A stretch of 64,000 nucleotides of DNA, from contig OY764159.1 of assembly GCA_963668175.1 (NCBI GenBank), forward strand, positions 32,001 to 96,000, in the 5' to 3' direction. Below are positions 1 to 64,000 of the stretch, one piece after another; the first letter of the stretch is position 1; the number at the start of each line of letters is the position of its first letter. This DNA is from Syntrophales bacterium (lineage in GTDB: Bacteria; Desulfobacterota; Syntrophia; Syntrophales; PHBD01). The notes under the pieces were generated by a model. That model did no database searches. It was not told where the DNA came from and worked only from the letters and a program-made list of their open reading frames with translations. A program made the translations under genes and the position numbers.

Positions 1-1644
1 ATCCTCTTCTTTGAACAGCCATCCCAAGACGGGGATTTTTGACAGCCACGGCACACCGGATACGGCTTTTGTGTCTTCCGTACGGCGTACCCCTCCGATG
101 ACGATCGTATCGCCGTCATTGATCACAATCTTCGATTCGACCTTGCTGGTATTGATGGGCGGGTTCCCTTGCAGCTGCGCAGCCTTCGCGTAATCTGCCG
201 AATCGTTTGTGGCAAGAATTTCCATGGAAATCTTGCCCTCGGAGGTAATCGTAGGCTTAACCTCCAGCTTCAGCACCGCCTTCTTAAACGTGACCGTCGC
301 CGGGGAAGAGGCACTGGCAGGCGTCACATAGGGGATATCGTCGCCCTGTTCGATGATGGCCTTGACGTTATCCATCGTTGTCACTTTCGGGGAGGAGATA
401 ATCTTACCCTGGCTCGTCGTTTCCAAGGCCTGCAATTGGGCTTCCAGAAGCATGTTTGCCCCGCCGATGACAAACCCCAAGGTCGGGGATGCCACTGCCG
501 AGGGGAAATTGGTGGCTGCCATCTGGATCGCTTTATTCGTAGTCGCATCTATGTAACCGATGCCGTCGGGATAGAAAAAAGACTTGGCATTGGTCTGCGC
601 GGTGTTGGTTCCTCCGGATATCCCGTAGACATAGTCTCCCGAACTGAATTTCTGATTCGTGGCCGTACCCCAGCGGACGCCCAGATTACGGACAAATGTA
701 TCGTTGGCATCGACGATTTTGGCTTCAATCGCGATTTGCCTCAGCCGCCCTTGTTCAGCCAACTGCTTCTGTTCTTCTTCCTTACGCTTCTTCTGTTCCT
801 CGACGACAGCGGCTTCTGCTTTTCTCCGTTCTTCCGCATCTTTTCTGAATTTCTCCGCCGTCATGATCCATATCACGTTGTCCGCTTGTGTCATGGCCAG
901 GCTGTTCAGCGAAACGATCGTATCCAGCGCCTGGTCCCAGGGAACATTCTTCATGGATATCGTTACGGTCCCCTTCACATCTTCGCTGGAAACGATACTC
1001 CTGCCGCTTACTTCCGATAACAATCTCAAAACGGATTTGATATTCGCATCCTGAAAATCGAGTGTAATCTTTTGTCCTGTGTACTTATTTGCGGGGCTTG
1101 CGTCGTTATTATCGTAAGTTGACTTTGCCTCCGCGGGACTGTTCGCAGATACATCTTTAGGTTTTTGAGCCGCCAGCGACGTCTTTCCCGCCAGAGATGA
1201 AACATTAAAATCGAGGATGATCGTATGTCCGTTCTGCCTGATGTTATAGGGAACCCGCTCTTTAAGATCGATGGTGACAGTCGCCCATTGCTTCGCTCCA
1301 TTCGTTTTCTGCTCGGCAATCGCAGCGTTGACATTATCCAACAATCCTTCACCGCGGGGAGATCGCAGATCCTCCGGCACACTGGTATCGTCCAGTCGTA
1401 TTGTGACGGATTTGCCGGTTTGATCTTCAGCCTTAAAAGGTGTCGGCTTGGAAAGCGTGATGATGACGCGCTCCTTGCCTTTCAGTTTCTGAAAATCAAT
1501 CTTTTCAACAGCTCCGGAACCGCCGGCCGCAGCCCCCTTCGATTTGACATCATCGGCCGCGTTGATCATATAGGGCATGCCCATGAAACACAGGACAGTG
1601 CAGACCGCAATGATCACCATAGTTTTGACATCGAATATTCTCAT
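1..1644 (-). CDS. pilQ: Type IV pilus secretin PilQ, 3'-truncated by the window edge
   Basis: Not in the ORF track. Manual translation from ATG 1644 (ATGA overlap with the pilP stop) gives a signal peptide MRIFDVKTMVIIAVCTVLC, an N0 motif ITLDFQDANIKSVL..NVPWDQALD and secretin motifs IEAKIVD, GKIISSPKVTT, GDTIVIGG, VPWLSKIPVLGWLFK. Confidence 0.93.
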   Translation of the reverse strand, partial: MRIFDVKTMVIIAVCTVLCFMGMPYMINAADDVKSKGAAAGGSGAVEKIDFQKLKGKERVIITLSKPTPFKAEDQTGKSVTIRLDDTSVPEDLRSPRGEGLLDNVNAAIAEQKTNGAKQWATVTIDLKERVPYNIRQNGHTIILDFNVSSLAGKTSLAAQKPKDVSANSPAEAKSTYDNNDASPANKYTGQKITLDFQDANIKSVLRLLSEVSGRSIVSSEDVKGTVTISMKNVPWDQALDTIVSLNSLAMTQADNVIWIMTAEKFRKDAEERRKAEAAVVEEQKKRKEEEQKQLAEQGRLRQIAIEAKIVDANDTFVRNLGVRWGTATNQKFSSGDYVYGISGGTNTAQTNAKSFFYPDGIGYIDATTNKAIQMAATNFPSAVASPTLGFVIGGANMLLEAQLQALETTSQGKIISSPKVTTMDNVKAIIEQGDDIPYVTPASASSPATVTFKKAVLKLEVKPTITSEGKISMEILATNDSADYAKAAQLQGNPPINTSKVESKIVINDGDTIVIGGVRRTEDTKAVSGVPWLSKIPVLGWLFKEED

Positions 1645-2240
1645 TGTTTCACCTCTTCTTCCCTATGAAGCAGTAGGACGATTCGCTTTGCTTTGGCGTT
1701 GCTTTGTTTTTCTTCAACGATCACACGGTCGGCAAGGATTTCCACAACGCGACCGTGATTCTGTCCTATAGACGTCCCGACAAATAGCGGATAAAATTTC
1801 TTATCCTTCCTGTCCTCCACCATAGCGGCACGGCCCTTCTGGCTTCCGGCAATACCAACCAACGTGTATTGTTCCACATCGAGCCTCTGCAGGGGCGACA
1901 GCGGAATGGCCTTAGTTGCTGCTTTTACCGGCTTGGGCTCAAGTTCCATAAACGGCTTGAAGGGGTCTGTTTTTCCGACCGACGTGTATTTATAAGTCTC
2001 CGGCGGTGTCAACGTTGCCTTGGCTGCAGAGATGTCGGCCAGGGAAGGCTGGCCCTTCACCGGTGTGGTGACGGCAGGTTTCGGTGCGGGAACTTTCGTC
2101 TCCTTAGCCGTCATAAGTGCCGACGCTGTCGTAACGGAAGAGATCCCCGCATAAGTCGAGACCGGCATCACAACGAACGCAGCCGTGCCTGCTATCAAGG
2201 ACCACATGATGATCATTCCTGATTTATTTTGTTTTCGCAT
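1641..2240 (-). CDS. pilP: Type IV pilus assembly protein PilP
   Basis: YTSVGKTDPFKPF, SPLQRLDVEQYTLVGI and IGQNHGRVVEI motifs; between pilO and pilQ. Confidence 0.9.
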   Translation of the reverse strand: MRKQNKSGMIIMWSLIAGTAAFVVMPVSTYAGISSVTTASALMTAKETKVPAPKPAVTTPVKGQPSLADISAAKATLTPPETYKYTSVGKTDPFKPFMELEPKPVKAATKAIPLSPLQRLDVEQYTLVGIAGSQKGRAAMVEDRKDKKFYPLFVGTSIGQNHGRVVEILADRVIVEEKQSNAKAKRIVLLLHREEEVKQ

Positions 2241-2931
2241 CCTTCTTTTCCAGAAACATGTAGGTTTTGATCACACAGGACGTATTCAGGAGACGGCCCC
2301 GTCCCCTCACGTCCTTCCCCTCACCCATGTTGATGTCGAAAATATTGACAATCCGGGACAGTTTCGCCACCTTGTCAAAAAAGATTGCCGTGTTGTGAAA
2401 TCCTCCGTGAACGGTTACCCGCACGGGAATCTCCTCATAAAACGATTCCTGCTGCGGGGGTTTCTTCCCGGCAGGGGCTGCAGGCTTTCCATCCTGAGGT
2501 TTCTGCTCGGCACGCTGATCGGACGGTTTCAGATTTGCTTTGACTTCCGCACCCGCAGATGCAGGCTTCTCGGCCGCCCTTGGTTCGAAAAGGATGAAAT
2601 CGACGCCGGCCTCCTTGCCTGCTTCGGCAACGGCAAGGAACAACCCGGGGATTTCCTTCTGCTCCGGGAGCTTGGCCAGTGCAATATTGAGAAGCTCTTT
2701 GAGTGCCTTGACTTCCTCTATATACTTTTGCTTTTGCTTAGCGATAACCTCTTTCTCTTTAATCTGCTGCTGCAAGTCTGCCAGTTTCTTATCGAGAGCG
2801 CTTTTATTGGCCATGGCCGCATCCAGATAAAGAAACCAGAACAGATAACTGATAAGAAGAATAATCAGGCCCGCCAGCAGAGCTTTAATCTGCGGGGACA
2901 TATTCTTAAGATCGTCCATCGAGATTGCCAT
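2224..2931 (-). CDS. pilO: Type IV pilus assembly protein PilO
   Basis: N-terminal TM helix, coiled coil, LPEQKEIPGL, FYEEIPV, VAKLSRIVNI. Confidence 0.92.
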   Translation of the reverse strand: MAISMDDLKNMSPQIKALLAGLIILLISYLFWFLYLDAAMANKSALDKKLADLQQQIKEKEVIAKQKQKYIEEVKALKELLNIALAKLPEQKEIPGLFLAVAEAGKEAGVDFILFEPRAAEKPASAGAEVKANLKPSDQRAEQKPQDGKPAAPAGKKPPQQESFYEEIPVRVTVHGGFHNTAIFFDKVAKLSRIVNIFDINMGEGKDVRGRGRLLNTSCVIKTYMFLEKKDAKTK

Positions 2932-2935
2932 AGCT

Positions 2936-3484
2936 CTATATTTTCCTCTTCGTTGCGCATTTTAAAGTAAATTGTTGCAGTTTGACGCCTGCAATTTCTT
3001 TCTCTTTTGAGGCAATCAGATCAACCGATTTGATGAAACTGGCCATTTCGAGAATCTTCATGAATCGGGCAACGGCAATGCTGTCTCTCCCCATCCCTTC
3101 GATATTTAAATCCGTCCCCGTTTCCGTTATCTTATCGAGCCAGATGTCTCTCGACGGCACGATGCTGGCAAACTGATCGAGCATTTGCACGGGATACAAA
3201 CGGTTCTCTTCCAGGGATTTTATGATTTCCAGTTTCTTTTCGATGACTTGTTTATCGGCCTTAACAATCTCTATCTCGCCGATAATCTTCGTCAGGGTCG
3301 CAAGTCTGGTCTCGCTGTTCTTGATTTCCGTCTCAAGGCTGTTGATACTCATCGTCATGTAAAAGAAAACGGCGACAATCAGGATGAAAAAGAGCGCGAA
3401 AGAAGCTCCGACGATAATGAGCTGACTGGTCCTCGTTTCCTTTTTCTTCTTTTCAATATAGGGAAGAAGGTTGATCCGGATCAT
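2936..3484 (-). CDS. pilN: Type IV pilus assembly protein PilN
   Basis: MIRINLLP motif, TM helix, coiled coil. Confidence 0.93.
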   Translation of the reverse strand: MIRINLLPYIEKKKKETRTSQLIIVGASFALFFILIVAVFFYMTMSINSLETEIKNSETRLATLTKIIGEIEIVKADKQVIEKKLEIIKSLEENRLYPVQMLDQFASIVPSRDIWLDKITETGTDLNIEGMGRDSIAVARFMKILEMASFIKSVDLIASKEKEIAGVKLQQFTLKCATKRKI

Positions 3485-4563
3485 CGGTCTCCGACCCTCC
3501 TTAATGCCAATCCCACTCCGACAGCGGCAATGGGGGCAACTTGTTCAATTTGTGAAACATCCAGCGCTTTCTTCCCGATTTCCATCTTCTTAAAGGGATT
3601 GGCGATTTCCGCTTCAACGTTGAGCCTGTGAGACAAATCGGCAGCGATCCCCGGTATGTTGGCACACCCGCCGGAAATCAGCACTCTTTTGACTGATTCG
3701 CCTCCATATGTGGATGTAAAGTACTCGACGGATCTTTCTATCTCGGCGCATATGGGTTCCGCATAGGTGAGCAGGTTGTCCCGGATTTCTTTGGCTGCGT
3801 TTTCATCGGACGCAACACCTCCGATCTTAATGCTTTCCGCCTCGTCAAAAGATACGCCCAATTTTCCCTGGACGGCCTCCGTCACGGCATTGCCTCCCAG
3901 AGTGAAATCCCTGGTGAATATCGAACCTGCATTTTGAACCACGTTGATATTGGTTATGCTGGCCCCGATATTGACGAGAACGATGATGTCATTCTCGTCA
4001 TATTTATAATTCTCTTCATACATGGTCTCGATGGCAAAAGAATCGACATCCATGATCGTCGTCGAAAGACCGGCATCGGTTAAGACATCCGTATAGCTGT
4101 TGATCACATCTTTTTTCGCAGCAACCAACAGCACATTCATCTGGTTGGGATTGTAATCGGTGGGTCCTAAAATCTGGAAATCGAAATTGACATCGTTCAT
4201 ATTATCGAAAGGCAGATATTTCCCTGCTTCATCATGGATCAATTCCCGCAGTTCTTTGTCCTCCATGGTGGCGAAATTCACCTTCTTTACAATCACGGAA
4301 TGGCCGGAAAGAGAAGTCACGATGCCTTTGGTGGCAAGGCCGGTGCGCTTGAATAGCTCTTTGAGTCTGTCGGTAAGTGTTCTGGGATCCTGGAGTATGC
4401 CGTCCACGATGACACCCCTGGGCAGGGCAAGCATCGAAAAGTGGTTCAACAGATACCCTTGCGCAGTATCCAGAATTTCAACGAGTTTTAATGAACTCGA
4501 TCCGATATCGAGGCCAACGACGGGCTTTCTTCGGCCAAAAAGATACTTGATTTCGTCGAACAT
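3481..4563 (-). CDS. pilM: Type IV pilus assembly actin-like ATPase PilM
   Basis: VGLDIGSSSLKLVE, VLLVAAKKD, VGVGLALR; start placed at MFDEIK. Confidence 0.95.
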   Translation of the reverse strand: MFDEIKYLFGRRKPVVGLDIGSSSLKLVEILDTAQGYLLNHFSMLALPRGVIVDGILQDPRTLTDRLKELFKRTGLATKGIVTSLSGHSVIVKKVNFATMEDKELRELIHDEAGKYLPFDNMNDVNFDFQILGPTDYNPNQMNVLLVAAKKDVINSYTDVLTDAGLSTTIMDVDSFAIETMYEENYKYDENDIIVLVNIGASITNINVVQNAGSIFTRDFTLGGNAVTEAVQGKLGVSFDEAESIKIGGVASDENAAKEIRDNLLTYAEPICAEIERSVEYFTSTYGGESVKRVLISGGCANIPGIAADLSHRLNVEAEIANPFKKMEIGKKALDVSQIEQVAPIAAVGVGLALRRVGDR

Positions 4564-4685
4564 TGAACCCCCACACAATATTATCTTTCCATCTGTAGAG
4601 TTGCTATACTAACAGATCGTCATTATAAACAGTGACATGAATCACAAATTAGCAATTTATTACTGATTCATTCACTCTTATCGGA

Positions 4686-4952
4686 TCATTTGGTAAATCG
4701 GTAGACGATATCCCCTTTCCTGACCATGCCCAGTTCATTTCTCGCTATCATTTCTATATATGGCAGATTTGATCTTAGTAAAAGGATCTTTTTCTTCATC
4801 TCATTATTTTCGGCAGTAAGTTCTTGATTCTGTTTCTTGATGTCGTCAAGCCGTCTTAACATTTTATAATTGTCGACGAGCCCTCTGTTGCCGAAAACAA
4901 TCAATATCCCCATAAACATTGTAAATATAACGAGATATCTCCCCACCTTCAT
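4686..4952 (-). CDS. Septum formation initiator family protein (FtsB/DivIC-like)
   Basis: TM helix, coiled coil, IEMIARNELGMVRKGDIVY motif. Confidence 0.85.
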   Translation of the reverse strand: MKVGRYLVIFTMFMGILIVFGNRGLVDNYKMLRRLDDIKKQNQELTAENNEMKKKILLLRSNLPYIEMIARNELGMVRKGDIVYRFTK

Positions 4953-5101
4953 TATGAATATCGCCCCGAAAAAGATGAAAAACGAGACCTGGAAAATTCA
5001 TGATGAGAAATATATAACAAAAATAGAGAGTTTGCAATACAAAAAAACAAAATATGAAAAAAATATTTACAAAGGGAATACAAGTTCGACTTTTATGAAT
5101 A

Positions 5102-6268
5102 TCACGGGGTCGAAGGCAAGCAGAACTGAGGCTCTCCGAGCAAGAAATCACCCCGCTCAATCCACTCTTTTAAATGATTGGCAATTTCTCTGGATTTGAA
5201 ATAACTCGTCATCGGCGCAGTGGCCACGGGTTTCCCGTTGATCAAGACGGACCCGCTCCGCAGGTCTTTGTAACTGACTTCAGCAACGACCCTCAGAGTG
5301 TCGCCTTTCGGATATTCCATGCCGTAATCGAAAACCTGAGTAAAGATATCTTCATCTCTTACAGCCGTATAACGGGCCATTTCTTCGTTAAGAATCGGTA
5401 TGGGGATTCCGATGCCGACATAAAGGGAAACGCCGTATCCGATGATGCTGGCGCCGACAATCCATTCGGGGCTCATCTCTTTCAAGTCGCCGATTGTGGC
5501 TATGGTGCCGGCACCATGTTTCGGCACGCCGTTTTCTCCCCGCAAGGCAACGGGATTATGCTGGGTGCCGTGCCAGGCGACAAAACCCTGCGTCCCTCCC
5601 AGAAAGATTTTGGTCCCGATGCCGATCGTCTTATAATAGGGATCGTTGAATAATGGGCTCAACTGACCCGATGTCGCATAATTGGCATTGGCCATGCGGG
5701 GTCGCAGAACCCCCATGTACGTATAAACGGTCTTATCCGACAAGTTAACGGCACAATTGTAATTCTGGTAAGCGTTGCGTGGATTGAACAGTGTGGCATC
5801 GCGAAGATCCTGAATGGTCAGATTTCTCTCATGTCTTCGCGATGGATAACAATCGGTACCGTAACCTTCGGCCCGCAGCCGAATAACGTTGCCTGCCACA
5901 AGGTCCTCTAAAACATGCCCCCCGCCATAATTGAACTGGCCGGGATAAACGCTGTTCAAGGGATCGCCTTCGACGACTTCCGTTGCTCCGATATAGCAAT
6001 CAACCGCCGCAATGCCGGCATAGGCGGGAACATCGTTAAGCCAGACTCGAGACGACTTGATCCGGGGAGACGTGTGGCCGAAATTCAGGAAAGCACCCGA
6101 CGAACACATGGGACCGAACGTACCGGTCGTCACGACATCAACCCGCCTTGCGGCCTCAACGTCGTCGTGCTTGGCAACGATGTCGATCATTTCCTCCGCC
6201 GTTACGACAACGGCTTTGCCCTGTCTGATTTTCTCGTTAATCTCTTTATAGGTTTTATTGACCTTCAT
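5102..6268 (-). CDS. Homocysteine biosynthesis protein (DUF39; L-aspartate semialdehyde sulfurtransferase-like)
   Basis: KTYKEINEKI, VDVVTTGTFGPMCSSGA, NPRNAYQNY, SGQLSPLFNDP motifs; start placed at MKVNK (ORF opens at 6280). Confidence 0.88.
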   Translation of the reverse strand: MKVNKTYKEINEKIRQGKAVVVTAEEMIDIVAKHDDVEAARRVDVVTTGTFGPMCSSGAFLNFGHTSPRIKSSRVWLNDVPAYAGIAAVDCYIGATEVVEGDPLNSVYPGQFNYGGGHVLEDLVAGNVIRLRAEGYGTDCYPSRRHERNLTIQDLRDATLFNPRNAYQNYNCAVNLSDKTVYTYMGVLRPRMANANYATSGQLSPLFNDPYYKTIGIGTKIFLGGTQGFVAWHGTQHNPVALRGENGVPKHGAGTIATIGDLKEMSPEWIVGASIIGYGVSLYVGIGIPIPILNEEMARYTAVRDEDIFTQVFDYGMEYPKGDTLRVVAEVSYKDLRSGSVLINGKPVATAPMTSYFKSREIANHLKEWIERGDFLLGEPQFCLPSTP

Positions 6269-6356
6269 CCTTTTCATCACGCAAACATCCTGTCTTGAAG
6301 CTTATCTCGACACTCATATGAGATGATCACACCGATCCCCGTCCCGGAACGAAGCG

Positions 6357-6827
6357 TCATTCCGTTTCGGTCCGATCATTGATTCGTGTATGTCCGAATC
6401 CGCCTTGTCCTCGTTCAGATACGCTCAGCTCGTTGCTCTCCCTCCAGACAACCCGACAGATCCTACGGACGACCATCTGGGCGATGCGGTCCCCTCTGCT
6501 GATTTTAAAAACCGATTGTCCGTGATTGATCATAATCACGCCAATCTCACCGCGATAATCGGCATCGATCGTCCCCGGCGAATTCAACAGCGTTACGCCA
6601 TGATGTATCGCAAGTCCGCTGCGGGGGCGTATCTCAGCCTCATATCCCTCAGGAACGGCAACATGGATGCCCGTGGGAACGAGGATACGCTCCCCGGGTC
6701 CGATGGATATGTCATCCTTGACCGCCGCGCAAATATCCATCCCGGCGGCATTTGCCGTCATATAGCGAGGAAGGGGTATATCTTCGCAGTCGGGCCGCTT
6801 CTGAATCGGCACCCTTATCTCTTCCAT
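6357..6827 (-). CDS. dut: dUTP diphosphatase
   Basis: [38 protein letters not shown]; start placed at MEEIRV. Confidence 0.96.
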
Positions 6828-6918
6828 ATCATAATCGCCGGGGCAATCCGATAATCCCATAGAGCTTCCCGACAGCGTCATCCCGACCGGATTCGCCGTC
6901 GCTGTCGGGGTCATCGCG

Positions 6919-8187
6919 TCACCCTCTCAATATTCCCACGGTCAAGTCTTTTTCGGATACGGGACCGATGGCGGTAACGGATATAACCTCGGGGTCAAAA
7001 AGTTCTCGCGCCAGATTCTGAATATCCGTCGTCTCGACCGCATCTATTTCACCGACCGTTTCTTCAAACGGAATTTGACGGCCGAAGCAAAGCTCATTCT
7101 TGGCCAGACGAGACATGCGGTTATCGGTGCTTTCCATGCTTAAGAGAAAGTTCCCCTTGATGAGTTCCTTGGCCGACTGCAATTCGTTGTCTGCAAGGAC
7201 ATGGTTGGTCAGTCTCGAAAGCTCATCCAAGGTAAGGCCGATGACTTCCTGTATTTTATCTTCCGTTGTTCCCGAATAAATGCCCTGCAATCCCGTATCG
7301 ATGTATGGGATCATATACGAGTGAATGGCATAGGCCAGGCCCCTCTTCTCCCTGATCTCCTGAAAGAGCCGGGAACTCATGCTTCCGCCCAGAACGGCGT
7401 TCATCAGGAAGCCGGAGTGCCTTTTCGGACTTACGGCGGACGGCGCCAGTGTTCCGATCACCATATGGATCTGTTCCAGGTCTTTTTCAAACGCCCTTAT
7501 TTTCGAAGAAACGACGGGCGCTTCCTGCGGGATAAAATCCTCGCGGGAACGTCGCCGTTTATCGAATGAACCGAATTTTCGATCGATGAGATCGATAAGG
7601 ACGGCATGGGAAAGATTTCCCGCCGCTGTGATGACCAGGTTTTCGCCGGTATACCACTGTTCGAAGAACTCAAGGACATTCTGTCTCTCGAAATTCTCCA
7701 CCTGCTCTTTCAGTCCCAGGATGGGGTAACCGAGAGAATGGTCGTTCCAGAAGGATGCTTCGAACAGGTCATGGATATATTCATCCGGCGAATCTTCCAG
7801 CATCCTGATTTCCTGGAGGATAACCGATTTCTCCCTTTCGAATTCGGAAGCTTCAAAGATGGAATCCCCCAGGATGTCCGCCAAAAGATCAATGGCCAGT
7901 GCCAGATGATAATCGGGTATTTTGATATAAAACGACGTATATTCCTTCCCGGTAAAGGCATTCATCACGCCACCGACGGAATCTATCGATGCGGCAATGT
8001 CGAAAGCGGTTCGGCTCTTCGTGCCTTTAAACAGCATGTGTTCGATGAAATGAGACATGCCGTTTGTCTTCCCGTTCTCATAGCGGGCACCGCATCGTAT
8101 CCACGCCCCGATCGATACGGACCGGACGTGGTCGATTTCTTCTGTAACCAGCCGGATACCGTTATCAAAAACGGTCTTGTTGATCAT
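6919..8187 (-). CDS. M16 family zinc peptidase
   Basis: [11 protein letters not shown] (HxxEH), [16 protein letters not shown]; usual position after pnp. Confidence 0.95.
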
Positions 8188-10296
8188 TTATGACAATGCT
8201 TCCTTCCTGCTGAGTCTGATCTTGCCCTGTTTATCTATTTCCAGGACCTTGACCTGAATTTCGTCACCTTCTTTGACAATATCGGTGACCTTATTCACCC
8301 GCTCCTTGGCCAACTGAGAAATATGAACCAGGCCTTCCGTTCCCGGGAGAATTTCGACAAAGGCACCGAAATCGACCACTTTCTTGACCGTCCCTTTATA
8401 TATCTTGCCGATCTCGGCATCTTCAGTCAGCCACTTGACCATCGCCACCGCACGTGCCGCCGCTTCTGCATCGCTGGAAGCAATCGTAACGGTTCCATCG
8501 TCTTCCACGTCAATCGTAACACCCGTTTCGCTGATGATCTGGCGAATATTTTTCCCACCGGAACCGATAACGTCCCTCACCTTTTCAGGCCTGACCGATA
8601 CGGTTGTTATTCTCGGTGCATAGGGTGAAATGTCGCCGCGTGGTTCGGCCAGTGTCTCTTTGATTTTCCCGATGATGAAGACTCTGCCGTCGCGGGCCTG
8701 ATAGAGGGCTTTCCGTAAGATGTCTTCACTAAGTTCGTCAATCTTGATGTCCATCTGCATAGCGGTTATACCCTTCTCCGTTCCGCAGACCTTGAAATCC
8801 ATGTCTCCGGCATGGTCTTCATCGCCCAGGATATCCGAAAGAACCACGATATCGTTGCCCTCTTTCAGCAACCCCATAGCGATTCCGGCAACAACATCTT
8901 TTACGGGAACGCCGGCATCCATAAGGGCCAGGCATCCGCCGCAGACCGTCGCCATGGATGACGAGCCGTTGGACGAGAGGATTTCGGAAACGATCCTGAT
9001 CGTATAAGGAAAGGCCTCCTGGGTCGGCAGGATGGGCATCAATGCCCGCCGGGCCAGATTGCCGTGGCCTATTTCCCTTCTGCCAGGGCTCCGGAGCGAC
9101 CTCGCCTCGCCAACACTGTAAGGCGGGAAGTTATAATGAAGCATGAAGGACCGGTGTTCTTCGCCAGCGATATAATCCAGTCTCTGCTGATCGGATGAAG
9201 TGCCCAGTGTAAGCGCGGCAAGTGCTTGGGTCTCACCTCTGTTGAACAGGGCGGAACCATGAGCACGAGGCAGAATTCCTGCTTCGGATGTGATCGGGCG
9301 TATATCTGTAAAAGAACGTCCGTCAATGCGCTTTTTTTCGCGAATGATTTTTTCTCTTAAGATGCGGCGTTCCAGACCCTCGAAAATATTTTGAGCGGCA
9401 CTGGTCAGACCGGCGTCATCGGCAGTTACTGACTTTATAACCTGCTCCCTTAATTGATCTAGCTTCGCGTATCGTTCAAGCTTGATCTTGGTTTCAAAAA
9501 CGTCCCGCAAACCGCCTTCCGCTCCCCCTGTAATGTTTGCCAACAGCGCTTCATCAACAGCAGGAATCACGAACGGTCTCTTCTCTTTGCCAATAGCCTG
9601 TCTCATTCTATCCTGAAGATCGATCATAGGACGAATCGACTCCAGGCCGAACTTGATGGCGTCGACAATGGTGTCTTCATCCATTTCTTTGGCATCACCT
9701 TCCAACATGACCAGGTTCACGTCATAATCTCGTCCGTTGGTGCCGGGAGTAACTTTTCTCCCTACAAGAAAGAGATTGACGTCACTCTGTTCCATTGATG
9801 CCGCGGAAGGGTTGCAGACAAAATTACCGTCAATACGGCCGACACGAACACCGGCAATGGGTCCTTTGAAGGGTATGTTGGATATCTCCAGAGCGGCTGA
9901 AGCCGCCAGCATAGCAGCCACATCGGAATCATTTTCACCATCAACGGAAAGCACTGTAGCTACCAGTTGGGTTTCAAAGTAATAACCCTTGGGGAAAAGG
10001 GGGCGTATAGACCGGTCGATAATCCTTGATGTCAGAACCTCACGCTCATTGAGCCTGCCTTCTCTCTTAAAAAAACCACCGGGGATCTTACCTGCGGCAT
10101 AAGTCATTTCCTGGTAATCCACTGTCAACGGCAGAAAGTCCAGCCCTTCCCTGGCCGACTTGACGGAAACAGCCGTAACCAATACGACGGTATCTCCATA
10201 AGTGGCAAGGATTGCGCCATTGGCCTGTTCCGCCATGTATTGCGCTTTCAGGGAGATGGGTCGCCCTGCAAAATCTTCACTAAATACTTTACTCAT
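8188..10296 (-). CDS. pnp: Polyribonucleotide nucleotidyltransferase
   Basis: GKIPGGFFKREG, RREIGHG, GDMDFKV, KH and S1 domains. Confidence 0.98.
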   Translation of the reverse strand: MSKVFSEDFAGRPISLKAQYMAEQANGAILATYGDTVVLVTAVSVKSAREGLDFLPLTVDYQEMTYAAGKIPGGFFKREGRLNEREVLTSRIIDRSIRPLFPKGYYFETQLVATVLSVDGENDSDVAAMLAASAALEISNIPFKGPIAGVRVGRIDGNFVCNPSAASMEQSDVNLFLVGRKVTPGTNGRDYDVNLVMLEGDAKEMDEDTIVDAIKFGLESIRPMIDLQDRMRQAIGKEKRPFVIPAVDEALLANITGGAEGGLRDVFETKIKLERYAKLDQLREQVIKSVTADDAGLTSAAQNIFEGLERRILREKIIREKKRIDGRSFTDIRPITSEAGILPRAHGSALFNRGETQALAALTLGTSSDQQRLDYIAGEEHRSFMLHYNFPPYSVGEARSLRSPGRREIGHGNLARRALMPILPTQEAFPYTIRIVSEILSSNGSSSMATVCGGCLALMDAGVPVKDVVAGIAMGLLKEGNDIVVLSDILGDEDHAGDMDFKVCGTEKGITAMQMDIKIDELSEDILRKALYQARDGRVFIIGKIKETLAEPRGDISPYAPRITTVSVRPEKVRDVIGSGGKNIRQIISETGVTIDVEDDGTVTIASSDAEAAARAVAMVKWLTEDAEIGKIYKGTVKKVVDFGAFVEILPGTEGLVHISQLAKERVNKVTDIVKEGDEIQVKVLEIDKQGKIRLSRKEALS

Positions 10297-10422
10297 TAGT
10301 GTTTCTTCCTTTCATTATAATAGCATAAAAAATTCAGTATTCAGCAATCCAAGCGCCATACTTCAAATGAGATGCTATACCGATTGCATCGCCGCCGATT
10401 CATTGCCATGAATTGGATGAAC

Positions 10423-10689
10423 TTATTTTCTGAGGCCAAGTCGCTGAACGATCGCTCTGTAACGATCAACATTGTTATTCTTCAGATAATCGAGAAGTCG
10501 TCTGCGTTGTCCGACCAGCTTTAAGAGCCCTCTCCGTGAGTGATGATCTTTCTTGTGCGCCTTGAAGTGTTCCGTGAGGTATTCTATCCTTGCACTTAAA
10601 AGAGCGATTTGGACTTCCGGCGACCCCGTATCCGTTTCATGAACGCGATATTTTCCGATAATATCTTTCCTTTTCTCTGAATCTAACAC
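10423..10689 (-). CDS. rpsO: 30S ribosomal protein S15
   Basis: [31 protein letters not shown] start with an AGGAGG RBS. Confidence 0.98.
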
Positions 10690-10879
10690 TGCTTCATTTC
10701 CTCCTTCATATATGTTCGTCGCTATGTTGTATTCCCAAAAAAATGCGTCCCCTGCCGACTGCTGAAATTCGCCCCGTTGAACATGGCTCGATCGTTTTTA
10801 CCTGGGCTCTTGTAAAAACGGTCCTCCTATCGGTTCTTCACGGCATTTTATATTTTCTAATACATTTCCAATATTTCAA

Positions 10880-11815
10880 CTATCCCCTATTAAAAACTCG
10901 CAATATTTTAACGACTTGCATTCGCCGGTCTATCCCAGGCAATTCGCTGACCGGGTGCAACATCCTCCCAAGAGCGATCAACTGGTTGTTCTTCTGAGTA
11001 AATTTTATCACATCTCCCGCAGCAAGGAAAGGGATATGATACGCAAGCAGATTCTCCGCCGTCGGTTGCATGCCTTCCTTGATCCTTTCCGCCAGGACCT
11101 CGTCCACCGGAACGCTGGCCAAATCAGGAAGCATCCGGTCCAAGGGAATCATCCCCTCGGCCAGAATTCTGCGCTTTTCGCTCATGTTGCCCTCTTCCAG
11201 CAGGACCGCAGCCTCATGTGTAAAAGAACCGCTCCTGACGCGGTGCAACCGCGACAGGCACGCGCCGCAACCCAATGCGGCCCCCGCCTCCGAACACAGG
11301 GATCGGATATAGGTCCCCTTCGAGCAGGAGACGAAAAACGTAACGTAGGGAAGAGCGATGTCTTTTAAGAGAATCTTAAATATCTCCACCCTGCGGGAGG
11401 CGACATCAACCGCAACACCCTGTCTCGCCCATTTATAGAGCGACTTCCCCTTGTATTTGACCGCGGAATAAGCCGGCGGTTTCTGTTCCCGAAGCCCCAC
11501 CAAGCCCTTCAAGGCATCCTCGATACTGCTCTTGTCCACATTCGGCTCTCTGGATGACAGTATACGTCCGTCCGTATCCAACGTATCGGTCGTGACCCCC
11601 AGGAGCATCGTGGCGAGATAATCCTTGCTGTCTTCCGAAAAGAAAGAGGCCAATTTGGTCGCCTCATTCACACAAACAGGCAACACCCCCGTCGCCAGGG
11701 GATCAAGTGTCCCCGTGTGTCCGGCTTTTTTCACTCCCAGTATCTTCTTAACCTCATGGACAATGTCATGGGACGTCTTGCCCGACGGTTTATTAATGAC
11801 GACGACCCCATCCAT
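10880..11815 (-). CDS. truB: tRNA pseudouridine(55) synthase
   Basis: GHTGTLDPLATGVL, CSKGTYIRSL. Confidence 0.97.
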   Translation of the reverse strand: MDGVVVINKPSGKTSHDIVHEVKKILGVKKAGHTGTLDPLATGVLPVCVNEATKLASFFSEDSKDYLATMLLGVTTDTLDTDGRILSSREPNVDKSSIEDALKGLVGLREQKPPAYSAVKYKGKSLYKWARQGVAVDVASRRVEIFKILLKDIALPYVTFFVSCSKGTYIRSLCSEAGAALGCGACLSRLHRVRSGSFTHEAAVLLEEGNMSEKRRILAEGMIPLDRMLPDLASVPVDEVLAERIKEGMQPTAENLLAYHIPFLAAGDVIKFTQKNNQLIALGRMLHPVSELPGIDRRMQVVKILRVFNRG

Positions 11816-11819
11816 GGCG

Positions 11820-12773
11820 TTAGAACAATTCCCTTACGGCCGCTCCCACAGCCTGTTTCACCTGAGCGATATCCCCCCGGCAGCGGCAAGCAGCCGCGTT
11901 GATATGGCCGCCTCCGCCGAATTTTTCCGCGATCCCGGCAACATTGAATCTCTCCTTGGATCTGAGACTGACCTTGAAAAACTCATCCTTCATTTCCGAA
12001 TACAAGATGGAAACGACGACGCCGTCAATGGTCCTTGGTATATCGACGAATCCTTCCGACTGCTCCATCGTCGCTCCGGCCTGGTCCAGGGTGTTTTGCG
12101 TAATCACCAGGGACCCTACCCTGCCGTCCATATCGATTGCCAGGGTTTCCAGCGTCAGGGCAAGCAATCTGATTTTCGACAGAGGATTTTTTTCATACAC
12201 ATTTTCCGATATCCATTGCGGGTCGGCACCGCATGCGACCAAACCGGCGGCAGCCTGCAGGGATGCCTCTCCCGTGTTGCTGTACCGGAACCCGCCCGTA
12301 TCCGTAAGGATGCCCGCATAGAGATTGTTGGCCGCATCCTTGTTCAATTTCGCTTGCATCTGCCGGGCCAGACGAAATATCAGCTCCGAGGTAGAACTGG
12401 CATGTTCGTCGATGTAGGCCAACTCGCAAAAGCGCCTGTTGGAGATGTGGTGATCGATATTGATCAGCGTCCTTATGGCACCCAGCCCCGCGGCAAGGTC
12501 TCCCACACGGTCAAGCTCGCTGCAATCCAGGACAAAGGCCGCATCGAAATCTTCCATCGACGGCAGATCATGGACGATCCATTCGCTGCCCGGAAGAAAA
12601 CTGTAGTTATACGGCGTTTCATCCTGGTGGCAGATGACGGCCGATTTACCCATGCCGACAAGGATGTGGTAAAGCGCCAGCGCCGCCCCGATCGAATCGC
12701 CGTCAGGCCTGACATGCGATGTGATGAGAAACTTACGGCCGTCTCTTATGACATCAGCTATCTTTTGCAGCAT
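11820..12773 (-). CDS. nrnA: DHH family phosphoesterase (NrnA-like)
   Basis: HVRPDGDSIG, IDHH, TDTGGF, GGGGHINAA; start placed at MLQKIA. Confidence 0.9.
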   Translation of the reverse strand: MLQKIADVIRDGRKFLITSHVRPDGDSIGAALALYHILVGMGKSAVICHQDETPYNYSFLPGSEWIVHDLPSMEDFDAAFVLDCSELDRVGDLAAGLGAIRTLINIDHHISNRRFCELAYIDEHASSTSELIFRLARQMQAKLNKDAANNLYAGILTDTGGFRYSNTGEASLQAAAGLVACGADPQWISENVYEKNPLSKIRLLALTLETLAIDMDGRVGSLVITQNTLDQAGATMEQSEGFVDIPRTIDGVVVSILYSEMKDEFFKVSLRSKERFNVAGIAEKFGGGGHINAAACRCRGDIAQVKQAVGAAVRELF

Positions 12774-13128
12774 CACCTTCCTCTTGCTTGTGTATCTCGG
12801 CAATCAGCTTTTCGATGCGATTCCCGTAAGCGAACGAATGATCGAAAATAAAATGGATCTCCGGCGTATAGCGAAGCCGCAGACGCTTGCCCAGTTCACG
12901 GCGCAGAAACCCTTTTGCCCTCTGGAGTCCTTCCCGGGTATGGTCGTCTATCTGGTCCTTGCCCATTTCCACGAAGAATACCTTCGCCAAACGCAAATCG
13001 TCCGAGACTTCCACGTCGGTGATCGTCACGGTTCCTATCCCGGGGTCCCTGATCTGCTTCAAAAAAATATCCGAGATCTCCGCTTTGATGAGGTCAGCCA
13101 CCCTATCGGCTCTCTTAAATTGTGTCAT
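12754..13128 (-). CDS. rbfA: Ribosome-binding factor A
   Basis: RADRVAD, VTITDVEVSDDLRLAKV, LRYTPEI. Confidence 0.96.
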   Translation of the reverse strand: MTQFKRADRVADLIKAEISDIFLKQIRDPGIGTVTITDVEVSDDLRLAKVFFVEMGKDQIDDHTREGLQRAKGFLRRELGKRLRLRYTPEIHFIFDHSFAYGNRIEKLIAEIHKQEEGDAAKDS

Positions 13129-13453
13129 ACTTCTTTTCTTCGTAAGAAACCGGCGGCATTTCGTCGGAAAATCCCATGATTTCGATTTTCACATTGACAA
13201 CTTCCGCAGATCGCAACTCCTCGATAAAGTGGATCATATGGCTGATCTTTCCGTCCACAAAACGATGGTCGTTCCCCACGACGCTAAAACCGATCTTGGC
13301 CCGGCCCCAGAGTTCGTTGTCACCGACTTCCGCAATCGATACATTGAACTCGTTCTGGGTTCTCTTCAGAATGCTCTTCAGTACGGCTCTTTTCTCTTTC
13401 AGAGATCGGCTCTCCGCAATGAGCAATTCTATGATACCCGAACCGATAAACAT
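13115..13453 (-). CDS. DUF503 (YlxP-like) protein
   Basis: SLKEKRAVL, FNVSIAEV; between infB and rbfA. Confidence 0.9.
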   Translation of the reverse strand: MFIGSGIIELLIAESRSLKEKRAVLKSILKRTQNEFNVSIAEVGDNELWGRAKIGFSVVGNDHRFVDGKISHMIHFIEELRSAEVVNVKIEIMGFSDEMPPVSYEEKKYDTI

Positions 13454-13560
13454 AAATGAACCGGAACCCTATCTATACTTAAAAGATCATATCCTCTTGG
13501 GCGATCGATATCCGGCCGCTTGCGGGCTCCTTCGCGGGCGACGACGATACGTCCATCAGC

Positions 13561-16182
13561 CTAGAGTTTCTGTTCGACCCTTTCGCTGGTGTAGGCCTCG
13601 ATGATATCGCCCTCCTTGAGGTCGTTGAAATTCTCAATGCCTATGCCGCATTCGAAACCGTTCAAGACCTCCCGTACGTCGTCTTTTAGCCTTCTTAAGG
13701 AAGCAATCTTTCCCGTATAAACGACAACACCGTCCCTGACCAGCTTGAGATTGCTCTGTCGCGTAATCTTACCGTCCAGAACGTAGCTTCCTCCGATCGT
13801 ACCCACTTTAGGCACTTTGAAGAGCTGCCGTATCTCCGCGCGCCCCTGGATGACTTCCTTGTAAACGGGTTCCAGAAGCCCTTCCATGGCCGCTTTCACA
13901 TCGGCGATTACATTATAGATGACGTCGTAGAGCTTGATGTCCACACCTTCGCTCTCGGCAATTTCCGCAACTCTCCCGTCGGGCCTGACATTGAACCCGA
14001 TGATAATGGCGTTGGAGGCCGAAGCAAGCATGACATCCGTTTCGGTAATTGCACCCGTCGAACTGTGGATGATCTTCAATTTGATGTCCGCGGTACTCAG
14101 TTTATTGAGCGCTTCCGACAGGGCCTCTATCGACCCCTGGACATCGCCCTTGATAATGACGTTGAGTTCCTTCACGCCCTCCTTAATCTTCTGATACAGC
14201 TGCTCGAGGGTTATCTTGGAAGTAGCCGACAATTCTCTCTCACGCTCTTTACGCAACCAGTATTCGCCGATATTTCTCGCCTTCTTGTCGTCCTCGACCA
14301 CGGCGAATTCGGCGCTCACCTGCGGCACGCCGGAGAATCCGATGACCTCCACAGGCATGGCGGGTCCCGCTTCCTTGACGCGTTTTCCCTGGTCGTTGAC
14401 CAGGGCGCGAACCCTTCCGAATTCCGACCGGGATACGAAAGCGTCGCCTTCCCTCAAGGTTCCCTCCTGGATGAGGACGGTAGCGACGGGGCCGCGGCCT
14501 CGATCCAGTTTCGCCTCGATGATGACGCCTCGAGCGGGCCGGTCGGGATCGGCTTTCAGTTCCAGGATATCCGCCTGCAGAAGGATGAGTTCCAGAAGTT
14601 CCTCTATGCCTATCTTCTTTTTCGCCGAGACTTCGGAAAAAATCGTATCGCCGCCCCACTCTTCGGATACAAGCCCGTATTCGGTCAACGCCTGTTTTAT
14701 CTTTTCCGGGTCGGCTCCCGGCTTATCAATCTTATTGATCGCGACCATAATCGGGACACCGGCGGACCGCGAATGGTTGATCGCTTCCACGGTCTGGCCC
14801 ATGACGCCGTCGTCCGCCGCAACAACAAGCACGACGATATCCGTCACCTTGGCCCCTCTCGCCCTCATGGCCGTAAAGGCCTCATGGCCGGGAGTATCCA
14901 GGAAAACGATGTCCCTGTCTTTGAGGTGAACATGGTAGGCCCCGATTGCCTGTGTGATTCCGCCCGCCTCTCCCTCGATGACATTGGTTTGTCTTATGGC
15001 ATCCAGCAGAGATGTCTTGCCGTGATCGACATGTCCCATGATGGTGACGACCGGCGCCCGCGGTTGCAGGTTCTGCGAAAGCTGCTCCGACTTCAGCATG
15101 GAATCGTCAAACTCCGTCGCCGCTTCCACTTGATAACCGAATTCCGAGGCGATGAGTGTTGCGGTTTCGATATCGACCGCCTGGTTAATGGTCACCATGA
15201 GGCCAAGGCCCATGAGTTTATTGATGACTTCGCTGGCCTTGACACCCATCTTCTTTGCCAGGTCACCGACGCTGATCGCCTCGACCACCCTGATCCGTCT
15301 TTTGATGGCCTTGGGTACGGTGATCTCCGTCTTTTTCATCTTCACGGCCAGCGGCTTCTTTTCTTCCTTCCATTTGCCCGGCCACTTCTGGGGACGATCG
15401 TCCGTTTCAAGGACTTCCCGCCTGTCTTTCTTATCGACAATCTTCTTGATAAAGGCCTTTTTCCTCGTCTGGGCCTGGTCCCCCATGATCACTTCGATGG
15501 GTTTTTTTCCTTTTTTCGGATATTTATCCACCTCCACCTTGGCCGGCTTTTCGGCGGCCGGCGCAGCGGGCGGCAGCTCTATAATTTTAGCCTTGGGAAC
15601 TGCCGCTGCCGGCTCTTGAGGCCTGCCTGGAGCAACATCTCTTCTTTTGTCTTTCCTGGGCGGAAATTTCTTGAAGTCTCGCGGCGGAGGCGGCGTAACT
15701 GGCGGTTTGACCTGAATCTCTGCCGCCGGCGGCACCGCCTTCACAACTCCTTCCGGCTGGGAAGGGGGAGGCGGGGGAGGAGGCGTTTCCTTGTCCGGTT
15801 CGATGCGTCCTTCTTCAACGACGGACGGTTCCGGGGGCGGCGCAGCAACCGTCACGGGGATTTCGGCCTCCGGTTCAGCAACCGCCTCTTCTGCCTGTGA
15901 TGGAGCCGGCGGCTCTTCCAGCTGCGTTTCAACGGCCTGCGGCGTTTCCTCGGCAGGAGCGGCGACGGCCCTTCTCCGGATAACTGTGGATTTAATTCTC
16001 TTTTCAACAACTTCTTTTGGCTCAGCCGAGAAAAAATCCCTCTTCACCCGTTCGATGTCGCTATCTTCCAATGTACTGGAATGGGACTTGACTGCAATGC
16101 CCAGTTTTTCCAGTCGGGTCAGCAGATCCTTGTTCTCGATTCCCAATTCCTTGGCCAGCTCATAAACCCTTTTCTTAGACAT
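13561..16182 (-). CDS. infB: Translation initiation factor IF-2
   Basis: [24 protein letters not shown]; Pro/Ala-rich N-terminal linker. Confidence 0.98.
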
Positions 16183-16227
16183 CCTCGATACTCCCGTCTC
16201 TAACCTCTTGTGGATTCTGCGCGGATA

Positions 16228-17490
16228 TTAGACAGCTTTATTACCGCTTGTCTTTTCTTCGATAATTTTTGTCGCCGCCTCAATCCAGTGCGTTGCGGTC
16301 TTTTCACCCACCCCTTGAATAGCCGACAGCACCTCCGGGTCAGCGGAAGCAATCATGGCGATACTCTTTAAGCCTTCGTTATAAAGACGCTCCGCCGTGA
16401 CCTCCCCTATGCCGGGGATGCTCATGAGGGACTGATATCCTTCCTCCTTCTGTGTTGCCGCAATAGCCTCCGTTTTCACATCTATCTTCCAGCCAGTCAG
16501 CTTGACGGCCAACCTGACATTCTGTCCATTCTTGCCAATGGCCAGAGAAAGCTGATCGTCGGGAACGAGAATCTCCATCGAGCGGTTCTCTTCGTCCATG
16601 AAAACACGGTCCACCTTTGCCGGAGACAAAGCGCTGCAGACATATTTGGCCTGGTCGTCCGAATAAGGCACGATATCAATCTTTTCTCCCCGTAACTCCT
16701 GGACGACGCTCTGGACTCTGGAACCCCTCATGCCGACGCATGCACCGACGGGGTCGATATCTTTGTCCCTCGATCTGACGGATATTTTGGCACGCTTTCC
16801 CGGTTCACGCGCTACATTGACGATCTCGATCAGTCCTTCCGATATTTCCGGCACCTCGACCTCAAAAAGGGCCTTCAGGAAACCCGGATGGGTTCTGGAG
16901 AGGATGATCTGCGGCCCCTTCGATATTCTTTTGATATCGAATATGTAAGCCCTGATCCTTTCCCCCCGTTTGTAAACCTCGCGGTGGATCTGCTCCGACG
17001 TGGGAATGACACCTTCCGCCCGCCCCAGATTGACGATGATAGCCCCGCCGTCGAATCTCTGAACAAAACCGTTGACCAGTTCGCTTTTCTTGTCCTTATA
17101 TTCGTCGTAAATGTTGTCGCGTTCGGCATCCTTAACCCGCTGGATGATAATCTGTTTGGCCGTCTGTATGGCAATCCGGCCGAAGGTGCTCGTATCGATC
17201 TTTATCCCGAGACTGTCGCCCGGTTCGGCCTCTTCGTCAAGAGCCGCCCGTGCCTCGGCCAACGAGACGTGCAGGTCCGGATCGAGGACACGCTCCATAA
17301 CCGTTTTGAACTGGAATACCTCGATTTCACCGACTTCCTCGTTGTAATGCGCTTCAATATCGACATCGGGACCGAGCTTCTTCCGGGCTGCGGTCAGCAT
17401 AGCAGCTTCCAGCGCTTCGATAATGATCGTTTTATCGATGCCCCTATCCTTACCCATCTGCTCGATCAGACGCTTCAGCTCTGAAAACAT
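16228..17490 (-). CDS. nusA: Transcription termination/antitermination factor NusA
   Basis: FGRIAIQTAKQ, DPVGACVGMRGSRV, SLAIGKNGQNVRLA; C-terminal HhH. Confidence 0.98.
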   Translation of the reverse strand: MFSELKRLIEQMGKDRGIDKTIIIEALEAAMLTAARKKLGPDVDIEAHYNEEVGEIEVFQFKTVMERVLDPDLHVSLAEARAALDEEAEPGDSLGIKIDTSTFGRIAIQTAKQIIIQRVKDAERDNIYDEYKDKKSELVNGFVQRFDGGAIIVNLGRAEGVIPTSEQIHREVYKRGERIRAYIFDIKRISKGPQIILSRTHPGFLKALFEVEVPEISEGLIEIVNVAREPGKRAKISVRSRDKDIDPVGACVGMRGSRVQSVVQELRGEKIDIVPYSDDQAKYVCSALSPAKVDRVFMDEENRSMEILVPDDQLSLAIGKNGQNVRLAVKLTGWKIDVKTEAIAATQKEEGYQSLMSIPGIGEVTAERLYNEGLKSIAMIASADPEVLSAIQGVGEKTATHWIEAATKIIEEKTSGNKAV

Positions 17491-17547
17491 TTTAAAGCTC
17501 CTCCAAGTATTTATATCACTCTCAACCTGTCCGGCGACGGGAATCCG

Positions 17548-18024
17548 TCATTTGATCGCATAATCGGGTTTTAAGTTCGCCCGGGCAACCTTGTTCCGGG
17601 GAATGCGATGCCGCTTACCGGAAATATCGATGATTAATATTTTTCCGCCGGGTTCGTCAGAATAATCTTCAAGAATACCTGCAAAATTCTGAATTCCGTC
17701 GATCTTCTCCTTTGCTTTTACTGTAACCCGGTTGCCTCTGAACTTCAGGAAATCTTCGTCGCGAGACAAGGGACGATCCAATCCGGGCGATGACACTTCC
17801 AGGGTGTAGGGTCCCGGCGGCACGTCATGAACATCGAGCAAATCGCCCAGTTGATTGCTGACCTCGGTGCAGTCATCAATGGTGACTCCCGTTTCTTTAT
17901 CGAGGTAAAGACGCACAACCCAGCGCGATTTCATCCTCAGGCATTCAACATGGATCAGTTCCATGCCTTCAGCCGCCACAAGAGGCTCGGCCAGTTCCCT
18001 GACCCTATCCTGATAAGCATCCAT
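17548..18024 (-). CDS. rimP: Ribosome maturation factor RimP
   Basis: GVTIDDC, YTLEVSSPGLDRPL. Confidence 0.96.
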   Translation of the reverse strand: MDAYQDRVRELAEPLVAAEGMELIHVECLRMKSRWVVRLYLDKETGVTIDDCTEVSNQLGDLLDVHDVPPGPYTLEVSSPGLDRPLSRDEDFLKFRGNRVTVKAKEKIDGIQNFAGILEDYSDEPGGKILIIDISGKRHRIPRNKVARANLKPDYAIK

Positions 18025-18043
18025 TTTTCGATCACATTAAAAC

Positions 18044-18067
18044 AAAAAAGTGGGCACGGGCCCACTC
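18044..18067 (-). terminator. rimP leader terminator/attenuator hairpin
   Basis: GAGUGGGC-CCGU-GCCCACUU followed by a U-run, about 20 nt before rimP; resembles the known rimP leader hairpin. Confidence 0.75.
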
Positions 18068-18190
18068 ATCAGAACAACAACGATGATTTTCAGCGGTTGC
18101 TTAACACGATACAGCGACAAATGCAAGAGAAAAAAACGACTTTCATGCTCAGGGGGCACCCTGGCGGCGACGGAAAGTCATGCGGTAAAT

Positions 18191-18265
<75 letters not shown>

Positions 18266-18290
18266 TTAGTTTCAATGGAAAAGCGAAGCA

Positions 18291-18318
18291 ATCTTATTCA
18301 ACGGCACCCATTTGTCAA
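18291..18318 (-). promoter_or_regulatory. Sigma70-type promoter for tRNA-Gly
   Basis: TTGACA-16 nt-TAAGAT with an upstream A-tract. Confidence 0.65.
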
Positions 18319-18662
18319 GGTTTTTTTGCGTTCCGGAGGTTTAACCCGTCAATGTCACCCGTCCTTATGTCGACATATGATGTTGTGACATCCGCATCGG
18401 CAGCCATCTCATCGCATCGCACGCAGTAGGCACGTTAAGTCTTTATCTTCAACAATCTTTTCCCTTCCGGGAGGAATTATGGTATGAATTTCCCGTTTTT
18501 CTTAAAGCCCAAGGTGATGTGTTATTTTTCAGAATTGCTTTCGGCCCGTACAGTGGTGGTGCCGACGGGTCGCAAGGAAAAGGCGATTCCGAAGTCTGAT
18601 GGACCGGTCAGGTTTCGAGAGTCGAATGTTACCTTGATATTTAAGAAGAGGAGGACGACTTT

Positions 18663-20039
18663 GTGTTTACTAAAATTCTGATCGCCAATCGTGGTGAAAT
18701 AGCCGTCCGGATTATCCGTACATGCCGCGATATGGGTATCCGCACGGTAGCTGTTTATTCGGAAGCTGACAGGCATGCCCTTCATGTCAAGCTGGCCGAC
18801 GAGGCTTATGAAATCGGGGCGGCAAGACCGTTGAATAGTTATCTCAACATCGAGAAGATACTGGATACGGCCGAAAACAGCGGTGCGGAAGCCATCCACC
18901 CCGGATACGGTTTTCTGGCGGAAAATCCGGAGTTTGCTGACATGTGTGAGCAGCGCGGCCTGACGTTTATCGGCCCCCCCAGCGAATGCATGTATCGCGC
19001 CAAACCGAAGAACAAAGCCAGGCAACTCATGAAGATGATCAATATTCCCGTAACACCGGGAAGTGACGAGGCTATTTCCGGGGCTAACGAAAAAGGTTTA
19101 AAAAAAGCGGAGGAAATCGCCTCTGAAATCGGCTACCCCGTCATTGTCAAGCCTTCCGGCGCCGGCGGCGGGATAGGAATCCGCATAGCCCGCAACCGGG
19201 AAGAGCTGGAGAGGGCCATCCGCTTCGCCGAACTGCGCGGCAGGAACTCCTTCGGCATTTCAGCCTTCTACATCGAGAAGTTCCTGACGGGAGTCAAACA
19301 CATCGAATTTCAGGTGCTGGCCGATAAACACGGCAACGTCCTGCACCTGGGCGATCGGGACTGCTCCGTTCAACGGCGCTATCAAAAACTCGTGGAAGAG
19401 ACACCGGGACCGAACATGACGCCCTTCCTGCGCATGAAAATGGGCGCCGCTGCTATCGACGTAGCCATGATATTACAGTATACGAACGCCCTGACGGTCG
19501 AATTTTTTTATTTTCCGGAGACCCGGCAATTTTATTTCAATGAGATCAATTCCCGCCTTCAAGTGGAACATTGCATCACCGAATTGGCGACCGGTGTTGA
19601 TATCGTCCGGGAGCAAATCAGGATAGCCGCAGGCCAGGAACTCCTCTGCAACCAGGACGATATTCGCATGAGTCGTCACGCCCTGGAATGCCGCATCATG
19701 GCTGAAGACCCTTCCCGGAATTTTATCCCGTCCCCGGGTCTCATCAAGAGGCTGAGACTGCCACACGGACCCGGCATCCGCATCGACGAAGGTATTTACG
19801 AGGGATACGATGTTTCGATCTATTATGATTCGCTGCTGATGAAGGTCATGAGCTGGGCGCGAACGAGAGAAGAATGCATCGCCCGGATGAAAAGGGCCCT
19901 GGGAGAAATACAGGTGGCCGGCATCCATACGACTGTTCCCTTTCATCAGGCGATTATGGACGACGAAGACTTCACTTCCGGCAGGTATACGACAGACATC
20001 ATCAATAAACCGAGCCTGCAGGCCAGGCTGAAAGGATAA
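18663..20039 (+). CDS. Biotin carboxylase subunit (AccC/PycA-like)
   Basis: KILIANRGEIA, IHPGYGFLAEN, RDCSVQRR, RLQVEH, YYDS; GTG start with a GAGGAGG RBS. Confidence 0.92.
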   Translation: MFTKILIANRGEIAVRIIRTCRDMGIRTVAVYSEADRHALHVKLADEAYEIGAARPLNSYLNIEKILDTAENSGAEAIHPGYGFLAENPEFADMCEQRGLTFIGPPSECMYRAKPKNKARQLMKMINIPVTPGSDEAISGANEKGLKKAEEIASEIGYPVIVKPSGAGGGIGIRIARNREELERAIRFAELRGRNSFGISAFYIEKFLTGVKHIEFQVLADKHGNVLHLGDRDCSVQRRYQKLVEETPGPNMTPFLRMKMGAAAIDVAMILQYTNALTVEFFYFPETRQFYFNEINSRLQVEHCITELATGVDIVREQIRIAAGQELLCNQDDIRMSRHALECRIMAEDPSRNFIPSPGLIKRLRLPHGPGIRIDEGIYEGYDVSIYYDSLLMKVMSWARTREECIARMKRALGEIQVAGIHTTVPFHQAIMDDEDFTSGRYTTDIINKPSLQARLKG

Positions 20040-20064
20040 CCGTCGATACCGGCGCCACGAGGAC

Positions 20065-20625
20065 ATGGAATCAATCATTCGGGATTACGGCTACTGGGCG
20101 GTTCTCGCCGGAACATTCTTTGAGGGAGAAACCGTTTTGATTCTCGCCGGCTTTGCCTGCCATCAGGGGTATCTCGACCTGCGTTACGTGATTATGATGG
20201 CGCTTCTGGGCAGTTTCGCGGGTGACCAGCTCTTCTTCCGCTTCGGCAGGCTTCAGAAGAATATCTGGTTTATCAAGGGACCTGTATGGGAAGCCCGCAG
20301 CGAGAAGGCTAAAAGGCTGCTGGAAAAGCACCAGATTCTTATCATTCTCGGTTCCCGGTTTTTATACGGCATGAGAATGCTGCTCCCCTACCTGATCGGT
20401 ATGAGCCGTGTCAGGGCCTCCCGGTTCGTTCTCCTGAATTTCGCCGGAGCCCTGGCCTGGGCCTCACTGGTCGGCGGTCTCGGATACCTCTTCGGCAACA
20501 TCATGGTGCTGATCATGGGTAACGTCAAGAAGTACGAACTCATGATCATGGCCCTGGTCCTCGGTTTGGGCCTTTGTGTCTGGTTGATCGGCTCCCGGCG
20601 GCGCAGGTCAAAACCGGTCAAGTAG
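20065..20625 (+). CDS. DedA family membrane protein
   Basis: YGYWAV..GTFFEGE, GDQLFF, RFLYGMR. Confidence 0.9.
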   Translation: MESIIRDYGYWAVLAGTFFEGETVLILAGFACHQGYLDLRYVIMMALLGSFAGDQLFFRFGRLQKNIWFIKGPVWEARSEKAKRLLEKHQILIILGSRFLYGMRMLLPYLIGMSRVRASRFVLLNFAGALAWASLVGGLGYLFGNIMVLIMGNVKKYELMIMALVLGLGLCVWLIGSRRRRSKPVK

Positions 20626-20633
20626 CGAACGTT

Positions 20634-21428
20634 TCAGTCAAGGGCCTGTCTGATTTGACCGATGTAGGAGGCGACAAGAGCGGGAAGCTCTTTTCTGCCG
20701 GCGTTATCGGCAACCATCCGGACAAGGGCGCTGCCTATGACGATACCGTCCGCCAGCGGGGCGATCTCCGCCGCCTGTTCGGGTGTGGAAATACCGAAGC
20801 CGGCAACGACGGGCAGATTCGTGAGGCCCTTGATCCGTTTCACATCCGCATCAACGGACAGAGCATCGGGCCGGGCCGTACCCGTTACGCCCGTAATGGT
20901 GATGTAATAAAGAAACCCTTTCGCCCGGGAGACGATCCTGCCTATCCTCGTATCGTCCGTGGTCGGAGCGATGAGCGAGATGAAGTCTATACCTGCCCGG
21001 TCGGTGTGACGACGCAGTTCCGCAGATTCCTCGGGAGGAAGATCGACGAGGAGAATGCCGTCCACTCCTGCTGCTTTTGCCGCGGCGGCAAAAGCTTCAC
21101 AGCCGAAACGGTAGACGGGATTATAATAACCAAAAAGAACAATCGGTATCTCGCACTGCCTGCGCACCGACGCGATCATCTGCAGGGCGGCCTCCAGGGT
21201 GACGCCGTTTTGGAGAGACCGGTGCGAAGCCGCCTGAATGACCGGCCCATCGGCTGTAGGATCGGAGAAAGGGACGCCGATCTCCAGAATATCGACGCCG
21301 GCGCGATTAAGTTCGGTAATTAGAGCTTCGGTAGTCGCAAGCGACGGGTCCCCGGCCGTCAGATAAACGACCAATGCCTTTCTTTTCTCTTTTTTCAGTC
21401 TTGCGAACGTTCGATCTATCCTGTTCAT
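20634..21428 (-). CDS. trpA: Tryptophan synthase alpha chain
   Basis: [30 protein letters not shown]. Confidence 0.98.
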
Positions 21429-22624
21429 GATTCAAGCCCCTCCCTCTGCTTGGCGATGACTTCGGCATCCTTGTCCCCTCTTCCGGACAGATTCACGATG
21501 ATGATTTTGTCCCTTCCGAGCGCGGGCGCAAGCTTCACGGCATAAGCGACGGCATGGGCGCTCTCCAGGGCGGGGATGATGCCTTCCAGCCGGGAAAGGG
21601 CCATGAACGCTTCCACCGCTTCGGCATCCGTTACGTTCAGATACTCGGCACGCCCCGTATCGCTGAAGTAGCTGTGCTCGGGACCGACTCCGGGGTAATC
21701 GAGGCCCGCGGCGATGGAATAGGCGTCCCGAATCTGTCCGAATGCATCCTGCAGGAGATACGTCCTGTTTCCGTGAAGCACGCCGACGCTTCCCGCCGAT
21801 ATGCTGGCGGAATGGAGGCCTGTCTCAATCCCTCTCCCCGCTGCTTCCACGCCCACCAGTTTTACGTGCTTTTCATTTCTGAAAGGATAGAAGAGTCCCA
21901 TGGCATTGCTGCCCCCGCCCACACAGGCGACGAGTACATCCGGGAGCCTGCCTTCCTTCTGCAAAATCTGTTTCTTCGTCTCGCGTCCGATGATGCTCTG
22001 GAAATTACGGACCATCATCGGGTAGGGATGAGGCCCCGCCGTTGTCCCGATGACGTAGAACGTATCGCGAACCGCCGAAACCCAGTAACGCATGGCCTCG
22101 CTCATGGCGTCCTTCAGTGTCGCCGTTCCCGCTTTAACGGGAATCACGTCCGCCCCGAGGATCTTCATACGAAAGACATTCGGCGCCTGTCTCCTGATGT
22201 CTTCCTCCCCCATGAAAATCTTGCATCCCATGCCGAATAGGGCGGCAACCGTCGCCGTGGCGACGCCGTGCTGGCCGGCCCCCGTTTCCGCAATGACCCT
22301 GGTCTTCCCCATATAGCGGGCCAGGAGGGCCTGGCCCAGGGTGTTGTTGATCTTGTGGGAACCGGTATGGTTGAGGTCTTCCCTTTTGAGGTATATCCTG
22401 GCGCCGCCCAGCTTCTCCGTAAGGCGCCGGGCGAAATACAACGGCGTAGGACGGCCCGCATAATCGCGGACAAGAGAGGCAAAATTGTCTCGAAACGTTT
22501 TATCATTGTGCATCTGCCTATACGCTTCTTCCAGTTCCAGGAGCGCCGGCATCAAAGTCTCGGCAGCATACCGCCCTCCGAATATCCCGAAGTGCCCCTT
22601 CCTGTCCGGTAAATGTTTCGTCAT
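21425..22624 (-). CDS. trpB: Tryptophan synthase beta chain
   Basis: [34 protein letters not shown]; start placed at MTKHL. Confidence 0.98.
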
Positions 22625-23280
22625 GGCTCCCTCCTGAATAATCCGGCTTCTCCACACGATGACCTGTCTTTCTCCCGGATCATTTTTATGATTCTCGCTA
22701 TTTTATCATGATCCTTCTTACCGGGGCCCGTTTCCACCCCGCTGTTGATGTCGACGGCGGACGGCGAAACGCGTTCGATGGCCGCCAGGACATTGCCTTC
22801 ATTCAAACCGCCGGCCAGGATCAACCGGCGCTTCGTCGCCAGTTGCCCGGCAAAGTCCCAGTCGGAGAGTTTTCCTGTCCCGCCGAACCGGTCGCCTTCA
22901 CGGGCATCCACCAGAAAGGCCTGCACCGCGTATTCCTCAATGGCCGACGACACGCCATCCTTGACGGCCGAAACGGCCTTGATGAGCCGGGACGGATCAA
23001 AATGGCGGCAATAGGCAGGGGATTCGTCGCCATGAAGTTGTATGAAGTCCAAGCCGCATGAGTCCGCAATCCCAAGGACCTCCTCTTCCGGCTGATTGAC
23101 AAAAACACCGACGCGGGCAACCGACGCGGGAAGCATGGCGATGATGTCCTTTGCCACCGCCGGGGAGATATACCGGGGCGATCGGGGATAAAAAATGAAT
23201 CCCAGGGCGTCTGCGCCGCAGGTTGCCGCATATCGGGCGTCCCCGATATTCGTCATTCCGCATATCTTGATGGCCGTCAT
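22621..23280 (-). CDS. trpF: Phosphoribosylanthranilate isomerase
   Basis: KICG, QLHGDE, GGTG, LAGGL, DINSGVE. Confidence 0.96.
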
Positions 23281-24050
23281 CGTCCTGTCAGCTCCTTCAG
23301 TTTCATCCCCGCATCCGGCGCCGTTACCAGCACTTCGCCGACCAGAAAGGCATGGATACCGGCCCTCATCAGTTTTTCGATATCGCCGCGTCCGTGGATG
23401 CCGCTTTCGCTCACGATGACGCGGTCACCCGGGACAAGGGCCGCCATTTCCAGGGAAACGCCGATGTCCGTTTTAAACGTCTGCAGGTCCCTGTTGTTGA
23501 TCCCTACGATCTCCGCCCCGGCTTCAAGCGCCCGCTCCAGTTCAGGGCGGGTATGGACCTCGACGAGGGAAGACATCGTCAAGGAATGGGCCAAGGCCAT
23601 ATAGTCCGTCAGCTGATGATCATCAAGGACGGCTGCGATGAGAAGGACGGCATCCGCCCCCGCGACCCTCGCCTCGTAGAACTGATAGGGGTCGATGATA
23701 AAATCCTTTCTCAAAACGGGAATGGCAACCCTTCGGCTCACGTCCTCAAGATCTTCGATACGGCCGCTGAAAAACGGCCCGTCCGTCAAGACCGAAATGG
23801 CCGCCGCACCGTTCTTCCCGTAGATCTCGGCCATGCATACGGCATCCATGTCGCCACGCAGAAATCCCTTGGAAGGCGACCGCCGTTTGATTTCGGCGAT
23901 AATCGCACATGTCGTGCCCTGCAGCGCCGACTTAAAATCGCGCGCCGGCTTCACAACCGAGGCTGCTTCCCGTATGCACGCCTCTGGTTTCCGCGCCTTC
24001 AGACGTCCGACCTCCTCTTTCTTCGCGCTGATAATATCGTCTAATATCAT
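23277..24050 (-). CDS. trpC: Indole-3-glycerol phosphate synthase
   Basis: IAEIKRRSPSKG, LRKDFI, GINNRDL, SESGI; start placed at MILDD. Confidence 0.97.
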   Translation of the reverse strand: MILDDIISAKKEEVGRLKARKPEACIREAASVVKPARDFKSALQGTTCAIIAEIKRRSPSKGFLRGDMDAVCMAEIYGKNGAAAISVLTDGPFFSGRIEDLEDVSRRVAIPVLRKDFIIDPYQFYEARVAGADAVLLIAAVLDDHQLTDYMALAHSLTMSSLVEVHTRPELERALEAGAEIVGINNRDLQTFKTDIGVSLEMAALVPGDRVIVSESGIHGRGDIEKLMRAGIHAFLVGEVLVTAPDAGMKLKELTGR

Positions 24051-24058
24051 CGCCACTC

Positions 24059-25069
24059 TCAACTGTTCGTCATCTCGATCAGGGCCTGCAGTTTCTTCAC
24101 GGCCGATCCGTTGTCGATACATTCCTCGGCGAGGGCCACCGCATCGCCGATAGACGAGGCCTTGTTGCCCGCCATAATGGCCAAACCGGCGTTGAGGACG
24201 ACGATCTTTCTCCGTGCGCCGTCATGTCCGGTAAGAATGTCCCGGGTGATCTGGGCGTTGACCGTGGCATCGCCGCCGGCGAGTTCTTTCCCTGGATAGG
24301 TCGCCCCGAATATTTCCCTGGGGTTGATGTTGTACGTGCTGATCAGGCCGTCCTTCAATTCGGACACCCTCGTTTCTCCGGTCACGGTGGCCTCGTCGAG
24401 CCCGTCGGACCCATGGACGATGAAGGCCCTCCTGGTGCCGAGATTTTTTAAGACGCCCGCAAACATTTCCGTAAGCTTGGCATCGTAAACGCCGATGAGC
24501 TGGGACGTGGCTCCGGCCGGATTGGTCAAGGGACCCAGCATGTTGAAAACGGTCCTGATACCGATCTCCCTCCGGGGGCCGATGGCATACTTCATGGCGC
24601 CGTGGAGACGCGGCGCAAACAGGAAACCGATGCCGATCTGCTGGATGCATTCCTCGACGATCTCCGGTCCCGCGTCGATATTGACGCCCAGGGCCTCAAG
24701 GAGGTCGGCGCTTCCGCAGCTGCTCGAGACGGCCCGGTTGCCGTGTTTGGCCACCGTCAAACCCGCTGCTGCAACAACAAAAGCGGCCGTCGTCGAAATA
24801 TTGAAAGTGTTGCTCCCGTCGCCACCGGTGCCGCATGTATCGACGATCTCGGAAGAACGGGCATCAATGCGGGTCGCTTTCTGCCGCATGATCCGTGCTG
24901 CGCCGGTCACCTCGTCCACCGTTTCTCCCTTGATCCGGAGAGCCGTTATAAAGGCTGCGATCTGGGCAGGGGTCGCCTTGCCTTCCATGATTTCGTTCAT
25001 AACCTCCATCGTAACCGCTTCACTGAGGTCCTCCTGCCGGACCAGTTTGGCCAGGGCTTCTTTGATCAT
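24059..25069 (-). CDS. trpD: Anthranilate phosphoribosyltransferase
   Basis: [23 protein letters not shown]; start at MIKEAL overlaps the trpG stop. Confidence 0.97.
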
Positions 25070-25653
25070 TGCAGCAACTCCTTTCTCATATAGGTGTCCA
25101 GGAAATTCTTGATCAGTCTCTTCCCGTTCGGGGTCAGGATCGATTCGGGATGGAACTGGATGCCCTCGACGGGATACTGTTTGTGCCTCAATCCCATGAT
25201 TTCCTTTTCCGCCGTCTCGGCACTGATCTCCAGGCAGGCGGGCAGCGTATCCCTTGCGACAATAAGGGAATGATAACGGCCCGCGATCATCGGGTTGGGC
25301 AGGCCTTTGAAAATCGTCTGGCCGTCGTTTAAGACCGGGGACGTCTTGCCATGCATCAGCCTGTCGGCCCGGACCACGCATCCGCCGAAGGCATAACCGA
25401 TAGCCTGATGCCCCAGGCACACCCCCATCATCGGAATCCTTTGATGGAAGTGACGGATAACGTCGACAGAGATCCCCGCTTCTTCCGGCGAACAGGGACC
25501 GGGCGAGAGGAAGATGGCGTCCGGTGCCAGGGTTTCGATTTCCTCGAGGGTCGTTTCATCGTTTCTTCGAACCACTACCTTCTCGCCCAGTTGCCCCAGA
25601 TACTGAACGAGATTGTAGGTAAACGAATCGTAATTATCGATCATCAATATCAT
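25066..25653 (-). CDS. trpG: Anthranilate synthase component II
   Basis: [24 protein letters not shown]. Confidence 0.96.
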
Positions 25654-25656
25654 TGC

Positions 25657-27153
25657 TTATCCTCCGTTTGATACGATTTCAAAACCGTTTTCCGCAAGCC
25701 GGATAGCCTGTCTCAACGCCTCGGCCTTGCTCAGACATTCCCGATGTTCGCCTTCCGGATCGGAATCGGCGACGATGCCGGCCCCCGCCTGAATGACGAT
25801 CTTTCCATCCTTGATCATGATCGTCCGGATGGTGATGCAGAAGTCCATGTTGCCCGTAAAGCTGAAGTATCCGACGGCTCCCCCGTAAGGACCCCGCTTG
25901 CATGGTTCCAGCTCTTCGATGATTTCCATGGCCCTGATTTTGGGCGCCCCGGTAAGCGTACCGGCCGGGAAAGCGGCCCTAAGGACATCGAAGGCATCCA
26001 TGCCGTCCTCAAGCTGGGCCTGAACATTGGAGACCAGGTGCATGACATGGGAATAGCGCTCCACGGCCATCAATTGCGTTACCTGAACGCTGCCGATACG
26101 GGCGATCCTTCCCAGGTCGTTCCTGCCCAAATCGACCAGCATGACATGCTCCGCTCTCTCCTTGGGATCGTTGAGAAGCTCGTCAGCATTTTTCCGGTCT
26201 TCCTGCTCGGTCGTCCCCCTCTTTTTCGTCCCCGCGATCGGTTTCAATTCCACAACGCCCTCTTCGAGGCGGACCATGACCTCCGGCGACGACCCGACAA
26301 GCGTTAATTCGTCGGTGCGGATAAAGAAGAGATAGGGCGAGGGATTCGTATAACGCAGCGCCCGGTAGAGTTGAATGGGATCGATACCGTTTTCGCCTTC
26401 GAAACGTTGCGAGATAACGACCTGAATGATATCGCCGGCGACGATGTATTCCTTGGCTTTAGCGACCATGGCGCGATATTCTTCCGGCGCAACATTGGAC
26501 TGGAGTCTGATCGGCTCGGCGGATTCGCTCCGCCGGACGGCGGAATCCATCGGCGTGGTCAAGAGAACGACCATATCGTCGATCTTCCGGACAGCATCGT
26601 CGTAGGCCGACCGCAGATCGTCCGCCTCGTCGGTCGCGGCACAGGCGACCACTTTGATGGTATGGCGGATATTATCGAAAATGATGAGCGTATCGGTGAT
26701 CATGAACACGGCATCCGCTTCGGGACCGGTCTTTTTCAAATCCGGCAGACGCTCGAAATGGCGCACCATGTCGTAACCGAGAAATCCCACGGCCCCGCCG
26801 TAAAAGCGAGGAAGGCCGGGAACGGTGACGGGATGGTAGTCGTCCATGATATTCTTCAATATTTTCATGGGATTCCCTTCATGGGGAACCTTCCGGGAAT
26901 CTCCATTCTTCAAGATATGAACCTCACCGCCCACGACCTTAAAGATCAAATAGGGGTTGGCGCCCAGAAAAGTGTACCGGCCCCATTTTTCACCCCCTTC
27001 GACGCTCTCCAGAAGAAAAAGGTGGGGACACAAGCGAAGCTTCATGAGCGCGGAAACGGGCGTTTCCATATCGGCGATGATTTCCCGATAGATGGGGATC
27101 AGATTACCCTGGGCGGACATGGTGCCGAATGTTTCAAATGTCGGATAATACAT
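25657..27153 (-). CDS. trpE: Anthranilate synthase component I
   Basis: LLESVEGG, NPSPY, KERAEHVMLVDLGRND, GAPKIRAM; start placed at MYYPT. Confidence 0.97.
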   Translation of the reverse strand: MYYPTFETFGTMSAQGNLIPIYREIIADMETPVSALMKLRLCPHLFLLESVEGGEKWGRYTFLGANPYLIFKVVGGEVHILKNGDSRKVPHEGNPMKILKNIMDDYHPVTVPGLPRFYGGAVGFLGYDMVRHFERLPDLKKTGPEADAVFMITDTLIIFDNIRHTIKVVACAATDEADDLRSAYDDAVRKIDDMVVLLTTPMDSAVRRSESAEPIRLQSNVAPEEYRAMVAKAKEYIVAGDIIQVVISQRFEGENGIDPIQLYRALRYTNPSPYLFFIRTDELTLVGSSPEVMVRLEEGVVELKPIAGTKKRGTTEQEDRKNADELLNDPKERAEHVMLVDLGRNDLGRIARIGSVQVTQLMAVERYSHVMHLVSNVQAQLEDGMDAFDVLRAAFPAGTLTGAPKIRAMEIIEELEPCKRGPYGGAVGYFSFTGNMDFCITIRTIMIKDGKIVIQAGAGIVADSDPEGEHRECLSKAEALRQAIRLAENGFEIVSNGG

Positions 27154-27182
27154 GTTGGTTTCCTCATTCCGATGCAAAAAAT

Positions 27183-27215
27183 AAAAAAAGGCCGCGATTT
27201 TCGATCACGGCCTTT
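27183..27215 (-). terminator. trp leader terminator 2
   Basis: AAAGGCCGUGAU-CGAAA-AUCGCGGCCUUU with a U7 tract. Confidence 0.8.
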
Positions 27216-27232
27216 CTGTTTAGCTTAAAAGC

Positions 27233-27266
27233 AAAAAAGCCGTGGAGAGCAGGCTCTCCACGGCTT
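27233..27266 (-). terminator. trp leader terminator 1
   Basis: Perfect stem AAGCCGUGGAGAG / CUCUCCACGGCUU with a U6 tract. Confidence 0.88.
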
Positions 27267-27289
27267 ACAGTCTATCTAAGGAACAAACT

Positions 27290-27361
27290 TCAGCAGCGGA
27301 CGAACCCCTCCCGAGATTTCCGCCACCACCAGCTTCCGATTGACGACATAACCTGAATCAT
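27290..27361 (-). CDS. trpL: trp operon leader peptide MIQVMSSIGSWWWRKSREGFVRC
   Basis: 23-aa ORF with three tandem TGG codons and a GAGG RBS, directly upstream of the terminators and trpE. Confidence 0.88.
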   Translation of the reverse strand: MIQVMSSIGSWWWRKSREGFVRC

Positions 27362-27413
27362 TTAAAAACCTCTTAACACTCTTCAACAACGAATAAACTA
27401 TCTGTTACGAATA

Positions 27414-27442
27414 GATTTAGCAAAATCCCGGAAGTCTGTCAA
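27414..27442 (-). promoter_or_regulatory. Sigma70-type promoter for the trp leader
   Basis: TTGACA-17 nt-TAAATC with an extended -10 TG. Confidence 0.6.
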
Positions 27443-27474
27443 TAAATAATTCGCATGATCATGTGTGATTGAGA

Positions 27475-27503
27475 TTGACAGGCCATAGCTAATCGCCTAT
27501 AAT
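27475..27503 (+). promoter_or_regulatory. Consensus sigma70 promoter for the PAS-GGDEF gene
   Basis: TTGACA-17 nt-TATAAT, perfect consensus. Confidence 0.8.
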
Positions 27504-27579
27504 TTAGTAATAGTTATCATCATTTCCGCGGATACGACGGCATCAAACGGCTCATGAATCAGCACGACCCGGTCGATAC

Positions 27580-29634
27580 ATGAAAACGGACCATCGCCCC
27601 TTGCAACACATGACTGATCGAAGACAGCGGGACATATTCCGTGTTTTAACGGACGGCATGCGGGATATCGCCATCTGCATCTGCCAGAATGATTCCATAC
27701 GCTATTCCAGTCTGGGCATGGAAAAGCTTACGGGTTACACCAACCGGGAGCTTACGGGTATGAACCTTTGGGACATGGTCCATCCCGATTTCAGGGAACT
27801 GGTCAGAGCCCGCGGCTACGCCTGTCAGCGGGGAAAGCTCTTTGCGACAAAGCACGAGTTCATCATGTTCGATAAAGAAGGCAATGAGCATTGGGTGGAC
27901 TTTTCCGGCGGTTATATCGAGTACGACAACGAGCCGGCAGCCGTCGTCATCCTGTCGGATATTACCGAGCATAAAGAAGCCCTGCAGGCGCTTCAATCCA
28001 GCGAAGAGAAATATCGGAATCTTGTCGAGCAGGCAAACGACGGCATCGTCATCGTCCAGGACGGACTTATCGAGTATGCCAACGGTCACGCCGCCGAGAC
28101 ATTCGGCTACCGCCTGGACGAATTCATGGGGCAGCCCTTCTCCATCTTAAGCGAATCCGATATCACCTTCAAGCTTGCCGATTGTTACCAGCGCCGCGCC
28201 GCGGGCGAGGATGTCCCGCAGATATTCGAAGCGGTCGGGAGACACAAGAACGGCCGCCCTCTTTCCCTGGAGTACAATGTCGTCCTGACCATCTATCAGG
28301 AAAAGGCCGCCACGCTCGTCCAGATCAGGGACGTAGGTGAACACAGGAAAGTCGATCGGGAACTTAACGAAAGCCAGGAGAAATTCAGGATACTCGCAGA
28401 AACCGCGGCAGCAGCCATATTCATCTTCAAGAAAGACCGGTTCTATTACGCCAATCCGACGATGGAAAAAGTGACAGGATACAACTCTCAGGAACTGCAG
28501 AACCTCAAATTCACCGATCTCGTCCATGAACGCTTCCGGGGACACATCCAAACCTGTACCGAAGCTTCGCTGAAGGGCGATGCCGTTTCGGGCTGCGAAC
28601 TCATCCTTGTCGATAAGAACGGCCGGGAGCACTGGATAGACTATCATGCCGGCTCGATCGAATATGAAGGAGAACCGGCCGTCATCGGCACCGCTTACGA
28701 TATTACCGAACTCAAGAAAGCGGCCGAGGATCTCCGGGAAGGGGAGAAAAGATACCGGCTCCTCGTCGAGTCCCTCCAGGGAGGGATCTGGGTGATCGAC
28801 AAAGACGCCCGGACAACCTATGTCAATCCCTGTATGGCCGAAATGCTGGGATACACCGTGGAAGAGATGATCGGCAAAGGTCTCTACTCCTTTATGGACG
28901 ATGTCGGCGTCGAGGTCTGCAAGCGGAACATGGAACGCCGCCAGCAGGGCATCAAGGAGCTGCATGATTTTGAATTCTTGCGGAAGGACGGCCGGCGGCT
29001 CTACGCCAACTTCGAGACAACCCAGATTACGAACGAAGAGGGCGTCCACATCGGAACAATCGCCGGCGTTATGGATATCACCGCCCGGAGGCGCACGGAG
29101 GAGATCATCATCAAGATGGCCTATCACGACGCCCTAACTGGGCTTCCCAACCGTATGCTCTTCAAGGACCGGCTGACGATGGCCATGTCGTACGCCAACC
29201 GCCACCGAAAAGAAGTGGCCGTTATGATGCTCGATCTAGACAAATTCAAGGAAGTCAACGACACGCTCGGTCATTCCGTGGGCGATCTGCTTTTAAAATC
29301 GGTCGCGGAGCGCCTGCTGCTTTTGCTGCGGATGAACGATACCGTGGCCCGCATCGGGGGCGACGAATTCATGATCGTCCTCCCTGAAATATCGAACCCC
29401 CAAGACGTAAGCGTCATCGCCCAGAAGCTGATCCGGTCTTTCGAAACGCCCTTCGTCTGCGACGATCACGAGCTGAAAATCACGACCAGCATCGGCATCG
29501 CCCTTTACCCCACCGACGGGAAGGATGTGGACACCCTGATCAAGTACGCCGATATGGCCATGTACGGCGCCAAAGCGACGGGCAGAAATGCCTACCGCTA
29601 TTACGGCGATTCCGGAAAATCTCCGGGTGCCTGA
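27580..29634 (+). CDS. Multi-PAS (about 4) diguanylate cyclase
   Basis: Repeated PAS/PAC segments; HDALTGLPNR, RMND I-site, GGDEF. Confidence 0.93.
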   Translation: MKTDHRPLQHMTDRRQRDIFRVLTDGMRDIAICICQNDSIRYSSLGMEKLTGYTNRELTGMNLWDMVHPDFRELVRARGYACQRGKLFATKHEFIMFDKEGNEHWVDFSGGYIEYDNEPAAVVILSDITEHKEALQALQSSEEKYRNLVEQANDGIVIVQDGLIEYANGHAAETFGYRLDEFMGQPFSILSESDITFKLADCYQRRAAGEDVPQIFEAVGRHKNGRPLSLEYNVVLTIYQEKAATLVQIRDVGEHRKVDRELNESQEKFRILAETAAAAIFIFKKDRFYYANPTMEKVTGYNSQELQNLKFTDLVHERFRGHIQTCTEASLKGDAVSGCELILVDKNGREHWIDYHAGSIEYEGEPAVIGTAYDITELKKAAEDLREGEKRYRLLVESLQGGIWVIDKDARTTYVNPCMAEMLGYTVEEMIGKGLYSFMDDVGVEVCKRNMERRQQGIKELHDFEFLRKDGRRLYANFETTQITNEEGVHIGTIAGVMDITARRRTEEIIIKMAYHDALTGLPNRMLFKDRLTMAMSYANRHRKEVAVMMLDLDKFKEVNDTLGHSVGDLLLKSVAERLLLLLRMNDTVARIGGDEFMIVLPEISNPQDVSVIAQKLIRSFETPFVCDDHELKITTSIGIALYPTDGKDVDTLIKYADMAMYGAKATGRNAYRYYGDSGKSPGA

Positions 29635-29785
29635 ATCGAACCACCACACACAGCCTGGAGCGGACCTTCGTCACACAGGCGGCCGGTCTGCGGCGGAAAG
29701 GGTCAGCAACGGCGCATTCCCAACAAAAACCAACCCAATATCCCTTTTGGTTGCCCGGGAATGTTGAGACACCTCTATACGATCT

Positions 29786-30772
29786 TTATTGATCGGCGGC
29801 GACCGCCCCGGGCCAGAGGTAATAGAACCCCGCATGAAGGCCGAGGATATCCGGCAGTTCGATGTTGATCATGGCGGGCTTCAGATTATCCGCCGCAACG
29901 CCCCCCACATTGTAGAAATTGTCTTCCGGATACTCGTTGCGCCTGAAAACCACGACTCGGGCATCCTGGGGAAGTCCGGCCAACCGCTTGGACTCCTGGA
30001 CGGCATCGCTTAAATAGCCGATCTTATCGATCAGTCCCATCTTCAGGGCTTCCTCCGGCAGGAAGATGCGGGCCGTCGACATGTCGGCAAAAGCCGCTTC
30101 CGTCATTTTCCGGTGCTTCCGGACGAGGCTCACGAATCTATCCCCAAGATCGTTGACGGTCTTCTGGAAAAGCTTTTGTTCGTCCTCGCTGCCGCCCCGG
30201 AAAGGCGACCCCATATCCTTGTACTTGCCGTATTTGCTGACGTCCACGCCGACGCCGATCTTGTCCATCAGTCCGTTCACCTTCGGCCGCATGAAGATCA
30301 CGCCTACGGAACCCGTGACGCTCGTGGGATGGGCCATAATCGTATCGGCCGGCAGGGACATGTAATAAGCGCCCGACGTGGCCATTTCCATCATGGATAC
30401 GACGACCTTCGTCCCGGTTCGTTCCTTGAAGGCGGCAATTTCATGGTAGAGAAGATCGCTGGCCGTAATGGTGCCGCCGGGGGAACTGATTTTAATCAGA
30501 ACCGCCTTGATCTGCTTGTCTTTTTCCGCTTTCCTCAGGTGGGCCACAACCTGATCGACGAGGCTGGGCGACGAACTGATGATCCCCTGCTTGGGGTTAT
30601 CGGAAATCATGCCCCGTACCGGGATGAGCAGAATTTTCTCTTTCGCGCTGCCCTCAAGTGTGAACTCCCGAAGGGGGTCGGTCGCATCGGGCAGCAGCCT
30701 TAATTTCGGCGCCGCACAGGCTGTTGTCAGCAACAGAGCGGCGATGACCCATAAAAAACTGTATCTTCTCAT
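29786..30772 (-). CDS. sppA: Signal peptide peptidase SppA (S49), probable lipoprotein
   Basis: SSPGG, ATSGAYY, TGSVGV, YKDMGSP; lipobox-like LTTAC; start placed at MRRYSF. Confidence 0.9.
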   Translation of the reverse strand: MRRYSFLWVIAALLLTTACAAPKLRLLPDATDPLREFTLEGSAKEKILLIPVRGMISDNPKQGIISSSPSLVDQVVAHLRKAEKDKQIKAVLIKISSPGGTITASDLLYHEIAAFKERTGTKVVVSMMEMATSGAYYMSLPADTIMAHPTSVTGSVGVIFMRPKVNGLMDKIGVGVDVSKYGKYKDMGSPFRGGSEDEQKLFQKTVNDLGDRFVSLVRKHRKMTEAAFADMSTARIFLPEEALKMGLIDKIGYLSDAVQESKRLAGLPQDARVVVFRRNEYPEDNFYNVGGVAADNLKPAMINIELPDILGLHAGFYYLWPGAVAADQ

Positions 30773-31071
30773 ACGATACCTCCGAAATGTCAAACCCCGC
30801 ACACTTCTCGCAACGGGGTTTAAAAAAGGTTCATGAAGGTTTCCCATAAATAAAGGCTCCGGTCAGACACAGGAATCGAATCAACCTTCATATTGGGTAT
30901 CATTCTTTCCTGGTTTCGTCTACGGGTGAATAAGAATACCGGAAACCTACCAGTGTCCTCCGTACCCCGCACGATCGGACGCTTGTTTTCCAAGACATCG
31001 TATCTCCTGAAGCCAGAAAAGAAGAAACATGACGGCCTGTTCGATCATTCCGGTCGTTTGGAGAGGGAAGA

Positions 31072-31854
31072 TCACGGGATATGCTGCCGGATGGTCGAGG
31101 CGTCGACGATCCGCTGATTAAGCCCGGCCGAATCTTCAGCGGCAATCATTCGTTCGATTTCGGCGACAACCTGCTTATAGGCTTCGACGATACGGTATTT
31201 GTTCGGATTTCTCATGATCATGTCCACGTAGAGGCCGTGATGGTCGCTGAATATCTTTTCCATGAACTTCTTCTTGGCCCTGAAAACGGGTGTGGAAAAA
31301 GAATCCTGGGTTTCGCGGTCGATATTCAACTCCTTCAGGGCCAGACCGAAGGCGATGGTGTTGATATGCGTCAATCCCTGCACCACGGCCATCATGTCGT
31401 CGTGTACGCGGGGCGTGGTCACAACGACCCGGGCTTTCCGTGTTTCCAGGAGGTCCTTTAAACAGTTGAACCAGCGCTCCCCTCTGCCGGGGCAGAGGAC
31501 GATATTCTCTCCGGCCAGGGAGATCACGTCTGGACCGAAAAGCGGATGACAGCCGACGACCTCCGCAACGGATAGCCCAAGCATGGCCGCCATAGGCTCT
31601 TCCTTCAGCGACGTAAAATCCATCAACAATTGTTCCCGTTTCAATTGCGGCCCGATCTCACAGATGACATCGACTGTAACGTCTATGGGTACGGAAACAA
31701 CGACAACCTGGCACTGGGCTGCAATCCCGGAGGGCGTCACTTCCGTATGTCTTCCCGCCACCGAAACGGTGAAGCCCTCTTTGCGGAAGAAATCGGCGAA
31801 CCAGCGGCCGATACCTCCCGTACCGCCGATAATCCCGATATGAATATCTTTCAT
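31072..31854 (-). CDS. tyrA: Prephenate/arogenate dehydrogenase
   Basis: [34 protein letters not shown]; start at MKDIH overlaps the aroC stop. Confidence 0.9.
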
Positions 31855-32906
31855 GGGTTCAAGGTCCTCTGTCTTAAGAGATGGTCGGCAAGGACGATGC
31901 TGACCATCGCCTCGCAAACGGGAATAATGCGGGGAATCACCGATACGTCGTGCCTTCCCTTCACGGACAGCGTCACGGCGTTCCCGCTGATATCGATCGT
32001 GTCCTGCGGCCTCGCTATCGAAGGAATCGGCTTGCACGCCGCACGGATAACGATATCGGCGCCTGTCGTGATGCCGGCAAGGCTTCCCCCGGCATGGTTC
32101 GAAGCGAATCCGCCGGGTGTGATGGGATCGTTACACTCCGAGCCCGTCATGCGTGCCGCCTCCAACCCGGCGCCGATTTCGACGGCCTTGACCGTTCCAA
32201 TGCTCATCAGGGCCTTGGCGAGATCGGCGTCGATTTTGTCGAATACGGGATCTCCCAATCCGGGAGGACAGCCCTGAACGACGATTTCCACGATACCGCC
32301 CAGGGTGTCGCCTTCCTGCCTGGCCTGACGGAGCTTTTCTTCCATCCTTTCAGCCGCAGCCGAGTCGGGGCAGCACAAGGCATTGCGTCCGGCATCGGCA
32401 AGGGAATCGATGCGGCAAACGATACCGCCCAGTTCTCTCGTATAGGCTACGACTCGGATTCCAGCGCCCGCTATGACCTTGCGCGCTACGGCACCGGCGG
32501 CGACGCGCGATGCCGTCTCCCGTCCCGACGCCCGGCCTCCGCCGCGATGGTCGCGGATGCCGTATTTCCTCAAGTAGGTTACATCGCCGTGGCCGGGCCG
32601 AAGGATCGTCCTCAATGTTTCGTAATCGCCGCTGCGGGCATCGCTATTCCTTATCAAGAGCGAAATCGCCGTCCCCGTCGTCTTACCCTCGAATGTCCCC
32701 GACAGTATTTCGACACGGTCCGCTTCCTTGCGGGGTGTCGCCGAATCAAGCCGTCCCGGCCGGCGCCGGTCGAGATCAACCTGTATATCCTCCTCGGTTA
32801 ACGCCAGGTTCGGCGGACATCCGTCGATAATCGCTCCAATCGCGGGACCGTGGGATTCCCCCCATGTCGTAACCCTGAAAATCTCTCCTATGGAATTACC
32901 CGCCAT
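31851..32906 (-). CDS. aroC: Chorismate synthase
   Basis: [28 protein letters not shown]. Confidence 0.97.
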
Positions 32907-33447
32907 ATCGGCCTCCCGTAATCGCCGCCCGTCGCTTTACCGCCAGGAGGCATACTTCTTCGGCAATCTCTTGTATCAGCCGCTCGTCCGTATCGATGCG
33001 GATATCGGCCGCCGACTCGTATCGAGGCCGGCGCTCTGCAAGCACAGCATTTACTTCGTCATATAAGCCCGCCTCGGAAAGGGCAGGCCGTTGCGACTCA
33101 CTCCTTGTATCGTCCTTCATCCTTCGAACGATAGCGGTTGTCCCGGCCGTCAGCCATACGAAAAAGCCATCCGCTTTGAGACACTGGACGTTGGCTTCGT
33201 CGAGAACCGCTCCGCCGCCAAGGGCAATGACACAGCCGTTTTCAGCCGACAGTTTCCGGACAACGGCGCTTTCTTCCTTCCGGAACGACTCCCATCCTTC
33301 TTCGGCAACGATTTCCCGGATCGTCCTTCCCGATTGTTCCTCTATTAGCGCATCGGTGTCGTAAAAGGGAAGCCCCATATCGGCGGCCACCTGTTTTCCG
33401 ATCGTTGTCTTGCCCGTGCACCGGTATCCTATGAAGACGATATTCAT
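32896..33447 (-). CDS. aroK: Shikimate kinase
   Basis: [22 protein letters not shown]. Confidence 0.93.
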
Positions 33448-33450
33448 GGC

Positions 33451-34710
33451 TCAATACCACCTGTCCAGGATATCCCAAAATCCGGGAAAGGATTTCCCGA
33501 CGCAGTCCGGATTGGAGATGGTGATGTCGGGAACGGCCAATCCCAGGACGGCAAAGCTCATGGCGATGCGGTGGTCGTTATAAGTCTCGATCGCGGCACC
33601 GTGCGGTTTACCGCCGACGATGACCATGCCGTCTTCGATCTCTTCCGCATGGGTGCCGACGCGGCGAAGTTCGTTGACCAGGGCTTCCAGGCGGTTGCTC
33701 TCCTTCATGCGCAGGTGCGAGACATTACGGATGACCGTTCTTCCCGGCCGCAACGCTGCAAGAACTGCAACCGTAGGAACGACGTCGGGCATGGGTCCGA
33801 AATCGAACTCGTAATCGCCCCGCTGAAGGGGACCGCCGGTTACTTCGATCATGTTGTCCTTCCTGGCAACCTGCACGCCGAGGCGTTCCAGGACGGACAA
33901 AAATCCAATGTCGCCCTGGAGAGTTCCGGGATTGATATTATGGATACTCACCTTCCCCCGGCACACGGCCGCTGCGAGGCAGAAGTAAGAGGCCGAGGAA
34001 ACGTCGCCCTCGACGGTATACGACCTCGCCTGGTAATGCTGTTTTCCCCTGACACGGAAACGTCCCGGAGAAACCTCTTCTACATCCACACCGAAACAAT
34101 GCATGGCCTCGACCGTCATGTCCACATAGGGACGCGACGGGACGGGGCCCACGACATCTATTTTGCTGTCGGCGCCGGCCAATGGACAGCTGATCAGCAG
34201 GGAAGAGACGAACTGGCTGCTCGCGATATCGGTGAGCACGGCACGGCCGCCCTGTAAACCCTCCGTTCGGATTACAACGGGCGGACAGCCCCGACCATTT
34301 TCCGAAGCGGCATGGACCCCCAGGGAGGAAAGGGCGTCGAGCAGCGACCCGACGGGCCTTTCGCAGAGCCTCTCGTCCCCCGTGAGGCGGAATTCCCCTT
34401 TTCCCAGGGCTGCGACCCCCATCAGAAGCCTGATGGCCGTACCGTTGTTGCCCAGATAGATATCCGTTTGCGGCGCGGCGATTCTCCCGGCCGTTCCTTC
34501 GACGGTCAGGGTCTCCGGCTCGATCTCAATGACCGCCCCCATCAGACGCAGGGCCTTAATCAGGTATTCCGTATCCTTTGAAATCAGGGCATGGTGCAGG
34601 ACCGACTTCCCCTCGGCCAGGGCCGCAATAACCAAGGCCCGTTGCGTATAACTTTTGGAGCCCGGCAGTGTGACGGCGGCATTTAAATTCGGCAACGGTT
34701 TGATTTCCAT
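33451..34710 (-). CDS. aroA: 3-phosphoshikimate 1-carboxyvinyltransferase (EPSP synthase)
   Basis: PGSKSYTQR, GNNGT, SSQFVS, KESNR, DHRIAM, KSFP; start placed at MEIKP. Confidence 0.97.
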   Translation of the reverse strand: MEIKPLPNLNAAVTLPGSKSYTQRALVIAALAEGKSVLHHALISKDTEYLIKALRLMGAVIEIEPETLTVEGTAGRIAAPQTDIYLGNNGTAIRLLMGVAALGKGEFRLTGDERLCERPVGSLLDALSSLGVHAASENGRGCPPVVIRTEGLQGGRAVLTDIASSQFVSSLLISCPLAGADSKIDVVGPVPSRPYVDMTVEAMHCFGVDVEEVSPGRFRVRGKQHYQARSYTVEGDVSSASYFCLAAAVCRGKVSIHNINPGTLQGDIGFLSVLERLGVQVARKDNMIEVTGGPLQRGDYEFDFGPMPDVVPTVAVLAALRPGRTVIRNVSHLRMKESNRLEALVNELRRVGTHAEEIEDGMVIVGGKPHGAAIETYNDHRIAMSFAVLGLAVPDITISNPDCVGKSFPGFWDILDRWY

Positions 34711-35525
34711 TATAATCTCCCGAGCCTCTCCGTCACAGCACACTTCATAACATCGAGAGGCGGCTCCATGCCCGTCCACAGCCGGATCTGTTCGGCACCC
34801 TGGCCGACAAACATGCCGAGACCTGTATGCGTTACACATCCGGCAGCCTCGGCCTCCTGAAGCAACTTGGTCCTGATCGGATTGTACACGATATCGACCG
34901 CGTGTCGGAACCGCGGCAGGATTTCCTTCGGTACCGGCGAGGCTTCCATATTCGGAAACATGCCGACCGGCGTCGTATTGACCAGACAATCCCCAAGGAC
35001 TGCACCAATCTCTTCAAAAGGCAGCCAGGAACAGCCGAATTCCGCTGCCAGCCCGGCGGCCTTCTCCGCCGTCTTGTTCACGACGACCGGCAAACCCTTT
35101 TCCCGAAGAAGGCCGTAAACGACGGCCCGGGCCGCCCCCCCGGCACCGACCACCACAAACCTCTTCCCTCCAATATCCATGCGCGCCTTTAAATCGGCGA
35201 CGAAGCCCTGCCAATCGGTGTTATGGCCCGTAAATCGCCCATCGCGGCGGCAAACCGTGTTGACGGCCCCGATTTGCCTGGCCCCTTCGTCGATATGATC
35301 CAGATATTCCATCATGGAGACTTTAAAGGGGATGGTCACGCTTGCCCCGGCGATATCTCCCCCGCGCAGCAGCCGGACGGCCTCCCCGATGTCGTTGGGG
35401 CAAAGGGCCACGTAACGGGCGCCGATGCCCATCCTGGTATAAGCCGCGTTATGCATAAGCGGCGAGAGGCTGTGCGCTACGGGGTTCCCCAGGAGCGCGT
35501 AGGTCTTAGCGGTCTTCATCGTCAC
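34710..35525 (-). CDS. aroE: Shikimate dehydrogenase
   Basis: GNPVAHSLSP, VTIPFK, GAVNT, NTDWQG, GAGGAA. Confidence 0.96.
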   Translation of the reverse strand: MTMKTAKTYALLGNPVAHSLSPLMHNAAYTRMGIGARYVALCPNDIGEAVRLLRGGDIAGASVTIPFKVSMMEYLDHIDEGARQIGAVNTVCRRDGRFTGHNTDWQGFVADLKARMDIGGKRFVVVGAGGAARAVVYGLLREKGLPVVVNKTAEKAAGLAAEFGCSWLPFEEIGAVLGDCLVNTTPVGMFPNMEASPVPKEILPRFRHAVDIVYNPIRTKLLQEAEAAGCVTHTGLGMFVGQGAEQIRLWTGMEPPLDVMKCAVTERLGRL

Positions 35526-36201
35526 CTGCCAGAATTCTGTGAAGCTGCCGCATCTCCTCCGCCGTCAACTGGCCGGGAGCGGTCCTTTCCTCAGGCGACA
35601 AGGCCGCGTAGCTGATACGCGATCCCCAGAAAGGCGCCATGGCCCTGCTCAAGCGGCCCCTGGGCCCCATGCAGAAAGCGATGATGTCCCGGCCCCTTTT
35701 TTGTGAATGGACAAGCAGATTCAAGATCTTGAAATTGTCCGCATCCGTCCTGGCATAAGGAACGACCTTCACGATATCGGCGCCTTCGCCACAGCCCCGA
35801 TCCACCTTGTTTCTCAATGCACGCTCGGAAGGTGTTCCCGACATATCGTGCCATGAGAGAATCAAGTGCGTTTTCCGCTTACAATGGGCAATGGCTGCAG
35901 CGATATTTTTCCTCAAGTCCGGAGACGTCTGCAGTTCCACGTCGATAAAATCCGCCCCCAGTTCGACCGCCTGCGTCAGCAGTGCGATTCGCTCGCCTTC
36001 GCTTCCGGAAAACAATCCTCCCTCTTCCCGGCAGCGGTTAGTGACGATGACCTTCTTTCTTTTCCCGGCAAGGAGCCGTTTCAGGTCGACATCCCTGATC
36101 CCGTCGATCCGCAGTTCTACAACATCTGCCAACGTGAAGGCATTCTTCATTTTGACCAGGGCGTCTTCGTTCGACTCGGGACTAACCGATATGCACATCA
36201 T
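35506..36201 (-). CDS. aroD: Type I 3-dehydroquinate dehydratase
   Basis: VELRID, TNRCREEGG, DVEL, SWHD, TAPGQ; start at MMCIS overlaps the pheA stop. Confidence 0.93.
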   Translation of the reverse strand: MMCISVSPESNEDALVKMKNAFTLADVVELRIDGIRDVDLKRLLAGKRKKVIVTNRCREEGGLFSGSEGERIALLTQAVELGADFIDVELQTSPDLRKNIAAAIAHCKRKTHLILSWHDMSGTPSERALRNKVDRGCGEGADIVKVVPYARTDADNFKILNLLVHSQKRGRDIIAFCMGPRGRLSRAMAPFWGSRISYAALSPEERTAPGQLTAEEMRQLHRILAGDDEDR

Positions 36202-37280
36202 GGCCGGTCCTGCCCCTGGGGATAAGATCCGAGAATTTTGACGAACGCCGCCTGGGTTTTCAGCTCCTGCAGGCATTTCCCGACCTCTTTGTCTTCCGCA
36301 TGCCCCAAAAAATCGGTAAAGAAGAGGTACTCCCATGCCCGGTCCTTGACAGGGTAGGACTCTATCCTCGTCAGATTGACACCGCGCTCCGCAAATGCCG
36401 ACAGGGCCTTATAAAGCGATCCCGGGGCATGGGCCGTCCCGAAAAGGATCGATGTTTTGTCCGCTCCCGTGGGCCTTACATCCCCGCGACCTATCACGAA
36501 GAAGCGGGTTGTGTTGCCCGGATGGTCTTCGATCCCTTCCGCCATGACATTGAGATGATAAGTCGATGCCGCGGCCTGGCTCCCGATCGCGGCTGCTACC
36601 GGGTCCTCGCCGACCCGCCGGGCTGCCCCGGCCGTGCTTTCGACCTCTAAAACGGTCGCCGCGGGCAGATTGGTCCTCAACCAGCCCCGGCACTGGGCAA
36701 TGGCCTGGGGGTGGGAGTAAACCCTGCGCACCGCTTCCAGATCGCGACCAGCCGAAAGCAGGCAATGCCTGATTCTCAAAAAGACTTCCGCCTTTATGCG
36801 AAGCGGCGTGGCGATGAGCCTGTCCAGGGTCAGCTTTACGGAGCCTTCAATGGAATTTTCAATCGGGACGATGCCCAGCTGAACCGCCCCCCTTTCCACC
36901 TCTTCAAAAACACCGGCTATGGACGAAACGGGACGCAGGCCGGCTTGTCTGCCGAATTGCGAAAGGGCCGCCATATGGGAGAAGGATGCTTCGGGTCCCA
37001 GGTAAGCGACGGACAGCTCGACCTGAAGCGCCCGGCAGGCGGAAACGATTTCCCTGAAAATATCGCCCAGGGCCGCATCGGTCAGGGGACCTTCGTTCAC
37101 GCCCGTCACGGATCTGAAAACGTGGCTTTCCTGGGAAGCATCGTATACGCTTCTTCCCTGGGCGTTCTTTTCCTCGCCGATCTCGACGGCCAGGGCAGCT
37201 CGCTCATTGAGCAATTTGACCATATCGCCGTCGGTCTTTCTGATCCTCCGCCTGAGGCGTTCCAGTTTGTTCTCAGCCAT
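36198..37280 (-). CDS. pheA: Bifunctional chorismate mutase/prephenate dehydratase (P-protein)
   Basis: N-terminal CM domain, YLGPEASFS, PIENS, SHPQA, NTTRF, ACT domain NLTRIES. Confidence 0.95.
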   Translation of the reverse strand: MAENKLERLRRRIRKTDGDMVKLLNERAALAVEIGEEKNAQGRSVYDASQESHVFRSVTGVNEGPLTDAALGDIFREIVSACRALQVELSVAYLGPEASFSHMAALSQFGRQAGLRPVSSIAGVFEEVERGAVQLGIVPIENSIEGSVKLTLDRLIATPLRIKAEVFLRIRHCLLSAGRDLEAVRRVYSHPQAIAQCRGWLRTNLPAATVLEVESTAGAARRVGEDPVAAAIGSQAAASTYHLNVMAEGIEDHPGNTTRFFVIGRGDVRPTGADKTSILFGTAHAPGSLYKALSAFAERGVNLTRIESYPVKDRAWEYLFFTDFLGHAEDKEVGKCLQELKTQAAFVKILGSYPQGQDRP

Positions 37281-38373
37281 GCTTCAGTCCCTCGATCGTT
37301 TCCCTTACGACAGGTTCCGGAACTCCACCATTGACAAAGGGCATGCCCATTTTCTTGAGGAGAACAAAATGTATATTCTCTCCCTGTTTCTTTTTGTCCA
37401 TCTTCAGCCGCGCCAAAATAGCGTCGGTTTTCACACCCGGATCTATTCGTTCGACGAGACCCATGTTCCGGATGAAAGAGGTAATTCTATCGGCATCTTC
37501 ATTGCTCAGATAGTTGAGGCGTTGCGATATTCTCGTGGCGGCCGCCATGCCCACGGAAACGGCGTCGCCGTGCGGAATCGCATAATCCGATTCCGCTTCG
37601 AGCGCATGGCCGACGGTGTGTCCGAAGTTGAGGATTCGCCGCAGTCCGGTCTCTTTTTCATCGATCTCCACGATGTTTTTCTTGATCCGGCAGCACGACG
37701 CAATGAGTCCTTCCAAAAAGGATAAATCCCTGTTTCTCAGCTTCTCCACGTTAGCTTCCATCAGGGTGGCGAGTTCCGGCGATTCGATGAGGGCGTACTT
37801 CACCATCTCCGCCAAGCCGTTCCGGAATTCCCGATCCGGCAATGTCCTGAGAAAGGCCGTATCGATGAAGACCGCCTTGGGTTGATGGAACGTGCCGATC
37901 AGGTTCTTCCCGGCGGCCGTGTCGACGCCGGTCTTGCCGCCGATGCAACTGTCTATCTGGGCAAGCAGGGTCGTGGGAAAGTGGATGCACGGTATGCCGC
38001 GCATATACAGGGATGCCATGAGTCCTGCGATATCCCCCGTAACGCCGCCGCCCAGAGCGACGAGCGCCGATGTCCTGTCGGCGCCGAGCGCCGCCAGTTT
38101 TTCGGCGATCTCCAGGCAGGTGGAAAATGATTTGGACTTCTCGCCGGCGGGAAAGTCGATCGTGTCAACCTTCAAATCCGATCTCTTCATCGTCTCACAG
38201 AGAAGGCCGCCGTGAAGGGCTGCCACATTTTCGTCGGCGATGACAAAATAGCGCTTGGCCCAGTTATTCTTGGCCATGATCAGCACCGAACGGTCCAAAA
38301 TATCCTCGCCGATATGGATATCGTACGAATTGATCTGCTTCCGGTCGAGATTGACTTTGAGTTTGTTCATCAT
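37273..38373 (-). CDS. aroB: 3-dehydroquinate synthase
   Basis: [31 protein letters not shown]. Confidence 0.96.
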
Positions 38374-39395
38374 TGCACCCTGATTTCCCTTTTCATAACC
38401 CCCTCTATGATCCTGACCTCGTCCATCATCTGGTAGAACTGTTCCGGCCGCAACGACTGAGGACCGTCGGACATGGCCTTTTCCGGCTCCGGATGGACTT
38501 CGACGATGATTCCATCGGCACCGACGGCGACGGCGGCTCTCGTTAAAGGAAGAACATACTTGGAATAGCCGGCGGCATGAGACGGATCGACGATGACCGG
38601 CAGATGGGTCAGTTCCTTCAGAACGGGAACCGCACTGATGTCGAGGGTGTTGCGCGTTGCCGTCTCGAATGTCCGGATTCCCCGTTCGCAGAGAATCACC
38701 TGCTCGTTGCCGGACGACAGGATATACTCGGCCGACATGAGAAGTTCCTCGATCGTTGTCATCAGTCCTCTTTTCAGGAGCACCGGCTTCTTGGCCTGCC
38801 CGACCTTCTTCAGCAGGGCGAAGTTCTGCACGTTCCGGGCGCCGATCTGGAGGATGTCCGCATAGGCTTCAACGAGGTCCACATCCGTCGTATTCATAAC
38901 CTCGGTGACGACAGGCATGCCCGTCGTCTCCCGGACTTTCTGCAGCAGTTTCAATCCGTCTTCGGCCATTCCCTGAAAACTGTAGGGAGACGTCCTCGGC
39001 TTGAAGGCACCGCCGCGAAGAACGTGGGCGCCCGCCTTCCGCGCGATGTAGGCGCATTCCATGAGCTGCTCGTCGCTCTCGATGGAGCAGGGACCGGCCA
39101 TGACGATGAAGTCCGGGCCGCCGATCTTCAGATCACCCACCTCAATGACGGTATTGCCCTCCTTGACCTCGCGGCTGGCAAGTTTATAGGGCTTGAGAAT
39201 CGGCATAACCTTCTCCACCCCTTCCAGGAATTCCGCCGCCTTCAGATGGGCCTTGCCTCGGTCGTCGCCGACGGCGCCGATGATGGTCCGCTCCACTCCC
39301 CTGGACATGTGGGGATTGTATCCGACCGACTCGATCCACCTTACAACGTTATCTATCTGGCCCTCCGTTGCATTTTTTTTCATTAAAACGATCAT
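38370..39395 (-). CDS. aroF: DAHP synthase, class I-beta, with N-terminal regulatory domain
   Basis: [35 protein letters not shown]; start placed at MIVLMK after a GGAG RBS. Confidence 0.95.
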
Positions 39396-39414
39396 GCTCC
39401 TGACCTCCCCAAAT

Positions 39415-39448
39415 AAAAAGGCCGTGACGTTTTCTGCCGCCACGGCCT
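39415..39448 (-). terminator. aro leader terminator 2
   Basis: AGGCCGUGGCG-GCAGAAAA-CGUCACGGCCU (11 bp) followed by UUUUAUUU. Confidence 0.8.
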
Positions 39449-39454
39449 CAAAAT

Positions 39455-39496
39455 AAAAAAGCCGCGGGCAGTATCACTTTCGATCCACCCGCGGCC
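39455..39496 (-). terminator. aro leader terminator 1
   Basis: GGCCGCGGGUGG ... CUGCCCGCGGCU (12 bp) followed by UUUUUAUUUU. Confidence 0.82.
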
Positions 39497-39517
39497 TATG
39501 TTCTTATGTTATCCTTT

Positions 39518-39622
39518 TCAGATCCTCCTGAACGCCGGGCAGACCGATGCGAAGCTATAATAATAGCTAAACCAGTAGCTAAAGTTAAAGCTTGTTAAAT
39601 CGATCTTTGCGTCCTGCGTCAT
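39518..39622 (-). CDS. aro operon leader peptide MTQDAKIDLTSFNFSYWFSYYYSFASVCPAFRRI
   Basis: 34-aa ORF with 9 aromatic codons (4F, 4Y, 1W) in a 13-codon window, directly upstream of two terminators and aroF. Confidence 0.85.
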   Translation of the reverse strand: MTQDAKIDLTSFNFSYWFSYYYSFASVCPAFRRI

Positions 39623-39842
39623 ACCATCGGCCTTCGTTAAAATTTTGTTAATGAGATCATAAGGCGGACAAATATGTCAAGGAAAAATTTTTCCGGCACA
39701 TGTCACCCGCGTTTTCTTTCATCTTTAACTATCCGTATTTTTAAGGAATTTATTTATTCAAATTTTCTAAGTCTACCCTCTTCAGCAATTAAAAGAAAAG
39801 TGCTTCTCTTTGCTCACGCTAATGTCGATCAGGCAAGGACCA

Positions 39843-40991
39843 TCACGCGGAGGGATAATGATTCCGGTCCTTGAGGACCAGGCCGAGGTATCGTTTATAA
39901 TCTGCGGTACCGGACATCAGGTCCAGGTAATATTTACAGTATTTGGCATTCGCTTTCATCTTGCGCATGGCAAAGAGCGACATCCTGCGGTGATAAAAGG
40001 CTTTTCTCAACCAGAAGGCCTGCCGGAAAAGGGGATAAATCCTGCTGCGGAGGGCCGTATGATAGGCTGAAAGCACATCCTTTTTCGAGAGTATGGCTTC
40101 CGCCGCCAATTTCCCGCTCAGCATGGCAAAATACATCCCTTCGCCGGTGATAGGCTCTACCAGACCCGCAGCATCTCCGGCAAGCAACACCTTTCCTTTT
40201 CCCGGTTGTTTCATAAAATTGTGGAACGGTATCGGGTAGCCGCTCACGCGCTCCGGCATATTGGCCTCGTTTTTCAGAAGACGACGAAGAAAGACTTGAA
40301 AGTGGTCTTTCATGTTTTTGCCGTTGGATCTCGTCAAACCGCCGAGGCCGACCGTCGCGAAAGCAGGCTTGGGAAATACCCATCCATAACCGGCGTTGAT
40401 GAAACCGAAATGGATTTGCGGATAGACACCGTCATGGTCAAAACATGTCAGATGCTCATAGGGAATGTCCGCTTCGATGCCGACGGCAAATTCAGCCCTC
40501 CTGACGCGGGGGGAAACGGCCCTGCGGACAACGCTGTAAGGGCCGTCCGCGCCGACTATGAAGTCCGCGGCCAATACATCTCCATTGTCCAGGACGACAC
40601 GATCCTGCGCGACCGCCTTGACTGCATGCCCGCATAAGATCGTACATCCGGAAGCCCGGGCTTTGTTGAGGAAATAGTGATCGAAGCTCGTCCTGTCGAC
40701 GGCGAAAAACCGTTCGGTCGGACCGGACCATTTGCATATCTTTCCCAGGTCTGCATGATAAATGCCGAAGGCGGAGGACTCCATGAGCACAAAGTCCTGC
40801 CGTGCGACGTCCCCGTATATTTCCTTTATCAGGGGTATCGCTTTTTCGGTCAGGAGCCCGCCGCACAATTTCTTGCGGGGGAAGATGGCTTTATCGACGA
40901 CCAGGACCTTCCGGCCGTTCGCCGCCAGGGTATGTGCCGCGGCGGCGCCGGCGCAGCTTCCGCCCACGATGACCACGTCATGCTTTTCCAT
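39843..40991 (-). CDS. Geranylgeranyl reductase family FAD-dependent oxidoreductase
   Basis: VVIVGGSCAG, FPRKKLCGG, GADG, GYGWVFPK, GDAAGLVEPITGEG; start placed at MEKHD. Confidence 0.88.
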   Translation of the reverse strand: MEKHDVVIVGGSCAGAAAAHTLAANGRKVLVVDKAIFPRKKLCGGLLTEKAIPLIKEIYGDVARQDFVLMESSAFGIYHADLGKICKWSGPTERFFAVDRTSFDHYFLNKARASGCTILCGHAVKAVAQDRVVLDNGDVLAADFIVGADGPYSVVRRAVSPRVRRAEFAVGIEADIPYEHLTCFDHDGVYPQIHFGFINAGYGWVFPKPAFATVGLGGLTRSNGKNMKDHFQVFLRRLLKNEANMPERVSGYPIPFHNFMKQPGKGKVLLAGDAAGLVEPITGEGMYFAMLSGKLAAEAILSKKDVLSAYHTALRSRIYPLFRQAFWLRKAFYHRRMSLFAMRKMKANAKYCKYYLDLMSGTADYKRYLGLVLKDRNHYPSA

Positions 40992-41064
40992 AGGTTCCTT
41001 CCAAAGCAAGCAAAGCCGTTCCGGTCGGCTTGCCGGGAGCCCTGTCCGCCATTGCTGCCCTTAC

Positions 41065-42380
41065 TCACTCGATCTTGCCGGATGATCTGCGGGCGGCATT
41101 CAACCGCACGCTGACGGAGTTGCCGTGGCCGTCGAGACCTTCCAGCGCGGCAAAACGGGCCGTCCGGCGCCCGAACTTCTGCAGGGCTTCTTCCGAATAG
41201 GAGAGGACGCTCGTCCGCTTGATGAAATCATAGACGCCCAAGGGGGAAGAAAACCTGGCCGTGCCGCCCGTCGGCAGGATATGATTGGGACCGGCCGTAT
41301 AATCCCCGAATGCCTCCGGTGTATAATGGCCGAGGAAAATGGCACCGGCGTGTCTGATCTTTTCCATGAGCTTCCCGGGATTTTCGACCATCAACTCCAG
41401 GTGTTCCGGTGCAATGTCATTGGAAATACCGGCGGCCTCGTCCAAATCTCCGGCAATAATGACGGCGCCGTGCGATTCCAGCGCCTGCCGGATGATGTCC
41501 TTCTTGGGAAGGCGCTCCAGTTGGGCATTGACGTCCTTTTTCACCTCGGCAGCGTATGACTCGTCGGTTGTAACGAGAATGGCGCGGGCCATTTCGTCGT
41601 GTTCCGCCTGGGCGATCAGGTCCGCAGCCGCAAAAGCGGCCGGTCCCTTGCCGTCGGCGATAATCAAGACTTCGCTGGGACCGGCGATCATGTCGATATC
41701 CACCGCACCGAATACCAGTTTCTTGGCCGCCGCCACATAAGCGTTTCCCGGTCCGACGATCTTATCCACCCGGGGGATGGATTGCGTACCGTAGGCAAGG
41801 GCTGCCACGGCCTGAGCGCCGCCGACCTTGAATATGCGCGTCACACCTCCGATCCGGGCCGCGGCGGCGATCAGGGGATTCAGATTCCGGCTCTTGACAG
41901 GCGAGACGAGAATAATGTCTTCAACGCCGGCAATCACGGCGGGAATCGCCGCCATCAGGACCGTGGACGGATAAATGGCCAGACCGCCCGGGCATAGATA
42001 CCAACCCTATCCAGCGGCCTGACCCTTTGCCCCACGACCAGACCGTTTCGCTCGCGGATTTCATAGTCCCCTGTCTTCTGTTTTCGGTGAAACGCCCGTA
42101 TGCGTTTCGCGGCCAGGGTCAGAATGGCTTTGTCGTTTCTGGAAACCTCCCCTGCCGCTTTGTCCCACTCTTCCTGCGTCACCTCCACCGTGCGGGCGTC
42201 GAGTTCCTGATGATCGAATCTGGCCGTGTACTTAAAGAGGGCCCCGTCGCCGTTTCGGACGACGTCGTCGATGATGGCGCTCACGGACGACCAGATGCCG
42301 GCGTCGAACATCTCCCGACGTTGACTGATTTCTCGAAAGAAAGCGGCGAAACCGCTGTCGGTTGTCCTGATTGTTTTCAT
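41065..42380 (-). pseudogene. hisD: Histidinol dehydrogenase with a 1-nt frameshift near 41990 (real lesion or sequencing error)
   Basis: The N-terminal part (MKTIRT...PLDRVGIYA) and C-terminal part (IYPSTVLMAAIPA...GPGNAYV, DMIAGPSE, AQAEHD, APEHL) are in different frames; adding one base restores the conserved YxPGG. Confidence 0.85.
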
Positions 42381-42394
42381 GTCGTTACTCCTTA

Positions 42395-43645
42395 TCAGAC
42401 CTTGACGCGGACAATGTCTGCCCCCAGGGCGGAAAATTTCTTTTCGATAGCCTCGTATCCACGATCGAGGTGATAAACCCGGGAGACTTCCGTTTTGCCC
42501 TCTGCGGCAAGGCCGGCCAGGATGAGCGACGCCGAGGCGCGTAAATCGGTCGCCATGACCTGGGCACCCTTCAGCCTGGGAATCCCCCGGACAACGGCCG
42601 TATGACCCTGAATCGTGATGTCGGCTCCCATCCGCATAAGTTCGCTCACATGCATGAAGCGATTTTCGAAGACCGTCTCGGAAATGACGCTCAAACCGCC
42701 GGCCATGGCCATGAGCGCCATGATTTGTGCCTGCAGGTCCGTGGCGAATCCGGGAAAGGGGTGGGTCGTCACATCCACGCTTCTGATTGTGCCGGTGCCG
42801 ATCACCCGCATGCCGCCCTCGACCGGCTGAACTTTCATACCCGCATCCCTTAGTTTGGCGGTCAGGGCATCGACGTGCGACGGCTCGCAACCCATGACCC
42901 TGATATCGCCGCCGGTCATGCCGGCCGCGATCATAAAGGTTCCCGCCTCGATACGGTCGGACATCACCTCGGCGTCATAGGGTTTCAGCCGTTTCACCCC
43001 GTCGATGGTAATGATGTCGGTGCCGGCGCCGCGAATATTGGCCCCCATGCCGTTGAGGACCTCAGCCAAATTGACGATTTCGGGCTCGCGGGCGGCATTT
43101 TTCAGGACGGTTGTCCCGTCGGCCAAAGCCGCGGCCATCATGATATTTTCCGTGCCCGTCACCGTCACGGGATCGAAAAAGATCGTCGCCCCATGCAGCC
43201 TTTTGACATTGGCGACGACATAACCGTCTTTCAAGTCGATTTTCGCCCCCATATCCTCCAGGGCCTTGATATGGAGGTTAACCGGCCTGGCGCCTATGGC
43301 GCAGCCGCCGGGAAGGGACACGCGCGCCTCCCCGGTCCGCGCCACCAATGGGCCCAGAACCAGGATGGAAGCCCGCATGGTCTTCACCAACTCGTAAGAG
43401 GCTTCCGTATTCGATATGTTGCCCGCGTTGATCCGCAAAGGGGGCCCTTCGTCGATCTCGACGCCGAAACTCTTGAGCAGTTTCTTTGTCGTCTGGATAT
43501 CCACCAGATTGGGGATGTTGTGACACGTATTCCATCCGTCGGTCAGAAGCGAAGCAATCATGATCGGCAGGGCGGCGTTTTTCGCGCCGCTGACGCGGAC
43601 ATCACCTTCCAGTCTATGTCCGCCGTTGATAACGATTTTATCCAT
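42395..43645 (-). CDS. murA: UDP-N-acetylglucosamine 1-carboxyvinyltransferase
   Basis: [30 protein letters not shown]. Confidence 0.98.
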
Positions 43646-43648
43646 AAA

Positions 43649-44497
43649 TCAGCACTTCCTTCCTTTGGCAACACGGTCGATGCCCGAATAATTCTTGCGA
43701 AAATCTATGGAATCGTACTGGTTCGATTCCCGAAACAGCTTCTCGATATGTGCCCTCTGACTATTGCCGATTTCCATAAACAACCAGCCGCCTTTTTTCA
43801 ATAAATATCTTGCGCCCGTGATGAGTTCCCCGTGAAATGCCGTACCGTCACCGGGAGCGCGAAGAGCCGTCTCCGGTTCATAACCGGCCACGTCGACAGG
43901 AAGATTGCGGAATTCGGCATCGGCAATGTATGGCGGGTTGGAGACGACAACATCGAACCGGCCGGACACGGGCTGGCACATGTCCCCGACAAGGAAAGCA
44001 ATCCGGTCGCCAACTCCGAGTCTCCGGGCATTGTGGCCGGCTATTTGAACGGCAGCCGGGGAAATATCCGTGGCCACAATGAAAGCCCCTTTGATCTCGC
44101 GGGCCAGCGTAATACTGATTGCGCCGCTGCCGGTGCCTATCTCGAGGATTCTGCAATCCCCCGCACAATGCTTCGCCTCCGCGAGGACTTCTTCAACGAT
44201 GATTTCCGTATCCGGTCTCGGAATGAGGACGGCGGGGGTTACGTCAAACGTGAGGGACCAGAACTCCTTGCTTCCGACGATATAGGCGACGGGTTCCCTC
44301 CGCAGCCTGCGTTCGACCCAGCGGGCGAATCCGCTCAACGCATCCGCCGGCAACGCTCTGTCGTTCCGGGTGTATAGATCCGTACGATTGATTTGCAGAT
44401 AGCGGGAGAGAAGGACTTCGGCATCAAGGCGGGCACTGAGGATGCCTTCAATTTCGAAGCTGCGGGCGGTCCCGGCCAGAAGTTCCCCAACATTCAT
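43649..44497 (-). CDS. prmC: Release factor glutamine methyltransferase
   Basis: EPVAYIVG, VLIPRPDTE, GTGSGAI, SNPPY. Confidence 0.96.
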   Translation of the reverse strand: MNVGELLAGTARSFEIEGILSARLDAEVLLSRYLQINRTDLYTRNDRALPADALSGFARWVERRLRREPVAYIVGSKEFWSLTFDVTPAVLIPRPDTEIIVEEVLAEAKHCAGDCRILEIGTGSGAISITLAREIKGAFIVATDISPAAVQIAGHNARRLGVGDRIAFLVGDMCQPVSGRFDVVVSNPPYIADAEFRNLPVDVAGYEPETALRAPGDGTAFHGELITGARYLLKKGGWLFMEIGNSQRAHIEKLFRESNQYDSIDFRKNYSGIDRVAKGRKC

Positions 44498-44559
44498 CGC
44501 CGTCTCTATGATCTCCGAATGTCACTGGCGGATGGTCCCAAAGGCCGCGGCGGACTTTG

Positions 44560-45630
44560 TCATGCCGCCGACTGTTTCAGCGCTTCCGTCTGGAAATGGG
44601 TTGTAAGGCCGTCGATAACCGTCTGGATATCTCCGTTGATGAAGTTCTCCAGATTGTAGAGGGTCATCCCGATGCGGTGGTCCGTCACCCGGCCCTGCGG
44701 GAAGTTGTACGTCCTGATCCGTTCGCTCCGGTCGCCGCTTCCGACCTGGCTCTTTCTGGCTTCCGAAATCTCCGCATTCTGCTTCTGGATCATGGCGTCG
44801 AGCAATCGTGCTCTCAAGACTTTCATGGCCTTGGCTTTATTCTTCAGCTGCGACTTCTCGTCCTGGCAGGTGACGACCAGCCCCGTGGGCAGATGGGTAA
44901 TGCGCACCGCAGAGTCCGTCGTATTGACGCTCTGCCCCCCGTGGCCGCTTGAATGGTACACGTCGATCCTCAATTCGTTCGGATCGATGGATACTTCGAC
45001 CTCTTCAGCTTCAGGGAGAATGGCCACGGTCACGGCCGACGTGTGAATCCGTCCCTGAGCTTCCGTAACGGGAACCCGCTGTACCCTGTGGACGCCGCTT
45101 TCATACTTTAACCGGCTGTAAGCGCCCTTCCCCTCGATCAGGGCTATGATCTCCTTAAAGCCGCCGATACCGCTGGAAGGCGTGCTGCTGATGATTTCCA
45201 CTTTCCATCGGTTCCCTTCCGCATATCGGGCATACATCCGAAAAAGGTCCGCCGCAAACAATCCGGCTTCGTCACCGCCTGTTCCCGCCCTGATTTCCAG
45301 AAAGACGTTCTTGTCGTCGTTGGGATCCTTGGGAAGGAGAAGACGTCTTAAGTGGTCTTCCAGAGTGGCCTGTTTCTCCTTGAGTCCCGGCATCTCTTCC
45401 TTGACGATCTCTTTCAACTCCTCGTCGGTACCCCGGAGAAGGTTCTGTCCCTCCTCGATCTCGGCGACCGTCTTTTCATAGGCCTCATAGGTGGCCACGA
45501 GTTCACGGAGATCGGCATGCTCCTTGGCGTATTTCTGGTAAACGTTCTGCTTGCTGATCACCTCGGGATCGCTGAGCAGCTTCTCCAATTCCTGATGACG
45601 CAAGACGATATCTTTCAGTTTGCCAAACAT
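44560..45630 (-). CDS. prfA: Peptide chain release factor 1
   Basis: [14 protein letters not shown] anticodon motif, GGQ; start placed at MFGKL. Confidence 0.97.
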
Positions 45631-45798
45631 AGTCCCTACGAATAAATGTCGGCATTTCGCCGGCTTGAAATGTTCGGTTGTGGGGAAGTTGCCCTCAGTG
45701 GAAGATGCGGGCACCTGACTATCGGGAAAAGAAGCAGGCAGGGGAACTCCGCTCTCTCGTTAAGGCGTTCCCCGGAGATAATGCATGCGACGGATCGG

Positions 45799-46032
45799 TT
45801 ACTTGGCTTTTTTCGTCTTGCTTGCCTTAGCTTCCTGGCCCGCGTACTTCTTGTTGAAACGTTCGACGCGTCCCGCCGTATCCATGATCTTCTGCTTGCC
45901 GGTCATGAAGGGGTGGCACTGGGAGCAGATTTCAACCTTGATCTCCGGTTTGGTCGACCTGGTCTCAAAGACATTGCCGCATACGCAGGTAACGGTCGCT
46001 TTATTATATTCGGGATGAATACCTTCTTTCAT
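45799..46032 (-). CDS. rpmE: 50S ribosomal protein L31 (zinc-binding form)
   Basis: MKEGIHP, CVCG, CSQCHPF, GRVERF. Confidence 0.97.
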
Positions 46033-46146
46033 GGCGAATCGTAATCCTCCTTAACGATACTTGATAATTTTCCACAAGGGGTCGCATTATAAGCATCCGT
46101 TCCAAAATTTCAAGGAATATTTCGGACGCCTGTGCGGATTGCCCGT

Positions 46147-47394
46147 CTATTGATTCATGGAATCCAGGAATATCTGATTGCTGTCCGTCTTTCTGATCTT
46201 ATCAATGATGAATTCCATGGCGTCGATGGGATTCATCTCCTGGAGAAGCCGTCTTAATATCCAGATACGGTTGAGATTGGCTTTGGGGATCAGCAGCTCT
46301 TCCTTTCTCGTCCCGGAGCGGATCAGGTCGAAGGCGGGAAAGACCCTTCTGTCTGCGATGCGCCGGTCGAGGTGCAATTCCATGTTGCCCGTTCCCTTGA
46401 ATTCTTCAAAAATGACTTCGTCCATCCGACTGCCGGTATCGATGAGAGCGGTGGCGATAATGGTCAGGCTGCCGCCGTTTTCGATGTTACGGGCAGCACC
46501 GAAAAAGCGCTTCGGCTTATGGAGTGCATTCGAGTCGACGCCGCCGGAGAGGACCTTGCCGCTCGGGGGAACGACGGTGTTGTATGCCCGGGCCAGCCTC
46601 GTGATGCTGTCCAGCAGGATAACCACGTCTTTCTTGTGCTCGACGAGCCTTTTTGCTTTTTCTATAACCATTTCGGCAACTTGAACGTGGCGCGTGGCCG
46701 GTTCGTCGAATGTCGAGGAGATGACTTCCCCGGATACCCCCCGCTGCATGTCCGTCACTTCTTCAGGACGTTCGTCAATCAGCAGCACCATCAGGATCAC
46801 TTCCTTGTGATTCGTCGTGATGCTGCGGGCAATGTCCTGCAGAAGGACCGTCTTTCCTGCCCTGGGCGGAGATACGATAAGCGCCCGCTGCCCCTTTCCG
46901 ATCGGGGTGAAAAGATCCATGGTCCTGGTAGACAGGTTCTCCGGATCGACTTCAAGGCCAAGCTTTTCATCGGGGTACAGGGGGGTCAGGTTGTCGAAGA
47001 GTATTTTGTCCCTGGTGCCGTCGGGACTTTCAAAGTTGACCATGTCCACTTTGAGCAGGGCGAAATATTTTTCCCCTTCCTTCGGAGGCCTGACCTCGCC
47101 GGATACCGTATCGCCGGTTCTTAAGTTGAAGCGGCGTATTTGCGAAGGCGAAATATAAATATCGTCTGGACTGGGCAGATAGTTATAATCGACGGCACGG
47201 AGGAATCCGAAACCATCCGGCAGGATTTCCAGGACGCCGGCGCCCGATATGACCCCGTTCTTTTCAGCCTGTGCCTGCAGGATGGAAAAGATGAGATCCT
47301 GCCTCCTCATGCCGCTCGCCCCGGGGACATTCAGATCTTTGGCCAGGTTGGTCAATTCGCTGATAGGAAGCCTTTTAATGTCTTCGATGTTCAT
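46147..47394 (-). CDS. rho: Transcription termination factor Rho
   Basis: DGFGFLR, PPRAGKT, DERPEE, SGTRKEE. Confidence 0.98.
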
Positions 47395-47898
47395 ATTGAT
47401 GCCTTTGAAATAGTCCTTTCTCTTTGCAGAATATACAGCAGCGCGCTTCTTTCAGGATAAGCCCATCCTGTTGAGCATCAAGAAACGGTACCCCATCATT
47501 TTCCAGAATTTGCCATGCATGAACGATAGAAGAATATCGTGGAATAATACAGGCTGCTACGTAAGAACGCTTGAAACATCTCGTTTTAGGAAGGGCCTCG
47601 CGCGTACCTTATATGCTGTAGAGCACTCCCCTACCCTAAGATTCTTGATATGTCAAGGATTTTTTACCACCCAACACGGTATTCGTGCACCAGACTATTT
47701 TGATAGATAAATTGTCGACAGGAAATGAAGCGAATAGTCCAATTCACCGGGCAAGTCGTTTCTTGCGTTGTTCAACCCTAGGGAAGTATAATAATACAAT
47801 TGTTTGTACAAGTTCAAGTAAAATTTTGTGCTATTTCAGAAACCTGCCCGGAATATCCCGATTTTACAGACCAAAAACGCATAAAATCCGTATCACGT

Positions 47899-48735
47899 CT
47901 ATGCCCGGTCCCCTCGGAGCATCAGGAAATTCAGTTGCCTCCCTGTCTTTCCCGATTCACCCCGGTGGGAATAAAACAGATCGGGCAGACAGGAAGTACA
48001 AAGACCGGACATTTCGATATTTTCCGGGCTCAAACCCGCTTCAAGAAGATGCCGTCGATTCAGGGAAGGCAGATCGAGCATCCACCGGCCGTCTTCCTTG
48101 CAGGCCCGGAAATACGGACCCGCGCCGCCGTCGGGTCCCATGGCACGAACGACCTGTTCGTCGACCTGATAACAGCAGGGACCGATCGACGGACCAATCG
48201 CGGCGATCATATCCTCCGTTTCCGACAAAAAATCTTCCCTGAACCGCATGACGGCTTTCGCCGCTATCTTAAGGGCCGTCCCTCTCCATCCGGCATGAAC
48301 GACACAGACGATGCGTTTGATCCTGTCGACGATCAGGACGGGAACACAGTCCGCCGTTTTGATGCCGACGGCGATCCCCGTCTGGTTGGTGATGATGCCG
48401 TCGTACTCTGGGAGTTTGCCCTCAGGTATCCGGAAATCGGGTTCTTTTATGACGAGGATGCCGTCGCCGTGAATCTGCCTGACTGTAAGGAACTGTTCCG
48501 GAGACACGGCGAATGCTGCGGCTGTGATCTGATAATTTTTTTTAACATGCTCTTCCGGATCGCCTTCTCTGACACTGAAGTTTAAACTGCTGTAGCAGCC
48601 GCCGCTCGCACCGCCGATACGTGTGGTGAAGGCATGGGTCAGGAAAGGGAGGGTCTGCAATTGAGGGGATTGATAGTAGGTAAGCCCCCGTTCACCTGAA
48701 GTTGTACCGGGGAGGGATATTTGAACAAAGGACAT
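47899..48735 (-). CDS. pgeF: Peptidoglycan editing factor / purine nucleoside phosphorylase (YfiH family)
   Basis: HAFTTR, QIHG, TADCVPV, HAGWRG, YSHR. Confidence 0.92.
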   Translation of the reverse strand: MSFVQISLPGTTSGERGLTYYQSPQLQTLPFLTHAFTTRIGGASGGCYSSLNFSVREGDPEEHVKKNYQITAAAFAVSPEQFLTVRQIHGDGILVIKEPDFRIPEGKLPEYDGIITNQTGIAVGIKTADCVPVLIVDRIKRIVCVVHAGWRGTALKIAAKAVMRFREDFLSETEDMIAAIGPSIGPCCYQVDEQVVRAMGPDGGAGPYFRACKEDGRWMLDLPSLNRRHLLEAGLSPENIEMSGLCTSCLPDLFYSHRGESGKTGRQLNFLMLRGDRA

Positions 48736-48845
48736 ACGATCACCGTTTCGTCAAAAGACATAGAATGCCGGACCGCTCCATGTCAATCACAAACGAAGAT
48801 CCGCCATATTCCGCGGTATCGTCTTCGACAACCGGTACAGGCCGA

Positions 48846-49811
48846 CTATGCGGAGTCATGTCTCTTCAATGACGAACACAGTTCCGCCATGTCGGCAGGC
48901 AGAGGCGAGACAAACTCCAGCCATTGGCCGGTCACCGGATGCATAAAGGAAAGTCGGCTGGCGTGGAGGGCTTGCCTGGCCATATTCTTCAGTATTTGTG
49001 CCGCATCGGAACTTCTATGCTCCCTACCGCTTCCCTTCTTGCCGTAAACAGCATCCCCGATCACCGGATAGCCCAGGGCATTCAGATGGACTCTGATCTG
49101 GTGGGTCCGTCCCGTTTCGATATCGACCTCAAGGAGGGTGGCCGCCCCATACCTTTCGCAAACACGCCAGCGGGAAAGAGCCGATCTTCCCCTCCGGCTT
49201 CTGACAGACATTTTTTTTCTGTCGACGGGATGCCGTCCGACCGGCAAGTCGACAACACCGTGTTCCTCCTTGACATCTCCATGGACAAGCACCTGGTAGG
49301 TCTTCTTGATGCGATGCTCCTTGAACTGGGCGGCAAGGCCTCGATGGGCATCGTCTGCCTTGGCGATAACGATCAGACCGGACGTGTCCTTGTCGAGACG
49401 ATGAACAATCCCCGGTCGCAGCACACCGCCGATTCCCGACAGGTCGCGGCAATGGAAAAGGACGGCATTGACAAGGGTCCCGGAGCAATGGCCCGGCGCC
49501 GGATGGACCACCATGCCGACCGGCTTGTCGACGACAAGAAGGTGCGTATCCTCATATACGATGCGAAGGGGGATATCCTCGGGAAGGACTTCACAGTTCG
49601 TCGGTTCCGGTCTCGAGAGACGGACGGCGTCGCCGATCTTTAAACGCTGCCCGGCCTTCGCCTTCTTACGGTTGACGGTCACCATCCCGTCGCTCACCGC
49701 CTTGGCAAGCTGTGAACGCGACATGGCCGGTTCTCTCCCCGCCAGGAAGATATCGAGGCGCAAATCCTTTTCCCGCTCGGCGACGATGAATTCGTGGATG
49801 GTGTCCGTCAT
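48846..49811 (-). CDS. rluD: RluA/RluD family pseudouridine synthase with S4 domain
   Basis: RPGIVHRLDKDTSG, ETGRTHQIRVH; adjacent to pgeF. Confidence 0.9.
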   Translation of the reverse strand: MTDTIHEFIVAEREKDLRLDIFLAGREPAMSRSQLAKAVSDGMVTVNRKKAKAGQRLKIGDAVRLSRPEPTNCEVLPEDIPLRIVYEDTHLLVVDKPVGMVVHPAPGHCSGTLVNAVLFHCRDLSGIGGVLRPGIVHRLDKDTSGLIVIAKADDAHRGLAAQFKEHRIKKTYQVLVHGDVKEEHGVVDLPVGRHPVDRKKMSVRSRRGRSALSRWRVCERYGAATLLEVDIETGRTHQIRVHLNALGYPVIGDAVYGKKGSGREHRSSDAAQILKNMARQALHASRLSFMHPVTGQWLEFVSPLPADMAELCSSLKRHDSA

Positions 49812-51232
49812 GGGCTGGCGATACTCTTCAGGCCGTCCCTGATGAAAGGCATTTCCTCGTCGGCGATCGTCCTGAGATCGAACAGGATTTCATCGTCGGC
49901 GATCCTGGCGATGATCGGCGTATCGAGTCTCCGGAGCCGTGCGTCGAGGATATTCGGCGAATGCGAGTCGGATTGAACCGCAATCAGAACCGTCGGGATT
50001 TCCCTGGTTGGCAGAGCGCCGCCGCCCGTCAACGACGACCCTGCTCTGACGGTAAAACGGATACCGGGAATGCCGGCCCTTTTCAACGCGGCCGAGAGCC
50101 GCTTGGCGCGTTTTTTGACGTCCGCAATCGGTTCCGTCAGGGCATTAAGGACACGCAGCGATCTGACAGCCTTTTCAGGCTGGAGATATTGCATCATGGT
50201 CGCTTCCAGCGCGGCAAGGGTAAGTTTGTCGATCCTGAGCGCCCGGTTGAGAGGGTTCTTCTTAATCTGCGCCAGGATACGCTTCCGGCCGAGAATGATA
50301 CCTGCCTGGGGACCGCCAAGGAGCTTGTCGCCGCTGAAGGTGATCACATCGACGCCGCTTGATATCACATTCGGGACTGTCGGTTCGCTGTCCAGGCCGA
50401 ATCGCTCCAGGTCAAGGAAGCAACCGCTGCCCAGATCGTGCATCACAGGAATGCCGCATTTCTTACCGAGGGCAACCAGATCGTCCAGCCCCGTCTCCTC
50501 CGTGAAGCCGACGATACGAAAATTGCTCGTATGGACCTTCAGGATCAGGCTCGTCTCGGGATTGACGGCGTTTTCATAATCCGCCAGGCGCGTGCGATTC
50601 GTAGCGCCGACCTCTCTCAGCCGGGCACCGCTCTTTTCCATGATTTCGGGAATGCGGAATTCGCCGCCGATCTCCACCAATTCTCCGCGGGAAACGATCG
50701 CCTCCTTGCCCTGGGCGAGGGTATTCAGGCAGAGCAGGACGGCCGCGGCATTGTTATTGACGACCAGGGCGTCTTCCGCCCCGGAAAGGACGCAGAGGAT
50801 GTTTTGTACATGGTCGTACCGGAGACCTCGCCTGCCTTGATCAAGGTCATACTCCAGATTCGAATAACCGGCGCCCACGGCGGTTATTCGCTCCAGGGCT
50901 TCAGGGCAGAGCGGCGCCCTCCCCAGATTCGTGTGGATAATGATCCCGGTGGCGTTGACCACACGGCGAAGCCGGTGACGATGAAAATCGTTCAGGGCGG
51001 AGACCGCCTTGTCCAATACACGATCCAGGGCTGGAATTCTTATATTATCCGGGTTGCTTTCATTCTCCAGGATCGTCTTTCTCATGTCGTCCACGATCAT
51101 CCGGCACACCGCCTTCGCAATGTCCCGGGGAATCTTCGCCAGGGCATTCATGCCTTCCAGCTTGAGCATCATGTCGTCGATTTTGGGAAGACCTCTTAGC
51201 AACGCCTGTCTCGCCTGATCCATGGCTTCCAT
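49808..51232 (-). CDS. selA: L-seryl-tRNA(Sec) selenium transferase
   Basis: NATGIIIHTNLGRA, VNNNAAAV, SRGELVEIGG, FSGDKLLGGPQAG. Confidence 0.97.
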   Translation of the reverse strand: MEAMDQARQALLRGLPKIDDMMLKLEGMNALAKIPRDIAKAVCRMIVDDMRKTILENESNPDNIRIPALDRVLDKAVSALNDFHRHRLRRVVNATGIIIHTNLGRAPLCPEALERITAVGAGYSNLEYDLDQGRRGLRYDHVQNILCVLSGAEDALVVNNNAAAVLLCLNTLAQGKEAIVSRGELVEIGGEFRIPEIMEKSGARLREVGATNRTRLADYENAVNPETSLILKVHTSNFRIVGFTEETGLDDLVALGKKCGIPVMHDLGSGCFLDLERFGLDSEPTVPNVISSGVDVITFSGDKLLGGPQAGIILGRKRILAQIKKNPLNRALRIDKLTLAALEATMMQYLQPEKAVRSLRVLNALTEPIADVKKRAKRLSAALKRAGIPGIRFTVRAGSSLTGGGALPTREIPTVLIAVQSDSHSPNILDARLRRLDTPIIARIADDEILFDLRTIADEEMPFIRDGLKSIASP

Positions 51233-51485
51233 CCTGTCCTTATGCCGTTGCGGAGAAAAAATCCCGGATTTGAATCCGTCACGCCGCCGCCCCTCGCGGA
51301 CACCCTGTGTCCATATCTCGGCCGCGCAGCATCACACCATCCGTATAATCATTAATGTTTCGATAACATGTCCCGAGTGTCTTGTAAAGTCCGGTCTCAT
51401 TTATTGCATTGATAAAGCCGGATTCCGAAAACGAATACTGGATTGAATCCTTGAATTTATTCACGGCAAAAGGTAATAATAGAAC

Positions 51486-52238
51486 ATGATTGTAAAAACA
51501 CCTGTCAAACCCAAGGAGGCCTCGACGGTCATTCTGCTTCGGCCGAGTTCGGGCCATGCCAAGACCGGCTTTGAGGTTTTAATGGTTTTACGGCATCCGG
51601 ACAGCTCCTTCGTTCCCGATTCCTACGTTTTTCCAGGCGGCAGTCTGGAAGAAAGCGATTGCACAGAGGACATGGCGGCCCTCTGTTCGGGAATAGACCG
51701 GCAGCAGGCGAGAGCGATACTCGACGGAATGCCGGCAGCAGACGAAGCTCTGGGTGCCTGGGTTTCCGCCATCCGGGAAACGTTTGAAGAAGTCGGACTG
51801 CTCCTGGCCTACCGGGAAGACGGAACGCTGCTCGATTTCCGGTCCTCCGAGGAAAGTGACCGTTTCCGCCTTTATCGGAATCATTTAATGGAAAACCGGA
51901 TGTCCTTTTTCGATATCCTCATTCAAGAACGGCTGACTCTGGCTGCGGACCGTCTCCATTATTTCTCCCACTGGATCACACCCTGGTTTCTGCCGATCCG
52001 CTACGATGCGAGATTCTTTGTGGCCGCCGCGCCAGCCAACCAGAAAACCCAGCCTGACGGCGTCGAACTTATAAAACACGTTTGGATATCTCCCCATGAA
52101 TTGCTGGAAGGTGCAAGACGAAGGCAGTACGACATGGTGGAACCGACGATGTTCACCATTATGGAGATCGCCGAATTTTCGAGCATACGGGAAGTCATCT
52201 CATCGACAACGGGAAAGAGAATAGCGGCCAGGTCATAG
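51486..52238 (+). CDS. NUDIX hydrolase (split Nudix box, NUDT19-like)
   Basis: ASTVILLR, VFPGG...AIRETFEEVG, HWITP..RYDARFF. Confidence 0.85.
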   Translation: MIVKTPVKPKEASTVILLRPSSGHAKTGFEVLMVLRHPDSSFVPDSYVFPGGSLEESDCTEDMAALCSGIDRQQARAILDGMPAADEALGAWVSAIRETFEEVGLLLAYREDGTLLDFRSSEESDRFRLYRNHLMENRMSFFDILIQERLTLAADRLHYFSHWITPWFLPIRYDARFFVAAAPANQKTQPDGVELIKHVWISPHELLEGARRRQYDMVEPTMFTIMEIAEFSSIREVISSTTGKRIAARS

Positions 52239-52423
52239 AACGTAGCGTGCCCGGCATATGCCCTCGCCCTTGACCATTCAGGATCGATCATGATATCCGG
52301 TGGATACGTTTCAAGAAGTTTTCCGTCAGAGAATAGGTCCTATATCCACTTATGGGGCTTCTGATCGTCCCTGATCGATTAGAAGGCGATCCGGACCACC
52401 ACCATTCTTTTTTGAGGCGATCC

Positions 52424-54790
52424 ATGGAAGATTCGACCGAAAACAAAAAGAGAAGCGGCATCGATCAAGGTGGATATGTCCGGCAGATTACCGAGCTCGG
52501 GCTTATCGTGGCGGAGCAAGAGAAGGTCATCGCAAGGCTAGAAGAAAGTTGGAAAACTTTCCGCCTTGTTGAAGACAGCATGCACGATGTCATTCGCCTC
52601 ATCGATCAAGAAGGATTCATCCGGTATGCCAGCCCTTCACATATGAAAGTCCTGGGCTATGCCCCGGAGACGCTCCTGGGAAAGCCCCTTTCCGATATGA
52701 TCCATCCCGAAGACAGGGAGACGGTTAAAGCATTTCACGCCCGCAACCAAGACACAAGTGCTGTTGATAAAATGGATTATCGTCTCCGCCACGCCGATGG
52801 CCATTACCTCTGGTTCGAGATGACGAGCCATTTCGTCTCCGTCAACGAAGCCGGCATCACCGGTTATGTTGTCTGCGAAAGGGACATTTCGGAACGGAAG
52901 CAGACCGACGAAGCGTTGCAGCAATCAGAGAATCGCTATCGGGCCATTTTTGAAACCACGGGCTCAGCCACACTGATCATCAATGAGGAAGGAACCGTCA
53001 TCCTGGCCAACCATGAGGCGCAGGAACTGACCGGCTACTCAAAAGAGGAACTTGAAGGAGGGAAAAAATGGCAGATGTTCGTCCATCCCGAGGATCTGCC
53101 CCGGATAGAAGAATACAACAGGTTGAGAAGTGCGGATCCCGCAAAGGCGCCGCGGAGATACGAATTCCGGATGATCGACTCCCTCGGAAGGGAGAAATAT
53201 ATCTTGAATACCGTGGCACGCATCCCCGGAACGGCGCTTACTATTTCGTCCAGCATGGATATCACCGATCTGAAGACGGCCGAATCCTCCCTGAGGGAAT
53301 CGGAGCAGAAGTACCGCCTTCTCATCGAAAAAGCGAACGATGCCATCCTGATCGCCCAGGACGGTTTCATCAAGTTTCTGAACCAAAAAGCCACATCCCT
53401 CATGGGTTATTCCGACGACGATATGACGAGGATCAAGTTTACGGAAATGATCCATCCTGACGACAGGCAGATGGTCTTGGAACGCCACCGGAGGCGTTCC
53501 CAGGGCGAATCGCCTCCCAGCCTATACCAGTTCAGGGTTATTACGAAATCGCAGAATGAGCTTGTCGTGGAAATGAATGCGATCCAGATTACCTGGGAAG
53601 GGAAACCCGCAGTCCTCTGCTTCCTCAGGGACATCACGGCCGACAAGAAGATCGAAGAGCGCCTGATGCATGTGCAGAAAATGGAAGCCATCGGTACGCT
53701 CGCCGGCGGCATAGCCCACGATTTCAACAATCTGCTCATGGGTATTCAAGGCCATGCCTCGCTTATGCTCCTGGAGATCGATCCGTCGCACCCTCACCGG
53801 GAAAGATTGAAAAGCATCGAGGAACAGATTCGCAGCGGGGCCAACCTGACGCGGCAGTTGCTCAGCATCGCTAGCGGCGGGGAATATTCAGTAAGGCCGG
53901 CCGACCTGAATGCCGTCATTGAAAAGACCATCTCCATGTTCGCCAGGGCGCGGAAAGAGGTCACGATCTTCAAGAAGTTTGCCGCGGATCTCTGGACGGT
54001 GGAAGTGGACCAGGGGCAGATTGAGCAGGTGCTTCTCAACATCTTTGTGAATGCCTGGCAGGCGATGCCGAAAGAGGGAGAGCTTTATCTCGTTACGCAA
54101 AACATGGTGCTCGACGACGATTTCGTCATACCCTATCATCTCAAATCGGGACGCTATGTGCGTTTGTCCATAACGGACACAGGCGTGGGCATGGATGAAC
54201 GTACCAAGGCCCGCATTTTCGAGCCATTTTTTACGACGAAGGAAATCGGACGCGGCACGGGGTTGGGATTGGCGTCGGCATACGGAATCATCAAGAGTCA
54301 CGGCGGCTTCATCGAAGTGACGAGTGAAAAGAATCTGGGAACAACCTTCCGTATCTACCTGCCGGCATCTTCCAAACAAGTGCAGAAAGAGGAAACGCCG
54401 TCCGTGGGTCTGAAGAAAGGCAAAGGAACTGTTCTCATCGTCGACGATGAAAAGTTGAATATCGCTGTAACCGCGGACATGCTCGAGGTGCTCGGTTACA
54501 AGGTCATATCCGCCGGAAGCGGTCAGGAAGCCGTTTACCGGTACAATGAGATGAAAGAGGAGATTTGCCTCGTCATCCTCGATATGGTGATGCCAGGTAT
54601 GGGAGGCGGGGAGACTTTCGATACGCTGAAGGACATCAACCCGGAGATCAAGGTCATCCTTACAAGCGGCTACAGTCTGGACGGGCAAGCCAAGGGTATC
54701 ATGTCGCGGGGATGCAGCGCATTCCTCCAGAAACCCTTCTCGATCAACAATCTTTCCCAAAAGCTGAGGCAGGTATTGGACGAAGCATAA
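52424..54790 (+). CDS. PAS-domain hybrid sensor histidine kinase/response regulator
   Basis: About 3 PAS domains, GGIAHDFNN H-box, EPFFTTK, GTGLGL, receiver domain LDMVMP; start placed at MEDST. Confidence 0.94.
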   Translation: MEDSTENKKRSGIDQGGYVRQITELGLIVAEQEKVIARLEESWKTFRLVEDSMHDVIRLIDQEGFIRYASPSHMKVLGYAPETLLGKPLSDMIHPEDRETVKAFHARNQDTSAVDKMDYRLRHADGHYLWFEMTSHFVSVNEAGITGYVVCERDISERKQTDEALQQSENRYRAIFETTGSATLIINEEGTVILANHEAQELTGYSKEELEGGKKWQMFVHPEDLPRIEEYNRLRSADPAKAPRRYEFRMIDSLGREKYILNTVARIPGTALTISSSMDITDLKTAESSLRESEQKYRLLIEKANDAILIAQDGFIKFLNQKATSLMGYSDDDMTRIKFTEMIHPDDRQMVLERHRRRSQGESPPSLYQFRVITKSQNELVVEMNAIQITWEGKPAVLCFLRDITADKKIEERLMHVQKMEAIGTLAGGIAHDFNNLLMGIQGHASLMLLEIDPSHPHRERLKSIEEQIRSGANLTRQLLSIASGGEYSVRPADLNAVIEKTISMFARARKEVTIFKKFAADLWTVEVDQGQIEQVLLNIFVNAWQAMPKEGELYLVTQNMVLDDDFVIPYHLKSGRYVRLSITDTGVGMDERTKARIFEPFFTTKEIGRGTGLGLASAYGIIKSHGGFIEVTSEKNLGTTFRIYLPASSKQVQKEETPSVGLKKGKGTVLIVDDEKLNIAVTADMLEVLGYKVISAGSGQEAVYRYNEMKEEICLVILDMVMPGMGGGETFDTLKDINPEIKVILTSGYSLDGQAKGIMSRGCSAFLQKPFSINNLSQKLRQVLDEA

Positions 54791-54884
54791 ACAGTGCGGG
54801 CTTGCAGCGTTTGCCCCTGAAAGACCCGTTATCCGCAGCCTCAACACTGCCCAAGTACGTTAGGTAATTCTAACCTATAAACGC

Positions 54885-56141
54885 TTACGCCTTATTGACC
54901 CCGGACCGGCAGTAATCGCGGAAATTATTGACTGCAATAAAGAACTCGCGCATCATGATAACCCACATATACTGTCCGCGTTCCGTCAGAACGAGGCAGG
55001 GTTTCCGATAGCGAAGGCCCCCGACCGCCATAAACGCCAGTATTTCAAACCACAGGTGACGAAACGCCCGGCCGCCGTATTTGACGTTCATCTCGTCCAT
55101 GTTCATCGTCATGCCGAAAAGCTTCATGAGAAAATCGTAGCGGAGGCAGTCACGAGAGGAAAAATCGCGGCTGGCCATCAGGGGGAATCCCCCAGGATCT
55201 CCCGCGACCTGATCGATGTACTCCCGGATATCAAATGTGTTCGCATAACAGGTGCCGCTTAAAAAGCCGATGGAGCCGCTTCCCAGACCTGCATATTCAT
55301 CGTAATTGACGACATACTCGTCGATCATCCCCGACTTTCTTGAAAAACACCAGGCTGAAGAAGACCGGTAACGATTTCGGAGGCACGCAACGATTTGGCG
55401 ATAGAAGGCCTTCTCTCTCCGATAATCGACCTCCCCCAATGTCCTTGAGACAATGCGGCGCGTAGAATCGGACACCATAAGCGGATAATAGGTGATCTGA
55501 TCGATTCCGAGATCCACGAGGCACTCCAGGTCACGGGCCAGCATCTCGCTCGTCTGAGAAGGAAAATTGAAAATCATGTCGGCGTTTAACGTATCGAACA
55601 ATCCCATGGCCGCTTTCAGACGTTCGGCAATCTCCCGACCGCTTCCGTATTTCTCGTAGCGTTCCATGTCTCTGAGGAGGCCGTCGTCGAAGCTCTGGAC
55701 GCCGACGGAAAGCCGGTTCACCCCGATATTTTTGAGGATTTCAAGACGATCGGGAGTCAGATGGTTGGGGTTGGTTTCCACCGATAATTCCGTGACGGGG
55801 AAAATTTCCCGGGCCATCGTCAGCGTTTCCGCCAACTCGTCTATAAGAACCGTGGGAGTTCCGCCCCCAACGTAGATGCCGTTGAATTGATAGCCGGCGC
55901 TCTTATAATGCTTCATTTCCCGCCTGAGGGCTTCGAAATAAGACCGGCACAATCCTTCCTGAAAGACAACCCTGTTGAACGAACAATAGGGACAAAGCTG
56001 TTCGCAGAAGGGGATGTGGATATACATCAGGCGGGGTTTGTCCACCGTGCAGGGGGGCACTCGGGGTACACCGCCGCCGTCGAACCGCATGGAGCGGGCG
56101 AATTCATTTCTCGCATGGGAGGCAATCAACGCATCGATCAA
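54885..56141 (-). CDS. HemN-like class C radical SAM enzyme; candidate menaquinone methyltransferase (MenK/MqnK-like)
   Basis: YIHIPFCEQLCPYCSF, GGGTPT, RLSVGVQS, QITYYPLM. Confidence 0.8.
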   Translation of the reverse strand: MIDALIASHARNEFARSMRFDGGGVPRVPPCTVDKPRLMYIHIPFCEQLCPYCSFNRVVFQEGLCRSYFEALRREMKHYKSAGYQFNGIYVGGGTPTVLIDELAETLTMAREIFPVTELSVETNPNHLTPDRLEILKNIGVNRLSVGVQSFDDGLLRDMERYEKYGSGREIAERLKAAMGLFDTLNADMIFNFPSQTSEMLARDLECLVDLGIDQITYYPLMVSDSTRRIVSRTLGEVDYRREKAFYRQIVACLRNRYRSSSAWCFSRKSGMIDEYVVNYDEYAGLGSGSIGFLSGTCYANTFDIREYIDQVAGDPGGFPLMASRDFSSRDCLRYDFLMKLFGMTMNMDEMNVKYGGRAFRHLWFEILAFMAVGGLRYRKPCLVLTERGQYMWVIMMREFFIAVNNFRDYCRSGVNKA

Positions 56142-56335
56142 GTCATCTTCTCCGAAGGGCAGTTTACAGTCTTTGAAAGCATATCGCAGGTTGGTGATTT
56201 CTCGGTCCCCCGAACGCGCGGAAACGTAGCAGAGCTCTCGAAAATTATCAAGACGATATGAATATCTTCCTTTCTTGAAATAATGGCAAGTCGATGTTAT
56301 AGAATTCGAATAATTGTCGAAACAAGGATGCGGAA

Positions 56336-56905
56336 ATGACCAAGAAGATTTTAACCCTCTGGGATGATAATAAAATCAACAGAAGCGACGAAGTCGTTCT
56401 GCGCAGACCTGCCGACGAGATATCCGCACCGTTCGATGAACGTGCAATGGACGATATCCGGACGCTCATGGAAACATTCCTGAAAAGGGACGACGCCCTC
56501 GGTTTGGCGGCGCCACAGATAGGGATCAGCCGAAAGATCATCATCTTCCGCAATAAGGGATTCGAAGAGAAGACTTGGTCAAAAGGGGCCGGCGATTACG
56601 ACGTCCTTGTCAACCCCCGTATCGTCTCGACCAGGGGAGAATTGGTCAGGGGAACGGAAGGCTGCCTTTCCTGCCCGGAAATCCAGGTAGAGATCGACCG
56701 CTACCCCGAAATCAAAGTTCAGGCCTGCGATTCCAAGGGAAAGAAAATCAGCAGACGCTATGTCGATTTCCTGGCCCGTATCGTTCAGCATGAAATGGAT
56801 CACCTGGAGGGCATTCTTATCCTGGATCGCGCCGAAAACCTTTATTACCCGAACAAGAAACGCGCCTTCTTCGAGGAGATTTTCCAGGTGAAGAAGGAAC
56901 CGTAA
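56336..56905 (+). CDS. def: Peptide deformylase
   Basis: GLAAPQIG, EGCLS, QHEMDHLEG. Confidence 0.93.
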   Translation: MTKKILTLWDDNKINRSDEVVLRRPADEISAPFDERAMDDIRTLMETFLKRDDALGLAAPQIGISRKIIIFRNKGFEEKTWSKGAGDYDVLVNPRIVSTRGELVRGTEGCLSCPEIQVEIDRYPEIKVQACDSKGKKISRRYVDFLARIVQHEMDHLEGILILDRAENLYYPNKKRAFFEEIFQVKKEP

Positions 56906-57178
56906 GCGAACGGCCAAAGCCGTATCCGTTAGATCAACAGCCATAGCGCGTTCGATCCCGACGTCAGACCGCATTCAATCTGCCCGCCCCAATAACCAAT
57001 ACATAATGGCCCGGCCATATGCCCCTTCTTGAGACGATGCCGCAGCGTCAGGGACTTCAGCCCCGCACCGCGCAAGTCCGATATCGCGTCAAATTATCCA
57101 TGAAAGGCCTAAATTGAGACGGCAATATCGCCTTCCGGGTTCTCCTCGCGCGGTGGGCTCCCGATGGCGTATCCGTTT

Positions 57179-57871
57179 TTAGATGGTTTTGCGCCAGGCC
57201 AGACGCATCTCCAGCCAGCGGGAGAGGCTTGTGAAGGCAAAGCAGATGATGAAATAGACGACGGAAATAAATAAAAATATCTGGGCGGGATAGATCATGG
57301 TCCGGTTGTTCACCTGGGTTGCCACGTGTGTCAGTTCCGAGACGCCGACAATAAAGGCCAGGGACGTATCCTTGATCATGGAGACAAACTGGTTGACAAA
57401 GGACGGGATCATATTGCGCAGGGCCTGTGGCAAAACGATATAGATCATGGCCTGCCAGTGATGAAGGCCCGTGGACAGGGCAGCTTCCATCTGTCCCCTG
57501 GGAATCCCCTCTATTCCGGCCTGCACGATCTGCGACATATACGATGATGTGAAGATCGACAGGGCCATGATGACCGTCCAGCTTTCAGGGACCGTCCCGC
57601 CCATAACGGCCGGCAAAAGGAAATACATCCAGAAGATCACCATGAGAAGAGGTATGCCCCTGATTGCGTTGACGACAACCAGGGTCGGATAACGGACGAT
57701 ACGGTTCTGGGATACGCACATAAGGCCGAGAATCATGCCGCCGAAAAATGACAGCACCAGAGAGACAACAGCGAGATAGAGCGTCAGGAGAACGCCCCCG
57801 ATGGGTCCGTTCGGATAACGGCCGATCATGAAGTGTGCAAAATTGTCCCAAATAACGCTGAAATCGCCCAT
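57179..57871 (-). CDS. Polar amino acid ABC transporter permease
   Basis: RGIPLL, GQMEAALSTG, IVLPQA, KDTSL; start placed at MGDFS. Confidence 0.92.
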   Translation of the reverse strand: MGDFSVIWDNFAHFMIGRYPNGPIGGVLLTLYLAVVSLVLSFFGGMILGLMCVSQNRIVRYPTLVVVNAIRGIPLLMVIFWMYFLLPAVMGGTVPESWTVIMALSIFTSSYMSQIVQAGIEGIPRGQMEAALSTGLHHWQAMIYIVLPQALRNMIPSFVNQFVSMIKDTSLAFIVGVSELTHVATQVNNRTMIYPAQIFLFISVVYFIICFAFTSLSRWLEMRLAWRKTI

Positions 57872-57876
57872 ACCGT

Positions 57877-58587
57877 TTACGCCCTGACTCCCATGGGATT
57901 CAACACTTTCTTGCTGTACCACGTCATCAGCCATGTAATGATGACGGAGATGACCAGATAGACGACGGTAGCGGCCGTAAAGGCCTCAAACCCCTTGAAC
58001 GTATAAGCCTCGACTTGCCTCGCCTGATAGGTCAATTCCGCTACGCCTATGGTCATGGCAAGGGACGAGTTCTTCGTCAGATTGAGGAATTGGTTAATAA
58101 GCGGCGGAATGGTGAGCCGGACCGCTTGCGGCAAGACGATATACTGCATCGAGCGAAGATAGGAAAAGCCGGAACTTCTGGCCGCTTCCATCTGCTCCTT
58201 GGGAATGGAGCGCACGCCTGAGCGGATATCTTCGGCAATAAAGGCCGACGTGTAAATAGTGAGCGCAATGACCGCTGCCGCAAATTCGAAATTGACGGAA
58301 TTCAGCCAATCATTGGCCGCCTTCGGCAAAACCTGATAAGAACCGAAATACCAAAAGAAGATTTGAACCAAAAGCGGAGTATTTCGAAAAAATTCCAGGT
58401 AAGCATGAGAAAACCAGAGGACAGGCTTCACCGTACTCATGCGCATTACGGCAATCAACAACCCGAGTAAAAAAGACAGGGCAACCGACACCACCGACAG
58501 CTCAATGGTAACCTTGATGCCGGAAACGATCCATTCAAAGTACTGTCCGGAAGTGACGATTGCCCAGTCGAAATTGTAATTCAACAC
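57877..58587 (-). CDS. Polar amino acid ABC transporter permease
   Basis: FRNTPLLVQ, EQMEAARSSG, KNSSL. Confidence 0.93.
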   Translation of the reverse strand: MLNYNFDWAIVTSGQYFEWIVSGIKVTIELSVVSVALSFLLGLLIAVMRMSTVKPVLWFSHAYLEFFRNTPLLVQIFFWYFGSYQVLPKAANDWLNSVNFEFAAAVIALTIYTSAFIAEDIRSGVRSIPKEQMEAARSSGFSYLRSMQYIVLPQAVRLTIPPLINQFLNLTKNSSLAMTIGVAELTYQARQVEAYTFKGFEAFTAATVVYLVISVIITWLMTWYSKKVLNPMGVRA

Positions 58588-58608
58588 AGATGAAGTGAAC
58601 CCCTGAAA

Positions 58609-59427
58609 TTATTTGTCCGCTGTAATTTTGAACGTCCGATTCATATGGAAGGCCAAACCCTTCGGGCCGAACCATTTTTCAAAAATCTTCTTCGCCTCTC
58701 CGCTCTTCTCCATCTCGAGCAGGGTCTTGTTAACGAAATTGACAAAGTTCGTATCGCCCTTCCTCATTCCCAATCCATAAGGCTCATCGGAAATCTGGAT
58801 GTTCGGAATTTCGTATTTGTTCTTCTCGGGGTACTTGGCCAGCATGTTGGCCAGGATCGACTCGTCCGTCGTTACCGCCGCGACCTTACCCTGCTGCAGC
58901 GCCAGGAACGCCGGCGGATAATCGTCAAACGACAGGATCTGCGACGTCGGGAGTGCCTTCTTGGCGTTCTGTTCCGAAGTGGATCCCTTGGCGGTACCTA
59001 TCTTCTTGCCGGCCAGATCCTCTAACTTCTTGACGGCGCCTTTAGGAGTAATGAATTTCTGCCCCGTGAGGAAATACATATAACTGAAATCGATTTGTTT
59101 TGCTCGCTCAGGGTTCTTTGTCATCGTGGCCGCCACGAGATCGACATTGCCCTGCATCAACTGAGGAATCCTGGTGGCCGATGTCACCGGCTTCAGCTCC
59201 AGCTTAACGCCGGCCTTCTTGGCAATAGCTTTGCAGAAATCAACGTCATACCCGACGATCTCACGGGTTTTCTCATCGATAAATCCGAATCCCGGCGTCG
59301 AGTCTTTTACGCCACACACCAATACGCCTTTCTTCTTGACATCTGCCATGGTATCTCCGGCCAGGGACGTACTGCACAAGCCGCCGATCAACGCCATTGA
59401 TAACAACAAAATACCGAGCTTTTTCAT
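58609..59427 (-). CDS. Polar amino acid ABC transporter substrate-binding protein (Glu/Asp-like)
   Basis: Signal peptide, GYDVD, VTSATRIP, EPYGLG; start placed at MKKLG. Confidence 0.92.
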   Translation of the reverse strand: MKKLGILLLSMALIGGLCSTSLAGDTMADVKKKGVLVCGVKDSTPGFGFIDEKTREIVGYDVDFCKAIAKKAGVKLELKPVTSATRIPQLMQGNVDLVAATMTKNPERAKQIDFSYMYFLTGQKFITPKGAVKKLEDLAGKKIGTAKGSTSEQNAKKALPTSQILSFDDYPPAFLALQQGKVAAVTTDESILANMLAKYPEKNKYEIPNIQISDEPYGLGMRKGDTNFVNFVNKTLLEMEKSGEAKKIFEKWFGPKGLAFHMNRTFKITADK

Positions 59428-59450
59428 TGTTTCCTCCTTCATTTCGAATT

Positions 59451-60185
59451 TTAATGCATGGGTGATAAAATTTCTTTCAGGAAAAGCTGGGCCCTTTCAT
59501 GTTTCGGATTCCGGAAGAACTCGTCCGGCGTCGCCTCTTCAAGAATGACACCATAGTCGATAAAGGCTACCCTGTCTGCAACCTCCCGGGCAAAACCCAT
59601 CTCATGGGTGACGACGATAAGCGTCATACCGGTGTGGGCCAGGCCCTGCATAACGAGGAGGACCTCTCCGATCATTTCCGGATCGAGGGCCGATGTCGGT
59701 TCGTCAAACAGCATGATCTTGGGCTTCATGGCCAAACCCCTGGCGATGGCCACACGCTGCTGCTGCCCCCCGGAAAGCTGGGAGGGATAAGAATCCCTCT
59801 TATCGGCCAGGCCGATCCGCTCCAACAGGGCCATGGCCTGTTTTTCCGCCTCTTTCTTGGGTGTCTTTCTGATCTTGATGGGTGCCAGGGTGATGTTGTT
59901 TAAGGTCGTCAAATGGGGATAGAGATTGAATTGCTGGAAGACGAATCCGATTTCAGCCCGCAACTTGTTGATATCCGTCTTGGGATCGGATATATCGAGA
60001 CCGTCGACAATGAGTTTCCCCTTATCGATCGGCTCCAGTTTGTTGATCGTCCTGATCAGAGTCGACTTCCCCGAGCCGGAAGGGCCGCAGACGACGACGA
60101 CTTCCCCCTGTTTGACCTGCAGATTGACATCATTCAACACATGAAGCTTTTTAAACCATTTATGCACACCATGGAACTGAATCAT
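59451..60185 (-). CDS. Polar amino acid ABC transporter ATP-binding protein
   Basis: [28 protein letters not shown]. Confidence 0.96.
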
Positions 60186-60264
60186 ATATTGCTCCGGGAG
60201 TTTACATCCACGCCATTGACGGCTTTAGTTGCCGATTATTGTTGATTTGTTATCTTCCGCCTCG

Positions 60265-60293
60265 GCTATATAGCACCTCATGAAAATAGTCAA
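60265..60293 (-). promoter_or_regulatory. Possible sigma70 promoter for the ABC operon
   Basis: TTGACT-17 nt-TATAGC. Confidence 0.5.
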
Positions 60294-60434
60294 CGGTTTA
60301 ATGGACTACCGGGAACATCATACCGCCATAAACGACTGTTAGACGTCTGACAGACGGCCGTCACGGAAAAAGACATACAGTCTTTCCGAGGCCCCTACTT
60401 CCGGGAACGACGGTTCGGGCGGCCGATGTATTGT

Positions 60435-60463
60435 TTGACATTCATATGGGCTTAAACTATAGT
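60435..60463 (+). promoter_or_regulatory. Sigma70 promoter for the polyprenyl synthetase gene
   Basis: TTGACA-17 nt-TATAGT; implies the start codon is at 60497 rather than 60431. Confidence 0.7.
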
Positions 60464-60496
60464 TCCGACCACACGGATGACGGGGGGTGGATAAGG

Positions 60497-61477
60497 ATGA
60501 AAATGCAAATAGCTGAGGTGTTTCAGTACTATGCCGATGATCTGAAGCATGTCGATGCCTACATGGACAGCCAGATGCAATCGGAAGTCAAAATCATTCC
60601 CGAAATCATCCGTCACCTTATCGGCAGCGGCGGCAAAAGGCTGAGACCGCTTCTCCTTATGGCTTCCTCATCTCTGTGCGGCTACAACGGGGACCGCCGT
60701 TATTATATGGCCGCCGTCATCGAATTCATCCATACCGCCACCCTGCTCCACGATGACGTTATCGACCATGCGCAAATAAGGCGGGGCAAAGTATCCGCGA
60801 ACAATATCTGGGGAAATGCGGCCAGTGTTCTCGTGGGCGACTTCCTCTACTCCAAGTCATTCAGCCTGATGGCGGAACAGGGCAATCTCGATATCATCAA
60901 ACTGCTCTCGTCCGCGACCAGCGCGATGTCGGAAGGTGAAGTATTTCAATTGGTTAAATGCGGCGACATCCAGATCACCGAAGAGGAATACCTGACGATC
61001 ATCGAAAAGAAGACCGCCGTCCTCATCGCGGCAGCCTGCGCCGTCGGCGGTATGCTCAGCAACGTGCCGCAGGAACAGATTCAATCCCTCATCCGATTCG
61101 GCACGATGCTCGGATCGGCTTTTCAAATAACCGACGATACGCTGGATTATATGGCGGAGGAAGAGCAATTCGGCAAGGCCATCGGCAAGGACCTGCAGGA
61201 AGGGAAAGTAACGCTTCCCCTGATTCGCACACTGAAAGTCTGTTCGCCCGAAGAGGGTGCGGCGGTCAAGAGGTTTGTCGAGCAAGCGAACGAAGGCAAT
61301 CAGGCGGTCAAAGACGTCGTCACCGTCATCCGTAAATATGACGGCATCGAATACGCCTTGAACAAGGCAAAGGCTTATATCGAGGAAGGGAAGGCCTGTC
61401 TCGATTCGTTTGCCGCATCCGATGCGAAGAGAACCCTCATTACCATCGCCGATTATGTCGTGGAAAGAAGGCTGTAA
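60497..61477 (+). CDS. Polyprenyl diphosphate synthase (IspB-like, long chain)
   Basis: GGKRLRP, HTATLLHDDVID..RRG, FQITDD, GKVTLP. Confidence 0.93.
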   Translation: MKMQIAEVFQYYADDLKHVDAYMDSQMQSEVKIIPEIIRHLIGSGGKRLRPLLLMASSSLCGYNGDRRYYMAAVIEFIHTATLLHDDVIDHAQIRRGKVSANNIWGNAASVLVGDFLYSKSFSLMAEQGNLDIIKLLSSATSAMSEGEVFQLVKCGDIQITEEEYLTIIEKKTAVLIAAACAVGGMLSNVPQEQIQSLIRFGTMLGSAFQITDDTLDYMAEEEQFGKAIGKDLQEGKVTLPLIRTLKVCSPEEGAAVKRFVEQANEGNQAVKDVVTVIRKYDGIEYALNKAKAYIEEGKACLDSFAASDAKRTLITIADYVVERRL

Positions 61478-63057
61478 AACCGGTCGGCCGGGTTGAGCGC
61501 TATCTTTCCGGGATGCCTGCCGGTACCGCTATCTTTCCTGTCCCTCTTCATGGCCGGAGGCAAATACCGGAGGATGTCCTCTGCCGTCATGCCGTCTTCG
61601 CCCTTTGCATCCGCAGCCAAATCCCCGGCAAGACCATGGATGAAGACGCCCTTCCGGGCGGCAGCCGCCGGAGGCAGCCCCAGGCCGGCCATGGCGGCAA
61701 TCGTTCCCGTCAGGACGTCTCCCGACCCCGCCGTCGCCATCCCGGCATTACCGTTTAAATTCAAGAATATGCTCTCGTCTTCGCAGCCGATCAGGCTATG
61801 GGCTCCCTTGAGCACGATGGTCGCCCCTAAATCCCGGGACGTCTCCTGCAATAACCTCATTCTATCGTTTTCGAGCTCGGCTTTGCTTCGATTGACGATG
61901 CGCAGCATTTCTCCCGGATGCGGCGTAAGAATCGTCGGGGCTTTTCTGTCTCTCAAAATCCCAAGATCGGCGGCAATGGCCGTCAATCCGTCGCCGTCGA
62001 TAAGCAGGGGCTTCTGGATGAGCTTTGCCAGATCCCTCACCAACTGTTGCGTTTCGGGGTCCAGGGATATGCCCGGACCGACAACGACCATGGTTGCCTT
62101 ATCGGCCATGGCCAACAATCGGTCCATATTGCTTCCGGCGATACTGCCTGCATCGGTTTCCATCAGCGGGATCATCACGAGTTCGCTTGCTTTTTGTCCT
62201 ATGCAGAGCGCGATCGACCGCGGCGTCGCCAGGCGGGCATAGCCTCCCCCGGCCTTGAGGAACGCATAGGCGGCGAAATAAGGGGCGCCGATATATTGTG
62301 CCGAGCCGGCGATGAAGAGGGCGTCCCCTACGCTGCCTTTGTAGGCGGTTCTCTCACGGGGCGGTAAATCGACCCGATCGTTGGTTTGTATTTTCAAAGT
62401 GCTTTTTTCATAGAGATCGGGAGGAAAGGATATATGGCTGACATACAGCCTGCCGCATCTTTCATATCCCGGATAGAGCATATTACCGATTTTGGGCAAC
62501 CCCAGGGCCACGGTGCAGCAAGCCCGCACAGCCGCTCCCATGATTTGGCCCGAATCACCATGAATACCGGATGGGATATCGATGCTGAGCACCGGTTTGC
62601 CGCTCTCATTGATCCGAAGGATCACCTCCCGGTGAATGCCGGACACTTCCCGGTCGAGCCCCGTACCAAAGATTGCATCGATGATACCGTCGGCACGCCG
62701 GATATCGTGCACGATGGATTGGATCGATGAAACGGAAACCATGTCGGCGGATAGCCTTTTCAGGATATCCAGATTCTCTTTCGCGGCACCCCTGAACTTC
62801 GCCTCATCGCCGATGATAAATACCTTGACCCTGCCGCCTTTAGACATGATCTGGCGGGCAACGACAAATCCGTCGCCTCCATTGTTACCGACGCTGCAAA
62901 AGACGGCAAACATTTTATTCCGGATGCCGACCTCCTTGTCCAAAACAAACGAAACGGCAAGGCCGGCGTTTTCCATCAGTATGGCCTCCGGTATGCCCAA
63001 ACGATCGATGGCATATCGGTCCATGGCTCTCATTTCCTGAACAGTGGATATCTTCAT
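61453..63057 (-). CDS. nnr: Bifunctional NAD(P)H-hydrate epimerase/dehydratase
   Basis: LMENAG, GNNGGDG, DAIFGTG, DIPSG, TPHPGE, MATAGSGDVL. Confidence 0.95.
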   Translation of the reverse strand: MKISTVQEMRAMDRYAIDRLGIPEAILMENAGLAVSFVLDKEVGIRNKMFAVFCSVGNNGGDGFVVARQIMSKGGRVKVFIIGDEAKFRGAAKENLDILKRLSADMVSVSSIQSIVHDIRRADGIIDAIFGTGLDREVSGIHREVILRINESGKPVLSIDIPSGIHGDSGQIMGAAVRACCTVALGLPKIGNMLYPGYERCGRLYVSHISFPPDLYEKSTLKIQTNDRVDLPPRERTAYKGSVGDALFIAGSAQYIGAPYFAAYAFLKAGGGYARLATPRSIALCIGQKASELVMIPLMETDAGSIAGSNMDRLLAMADKATMVVVGPGISLDPETQQLVRDLAKLIQKPLLIDGDGLTAIAADLGILRDRKAPTILTPHPGEMLRIVNRSKAELENDRMRLLQETSRDLGATIVLKGAHSLIGCEDESIFLNLNGNAGMATAGSGDVLTGTIAAMAGLGLPPAAAARKGVFIHGLAGDLAADAKGEDGMTAEDILRYLPPAMKRDRKDSGTGRHPGKIALNPADRFYSLLSTT

Positions 63058-63069
63058 ACGTCCCCCGAA

Positions 63070-63972
63070 CTATCCGGCCGCCGCAACCCTGTTGCGCCCT
63101 CCGTTTTTGGCTTCGTATAATGCCTGATCGGCCTTTTCGATCACCGTCGCCGGAGACGGGATCTCGCCCGTCATCTCCGCCACGCCGAGACTGACCGTAA
63201 TTCTTGACTTCATCGCCTGATGTTCGAATATCTCGTTCTCAATCATCGTGCGGCAGCGCTCTGCGATAACCAGGGCCTGACTGATATTGGTTTCCGGCAG
63301 GATGCAGCAAAATTCTTCGCCCCCATACCTGGAGACGAGATCCGTACTCCGGAGATCCGCCCGTATCAATTCCGCAAGCGCCTTGAGAACGAAATCTCCG
63401 TAAAGGTGTCCGAAATTATCGTTAACGGCCTTGAAATGATCAATATCCAGCATGACTATACTAAACGATTTTTGGTAGCGCTTATACCGGTCAAATTCCT
63501 CCCTGAGCCGGAACTCCAGGAATCGGCGATTGAAGACTCCTGTCAGCCCGTCCTGCATATTCATGTCGATCAGTTTCTGTTCATAGATCGCAATCTCGGT
63601 GACATCCTTGACGGTTATATAGAGATACTTGATGACGTTATTCTCGTCCCGCAGAGGCCCCATATTGCACCACTGCTGCATGAACTCGAACCGGGACTCC
63701 AGGGCACTCACGGGCTTAAAGGGAAAGAGATATTTGTGCAGTTTCTGGGAAAAATAGTACAGGTTTCCCAGACTCAATGCGTAAGCGCAACTGCGTAGAA
63801 ATTTCGGATTATTGAGGTGCGGGAAAAAAGTGAAAAGAGGCCGGCCGACGATCTTGTCCGCCTGTATTTCACTGTGCAGTTCCATCCAGCGGTTCCATTT
63901 AAAGACGTTAAGCTCATGATCCAGGATGACGATTCCGACATCCAGAATATCAAAAATCTGCGAGAATATCAT
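63070..63972 (-). CDS. PAS-sensor diguanylate cyclase
   Basis: N-terminal PAS-like domain, DGLTGVFNRR, RSTD I-site, GGEEF. Confidence 0.92.
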   Translation of the reverse strand: MIFSQIFDILDVGIVILDHELNVFKWNRWMELHSEIQADKIVGRPLFTFFPHLNNPKFLRSCAYALSLGNLYYFSQKLHKYLFPFKPVSALESRFEFMQQWCNMGPLRDENNVIKYLYITVKDVTEIAIYEQKLIDMNMQDGLTGVFNRRFLEFRLREEFDRYKRYQKSFSIVMLDIDHFKAVNDNFGHLYGDFVLKALAELIRADLRSTDLVSRYGGEEFCCILPETNISQALVIAERCRTMIENEIFEHQAMKSRITVSLGVAEMTGEIPSPATVIEKADQALYEAKNGGRNRVAAAG

Positions 63973-64000
63973 TCATATTGCTCCATGAACTCATTCAGGG
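63969..64000 (-). CDS. Probable 3' end of an upstream gene (…LNEFMEQYE*)
   Basis: Open frame ending in a TGA that overlaps the GGDEF start (ATGA); too short to identify. Confidence 0.4.
   Translation of the reverse strand, partial: LNEFMEQYE

Follow-up and report, generated by a model that had tools for sequence, protein, structure and literature searches.

The trpEGDCFBA genes in the window (the whole 64-kb stretch of DNA that was analysed) are preceded by a leader that is very probably a ribosome-mediated (leader-peptide) transcription attenuator of the operon, and that would be built from six RNA segments, not the classic four. Two intrinsic terminators, T1 and T2, lie in series in this leader, and the 3′ arm of T1 with its U-tract is complementary to the 5′ arm of T2 with its A-rich flank. 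A second leader in the window, that of a nine-gene aromatic (aro) operon, fits the same wiring, in which one leader ORF is followed by two terminators that can pair with each other. We consider it probable that the coupled two-terminator relay of the trp leader is functional and, with less assurance, we lean towards the broader proposition that Syntrophales-type trp and nine-gene aro operons share an undescribed design in which one ribosome-read sensor governs two serial terminators coupled by a base-pairing domino. Pairing potential, conservation and compensatory changes are established in two operons and several lineages; stalling of the ribosome, the sequence of folding events, kinetic trapping of the antiterminators AT1 and AT2 and any effect on read-through are what we infer.

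Organization of the trp leader

The trpEGDCFBA operon begins directly downstream of the leader, with trpE starting at coordinate 27153. The leader ORF (Table 1) has a Shine-Dalgarno sequence, AAGAGG (27374-27369), located 7 nt upstream of its ATG, and contains a run of tandem Trp codons (the W-run) that is unvarying in alignment A1, which comprises the trp leaders of the window and 11 relatives. TTGACA-17-TAAATC is the likely promoter of the leader; it was missed by the promoter scan because the final base of the −10 box is a C, and TTGACA-N17-TATAAN-like boxes can be read from the sequence at the equivalent place in the relatives. The sequence features by which an attenuator is recognized are present: a short ORF with a ribosome binding site and a run of Trp codons just 5′ of biosynthetic genes, an intrinsic terminator (here both T1 and T2) separating the leader ORF from the first structural gene, and an antiterminator that cannot coexist with the terminator, together with a protector helix that overlaps the Trp codons.

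Table 1. Coordinates of the trp and aro leader features in the window
Feature	Coordinates	Strand	Details
Likely promoter of trp leader	27414..27442	-	TTGACA 27442-27437, spacer 17 nt, TAAATC 27419-27414
Leader ORF, trpL-like, 23 codons	27290..27361	-	Product MIQVMSSIGSWWWRKSREGFVRC, then stop
UGG UGG UGG, three Trp codons in tandem	27323..27331	-	Proposed ribosome stall site
Segment 1, protector helix 5′ arm	27319..27327	-	GGUGGCGGA, overlaps Trp codons; MFE folds
Segment 2 (region 2)	27292..27308	-	Partner of segment 1 (protector) or T1-5′ (antiterminator AT1)
Segment 3, 5′ arm of T1	27254..27266	-	AAGCCGUGGAGAG
Segment 4, T1 3′ arm and U-tract	27233..27249	-	CUCUCCACGGCUUUUUU
Segment 5, 5′ arm of T2	27204..27217	-	AGAAAGGCCGUGAU; 27217-27206 is the alternative partner of segment 4
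Segment 6, 3′ arm of T2 and U-rich tail	27176..27198	-	AUCGCGGCCUUUUU is the 3′ arm
trpE-trpG-trpD-trpC-trpF-trpB-trpA, regulated operon	20634..27153	-	NCBIfam equivalog matches, 7/7 genes
aro leader region	39413..39622	-	ORF 39622-39518, T1 39496-39459, T2 39449-39418

A terminator scan identified exactly two terminator-like sites in the trp leader, T1 at 27266-27237 and T2 at 27217-27185. The T1 stem is 13 bp with eight G-C pairs and is followed by UUUUUU, and T2 has a 14 bp stem also followed by a U-run. The 251-nt trp leader folds with an energy of −88.3 kcal/mol (z = −4.4), which is matched by none of 200 shuffles, and its MFE structure contains the protector, T1 and T2.

The three further pairings put forward in an earlier sequence-only reading of this DNA were all recovered. 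The 9-bp protector over the Trp codons, GGUGGCGGA / UCCGCUGCU, is present both in the whole-leader MFE and when folded in isolation. Region 2 (27307-27292), which was proposed to pair over about 13 bp with the T1 5′ arm, does so when the T1 3′ arm is omitted; this AT1 helix includes the whole T1 5′ arm in blocks of 5, 5 and 3 bp, interrupted by a single bulge and a single mismatch as predicted, and its energy of −24.3 kcal/mol in the window is equalled by 1 of 300 region-2 shuffles. Segment 2 spans the end of the leader ORF including the stop codon. Lastly, pairing of the T1 3′ arm with the T2 5′ arm was reproduced with the T1 5′ and T2 3′ arms omitted, and this relay helix (AT2) joins the proposed anti-T2 strand CACGGCUUUUUU (27244-27233, within segment 4) to AGAAAGGCCGUG at −19.1 kcal/mol, a value equalled by none of 300 shuffles.

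We propose that the six segments act as follows. When Trp is plentiful or the leader is not translated, either a ribosome at the stop codon would mask segment 2 or segment 1 would pair with segment 2; in this off state T1 (3:4) would form and halt most polymerases. T2 (5:6) would form too, because segment 4 remains locked within T1, and would halt those polymerases leaking past T1, such that with two terminators in series the basal read-through should be roughly the product of the two leaks. When Trp is scarce the ribosome would stall on UGG-UGG-UGG and segment 2 would be left free to capture segment 3 once it is made, and formation of AT1 would leave T1 unable to form. The orphaned segment 4, with its CACGGC and U-tract, would then capture the A-rich GGCCGUG of segment 5 as it emerges, and with AT2 formed segment 6 would be partnerless and the polymerase would pass T2. 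T2 would presumably have no sensor of its own and be slaved to T1.

Distribution among related trp operons

Relatives were drawn from 80 loci returned by a TrpE search, with the 480 nt upstream of trpE scanned in all 80 and read in 42. The best TrpE matches are in Syntrophales/Syntrophaceae MAGs at 62–70% identity, and the window's own species is absent from the collection searched. A homologous W-run leader ORF followed by a terminator is present at 16 related loci, and at a 17th, L029, the leader is interrupted by the contig end. Within the 480 nt upstream of trpE, L001 has no trp leader, and the L027 locus is incomplete. Nine W-containing short ORFs 5′ of distantly related trpE genes were taken as spurious, eight of them being without a terminator (these presumed-spurious ORFs are in L014, L017, L035, L038, L043, L054, L058, L060 and L063); L063 has a terminator 147 nt upstream.

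The complete six-segment chain (Trp codons : region 2 : T1-5′ : T1-3′ : T2-5′ : T2-3′) is found in L003, L004, L015, L020, L021, L022, L024, L025, L026, L028, L029 and L030, of which 11 were analysed quantitatively and the T2 of L029 was judged by eye only. The T2 of L029 and the T1 of L030 were missed by the automatic terminator finder because their tails are interrupted, and the L030 T1 was confirmed by folding. T1 occurs without T2 in L009, L012, L045, L052 and L002, the last of which retains a decayed T2-like remnant. The sequence-only reading had named a T2 that is absent from homologous trp leaders, or unpairable with T1, as the observation that would count against it, and the relatives are divided on this point: a pairable T1 and T2 are present in 12 of the 17 related leaders and T2 is absent from five, showing that T2 is dispensable. 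In the TrpE tree the leaders with both terminators belong to a single well-supported clade of 18 rows, where they occupy six deep lineages, and the sister pair L045/L052 carries T1 only; the simplest reading of this pattern is that T2 was ancestral to the 18-row clade and has apparently been lost two or three times.

Repeat elements are inserted beside T2 in L024-L030, as might be the case if T2 were a mobile-repeat remnant, or a bidirectional terminator or insulator (e.g. against antisense transcription from trpE), and lay outside trp regulation. The A-rich 5′ flank and U-rich 3′ flank of T2 are compatible with such a role, and in L024 and L025 its reverse complement was itself called as a terminator. 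However, the antisense tail in the window is only UUUCU, in both operons T2 invariably follows T1 and precedes the first structural gene, and the T2 5′ arm is kept in register with T1-3′; we regard this explanation as very improbable. An assignment of T2 as the terminator of a convergent gene was rejected, as the neighbouring gene (27580-29634) is divergent.

Conservation of the alternative helices

Among the window and the 11 relatives analysed quantitatively, T1 has energies of −16 to −28 kcal/mol and T2 of −15 to −22 kcal/mol. The protector, T1 and T2 are each the MFE structure of the relevant sub-segment in 12/12 leaders, and the same is true of AT1 in folds of segments 2-3 and of AT2 in folds of segments 4-5; in every one of the 12 it is the 3′ half of region 2 that pairs with the W-run. 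When the 23 pairs of the on-state (AT1 and AT2 together) were scored in alignment A1, 97.1% of 274 cells were paired compared with 41–57% when the partners were slid by 1–3 columns, and both sides have changed at four pairs, in 11 cells in total. None of 500 shuffles matched the paired percentage, the number of double-change cells or the covariation score, and 10 of the 500 matched the number of doubly changed pairs. AT1 has 98.7% of its cells paired and the trp relay helix alone has 95%, with both sides changed at two pairs in each. The off-state is 91.9% paired, and its covariation is no higher than that of shuffles.

Most of the unpaired relay cells come from L021, whose T2 5′ arm was misplaced by MAFFT in A1, and for this reason the pairs were also counted on anchor-based blocks. 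In these, the six core relay pairs are present in 12/12 leaders, and the next four pairs in 12, 12, 11 and 10 of the 12. The T2 5′ core, GGCCGUG, does not vary in any of the 12 leaders, and the T1–T2 spacer (23–35 nt) and both loops are unalignable. One relay pair, T13+7:T25-2, is U-A in nine leaders, C-G in two and U.G in one, although such events are few. L003 and L004 have a C in the T1 tail where the others have U, and a G two positions before the T2 core where the others have A, a change that yields a C-G pair in the relay and merely a G.U pair in the stem of T2 itself. Since most relay pairs never vary, the relay covariation reflects a small number of events among related sequences.

A second instance upstream of the aro operon

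The nine-gene aromatic operon aroF-aroB-pheA-aroD-aroE-aroA-aroK-aroC-tyrA is on the minus strand and ends at 31072; the most likely start codon of aroF is the ATG at 39395. Its leader ORF, with the product MTQDAKIDLTSFNFSYWFSYYYSFASVCPAFRRI followed by a stop codon, carries Phe, Tyr and Trp codons. In some genomes trp is closely preceded by the aro operon, so that the aro leaders of five relatives (L009, L022, L026, L028 and L030) lie inside the retrieved flanks; each of the five has a Phe/Tyr/Trp leader, a T1 and a T2, and with the window included T1 and T2 are present and pairable in 6/6 aro leaders. In aro the relay helix extends over 14 bp and contains CGCUGCC:GGCGGCG, which is outside the core common to T1 and T2, and because T1-5′ and T2-5′ differ within this block the helix is not a mere by-product of a shared stem. 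Of 168 cells scored in the six aro leaders 95.8% are paired, versus 29–44% when slid. One pair of the relay helix is C-G in the window and U-A in all five relatives, and the aro cores have changed in concert between the window and the five relatives (CCAUGG to CCGCGG in T1, and to CCGUGG in T2). The shuffle control for the six aro leaders was not significant (90/500).

The sequence-only reading had described the same wiring at a second operon with otherwise different sequence. The wiring was borne out in the aro T1/T2 relay, but the remainder of the statement was too strong, as the trp and aro terminator stems have a common core, GCC(G/A)(U/C)GG. There are 21 terminator-like hairpins in the window, and a stem with this core is present in only four of them, the T1 and T2 of trp and of aro, which rank among the strongest of the 21.

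Specificity of the T1–T2 pairing

The T1-3′ × T2-5′ duplex of the window has an energy of −19.8 in trp and of −22.1 in aro, and when 39 other terminator-like hairpins are paired at random, 1.2% and 0.27%, respectively, of the 1482 pairs are as good. Duplex energies for all 18 leaders (12 trp and 6 aro) are within the top 0.1–10% of the same 1482 pairs, a background drawn from a hairpin set that is small (39) and partly intragenic. Could the complementarity have arisen by chance between G+C-rich hairpins flanked by runs of U and A? Any A-rich flank can pair with U-tracts, and for L026, L028 and L030 up to 56 of 300 shuffles of the T2 5′ side are as good as the native sequence. That control, which reaches significance for part of the leaders only, is a weak one because the U- and A-tracts re-pair when the T2 5′ side alone is shuffled, and the standing of 18/18 leaders against random terminator pairs, together with retention of the pairing, with compensatory changes, across 12 leaders of trp and six of aro, leaves chance extremely unlikely.

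The duplex within an operon is stronger than the cross-operon duplex in nine of ten comparisons. The exception is the window trp T1-3′, which pairs with aro T2-5′ at −25.2 versus −19.8 with its own T2-5′, and the cis/trans comparison is only mildly discriminating. In L022, L026, L028 and L030 the core is GCCGUG in trp and GCCAUG in aro, and T1 and T2 agree within each operon.

Across the window and 17 related loci the GCC(G/A)(U/C)GG core is present near the 5′ base of 37 of 89 terminator-like hairpins; judged by coordinates and sequence, the 52 core-less hairpins are not leader terminators, save a few that are longer or antisense calls of such terminators, and the core-bearing stems are not a local terminator style. 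Same-strand tandem terminator pairs in this set number 16, of which 15 are trp or aro leaders. A single stem core in four terminators of the window's two aromatic operons, and almost nowhere else in the ~0.4 Mb surveyed, is also what would be seen if these hairpins were sites for a trans factor, either an aromatic-responsive RNA-binding protein or small RNA, that controls T2. We consider this quite unlikely, as both leaders already have a ribosome-based sensor with fitting codons, and the GUG (trp) and AUG (aro) versions of the core in four genomes are unfavourable to a single reader.

Folding energetics and the role of T2

Equilibrium folding of the full leader assigns T2 a probability of at least 0.98 and the relay a probability of 0.0 in 12/12 leaders, and both statements still apply to all 12 when the Trp codons are masked as if by a stalled ribosome. 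Equilibrium folding with ribosome masks was therefore discarded as support for the switch, T1 and T2 being present in every state, and the relay can act solely as a kinetic trap. When AT1 is imposed on the fold, AT2 either betters T2 or comes within 2 kcal/mol of it in seven of the 12 leaders, and in the other five T2 is more stable than AT2 by 3.6–6.2 kcal/mol. AT1 itself ranges from 0.3 better to 8.9 worse than T1 among the 12 leaders. In attenuators the antiterminator is usually less stable than the terminator and wins by forming first, as in E. coli trp. The earlier claim that the relay is functional and not due to chance is supported on the whole: the duplex energies beat those of random pairs and there are a few compensatory changes, but at equilibrium the relay is never preferred.

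That equilibrium folds always retain T2 would equally be expected of an ordinary attenuator of segments 1–4 followed by an unregulated fail-safe T2 that lowers expression at all times, its complementarity to T1 being a by-product of T2 having been copied from T1. The GCCGUG/CACGGC core common to T1 and T2 is what such a duplication would also give, and the five of 17 relatives that are missing T2 are consistent with a disposable element. Acting constitutively, however, a terminator with a stem of 14 bp and seven U residues in its tail would choke the operon exactly when it is needed. Moreover, the T2 5′ core is unvarying across six deep lineages in which the loops and the 23–35 nt spacers are unalignable, the change in L003 and L004 compensates the relay but weakens T2, and the aro relay reaches 6–7 bp past the shared core. 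Part of the similarity between T1 and T2 is explained if T2 originated by duplication; as an account of the whole, an unregulated T2 seems to us unlikely, though not negligibly so, and we prefer the coupled relay.

Comparison with known systems

The sole match to Rfam at gathering threshold in the whole window is a tRNA. Trp_leader (RF00513) gave no match at E values up to 10 for 27100-27480, or up to 0.5 for 27150-27320. Permissive scans of both leaders returned only sub-threshold, generic two-hairpin matches, of which the best is the trpB motif (RF04312) with 31.8 bits against a gathering threshold of 59, at 27178-27262, covering the T1 and T2 hairpins only; Thr_leader (RF00506) scored 22.3 bits against a threshold of 55. 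Judged by these scans, the trp leader belongs to no Rfam leader family.

Leader-peptide attenuation is a textbook mechanism, and the design proposed here is neat but incremental to it. The trp leader resembles enterobacterial trpL in having a short ORF, tandem Trp codons and alternative hairpins 1:2, 2:3 and 3:4 with ribosome position apparently deciding between them, whereas trpL has a single terminator and no detectable sequence or covariance-model similarity to the present leader, which adds segments 5 and 6. The his leader of Salmonella and E. coli reportedly (Johnston et al. 1980) forms hairpins A:B, C:D and E:F that alternate with B:C and D:E, and is similar in being a six-segment domino in which the codon signal reaches a distal terminator by way of two alternative helices. 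The middle hairpin of the his leader, C:D, has no U-tract and is a relay element only; in the trp leader described here the corresponding hairpin is a full intrinsic terminator, such that there would be two checkpoints. To our knowledge, natural leader-peptide attenuators end in one terminator, and a full-text literature search, with comparative attenuator genomics in subscription journals outside its scope, turned up no attenuator of the leader-peptide kind in which two terminators are coupled.

If the mechanism is correct, repression would be multiplied (leak × leak) without a second sensor in a natural two-stage RNA relay, and if the conserved coupled form is correct, a single sensor would gain dynamic range via chained alternative helices. 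It would also extend attenuation biology to a poorly studied and mostly uncultured anaerobic lineage, and it draws attention to an aro supraoperon under a mixed Phe/Tyr/Trp leader.

Tandem hairpins have been described in other leaders. The trpB motif (RF04312), of Firmicutes and Fusobacteria, has two hairpins, the 3′ one being an intrinsic terminator, is sometimes upstream of trp genes, and has an anti-terminator located in the right shoulder of P1 (PMC11109978). It differs from the trp leader here in that the passages of that paper dealing with the motif do not call P1 a terminator or describe a leader peptide, and in its occurrence in other phyla (PMC11109978). The rimP-leader has a second tandem terminator in some Gammaproteobacteria and a potential antiterminator (PMC2965389), but in the sections devoted to it there is no leader peptide with regulatory codons, the stem motifs are inverse instead of shared, and no relay between the terminators is proposed (PMC2965389). 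The Salmonella mgtCBR leader contains tandem attenuators, with two conditional termination points in series and two independent sensors (PMC3641672). In such tandem attenuators, as in tandem riboswitches, each unit acts independently through a sensor of its own (a short ORF or an aptamer), whereas in the trp leader described here one sensor would serve both terminators, with T2 coupled to T1 by pairing, and if so the arrangement would be a natural counterpart to the tandem attenuators built by engineers.

Conservation of the trp leader ORF end and a predicted divergent promoter

The C-terminal part of the trp leader peptide (window 27290-27310), which together with its homologues reads EGFVRC, EGFVHR or GGVCLLP, appears conserved. 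Comparison of these leaders indicates that this part is conserved as RNA (region 2, GGGGUUYG.CC.C.GC, the segment that pairs with either the Trp codons or the 5′ arm of T1, the first terminator) and not as peptide, because the reading varies while the pairing persists. A perfect sigma-70 consensus points away from the leader, and the gene ahead of it is a divergent PAS/GGDEF diguanylate cyclase (27580-29634).

Predicted features in the window
Feature	Coordinates	Strand	Remarks
aro leader and two terminators	39413-39622	(-)	operon extends down to 31072
sigma-70 consensus promoter	27475-27503	(+)	TTGACA-17-TATAAT, 12/12, perfect

Variation around T2 in related loci

Among the loci recovered by the TrpE search, L024, L025, L026, L027, L028 and L030 carry inserted repeat elements between the second terminator (T2) and the trpE start. 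The elements are palindromic, rich in G+C and CCCCTC...GGGGAGAGGG-like; they add 50–170 nt to the leader, and in L024 the T2 3′ arm is present again as a second copy 3′ of the insert. The A+T-rich relative L002 has what seems to be a decayed T2: a stretch at about 9915-9955 (AAAGAACUGUGA...AGCGGAAAUUUUGUUUU) can be aligned with T2 by eye and has lost the ability to fold into a hairpin.

In the region upstream of trpE in the Desulfobulbales-like relatives (L005, L006, L010, L013, L018, L032, L033 and L034) there is no Trp leader ORF. They have a strong terminator before trpE, with a stem of the GCCAUGG...CCGUGGC type, and trpE also lies behind what, judged by eye, resembles the terminal part of a putative small ribosomal protein gene.

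hisD and the aro supraoperon

No his leader is present at hisD (window 41065-42890 (-)), which follows rho-prfA-prmC-murA. The gene is seemingly divided over two reading frames with a break near 41955: ORF 41955-42890 ends in a match to profile positions 1–96, and ORF 41065-41955 carries positions 109–393. The cause is a frameshift or else a misassembly.

The aro supraoperon has the gene order aroF-aroB-pheA-aroD-aroE-aroA-aroK-aroC-tyrA on the (-) strand. The longest aroF ORF starts at GTG 39443, within the T2 of the aro leader; ATG 39395-39393, which is preceded by GGAGG, is more likely to be the true start (window 39393-39443 (-)). Ahead of its two terminators the leader contains a 34-codon ORF, FNFSYWFSYYYSF, in which codons for Phe, Tyr and Trp are abundant; the whole looks like a mixed aromatic amino acid attenuator. 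The same arrangement is kept in L009, L022, L026, L028 and L030.

Follow-up and report, generated by a model that had tools for sequence, protein, structure and literature searches.

The aroF-aroB-pheA operon of this Syntrophales bacterium is probably controlled by a ribosome-mediated attenuator with six pairing segments and two serial terminators, T1 and T2, in which the opening of the first terminator would be handed over to the second as in a relay. This reading is built on observed structures, energies, conservation, covariation and segment order.

A leader ORF and two predicted terminators precede aroF-aroB-pheA

On the minus strand of the window (the whole 64,000-nucleotide stretch of DNA analysed, in whose coordinates all positions are given), the elements follow in the order leader ORF, T1, T2, RBS and then aroF-aroB-pheA:

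39675..39680, minus strand: TTGACA, promoter-like −35 hexamer with no obvious −10, inferred from sequence reading
39518..39622, minus strand: leader ORF MTQDAKIDLTSFNFSYWFSYYYSFASVCPAFRRI, 34 codons and UGA, from the ORF list with its translation
39551..39589, minus strand: regulatory codon run, codons 12–24 (F N F S Y W F S Y Y Y S F), from sequence and translation
39404..39410, minus strand: GGGGAGG, RBS of aroF, by sequence reading
38370..39395, minus strand: aroF-type DAHP synthase with an N-terminal ferredoxin-like domain (Pfam DAHP_synth_1, 7.1e-84; DAHP_snth_FXD, 9.7e-23)
37273..38373, minus strand: aroB, 3-dehydroquinate synthase (Pfam DHQ_synthase, 1.5e-44; DHQS_C, 7.6e-44)
36198..37280, minus strand: pheA, chorismate mutase/prephenate dehydratase with an ACT domain (Pfam PDT, 3.1e-63; CM_2, 1.4e-17; ACT, 4e-10)

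The leader ORF encodes ten F, Y or W residues, nine of them within codons 12–24, and comparable aromatic-rich leader ORFs precede most of the 59 orthologous aroF genes compared below. T1 begins 21 bases past the UGA of the leader ORF, and the start codon of aroF is the ATG at 39395 of the minus strand. When upstream sequences were inspected by eye, CTTGACA was seen at a similar distance upstream of the relatives' leaders; a simple promoter scan of the leader did not list TTGACA and returned unconvincing promoter hits. The upstream neighbour is an unrelated FAD-dependent oxidoreductase gene that ends at 39843. An Rfam cmscan of 39300–39900 gave four weak matches, all far under the gathering thresholds (SorY, the best of them, scored 21.4 bits where 111 are required) and none to a leader family, and neither a sequence nor a covariance model of the Rfam leader families (Phe_leader, Trp_leader and so on) matched the locus at E values up to 10.

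Two canonical intrinsic terminators are predicted between the leader ORF and aroF, with the following parts:

39460..39496, minus strand: T1 hairpin, −26.3 kcal/mol, by folding (5′ arm 39496–39482, 3′ arm 39475–39460)
39450..39460, minus strand: T1 U tract TTTTTTATTTT, also the loop of the cross hairpin described below, from sequence and folding
39418..39449, minus strand: T2 hairpin, −23.0 kcal/mol, by folding (5′ arm 39449–39438, 3′ arm 39429–39418)
39411..39419, minus strand: T2 U tract TTTTTATTT, from sequence

The energies of −26.3 and −23.0 kcal/mol are those of each hairpin folded alone. The 236-nt leader (39640–39405, minus strand) folds at −85.7 kcal/mol with z = −5.27, as good a value being reached by 0 of 200 shuffles, and its minimum free energy (MFE) structure contains both hairpins. 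Thus the two consecutive GC-rich hairpins with U tracts that a sequence-only reading of this DNA had described are both located where it placed them. A simple consensus terminator scan flagged T2 alone, a single site compared with 1.7 expected from shuffles. The spacer between T1 and T2 is about 10 nt here and 6–19 nt among the leaders of 52 relatives (this one included), and the ORF list holds no ORF of at least 20 codons in the interval. T1 and T2 share a near-palindromic core of the CCAUGG type, represented here by CCGCGG/CCGUGG. At the DNA level, CCATGG-type palindromes occur twice, about 45 bp apart.

T1 and T2 are conserved in orthologous leaders

Of 60 related genomes from the same order, 58 carry a clear ortholog of the DAHP synthase (best E-values no larger than 1e-145), and the 400 nt upstream of 59 aroF genes, including that of this genome (G000), were compared. 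The T1-T2 tandem is kept in 52 of the 59 leaders, representing 22 of 24 families; 50 of these came from a strict scan for adjacent terminators and two (G010 and G034) from the alignment. The remaining seven lineages manage on one terminator or a degenerate T2: three leaders of family f12 (G019, G039 and G057) have T1 only, three (G030, G038 and G058) are without a proper T2, and in G056 the T2 hairpin is followed by a poor U tract. Across the 52 tandem sequences, 94.2% of the cells in the T1 and T2 columns are paired and 14 of 25 pairs have changed on both sides. In the alignment (A1), the T run following T1 is nearly invariant and both stems are strongly conserved. In the relay reading, this slow evolution follows from most bases having two partners.

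Strong conservation of both stems could equally mark a binding site, which would suit a T2 regulated in some other way, be it by an RNA-binding protein, an elongation factor or a second signal. A related proposal is that the leader RNA ended at T1 or T2 acts in trans as a small RNA, T2 giving a second isoform; attenuator-derived small RNAs are known, such as rnTrpL of Sinorhizobium (PMC6614838, in excerpt). We regard this group of explanations as improbable. Only about 10 nt separate T1 from T2, with no second sensor or ORF between them, the stems tolerate G-U and compensatory changes as RNA helices should, and nothing in the analysis points to a protein partner; a trans role for the terminated RNA is in any case compatible with the relay. 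A still more remote idea, to which we give very little credence, is that the inverted repeats act as DNA, serving as palindromic operators or transcription-factor roadblocks instead of RNA terminators. Two CCATGG-type palindromes at a spacing of about 45 bp would be in keeping with it, but the conserved T run after each repeat is confined to the coding strand, G-U pairs are often retained (GU at 152-170 in 13 sequences and at 144-178 in 15, for instance), and in five different operons such repeats follow a leader ORF that contains regulatory codons.

The 3′ arm of T1 is complementary to the 5′ arm of T2

Central to the proposed relay is a further hairpin that would exclude T2 by joining the two terminators:

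39434..39471, minus strand: cross hairpin, proposed anti-T2, 14 bp, −21.0 kcal/mol, by folding and comparison

In this hairpin, CUGCCCGCGGCUUU (39471–39458) pairs with GAGGCCGUG (39449–39441) and GGCAG (39438–39434), leaving a 2-nt GC bulge and an 8-nt U-rich loop supplied by the T1 U tract. One side consists of the T1 3′ arm and UUU, and the other of the T2 5′ arm and loop bases. The complementarity had been put at about 13 bp with a small bulge, close to the 14 bp, GC bulge and −21.0 kcal/mol obtained here. The accompanying claim that GGCAG consists of loop bases dispensable to T2 holds for four of the five, which lie in the T2 loop, but not for the fifth, which is in the T2 stem.

Two nulls were drawn by pairing terminators at random. 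Among 3,000 random pairs from 1,549 terminator-like hairpins of the same genome, 6.1% reached −21 kcal/mol (mean −13.7 ± 4.5), and among 4,000 random pairs from 119 strict canonical terminators, 1.5% did so (mean −9.5 ± 4.6). From this genome alone, the cross pairing therefore stands at about the 1st to 6th percentile, which is moderately unusual and suggestive; it is conservation among relatives that lifts it above chance. Part of the complementarity is generic, arising from the GC-rich stem base and from the T1 U tract facing the A/G-rich bases before T2, and some cross pairing is expected from an origin by duplication given the palindromic core shared by T1 and T2.

These features bear on the simplest competing explanation, in which T2 is an unregulated back-up that catches read-through and lowers both states by the same factor, the complementarity being a by-product of duplication, the palindromic core and generic features. 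The CCAUGG-type core common to both terminators speaks for it, as do the cross hairpins averaging −9.5 to −13.7 kcal/mol that random terminator pairs already form. We nevertheless consider an unregulated T2 unlikely, on the strength of the comparisons that follow.

Cross pairing is directional and covaries

A cross hairpin was predicted in all 52 tandem leaders, with a mean energy of −20.2 kcal/mol and a range of −13.7 to −26.7. The mirror pairing of the T1 5′ arm with the T2 3′ arm served as a control, since likeness of T1 and T2 or duplication alone would make both directions pair. The forward duplex (T1 3′ arm with T2 5′ arm) averaged −21.5 kcal/mol versus −13.7 for the mirror and was the stronger in 51 of 52 leaders. 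In alignment A1, 91.5% of the cells in the cross helix columns are paired, compared to 31–53% for slid partners. Against shuffles that treat the sequences as independent and ignore kinship, the cross helix showed 25 cells with two-sided changes (6.2 ± 3.5 in shuffles, reached by 0 of 500, and fewer for slid partners as well) and a covariation of 0.233 (0.203 in shuffles, again reached by 0 of 500). The mirror columns, by the same measures, were 68.2% paired with a covariation of 0.107 versus 0.103, which 103 of 500 shuffles reached. Pairing in the mirror direction, equally expected from duplication, is thus poor and without covariation, which argues against an unregulated T2, whereas the relay explains why T1-3′/T2-5′ is the sole conserved direction.

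The same conclusion is reached from positions that pair only in the cross hairpin, where compensatory changes are not accounted for by a back-up T2. Pair 109-153 occurs as GC in 15, AU in 11 and GU in 6 sequences, its G-C and A-U states both being present within family f1 and within several other families, and pair 108-154 occurs as CG in 20, UG in 19 and UA in 10. Position 154 of T2 can pair with position 108 of T1 in 49 of the 52 leaders and with its own T2 partner, position 168, in 39. Coverage also stands far above the nulls, again against a back-up role: the cross hairpin covers a mean of 94% of the T2 5′-arm stem bases and at least 90% of them in 42 of 52 leaders, compared to mean coverages of 49% and 56% in the two nulls, where at least 90% coverage was attained by 3.0% and 8.5% of pairs. 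The toehold left on the T2 5′ arm is at most one base in 49 of 52 leaders.

The sequence-only reading had named a lack of conserved cross pairing, beforehand, as grounds for abandoning its proposal; what was found is a hairpin in 52 of 52 leaders, 91.5% paired cells and a mirror devoid of covariation. Its core idea, that the freed T1 3′ arm becomes the antiterminator of T2, gains support from this conserved, directional and covarying pairing, in a kinetic form only.

The proposed upstream switch would depend on folding order

The segments that would decide the fate of T1 lie within and just past the leader ORF:

39599..39606, minus strand: region 1, 5′ strand of the 1:2 helix (anti-antiterminator), from the MFE structure
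39533..39548, minus strand: region 2, UCGGUCUGCCCGGCG, also written UCGGUCUGCCCGGC, by folding

Region 2 can pair either with region 1 or with the 5′ arm and loop of T1, the latter forming the antiterminator at −24.6 kcal/mol. In the 52 sequences, 86.7% of the cells in the antiterminator columns are paired, with a covariation of 0.226 compared to 0.204 in shuffles (reached by 1 of 500). Together with the terminators and the cross hairpin, five helices are predicted over six segments: 1:2, 2:3, 3:4 (T1), 4:5 (cross) and 5:6 (T2).

Early transcripts were folded with the RNA ending before the T1 3′ arm and with a ribosome footprint masked on chosen codons, the run of codons 12–24 supplying the stall positions. 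A ribosome-free transcript adopts the 1:2 helix in place of the antiterminator. Once a ribosome is placed on codons 12–22, the antiterminator is the MFE structure at eight of nine stall positions, the exception being codon 18; a stall at codon 24 covers part of region 2, and formation of the antiterminator then reaches only 21%. The proposed capture of the T1 5′ arm by the leader antiterminator is therefore borne out by folding in eight of the nine stall masks of the aromatic run, while the T1 3′ arm is still to be made. When a simple footprint mask is set at the stop codon instead, the antiterminator is still 0.79 formed. Because this mask fails to block the antiterminator, the OFF state needs a steric argument, namely that a ribosome within the 35-nt loop would hinder the 2:3 helix.

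At equilibrium, T1 and T2 together are the MFE structure at every transcript length and with every ribosome mask tried, and T2 (−23.0 kcal/mol) has a slight edge in stability over the cross hairpin (−21.0 kcal/mol). A thermodynamic switch was accordingly rejected, since equilibrium folding at full T1 or T2 length never gives the ON state. Constrained folding of both states, which had been suggested as a check, thus yielded the antiterminator in early transcripts but no ON state at equilibrium at full length. An equilibrium fold that is always T1 and T2 also suits an unregulated back-up T2; for the relay, it means that any switch must be kinetic and rest wholly on folding order. Direct-path barriers, all of them crude upper bounds, were 19.9 kcal/mol from antiterminator to T1 in this genome and, from cross hairpin to T2, 10.4 kcal/mol here with a mean of 13.2 and values of at least 10 in 45 of 52 leaders. 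Barriers of this predicted size would be in line with a trapped state that lasts longer than the sub-second time polymerase needs to clear T2.

Proposed mechanism

When aromatic tRNAs are charged, the ribosome would run through the leader, and region 2 would either be held by region 1 or be kept from region 3 by the ribosome lying between them. T1 would then fold, and most polymerases would halt at the T1 U tract. Any polymerase that escaped would leave T1 folded behind it, so that T2 would fold too and stop it; termination in vivo would presumably take place at both sites. When the ribosome stalls on Phe, Tyr or Trp codons, region 2 would instead capture the 5′ arm and loop of T1, leaving the T1 3′ arm single-stranded. 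About 10 nt later, this arm would pair with the emerging 5′ arm of T2, the T1 U tract becoming the loop of the cross hairpin, and this pairing would precede synthesis of the T2 3′ arm. Neither terminator would form, and the operon would be read. In terms of segments, 2:3 would free 4, and 4:5 would pre-empt 5:6.

On this model, the cross hairpin would out-compete T2 kinetically, and the pay-off would probably be a multiplicatively lower basal level with the induced level unimpaired. Placed between a regulated terminator and its gene, a second one that always acts would serve no regulatory purpose, and the relay explains why a second perfect terminator is kept in just that place. If the hand-over operates as proposed, folding order alone could multiply the dynamic range of the switch with no extra factors.

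Comparison with known attenuators

Leader-peptide attenuation is a textbook mechanism that was worked out almost wholly on single-terminator enteric examples. Classical aromatic leader attenuators include trpL-trpEDCBA, pheL-pheA and pheM-pheST of E. coli and aroR-aroF of Corynebacterium glutamicum, the last providing a precedent for aromatic-leader control of a DAHP synthase operon (PMC11802643, in excerpt). The leader described here resembles them in its short ORF with end-product codons, in its competing 1:2, 2:3 and 3:4 helices and in the placing of a terminator before the first biosynthetic gene. Unlike them, it carries a second full terminator about 10 nt further on, whose 5′ arm can pair with the first terminator's 3′ arm.

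A closer parallel is the his attenuator of Salmonella and E. coli, for which Johnston et al. in 1980 reportedly described hairpins A:B, C:D and E:F alternating with B:C and D:E. In the his attenuator, no hairpin but the last is known to be a terminator. Both systems would pass a stall along mutually exclusive hairpins spanning six segments, five exclusive helices being predicted here. They appear to differ in that the middle hairpin 3:4 of the present leader is T1, itself a canonical terminator with a conserved U tract, and in that this U tract also supplies the loop of the 4:5 hairpin. Of the his-type comparison, PMC3896937 confirms the general attenuator model only.

Serial terminators are also found in other kinds of leader. 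Tandem sensor-terminator units share with ours the two terminators per leader, an arrangement that would give a sharper or tighter response. The Salmonella mgtCBR leader contains the tandem mgtM and mgtP attenuators, in which each terminator has its own sensor. Desulfovibrio carries tandem THI riboswitches, likewise with one sensor per terminator (PMC545781, in excerpt). In contrast to both, one leader ORF serves both terminators here, and no sensor fits the spacer of about 10 nt. The rimP-leader is a 5′ leader with a potential antiterminator that has a second tandem terminator in some Gammaproteobacteria; unlike the present leader, it has no leader peptide, its additional terminator precedes the conserved one, and the excerpted text describes no hand-over (Naville and Gautheret 2010, PMC2965389). 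The 'zipper-type' attenuator of pLS20 works differently, judging from the excerpt of its description (PMC13401043). Two-terminator leader-peptide attenuators are without mention in the excerpted parts of Rodionov et al. 2004 (PMC545781), and full-text searches of openly available articles found no leader-peptide attenuator with two cross-pairing terminators. What sets the present leader apart is a middle hairpin that is a terminator in its own right, with a U tract that would loop out in the antiterminator after it; in other respects it would work like the classical trp/phe/his attenuators.

Tandem leaders in other operons and across the phylum

A covariance model of T1 and T2, trained on the aro leaders, was used for genome searches and found five leaders in this genome:

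39518..39622 (leader ORF), minus strand: aromatic-codon leader before aroF, by covariance model
27271–27183 of the window: WWW leader before anthranilate synthase (trp), by covariance model
Elsewhere in this genome, outside the window: Phe-rich leader before a Peripla_BP_6 binding protein, by covariance model and Pfam
Elsewhere in this genome: Val-rich leader before a TPP enzyme of the acetolactate-synthase type (ilv), by covariance model and Pfam
Elsewhere in this genome: Ala-rich leader before a class I/II aminotransferase, by covariance model and Pfam

A model-free scan of the genome gave 23 tandem pairs, four of which are clean and canonical, all of them among these five leader-peptide attenuators; the other 19 were set aside as sloppy hairpins, mostly inside or between unrelated ORFs. 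Of 151 genomes sampled from the class, all belonging to the same order, 148 gave matches to the model, mostly two to six per genome (E ≤ 0.001). A weaker promoter could do the job of a constitutive terminator that follows a regulated one; that the tandem persists in 22 of 24 families and in 148 of the 151 sampled genomes of the lineage again argues against an unregulated T2. The first framing of the tandem as a peculiarity of the aro operon was therefore too narrow, the design recurring in several operons and across the phylum.

To examine leaders of other operons, 31 hits from six genomes were reduced to 22 by dropping one without a second hairpin, six aro leaders and two that could not be parsed as attenuators. 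In these 22 non-aro tandem leaders, which are biased toward T1/T2 likeness through their selection by the aro-trained model and are not an independent confirmation, coverage was 0.86 forward versus 0.71 in the mirror direction, the forward value exceeding the mirror in 13, matching it in 5 and falling below it in 4. No forward-over-mirror bias is seen in the Val and Ala leaders, as a back-up T2 would have it.

We tentatively suggest, at somewhat less than even confidence, that the two-terminator relay constitutes a distinct lineage-wide attenuator class in Thermodesulfobacteriota-like bacteria, with aromatic, Trp, Phe-uptake, Val and Ala leaders. It may likewise be, and we hold this with similar reserve, that throughout this class the 3′ arm and U tract of the first terminator serve as the antiterminator of the second, one stall opening both. 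Were this the case, basal leak would be the product of two escape probabilities, and a leader ORF with tandem terminators would become an annotation rule for amino-acid-regulated operons in a large, mostly uncultured lineage, the substrates of transporter and aminotransferase genes being guessable from the leader codons. A relay leader would also be a compact natural part for synthetic biology.

In a sample of the phylum, the model matched 83 of 151 genomes, and outside the order it matched 78 of 146. Ten loci from other classes were inspected, and all consist of a leader ORF and two terminators. With genes named by sequence reading, nine have an aromatic-rich leader before a DAHP synthase or aldolase-like gene, and the tenth has a Trp-run leader before a TrpB-like gene.

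A predicted Trp-type attenuator in the window

Besides the leader of aroF, the window holds a second predicted attenuator with two terminators (T1 and T2) in series, at 27183-27271 on the minus strand.

27183-27271, minus: predicted T1 and T2
upstream of 27183-27271, to about 27360, minus: Trp-type leader region

The leader ORF of this attenuator, MIQVMSSIGSWWWRKSREGFVRC, contains three consecutive Trp codons, and the gene downstream of the terminators, which matches Pfam Chorismate_bind at 1.1e-96, encodes anthranilate synthase component I. T1 and T2 are separated by a spacer of 21 nt, and the cross hairpin, in which the T1 3' arm and U tract pair with the T2 5' arm, was calculated at -19.1.

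Further leaders in the same genome

Three more tandem-terminator leaders were found outside the window in the genome that holds it (G000).

C1:3384885-3384963: tandem-terminator leader (L083)
C1:1960463-1960550: tandem-terminator leader (L084)
C1:491523-491603: tandem-terminator leader (L086)

The further leaders comprise a Phe-rich one followed by a Peripla_BP_6 binding protein, an Ala-rich one followed by an aminotransferase of class I/II, and one that is Val-rich and stands before an acetolactate-synthase-type TPP enzyme. For the transporter and the aminotransferase, the codons of the leader suggest what the substrate is. The covariance model of T1 and T2, trained on aroF leaders, also gave a weak match (E 0.017) outside the window at G000:C1:193355-193415 on the plus strand, which holds only one CCAUGG-type terminator, AAAGGCCAUGGGUGAAAAAUCCAUGGCCUUU, located 13 nt upstream of a gene starting VRSHTMYEVIWHGRGGQGVV.

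Conservation and variation of aroF leaders

A peptide motif, VCP..RR, lies close to the C-terminus of the aroF leader peptide and is kept across families. Because its codons coincide with the antiterminator-forming RNA segment GGUCUGCCC (window 39533-39545), it is probably the RNA rather than the peptide that is conserved. Among related genomes of the order, the f8 leaders L009 (G015) and L008 (G036) carry T1 and T2 approximately 170-250 nt upstream of aroF, with an additional GC-rich stretch between the leader and the gene. Family f12 (L018 in G019, L066 in G039 and L063 in G057) has only one terminator upstream of aroF. The base of its stem is T2-like (GGCC...GGCC) and the upper part is T1-like, a combination within one stem suggesting that the tandem collapsed through a deletion between the repeated cores.

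L096, L099, L100 and L104, which come from other classes within the phylum, are aromatic leaders that also carry two terminators in tandem. They precede a gene of 264-266 amino acids whose product starts MIGKRIRMERI... and looks like the class I aldolase-type enzyme of the alternative dehydroquinate pathway.

A possible split gene in the window

Two abutting minus-strand ORFs, together spanning window 41065-42890, look by eye like parts of one putative histidinol dehydrogenase in different frames.

41065-41955, minus: putative C-terminal part
41955-42890, minus: putative N-terminal part

Either a frameshift or an error in the assembly may account for the split.

Follow-up and report, generated by a model that had tools for sequence, protein, structure and literature searches.

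A short open reading frame (ORF) rich in codons for Phe, Tyr, and Trp precedes the operon for the whole aromatic amino acid pathway in the window (the 64,000-nt stretch of Syntrophales DNA that we analyzed), together with an antiterminator strand and two terminators. This conserved arrangement very likely constitutes a ribosome-mediated attenuator that would open the entire operon when charged tRNA for Phe, Tyr, or Trp runs low. We infer the ribosome mechanism from the leader ORF, the RNA helices, their conservation and covariation, and a correlation between control codons and gene content, all of which we observed.

RESULTS

A leader ORF with Phe, Tyr, and Trp codons precedes a nine-gene aro operon

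The minus strand of the window contains a 34-codon leader ORF at 39518..39622, and its translation matches the peptide of the original prediction, as does the count of 4 Phe, 4 Tyr, and 1 Trp codons within 13 codons. These codons make up a control-codon block spanning codons 12 to 24 (39551..39589, minus strand), in which W17 lies at 39574-39572, while F24 is probably located too near the modeled antiterminator to count as a control codon. Among the 73,219 small ORFs (8-90 aa) on both strands of the whole genome, this leader alone has 9 aromatic residues in 13, and six further small ORFs have 8. In the upstream scan of the same genome, at least 6 aromatic codons in 10 were found for 18 of 4,011 long ORFs and at least 7 for 2, i.e., the aro leader and one Phe leader. 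At 55 aligned loci, Phe, Tyr, and Trp account for 389 of the 550 codons in the 10-codon window before the antiterminator core when read in the leader frame, which was chosen by its aromatic content, versus 16% in the other frames. Aromatic codons are used in both synonymous forms, and non-aromatic UNN codons are rare (0 TTA/TTG and 9 TGY in 550 codons; Ser is mostly AGC). Because aromatic codons are far more abundant in frame than in the other frames, these data support that the leader is under selection at the codon level. The leader peptide had no match among NCBIfam or Pfam families.

Upstream of the leader, we identified a predicted sigma70-type promoter (39651..39680, minus strand) that consists of TTGACA at 39680-39675, an 18-nt spacer, and a TG-extended weak −10 element at 39659-39651, with transcription predicted to start at ~39645. 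The element TTGAC[A/T] is present upstream of the leader in 52 of the 55 aligned loci; a consensus scan of the window missed both this proposed promoter and terminator 1. A weak SD-like GAAGG (39635-39631, within the feature at 39624..39636, minus strand) overlaps an upstream protector segment (39633-39624) that is not conserved. A possible competitor for initiation is an out-of-frame ATG-GTA-TGA mini-frame at 39627-39619 (minus strand), which overlaps the start codon of the leader.

The operon downstream was identified using NCBIfam and Pfam. It begins with aroF (38370..39395, minus strand), which encodes a type I-beta DAHP synthase with an N-terminal ferredoxin-like domain, and continues at 31072..38373 on the same strand with aroB, pheA (CM/PDT), aroD, aroE, aroA, aroK, aroC, and tyrA (prephenate dehydrogenase). 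Neighboring genes in the order aroF-aroB-pheA-aroD-aroE-aroA-aroK-aroC-tyrA overlap or are 3 nt apart. AroK and TyrA scored under the NCBIfam cutoffs, and TyrA passes those of Pfam PDH_N and PDH_C. The gene order is identical at five related loci (L076-L080), and the closest named AroF records, from Syntrophales, Syntrophus, and Thermodesulfobacteriota, have 73-76% identity.

The leader overlaps a predicted antiterminator strand and is followed by two predicted terminators

The antiterminator strand (segment 2) is located within the leader ORF at 39532..39549 (minus strand), and 17 nt separate the end of its core from the stop codon, both in the target genome and in 35 of the 55 loci. As originally predicted, 39547-39536 is complementary over 12 bp, including G-U pairs, to 39491-39480 in the 5' arm of terminator 1. 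In 12 of the 55 loci, the core is read in a different frame; because this frame varies while the RNA motif stays, we conclude that the constraint acts on the RNA. On the same grounds, we rejected the candidate explanation that the conserved tail (VCP motif) acts as a peptide.

Terminator 1 (39450..39497, minus strand) is composed of a 5' arm at 39497-39480 (segment 3), a 3' arm at 39474-39461 (segment 4), and a U tract to 39450. Terminator 2 and its U tract (39411..39449, minus strand) end just before the aroF SD and about 16 nt before the aroF start. Thus, the terminators and aroF follow the leader as anticipated, in the form of two U-tract hairpins and the whole-pathway operon. The predicted hairpin energies are −26.7 kcal/mol (z −5.7) and −23.5 kcal/mol (z −5.7), respectively. 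We ruled out sequestration of the aroF SD in the target genome, where the SD is located outside terminator 2. Seven other loci (L016, L030, L032, L040, L050, L051, and L053) have a single terminator or a second hairpin that lacks a U tract.

For comparative analyses, we built an alignment (A1) of 55 rows comprising 36 of 41 order-level leaders (five near-duplicates were omitted), 17 phylum-level leaders, and 2 named ones. Helix 2:3 has 13 pairs, is 84% paired in A1, and has double changes at 8 of the 13 pairs; its pairing or covariation score was reached by 0 of 500 shuffles, and slid controls were 30-41% paired. The target genome itself has G-C at a position of this helix where the commonest pair is A-U. 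The terminators are 90.5% paired and have double changes at 17 of 23 pairs. The covariation controls overstate these results somewhat, since the structures were taken from the sequence of the target genome and the A1 relatives are kin. In one analysis of the antiterminator, the automatic choice took the second hairpin as the terminator for L066, L072, and L074, and these three rows are uninformative. The covarying stems for which the original prediction proposed a search in relatives are present in both helix 2:3 and the terminators.

Judged from sequence and modeled folds, the locus has the structural features of a classical leader-peptide attenuator wherever these could be evaluated, a conserved protector excepted. 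The short upstream ORF is enriched in codons for the end products of the operon; a predicted intrinsic terminator (GC hairpin and U tract) lies between the leader and the first gene; and the control codons are directly followed by a predicted antiterminator that takes up the 5' arm of terminator 1, so that the two structures exclude each other. More than one amino acid is represented among the codons within the stalling window: Phe and Tyr codons are present in 41 of 41 leaders and all three kinds in 33 of 41.

A relay helix can link the two terminators

Pairing is possible between the 3' arm of terminator 1 and the 5' arm of terminator 2 (39434..39471, minus strand; −21.6 kcal/mol, z −4.4). 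This relay helix (4:5) is compatible with the 2:3 antiterminator, and the two are present together in the lowest-energy fold of the nascent RNA. At 48 of 55 loci, the arm 4:5 duplex was better than shuffles; for the duplex of the target genome itself, p is 0.07. The relay helix is 84% paired with 22 doubly changed cells (reached by 0 of 500 shuffles), part of this pairing being built in because the arms are near-palindromic. Doubly changed pairs number only 5 of 11, a value reached by 102 of 500 shuffles, and covariation is therefore weaker than that of the other helices. The original prediction gave no account of how terminator 2 is bypassed. In the folding models, the relay helix can supply one, so that a single decision would disable both terminators. 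A linked double terminator suggests a way to reduce leak without a second sensing step.

Masking models are consistent with stalling in the control block

In a masking model, the antiterminator forms with a probability, P, of ~1 as long as the ribosome has not moved past codon Y22. At F24 the value is marginal, and over codons 27-34 it is 0; in 51 of the 55 loci, a ribosome three codons short of the stop codon gives a P of 0.00. The folding results depend on the assumed ribosome footprint: with the ribosome at the stop codon, P is 0.99 if 15 nt are covered upstream and 0.00 if 18 nt are covered. If RNA 5' of the ribosome is allowed to pair across it, P declines, to about 0.6 for a ribosome at W17 and 0.3 for one at F18. 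The complete RNA folds at equilibrium into the terminator, and both terminators dominate; because of this, the switch would have to be kinetic, i.e., co-transcriptional.

We propose that when amino acids are plentiful, the ribosome would reach segment 2 and cover it through the last 10 codons. With segment 2 covered, terminator 1 (3:4) would form, with terminator 2 (5:6) as a backup. A ribosome stalled in the control block (about codons 12-22) would instead allow the emerging segment 3 to pair with segment 2; the freed segment 4 would then pair with segment 5, and RNA polymerase would pass both terminators into aroF.

The original prediction also included a helix upstream of the leader start that would mask the antiterminator. 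The 8-bp pairing of 39632-39625 with 39549-39542 exists in the sequence and is part of the fold modeled for 39640-39535, which, however, is not better than shuffles (z −0.88). No conserved helix was found among the relatives, and we therefore discarded an upstream protector as a family feature, while the pairing is possible in the target genome. When naked RNA is folded from the predicted start site onward, the antiterminator is the dominant structure in 38 of 52 leaders; its competitors are pairing upstream of the start codon in 12 loci and within the ORF in 20. For the target genome, the naked P is 0.24, with the in-ORF segment 39605-39597 as the main competitor. We identified no RNA polymerase pause hairpin.

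The leader is conserved across the order and beyond

The original prediction had singled out absence of the ORF from orthologous loci as evidence against it. On the contrary, we found an aromatic leader in 118 of the 119 order-level genomes examined, the order being likely Syntrophales. In the first set, a family-and-order sample, it was present at 41 of 41 best aroF loci. The further set comprised 80 regions from 78 new genomes, out of 160 order-level genomes with aroF, and the leader was present in 77 of these 78; the single miss has only 329 nt upstream before the contig end. Outside the order, 20 of the 25 best-scoring phylum loci, which are top matches and not a random draw, have the leader and five do not. 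The leader was not seen at 4 of 7 aroF paralogues (L045-L048) and was not detected at three aroF-pheA loci (L109, L115, and L117).

A covariance model built from A1 matched 96 of 151 phylum genomes, a number that is not a count of aromatic leaders because the model also catches leaders for other amino acids. Among its strong matches are aromatic leaders ahead of genes for ADH synthase (four proteins, all above the NCBIfam cutoff), and at five more leader loci the downstream protein resembles ADH synthase as judged from its start only. Aromatic leaders also precede genes for type I-alpha DAHP synthase (L193) and for I-beta enzymes. Related leaders hence precede genes predicted to encode three entry enzymes: DAHP synthases I-beta and I-alpha and the unrelated ADH synthase.

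T-boxes are the usual means of control in Clostridia and other Bacillota. We observed leaders rich in Phe and Tyr codons, some also in Trp codons, together with putative terminators before aroF in these lineages and in one Verrucomicrobiota record (L120, L121, L124, L132, L140, L144-L149, L151, and L155).

Control codons track downstream gene content

Phe-only blocks lie ahead of aroF-pheA at six loci (L042, L043, L131, L133, L135, and L137), Trp-rich blocks ahead of aroF-trpEGDCF at two (L119 and L136), a Phe-plus-Tyr block ahead of aroF-pheA-tyrA at L110, and a Trp-rich leader ahead of a lone aroF at L044.

Within the order, the Trp codon is missing from 8 of the 41 leaders of the first set. 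It is absent in six of the seven genomes without trpC versus 2 of the 34 others; 10 of the 41 genomes were searched directly for trpC, and six of the seven genomes that lack it also had no trpE and trpA matches. In the held-out set, the Trp codon is absent in three of nine genomes without trpC and trpE matches versus 1 of 68 others (Fisher p 0.004, a value that overstates the association since kin are not independent). This set excluded one leaderless genome and two degenerate paralogues of G321, and G316, which has trpE and no trpC match, was scored as trp-positive. Pooled, the Trp codon is absent in 9 of the 16 genomes in which trp genes were not detected, some of which may reflect assembly gaps because most genomes are fragmented, versus 3 of 102 others. 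The exceptions are the seven genomes of these 16 that keep the Trp codon and the three that have trp genes and no Trp codon. Leaders L016 and L030 lack it in the presence of trp genes. Trp-less leaders occupy five places on the aroF tree of the first set, four of them with missing trp genes. An independent-pairs test on the aroF tree gave two pairs in the same direction and none in the opposite (p 0.5), which are too few pairs to reach significance. As read from the sequences, the control codons track the gene content downstream. Together with the presence of the leader in relatives and the covariation of the antiterminator, this relationship between Trp codon and trp genes supports the interpretation as an attenuator.

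Other amino acid leaders are present in the same genome

The window contains a trpL-type leader of 23 codons with three tandem Trp codons (27361-27290, minus strand) ahead of trpE-G-D-C-F-B-A. Its terminators are located at 27265-27180, and it shares the antiterminator, the pair of terminators, and the relay fold with the aro leader. Leaders with three tandem Trp codons are present ahead of trpE in 27 of 30 loci of relatives, and the remaining three are cut by contig ends. Neither a T-box nor TRAP nor TrpR was found in the genome. An Rfam search of the window gave nothing at the gathering score (the best match, SorY, was hairpin-driven and had 21 bits versus a cutoff of 111), and 20 leader loci had no Rfam match at the gathering score.

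Elsewhere in the genome, a Phe-only leader of 29 codons (L157, G000:C1:3385065-3384976, minus strand), with an antiterminator and terminators closely similar to those of the aro leader, precedes a gene for a periplasmic binding protein (PF13458), which likely belongs to a Phe-regulated transporter. A run of Ala codons (L159, G000:C1:1960653-1960567, minus strand) lies ahead of an aminotransferase gene (best match alanine transaminase, below the cutoff), and Ala-rich leaders are present at three of three orthologous loci. Three tandem Trp codons and one terminator (L164, G000:C1:438277-438363, plus strand) precede an indolepyruvate ferredoxin oxidoreductase alpha-like gene, suggesting that this enzyme may feed Trp synthesis. 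Terminator arms of the same style are associated with a Val-rich leader ahead of ilvB (L160, G000:C1:491412-491507, plus strand) and an Ile/Leu-rich leader ahead of leuA (L163, G000:C1:1715292-1715164, minus strand).

DISCUSSION

Alternative explanations

The alternative that deserves most attention is that the attenuator in practice senses only Tyr and/or Phe, with the lone Trp codon having little or no effect. One Trp codon stands against eight Phe/Tyr codons, a fifth of the leaders in the first set (8 of 41) do without it, and a separate trpL attenuator would already control trpE. Moreover, C. glutamicum aroR is reported to respond to Phe, while Tyr availability has no effect despite the Tyr codon in the leader (Neshat et al. 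2014, as summarized in PMC11802643). We nevertheless regard this explanation as unlikely, because 99 of the 102 genomes with trp genes retain the Trp codon, which is frequently missing in genomes without them and sits 15-33 nt (mode 27 nt) before the antiterminator core.

That Phe, Tyr, and Trp codons all begin with U raises the question of whether the leader responds not to charging but to how the tRNAs for UNN codons are modified (MiaA pathway), or to a general slowing of translation. An effect of miaA on pheA is mentioned in PMC3082878, whose authors saw no derepression in a test of their own. The avoidance of non-aromatic UNN codons and the dependence of codon identity on the downstream genes make this explanation very improbable. 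Still harder to sustain is the idea that the hairpins serve the upstream gene as constitutive terminators, or that the peptide is a functional product, and that the pairing of segment 2 is incidental. A geranylgeranyl-reductase-family gene does lie upstream on the same strand and ends at 39843, and, as noted, the terminators win at equilibrium. But the leader has a TTGACA element of its own ahead of it in nearly all aligned loci, the short distance from terminator 2 to aroF leaves no room for a promoter, the upstream ORF varies among relatives, the frame of the peptide tail changes while the RNA motif stays, and helix 2:3 covaries.

We therefore retain ribosome-mediated attenuation in response to charged Phe-, Tyr-, and Trp-tRNA as the preferred explanation. 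A broader proposition, which on balance we slightly favor, is that the leader is a portable, phylum-wide, and truly trivalent attenuator in which one decision is relayed through two terminators, and which acts on three entry enzymes with its codons retuned to the outputs of the pathway. If this is true, then the leader sequence would report which aromatic amino acids an uncultured syntroph makes. The attenuator would also point to a way in which syntrophic and sulfate-reducing bacteria that have neither TrpR nor TRAP nor T-boxes could regulate their costliest amino acid pathway. The correlation between Trp codon and trp genes allows the function of control codons to be tested by comparison, which is rarely possible, and independently hints at Trp auxotrophy among assembled genomes.

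Comparison with known systems

The basic mechanism is textbook, and what appears to be novel is the F/Y/W variant of classical ribosome-mediated attenuation. A survey by Lopatovskaya, Seliverstov, and Lyubetsky from 2010 reportedly covered delta-proteobacteria and could contain a prediction of this kind. In the literature searched, including PMC4833913 (text and supplements, genome lists only), PMC2965389 and PMC11109978 (main texts), and PMC3082878, no F/Y/W leader is described for this lineage.

Multivalent attenuators such as thrL and ilvL have control codons, a 2:3 antiterminator, and a 3:4 intrinsic terminator. The same architecture is described for trpL, pheL, and hisL of E. coli in the relevant portions of PMC1183508 (trp and his) and PMC11802643 (pheL), and the present leader resembles these. 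Unlike them, it combines three amino acids in one block, has no conserved 1:2 protector, has its stop codon 10-11 codons past the block, and is followed by a second terminator linked by a relay helix. A leader stop codon far downstream is one possible design for low basal read-through in the account given in PMC1183508, and the position of the stop codon in the present leader fits this low-leak design.

Leaders upstream of aroF have been proposed in other lineages. The uORFC-13-1 motif of Acholeplasma (24 representatives, as presented in PMC8632094) is similar in having a predicted upstream ORF and a terminator before aroF, but it has a U run that codes for at least one Phe and belongs to a different lineage, while the leaders described here match no Rfam family. 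The aroF motif of Shewanella is listed as a possible Tyr-tRNA attenuator in PMC2659441.

By analogy, the closest known system appears to be aroR of C. glutamicum, a Phe-Tyr-Phe leader ahead of aroF according to the section of PMC4046766 that concerns it. In both cases, a leader peptide with aromatic codons precedes a DAHP synthase operon and ribosome stalling causes attenuation, which is predicted for the leader described here; the resemblance is functional only. Unlike aroR, which has no Trp codon, the present leader has nine aromatic codons of all three kinds, two terminators, and a nine-gene operon downstream, and it would represent a naturally occurring sensor with three inputs for the common aromatic pathway, which goes beyond the Phe-responsive aroR.
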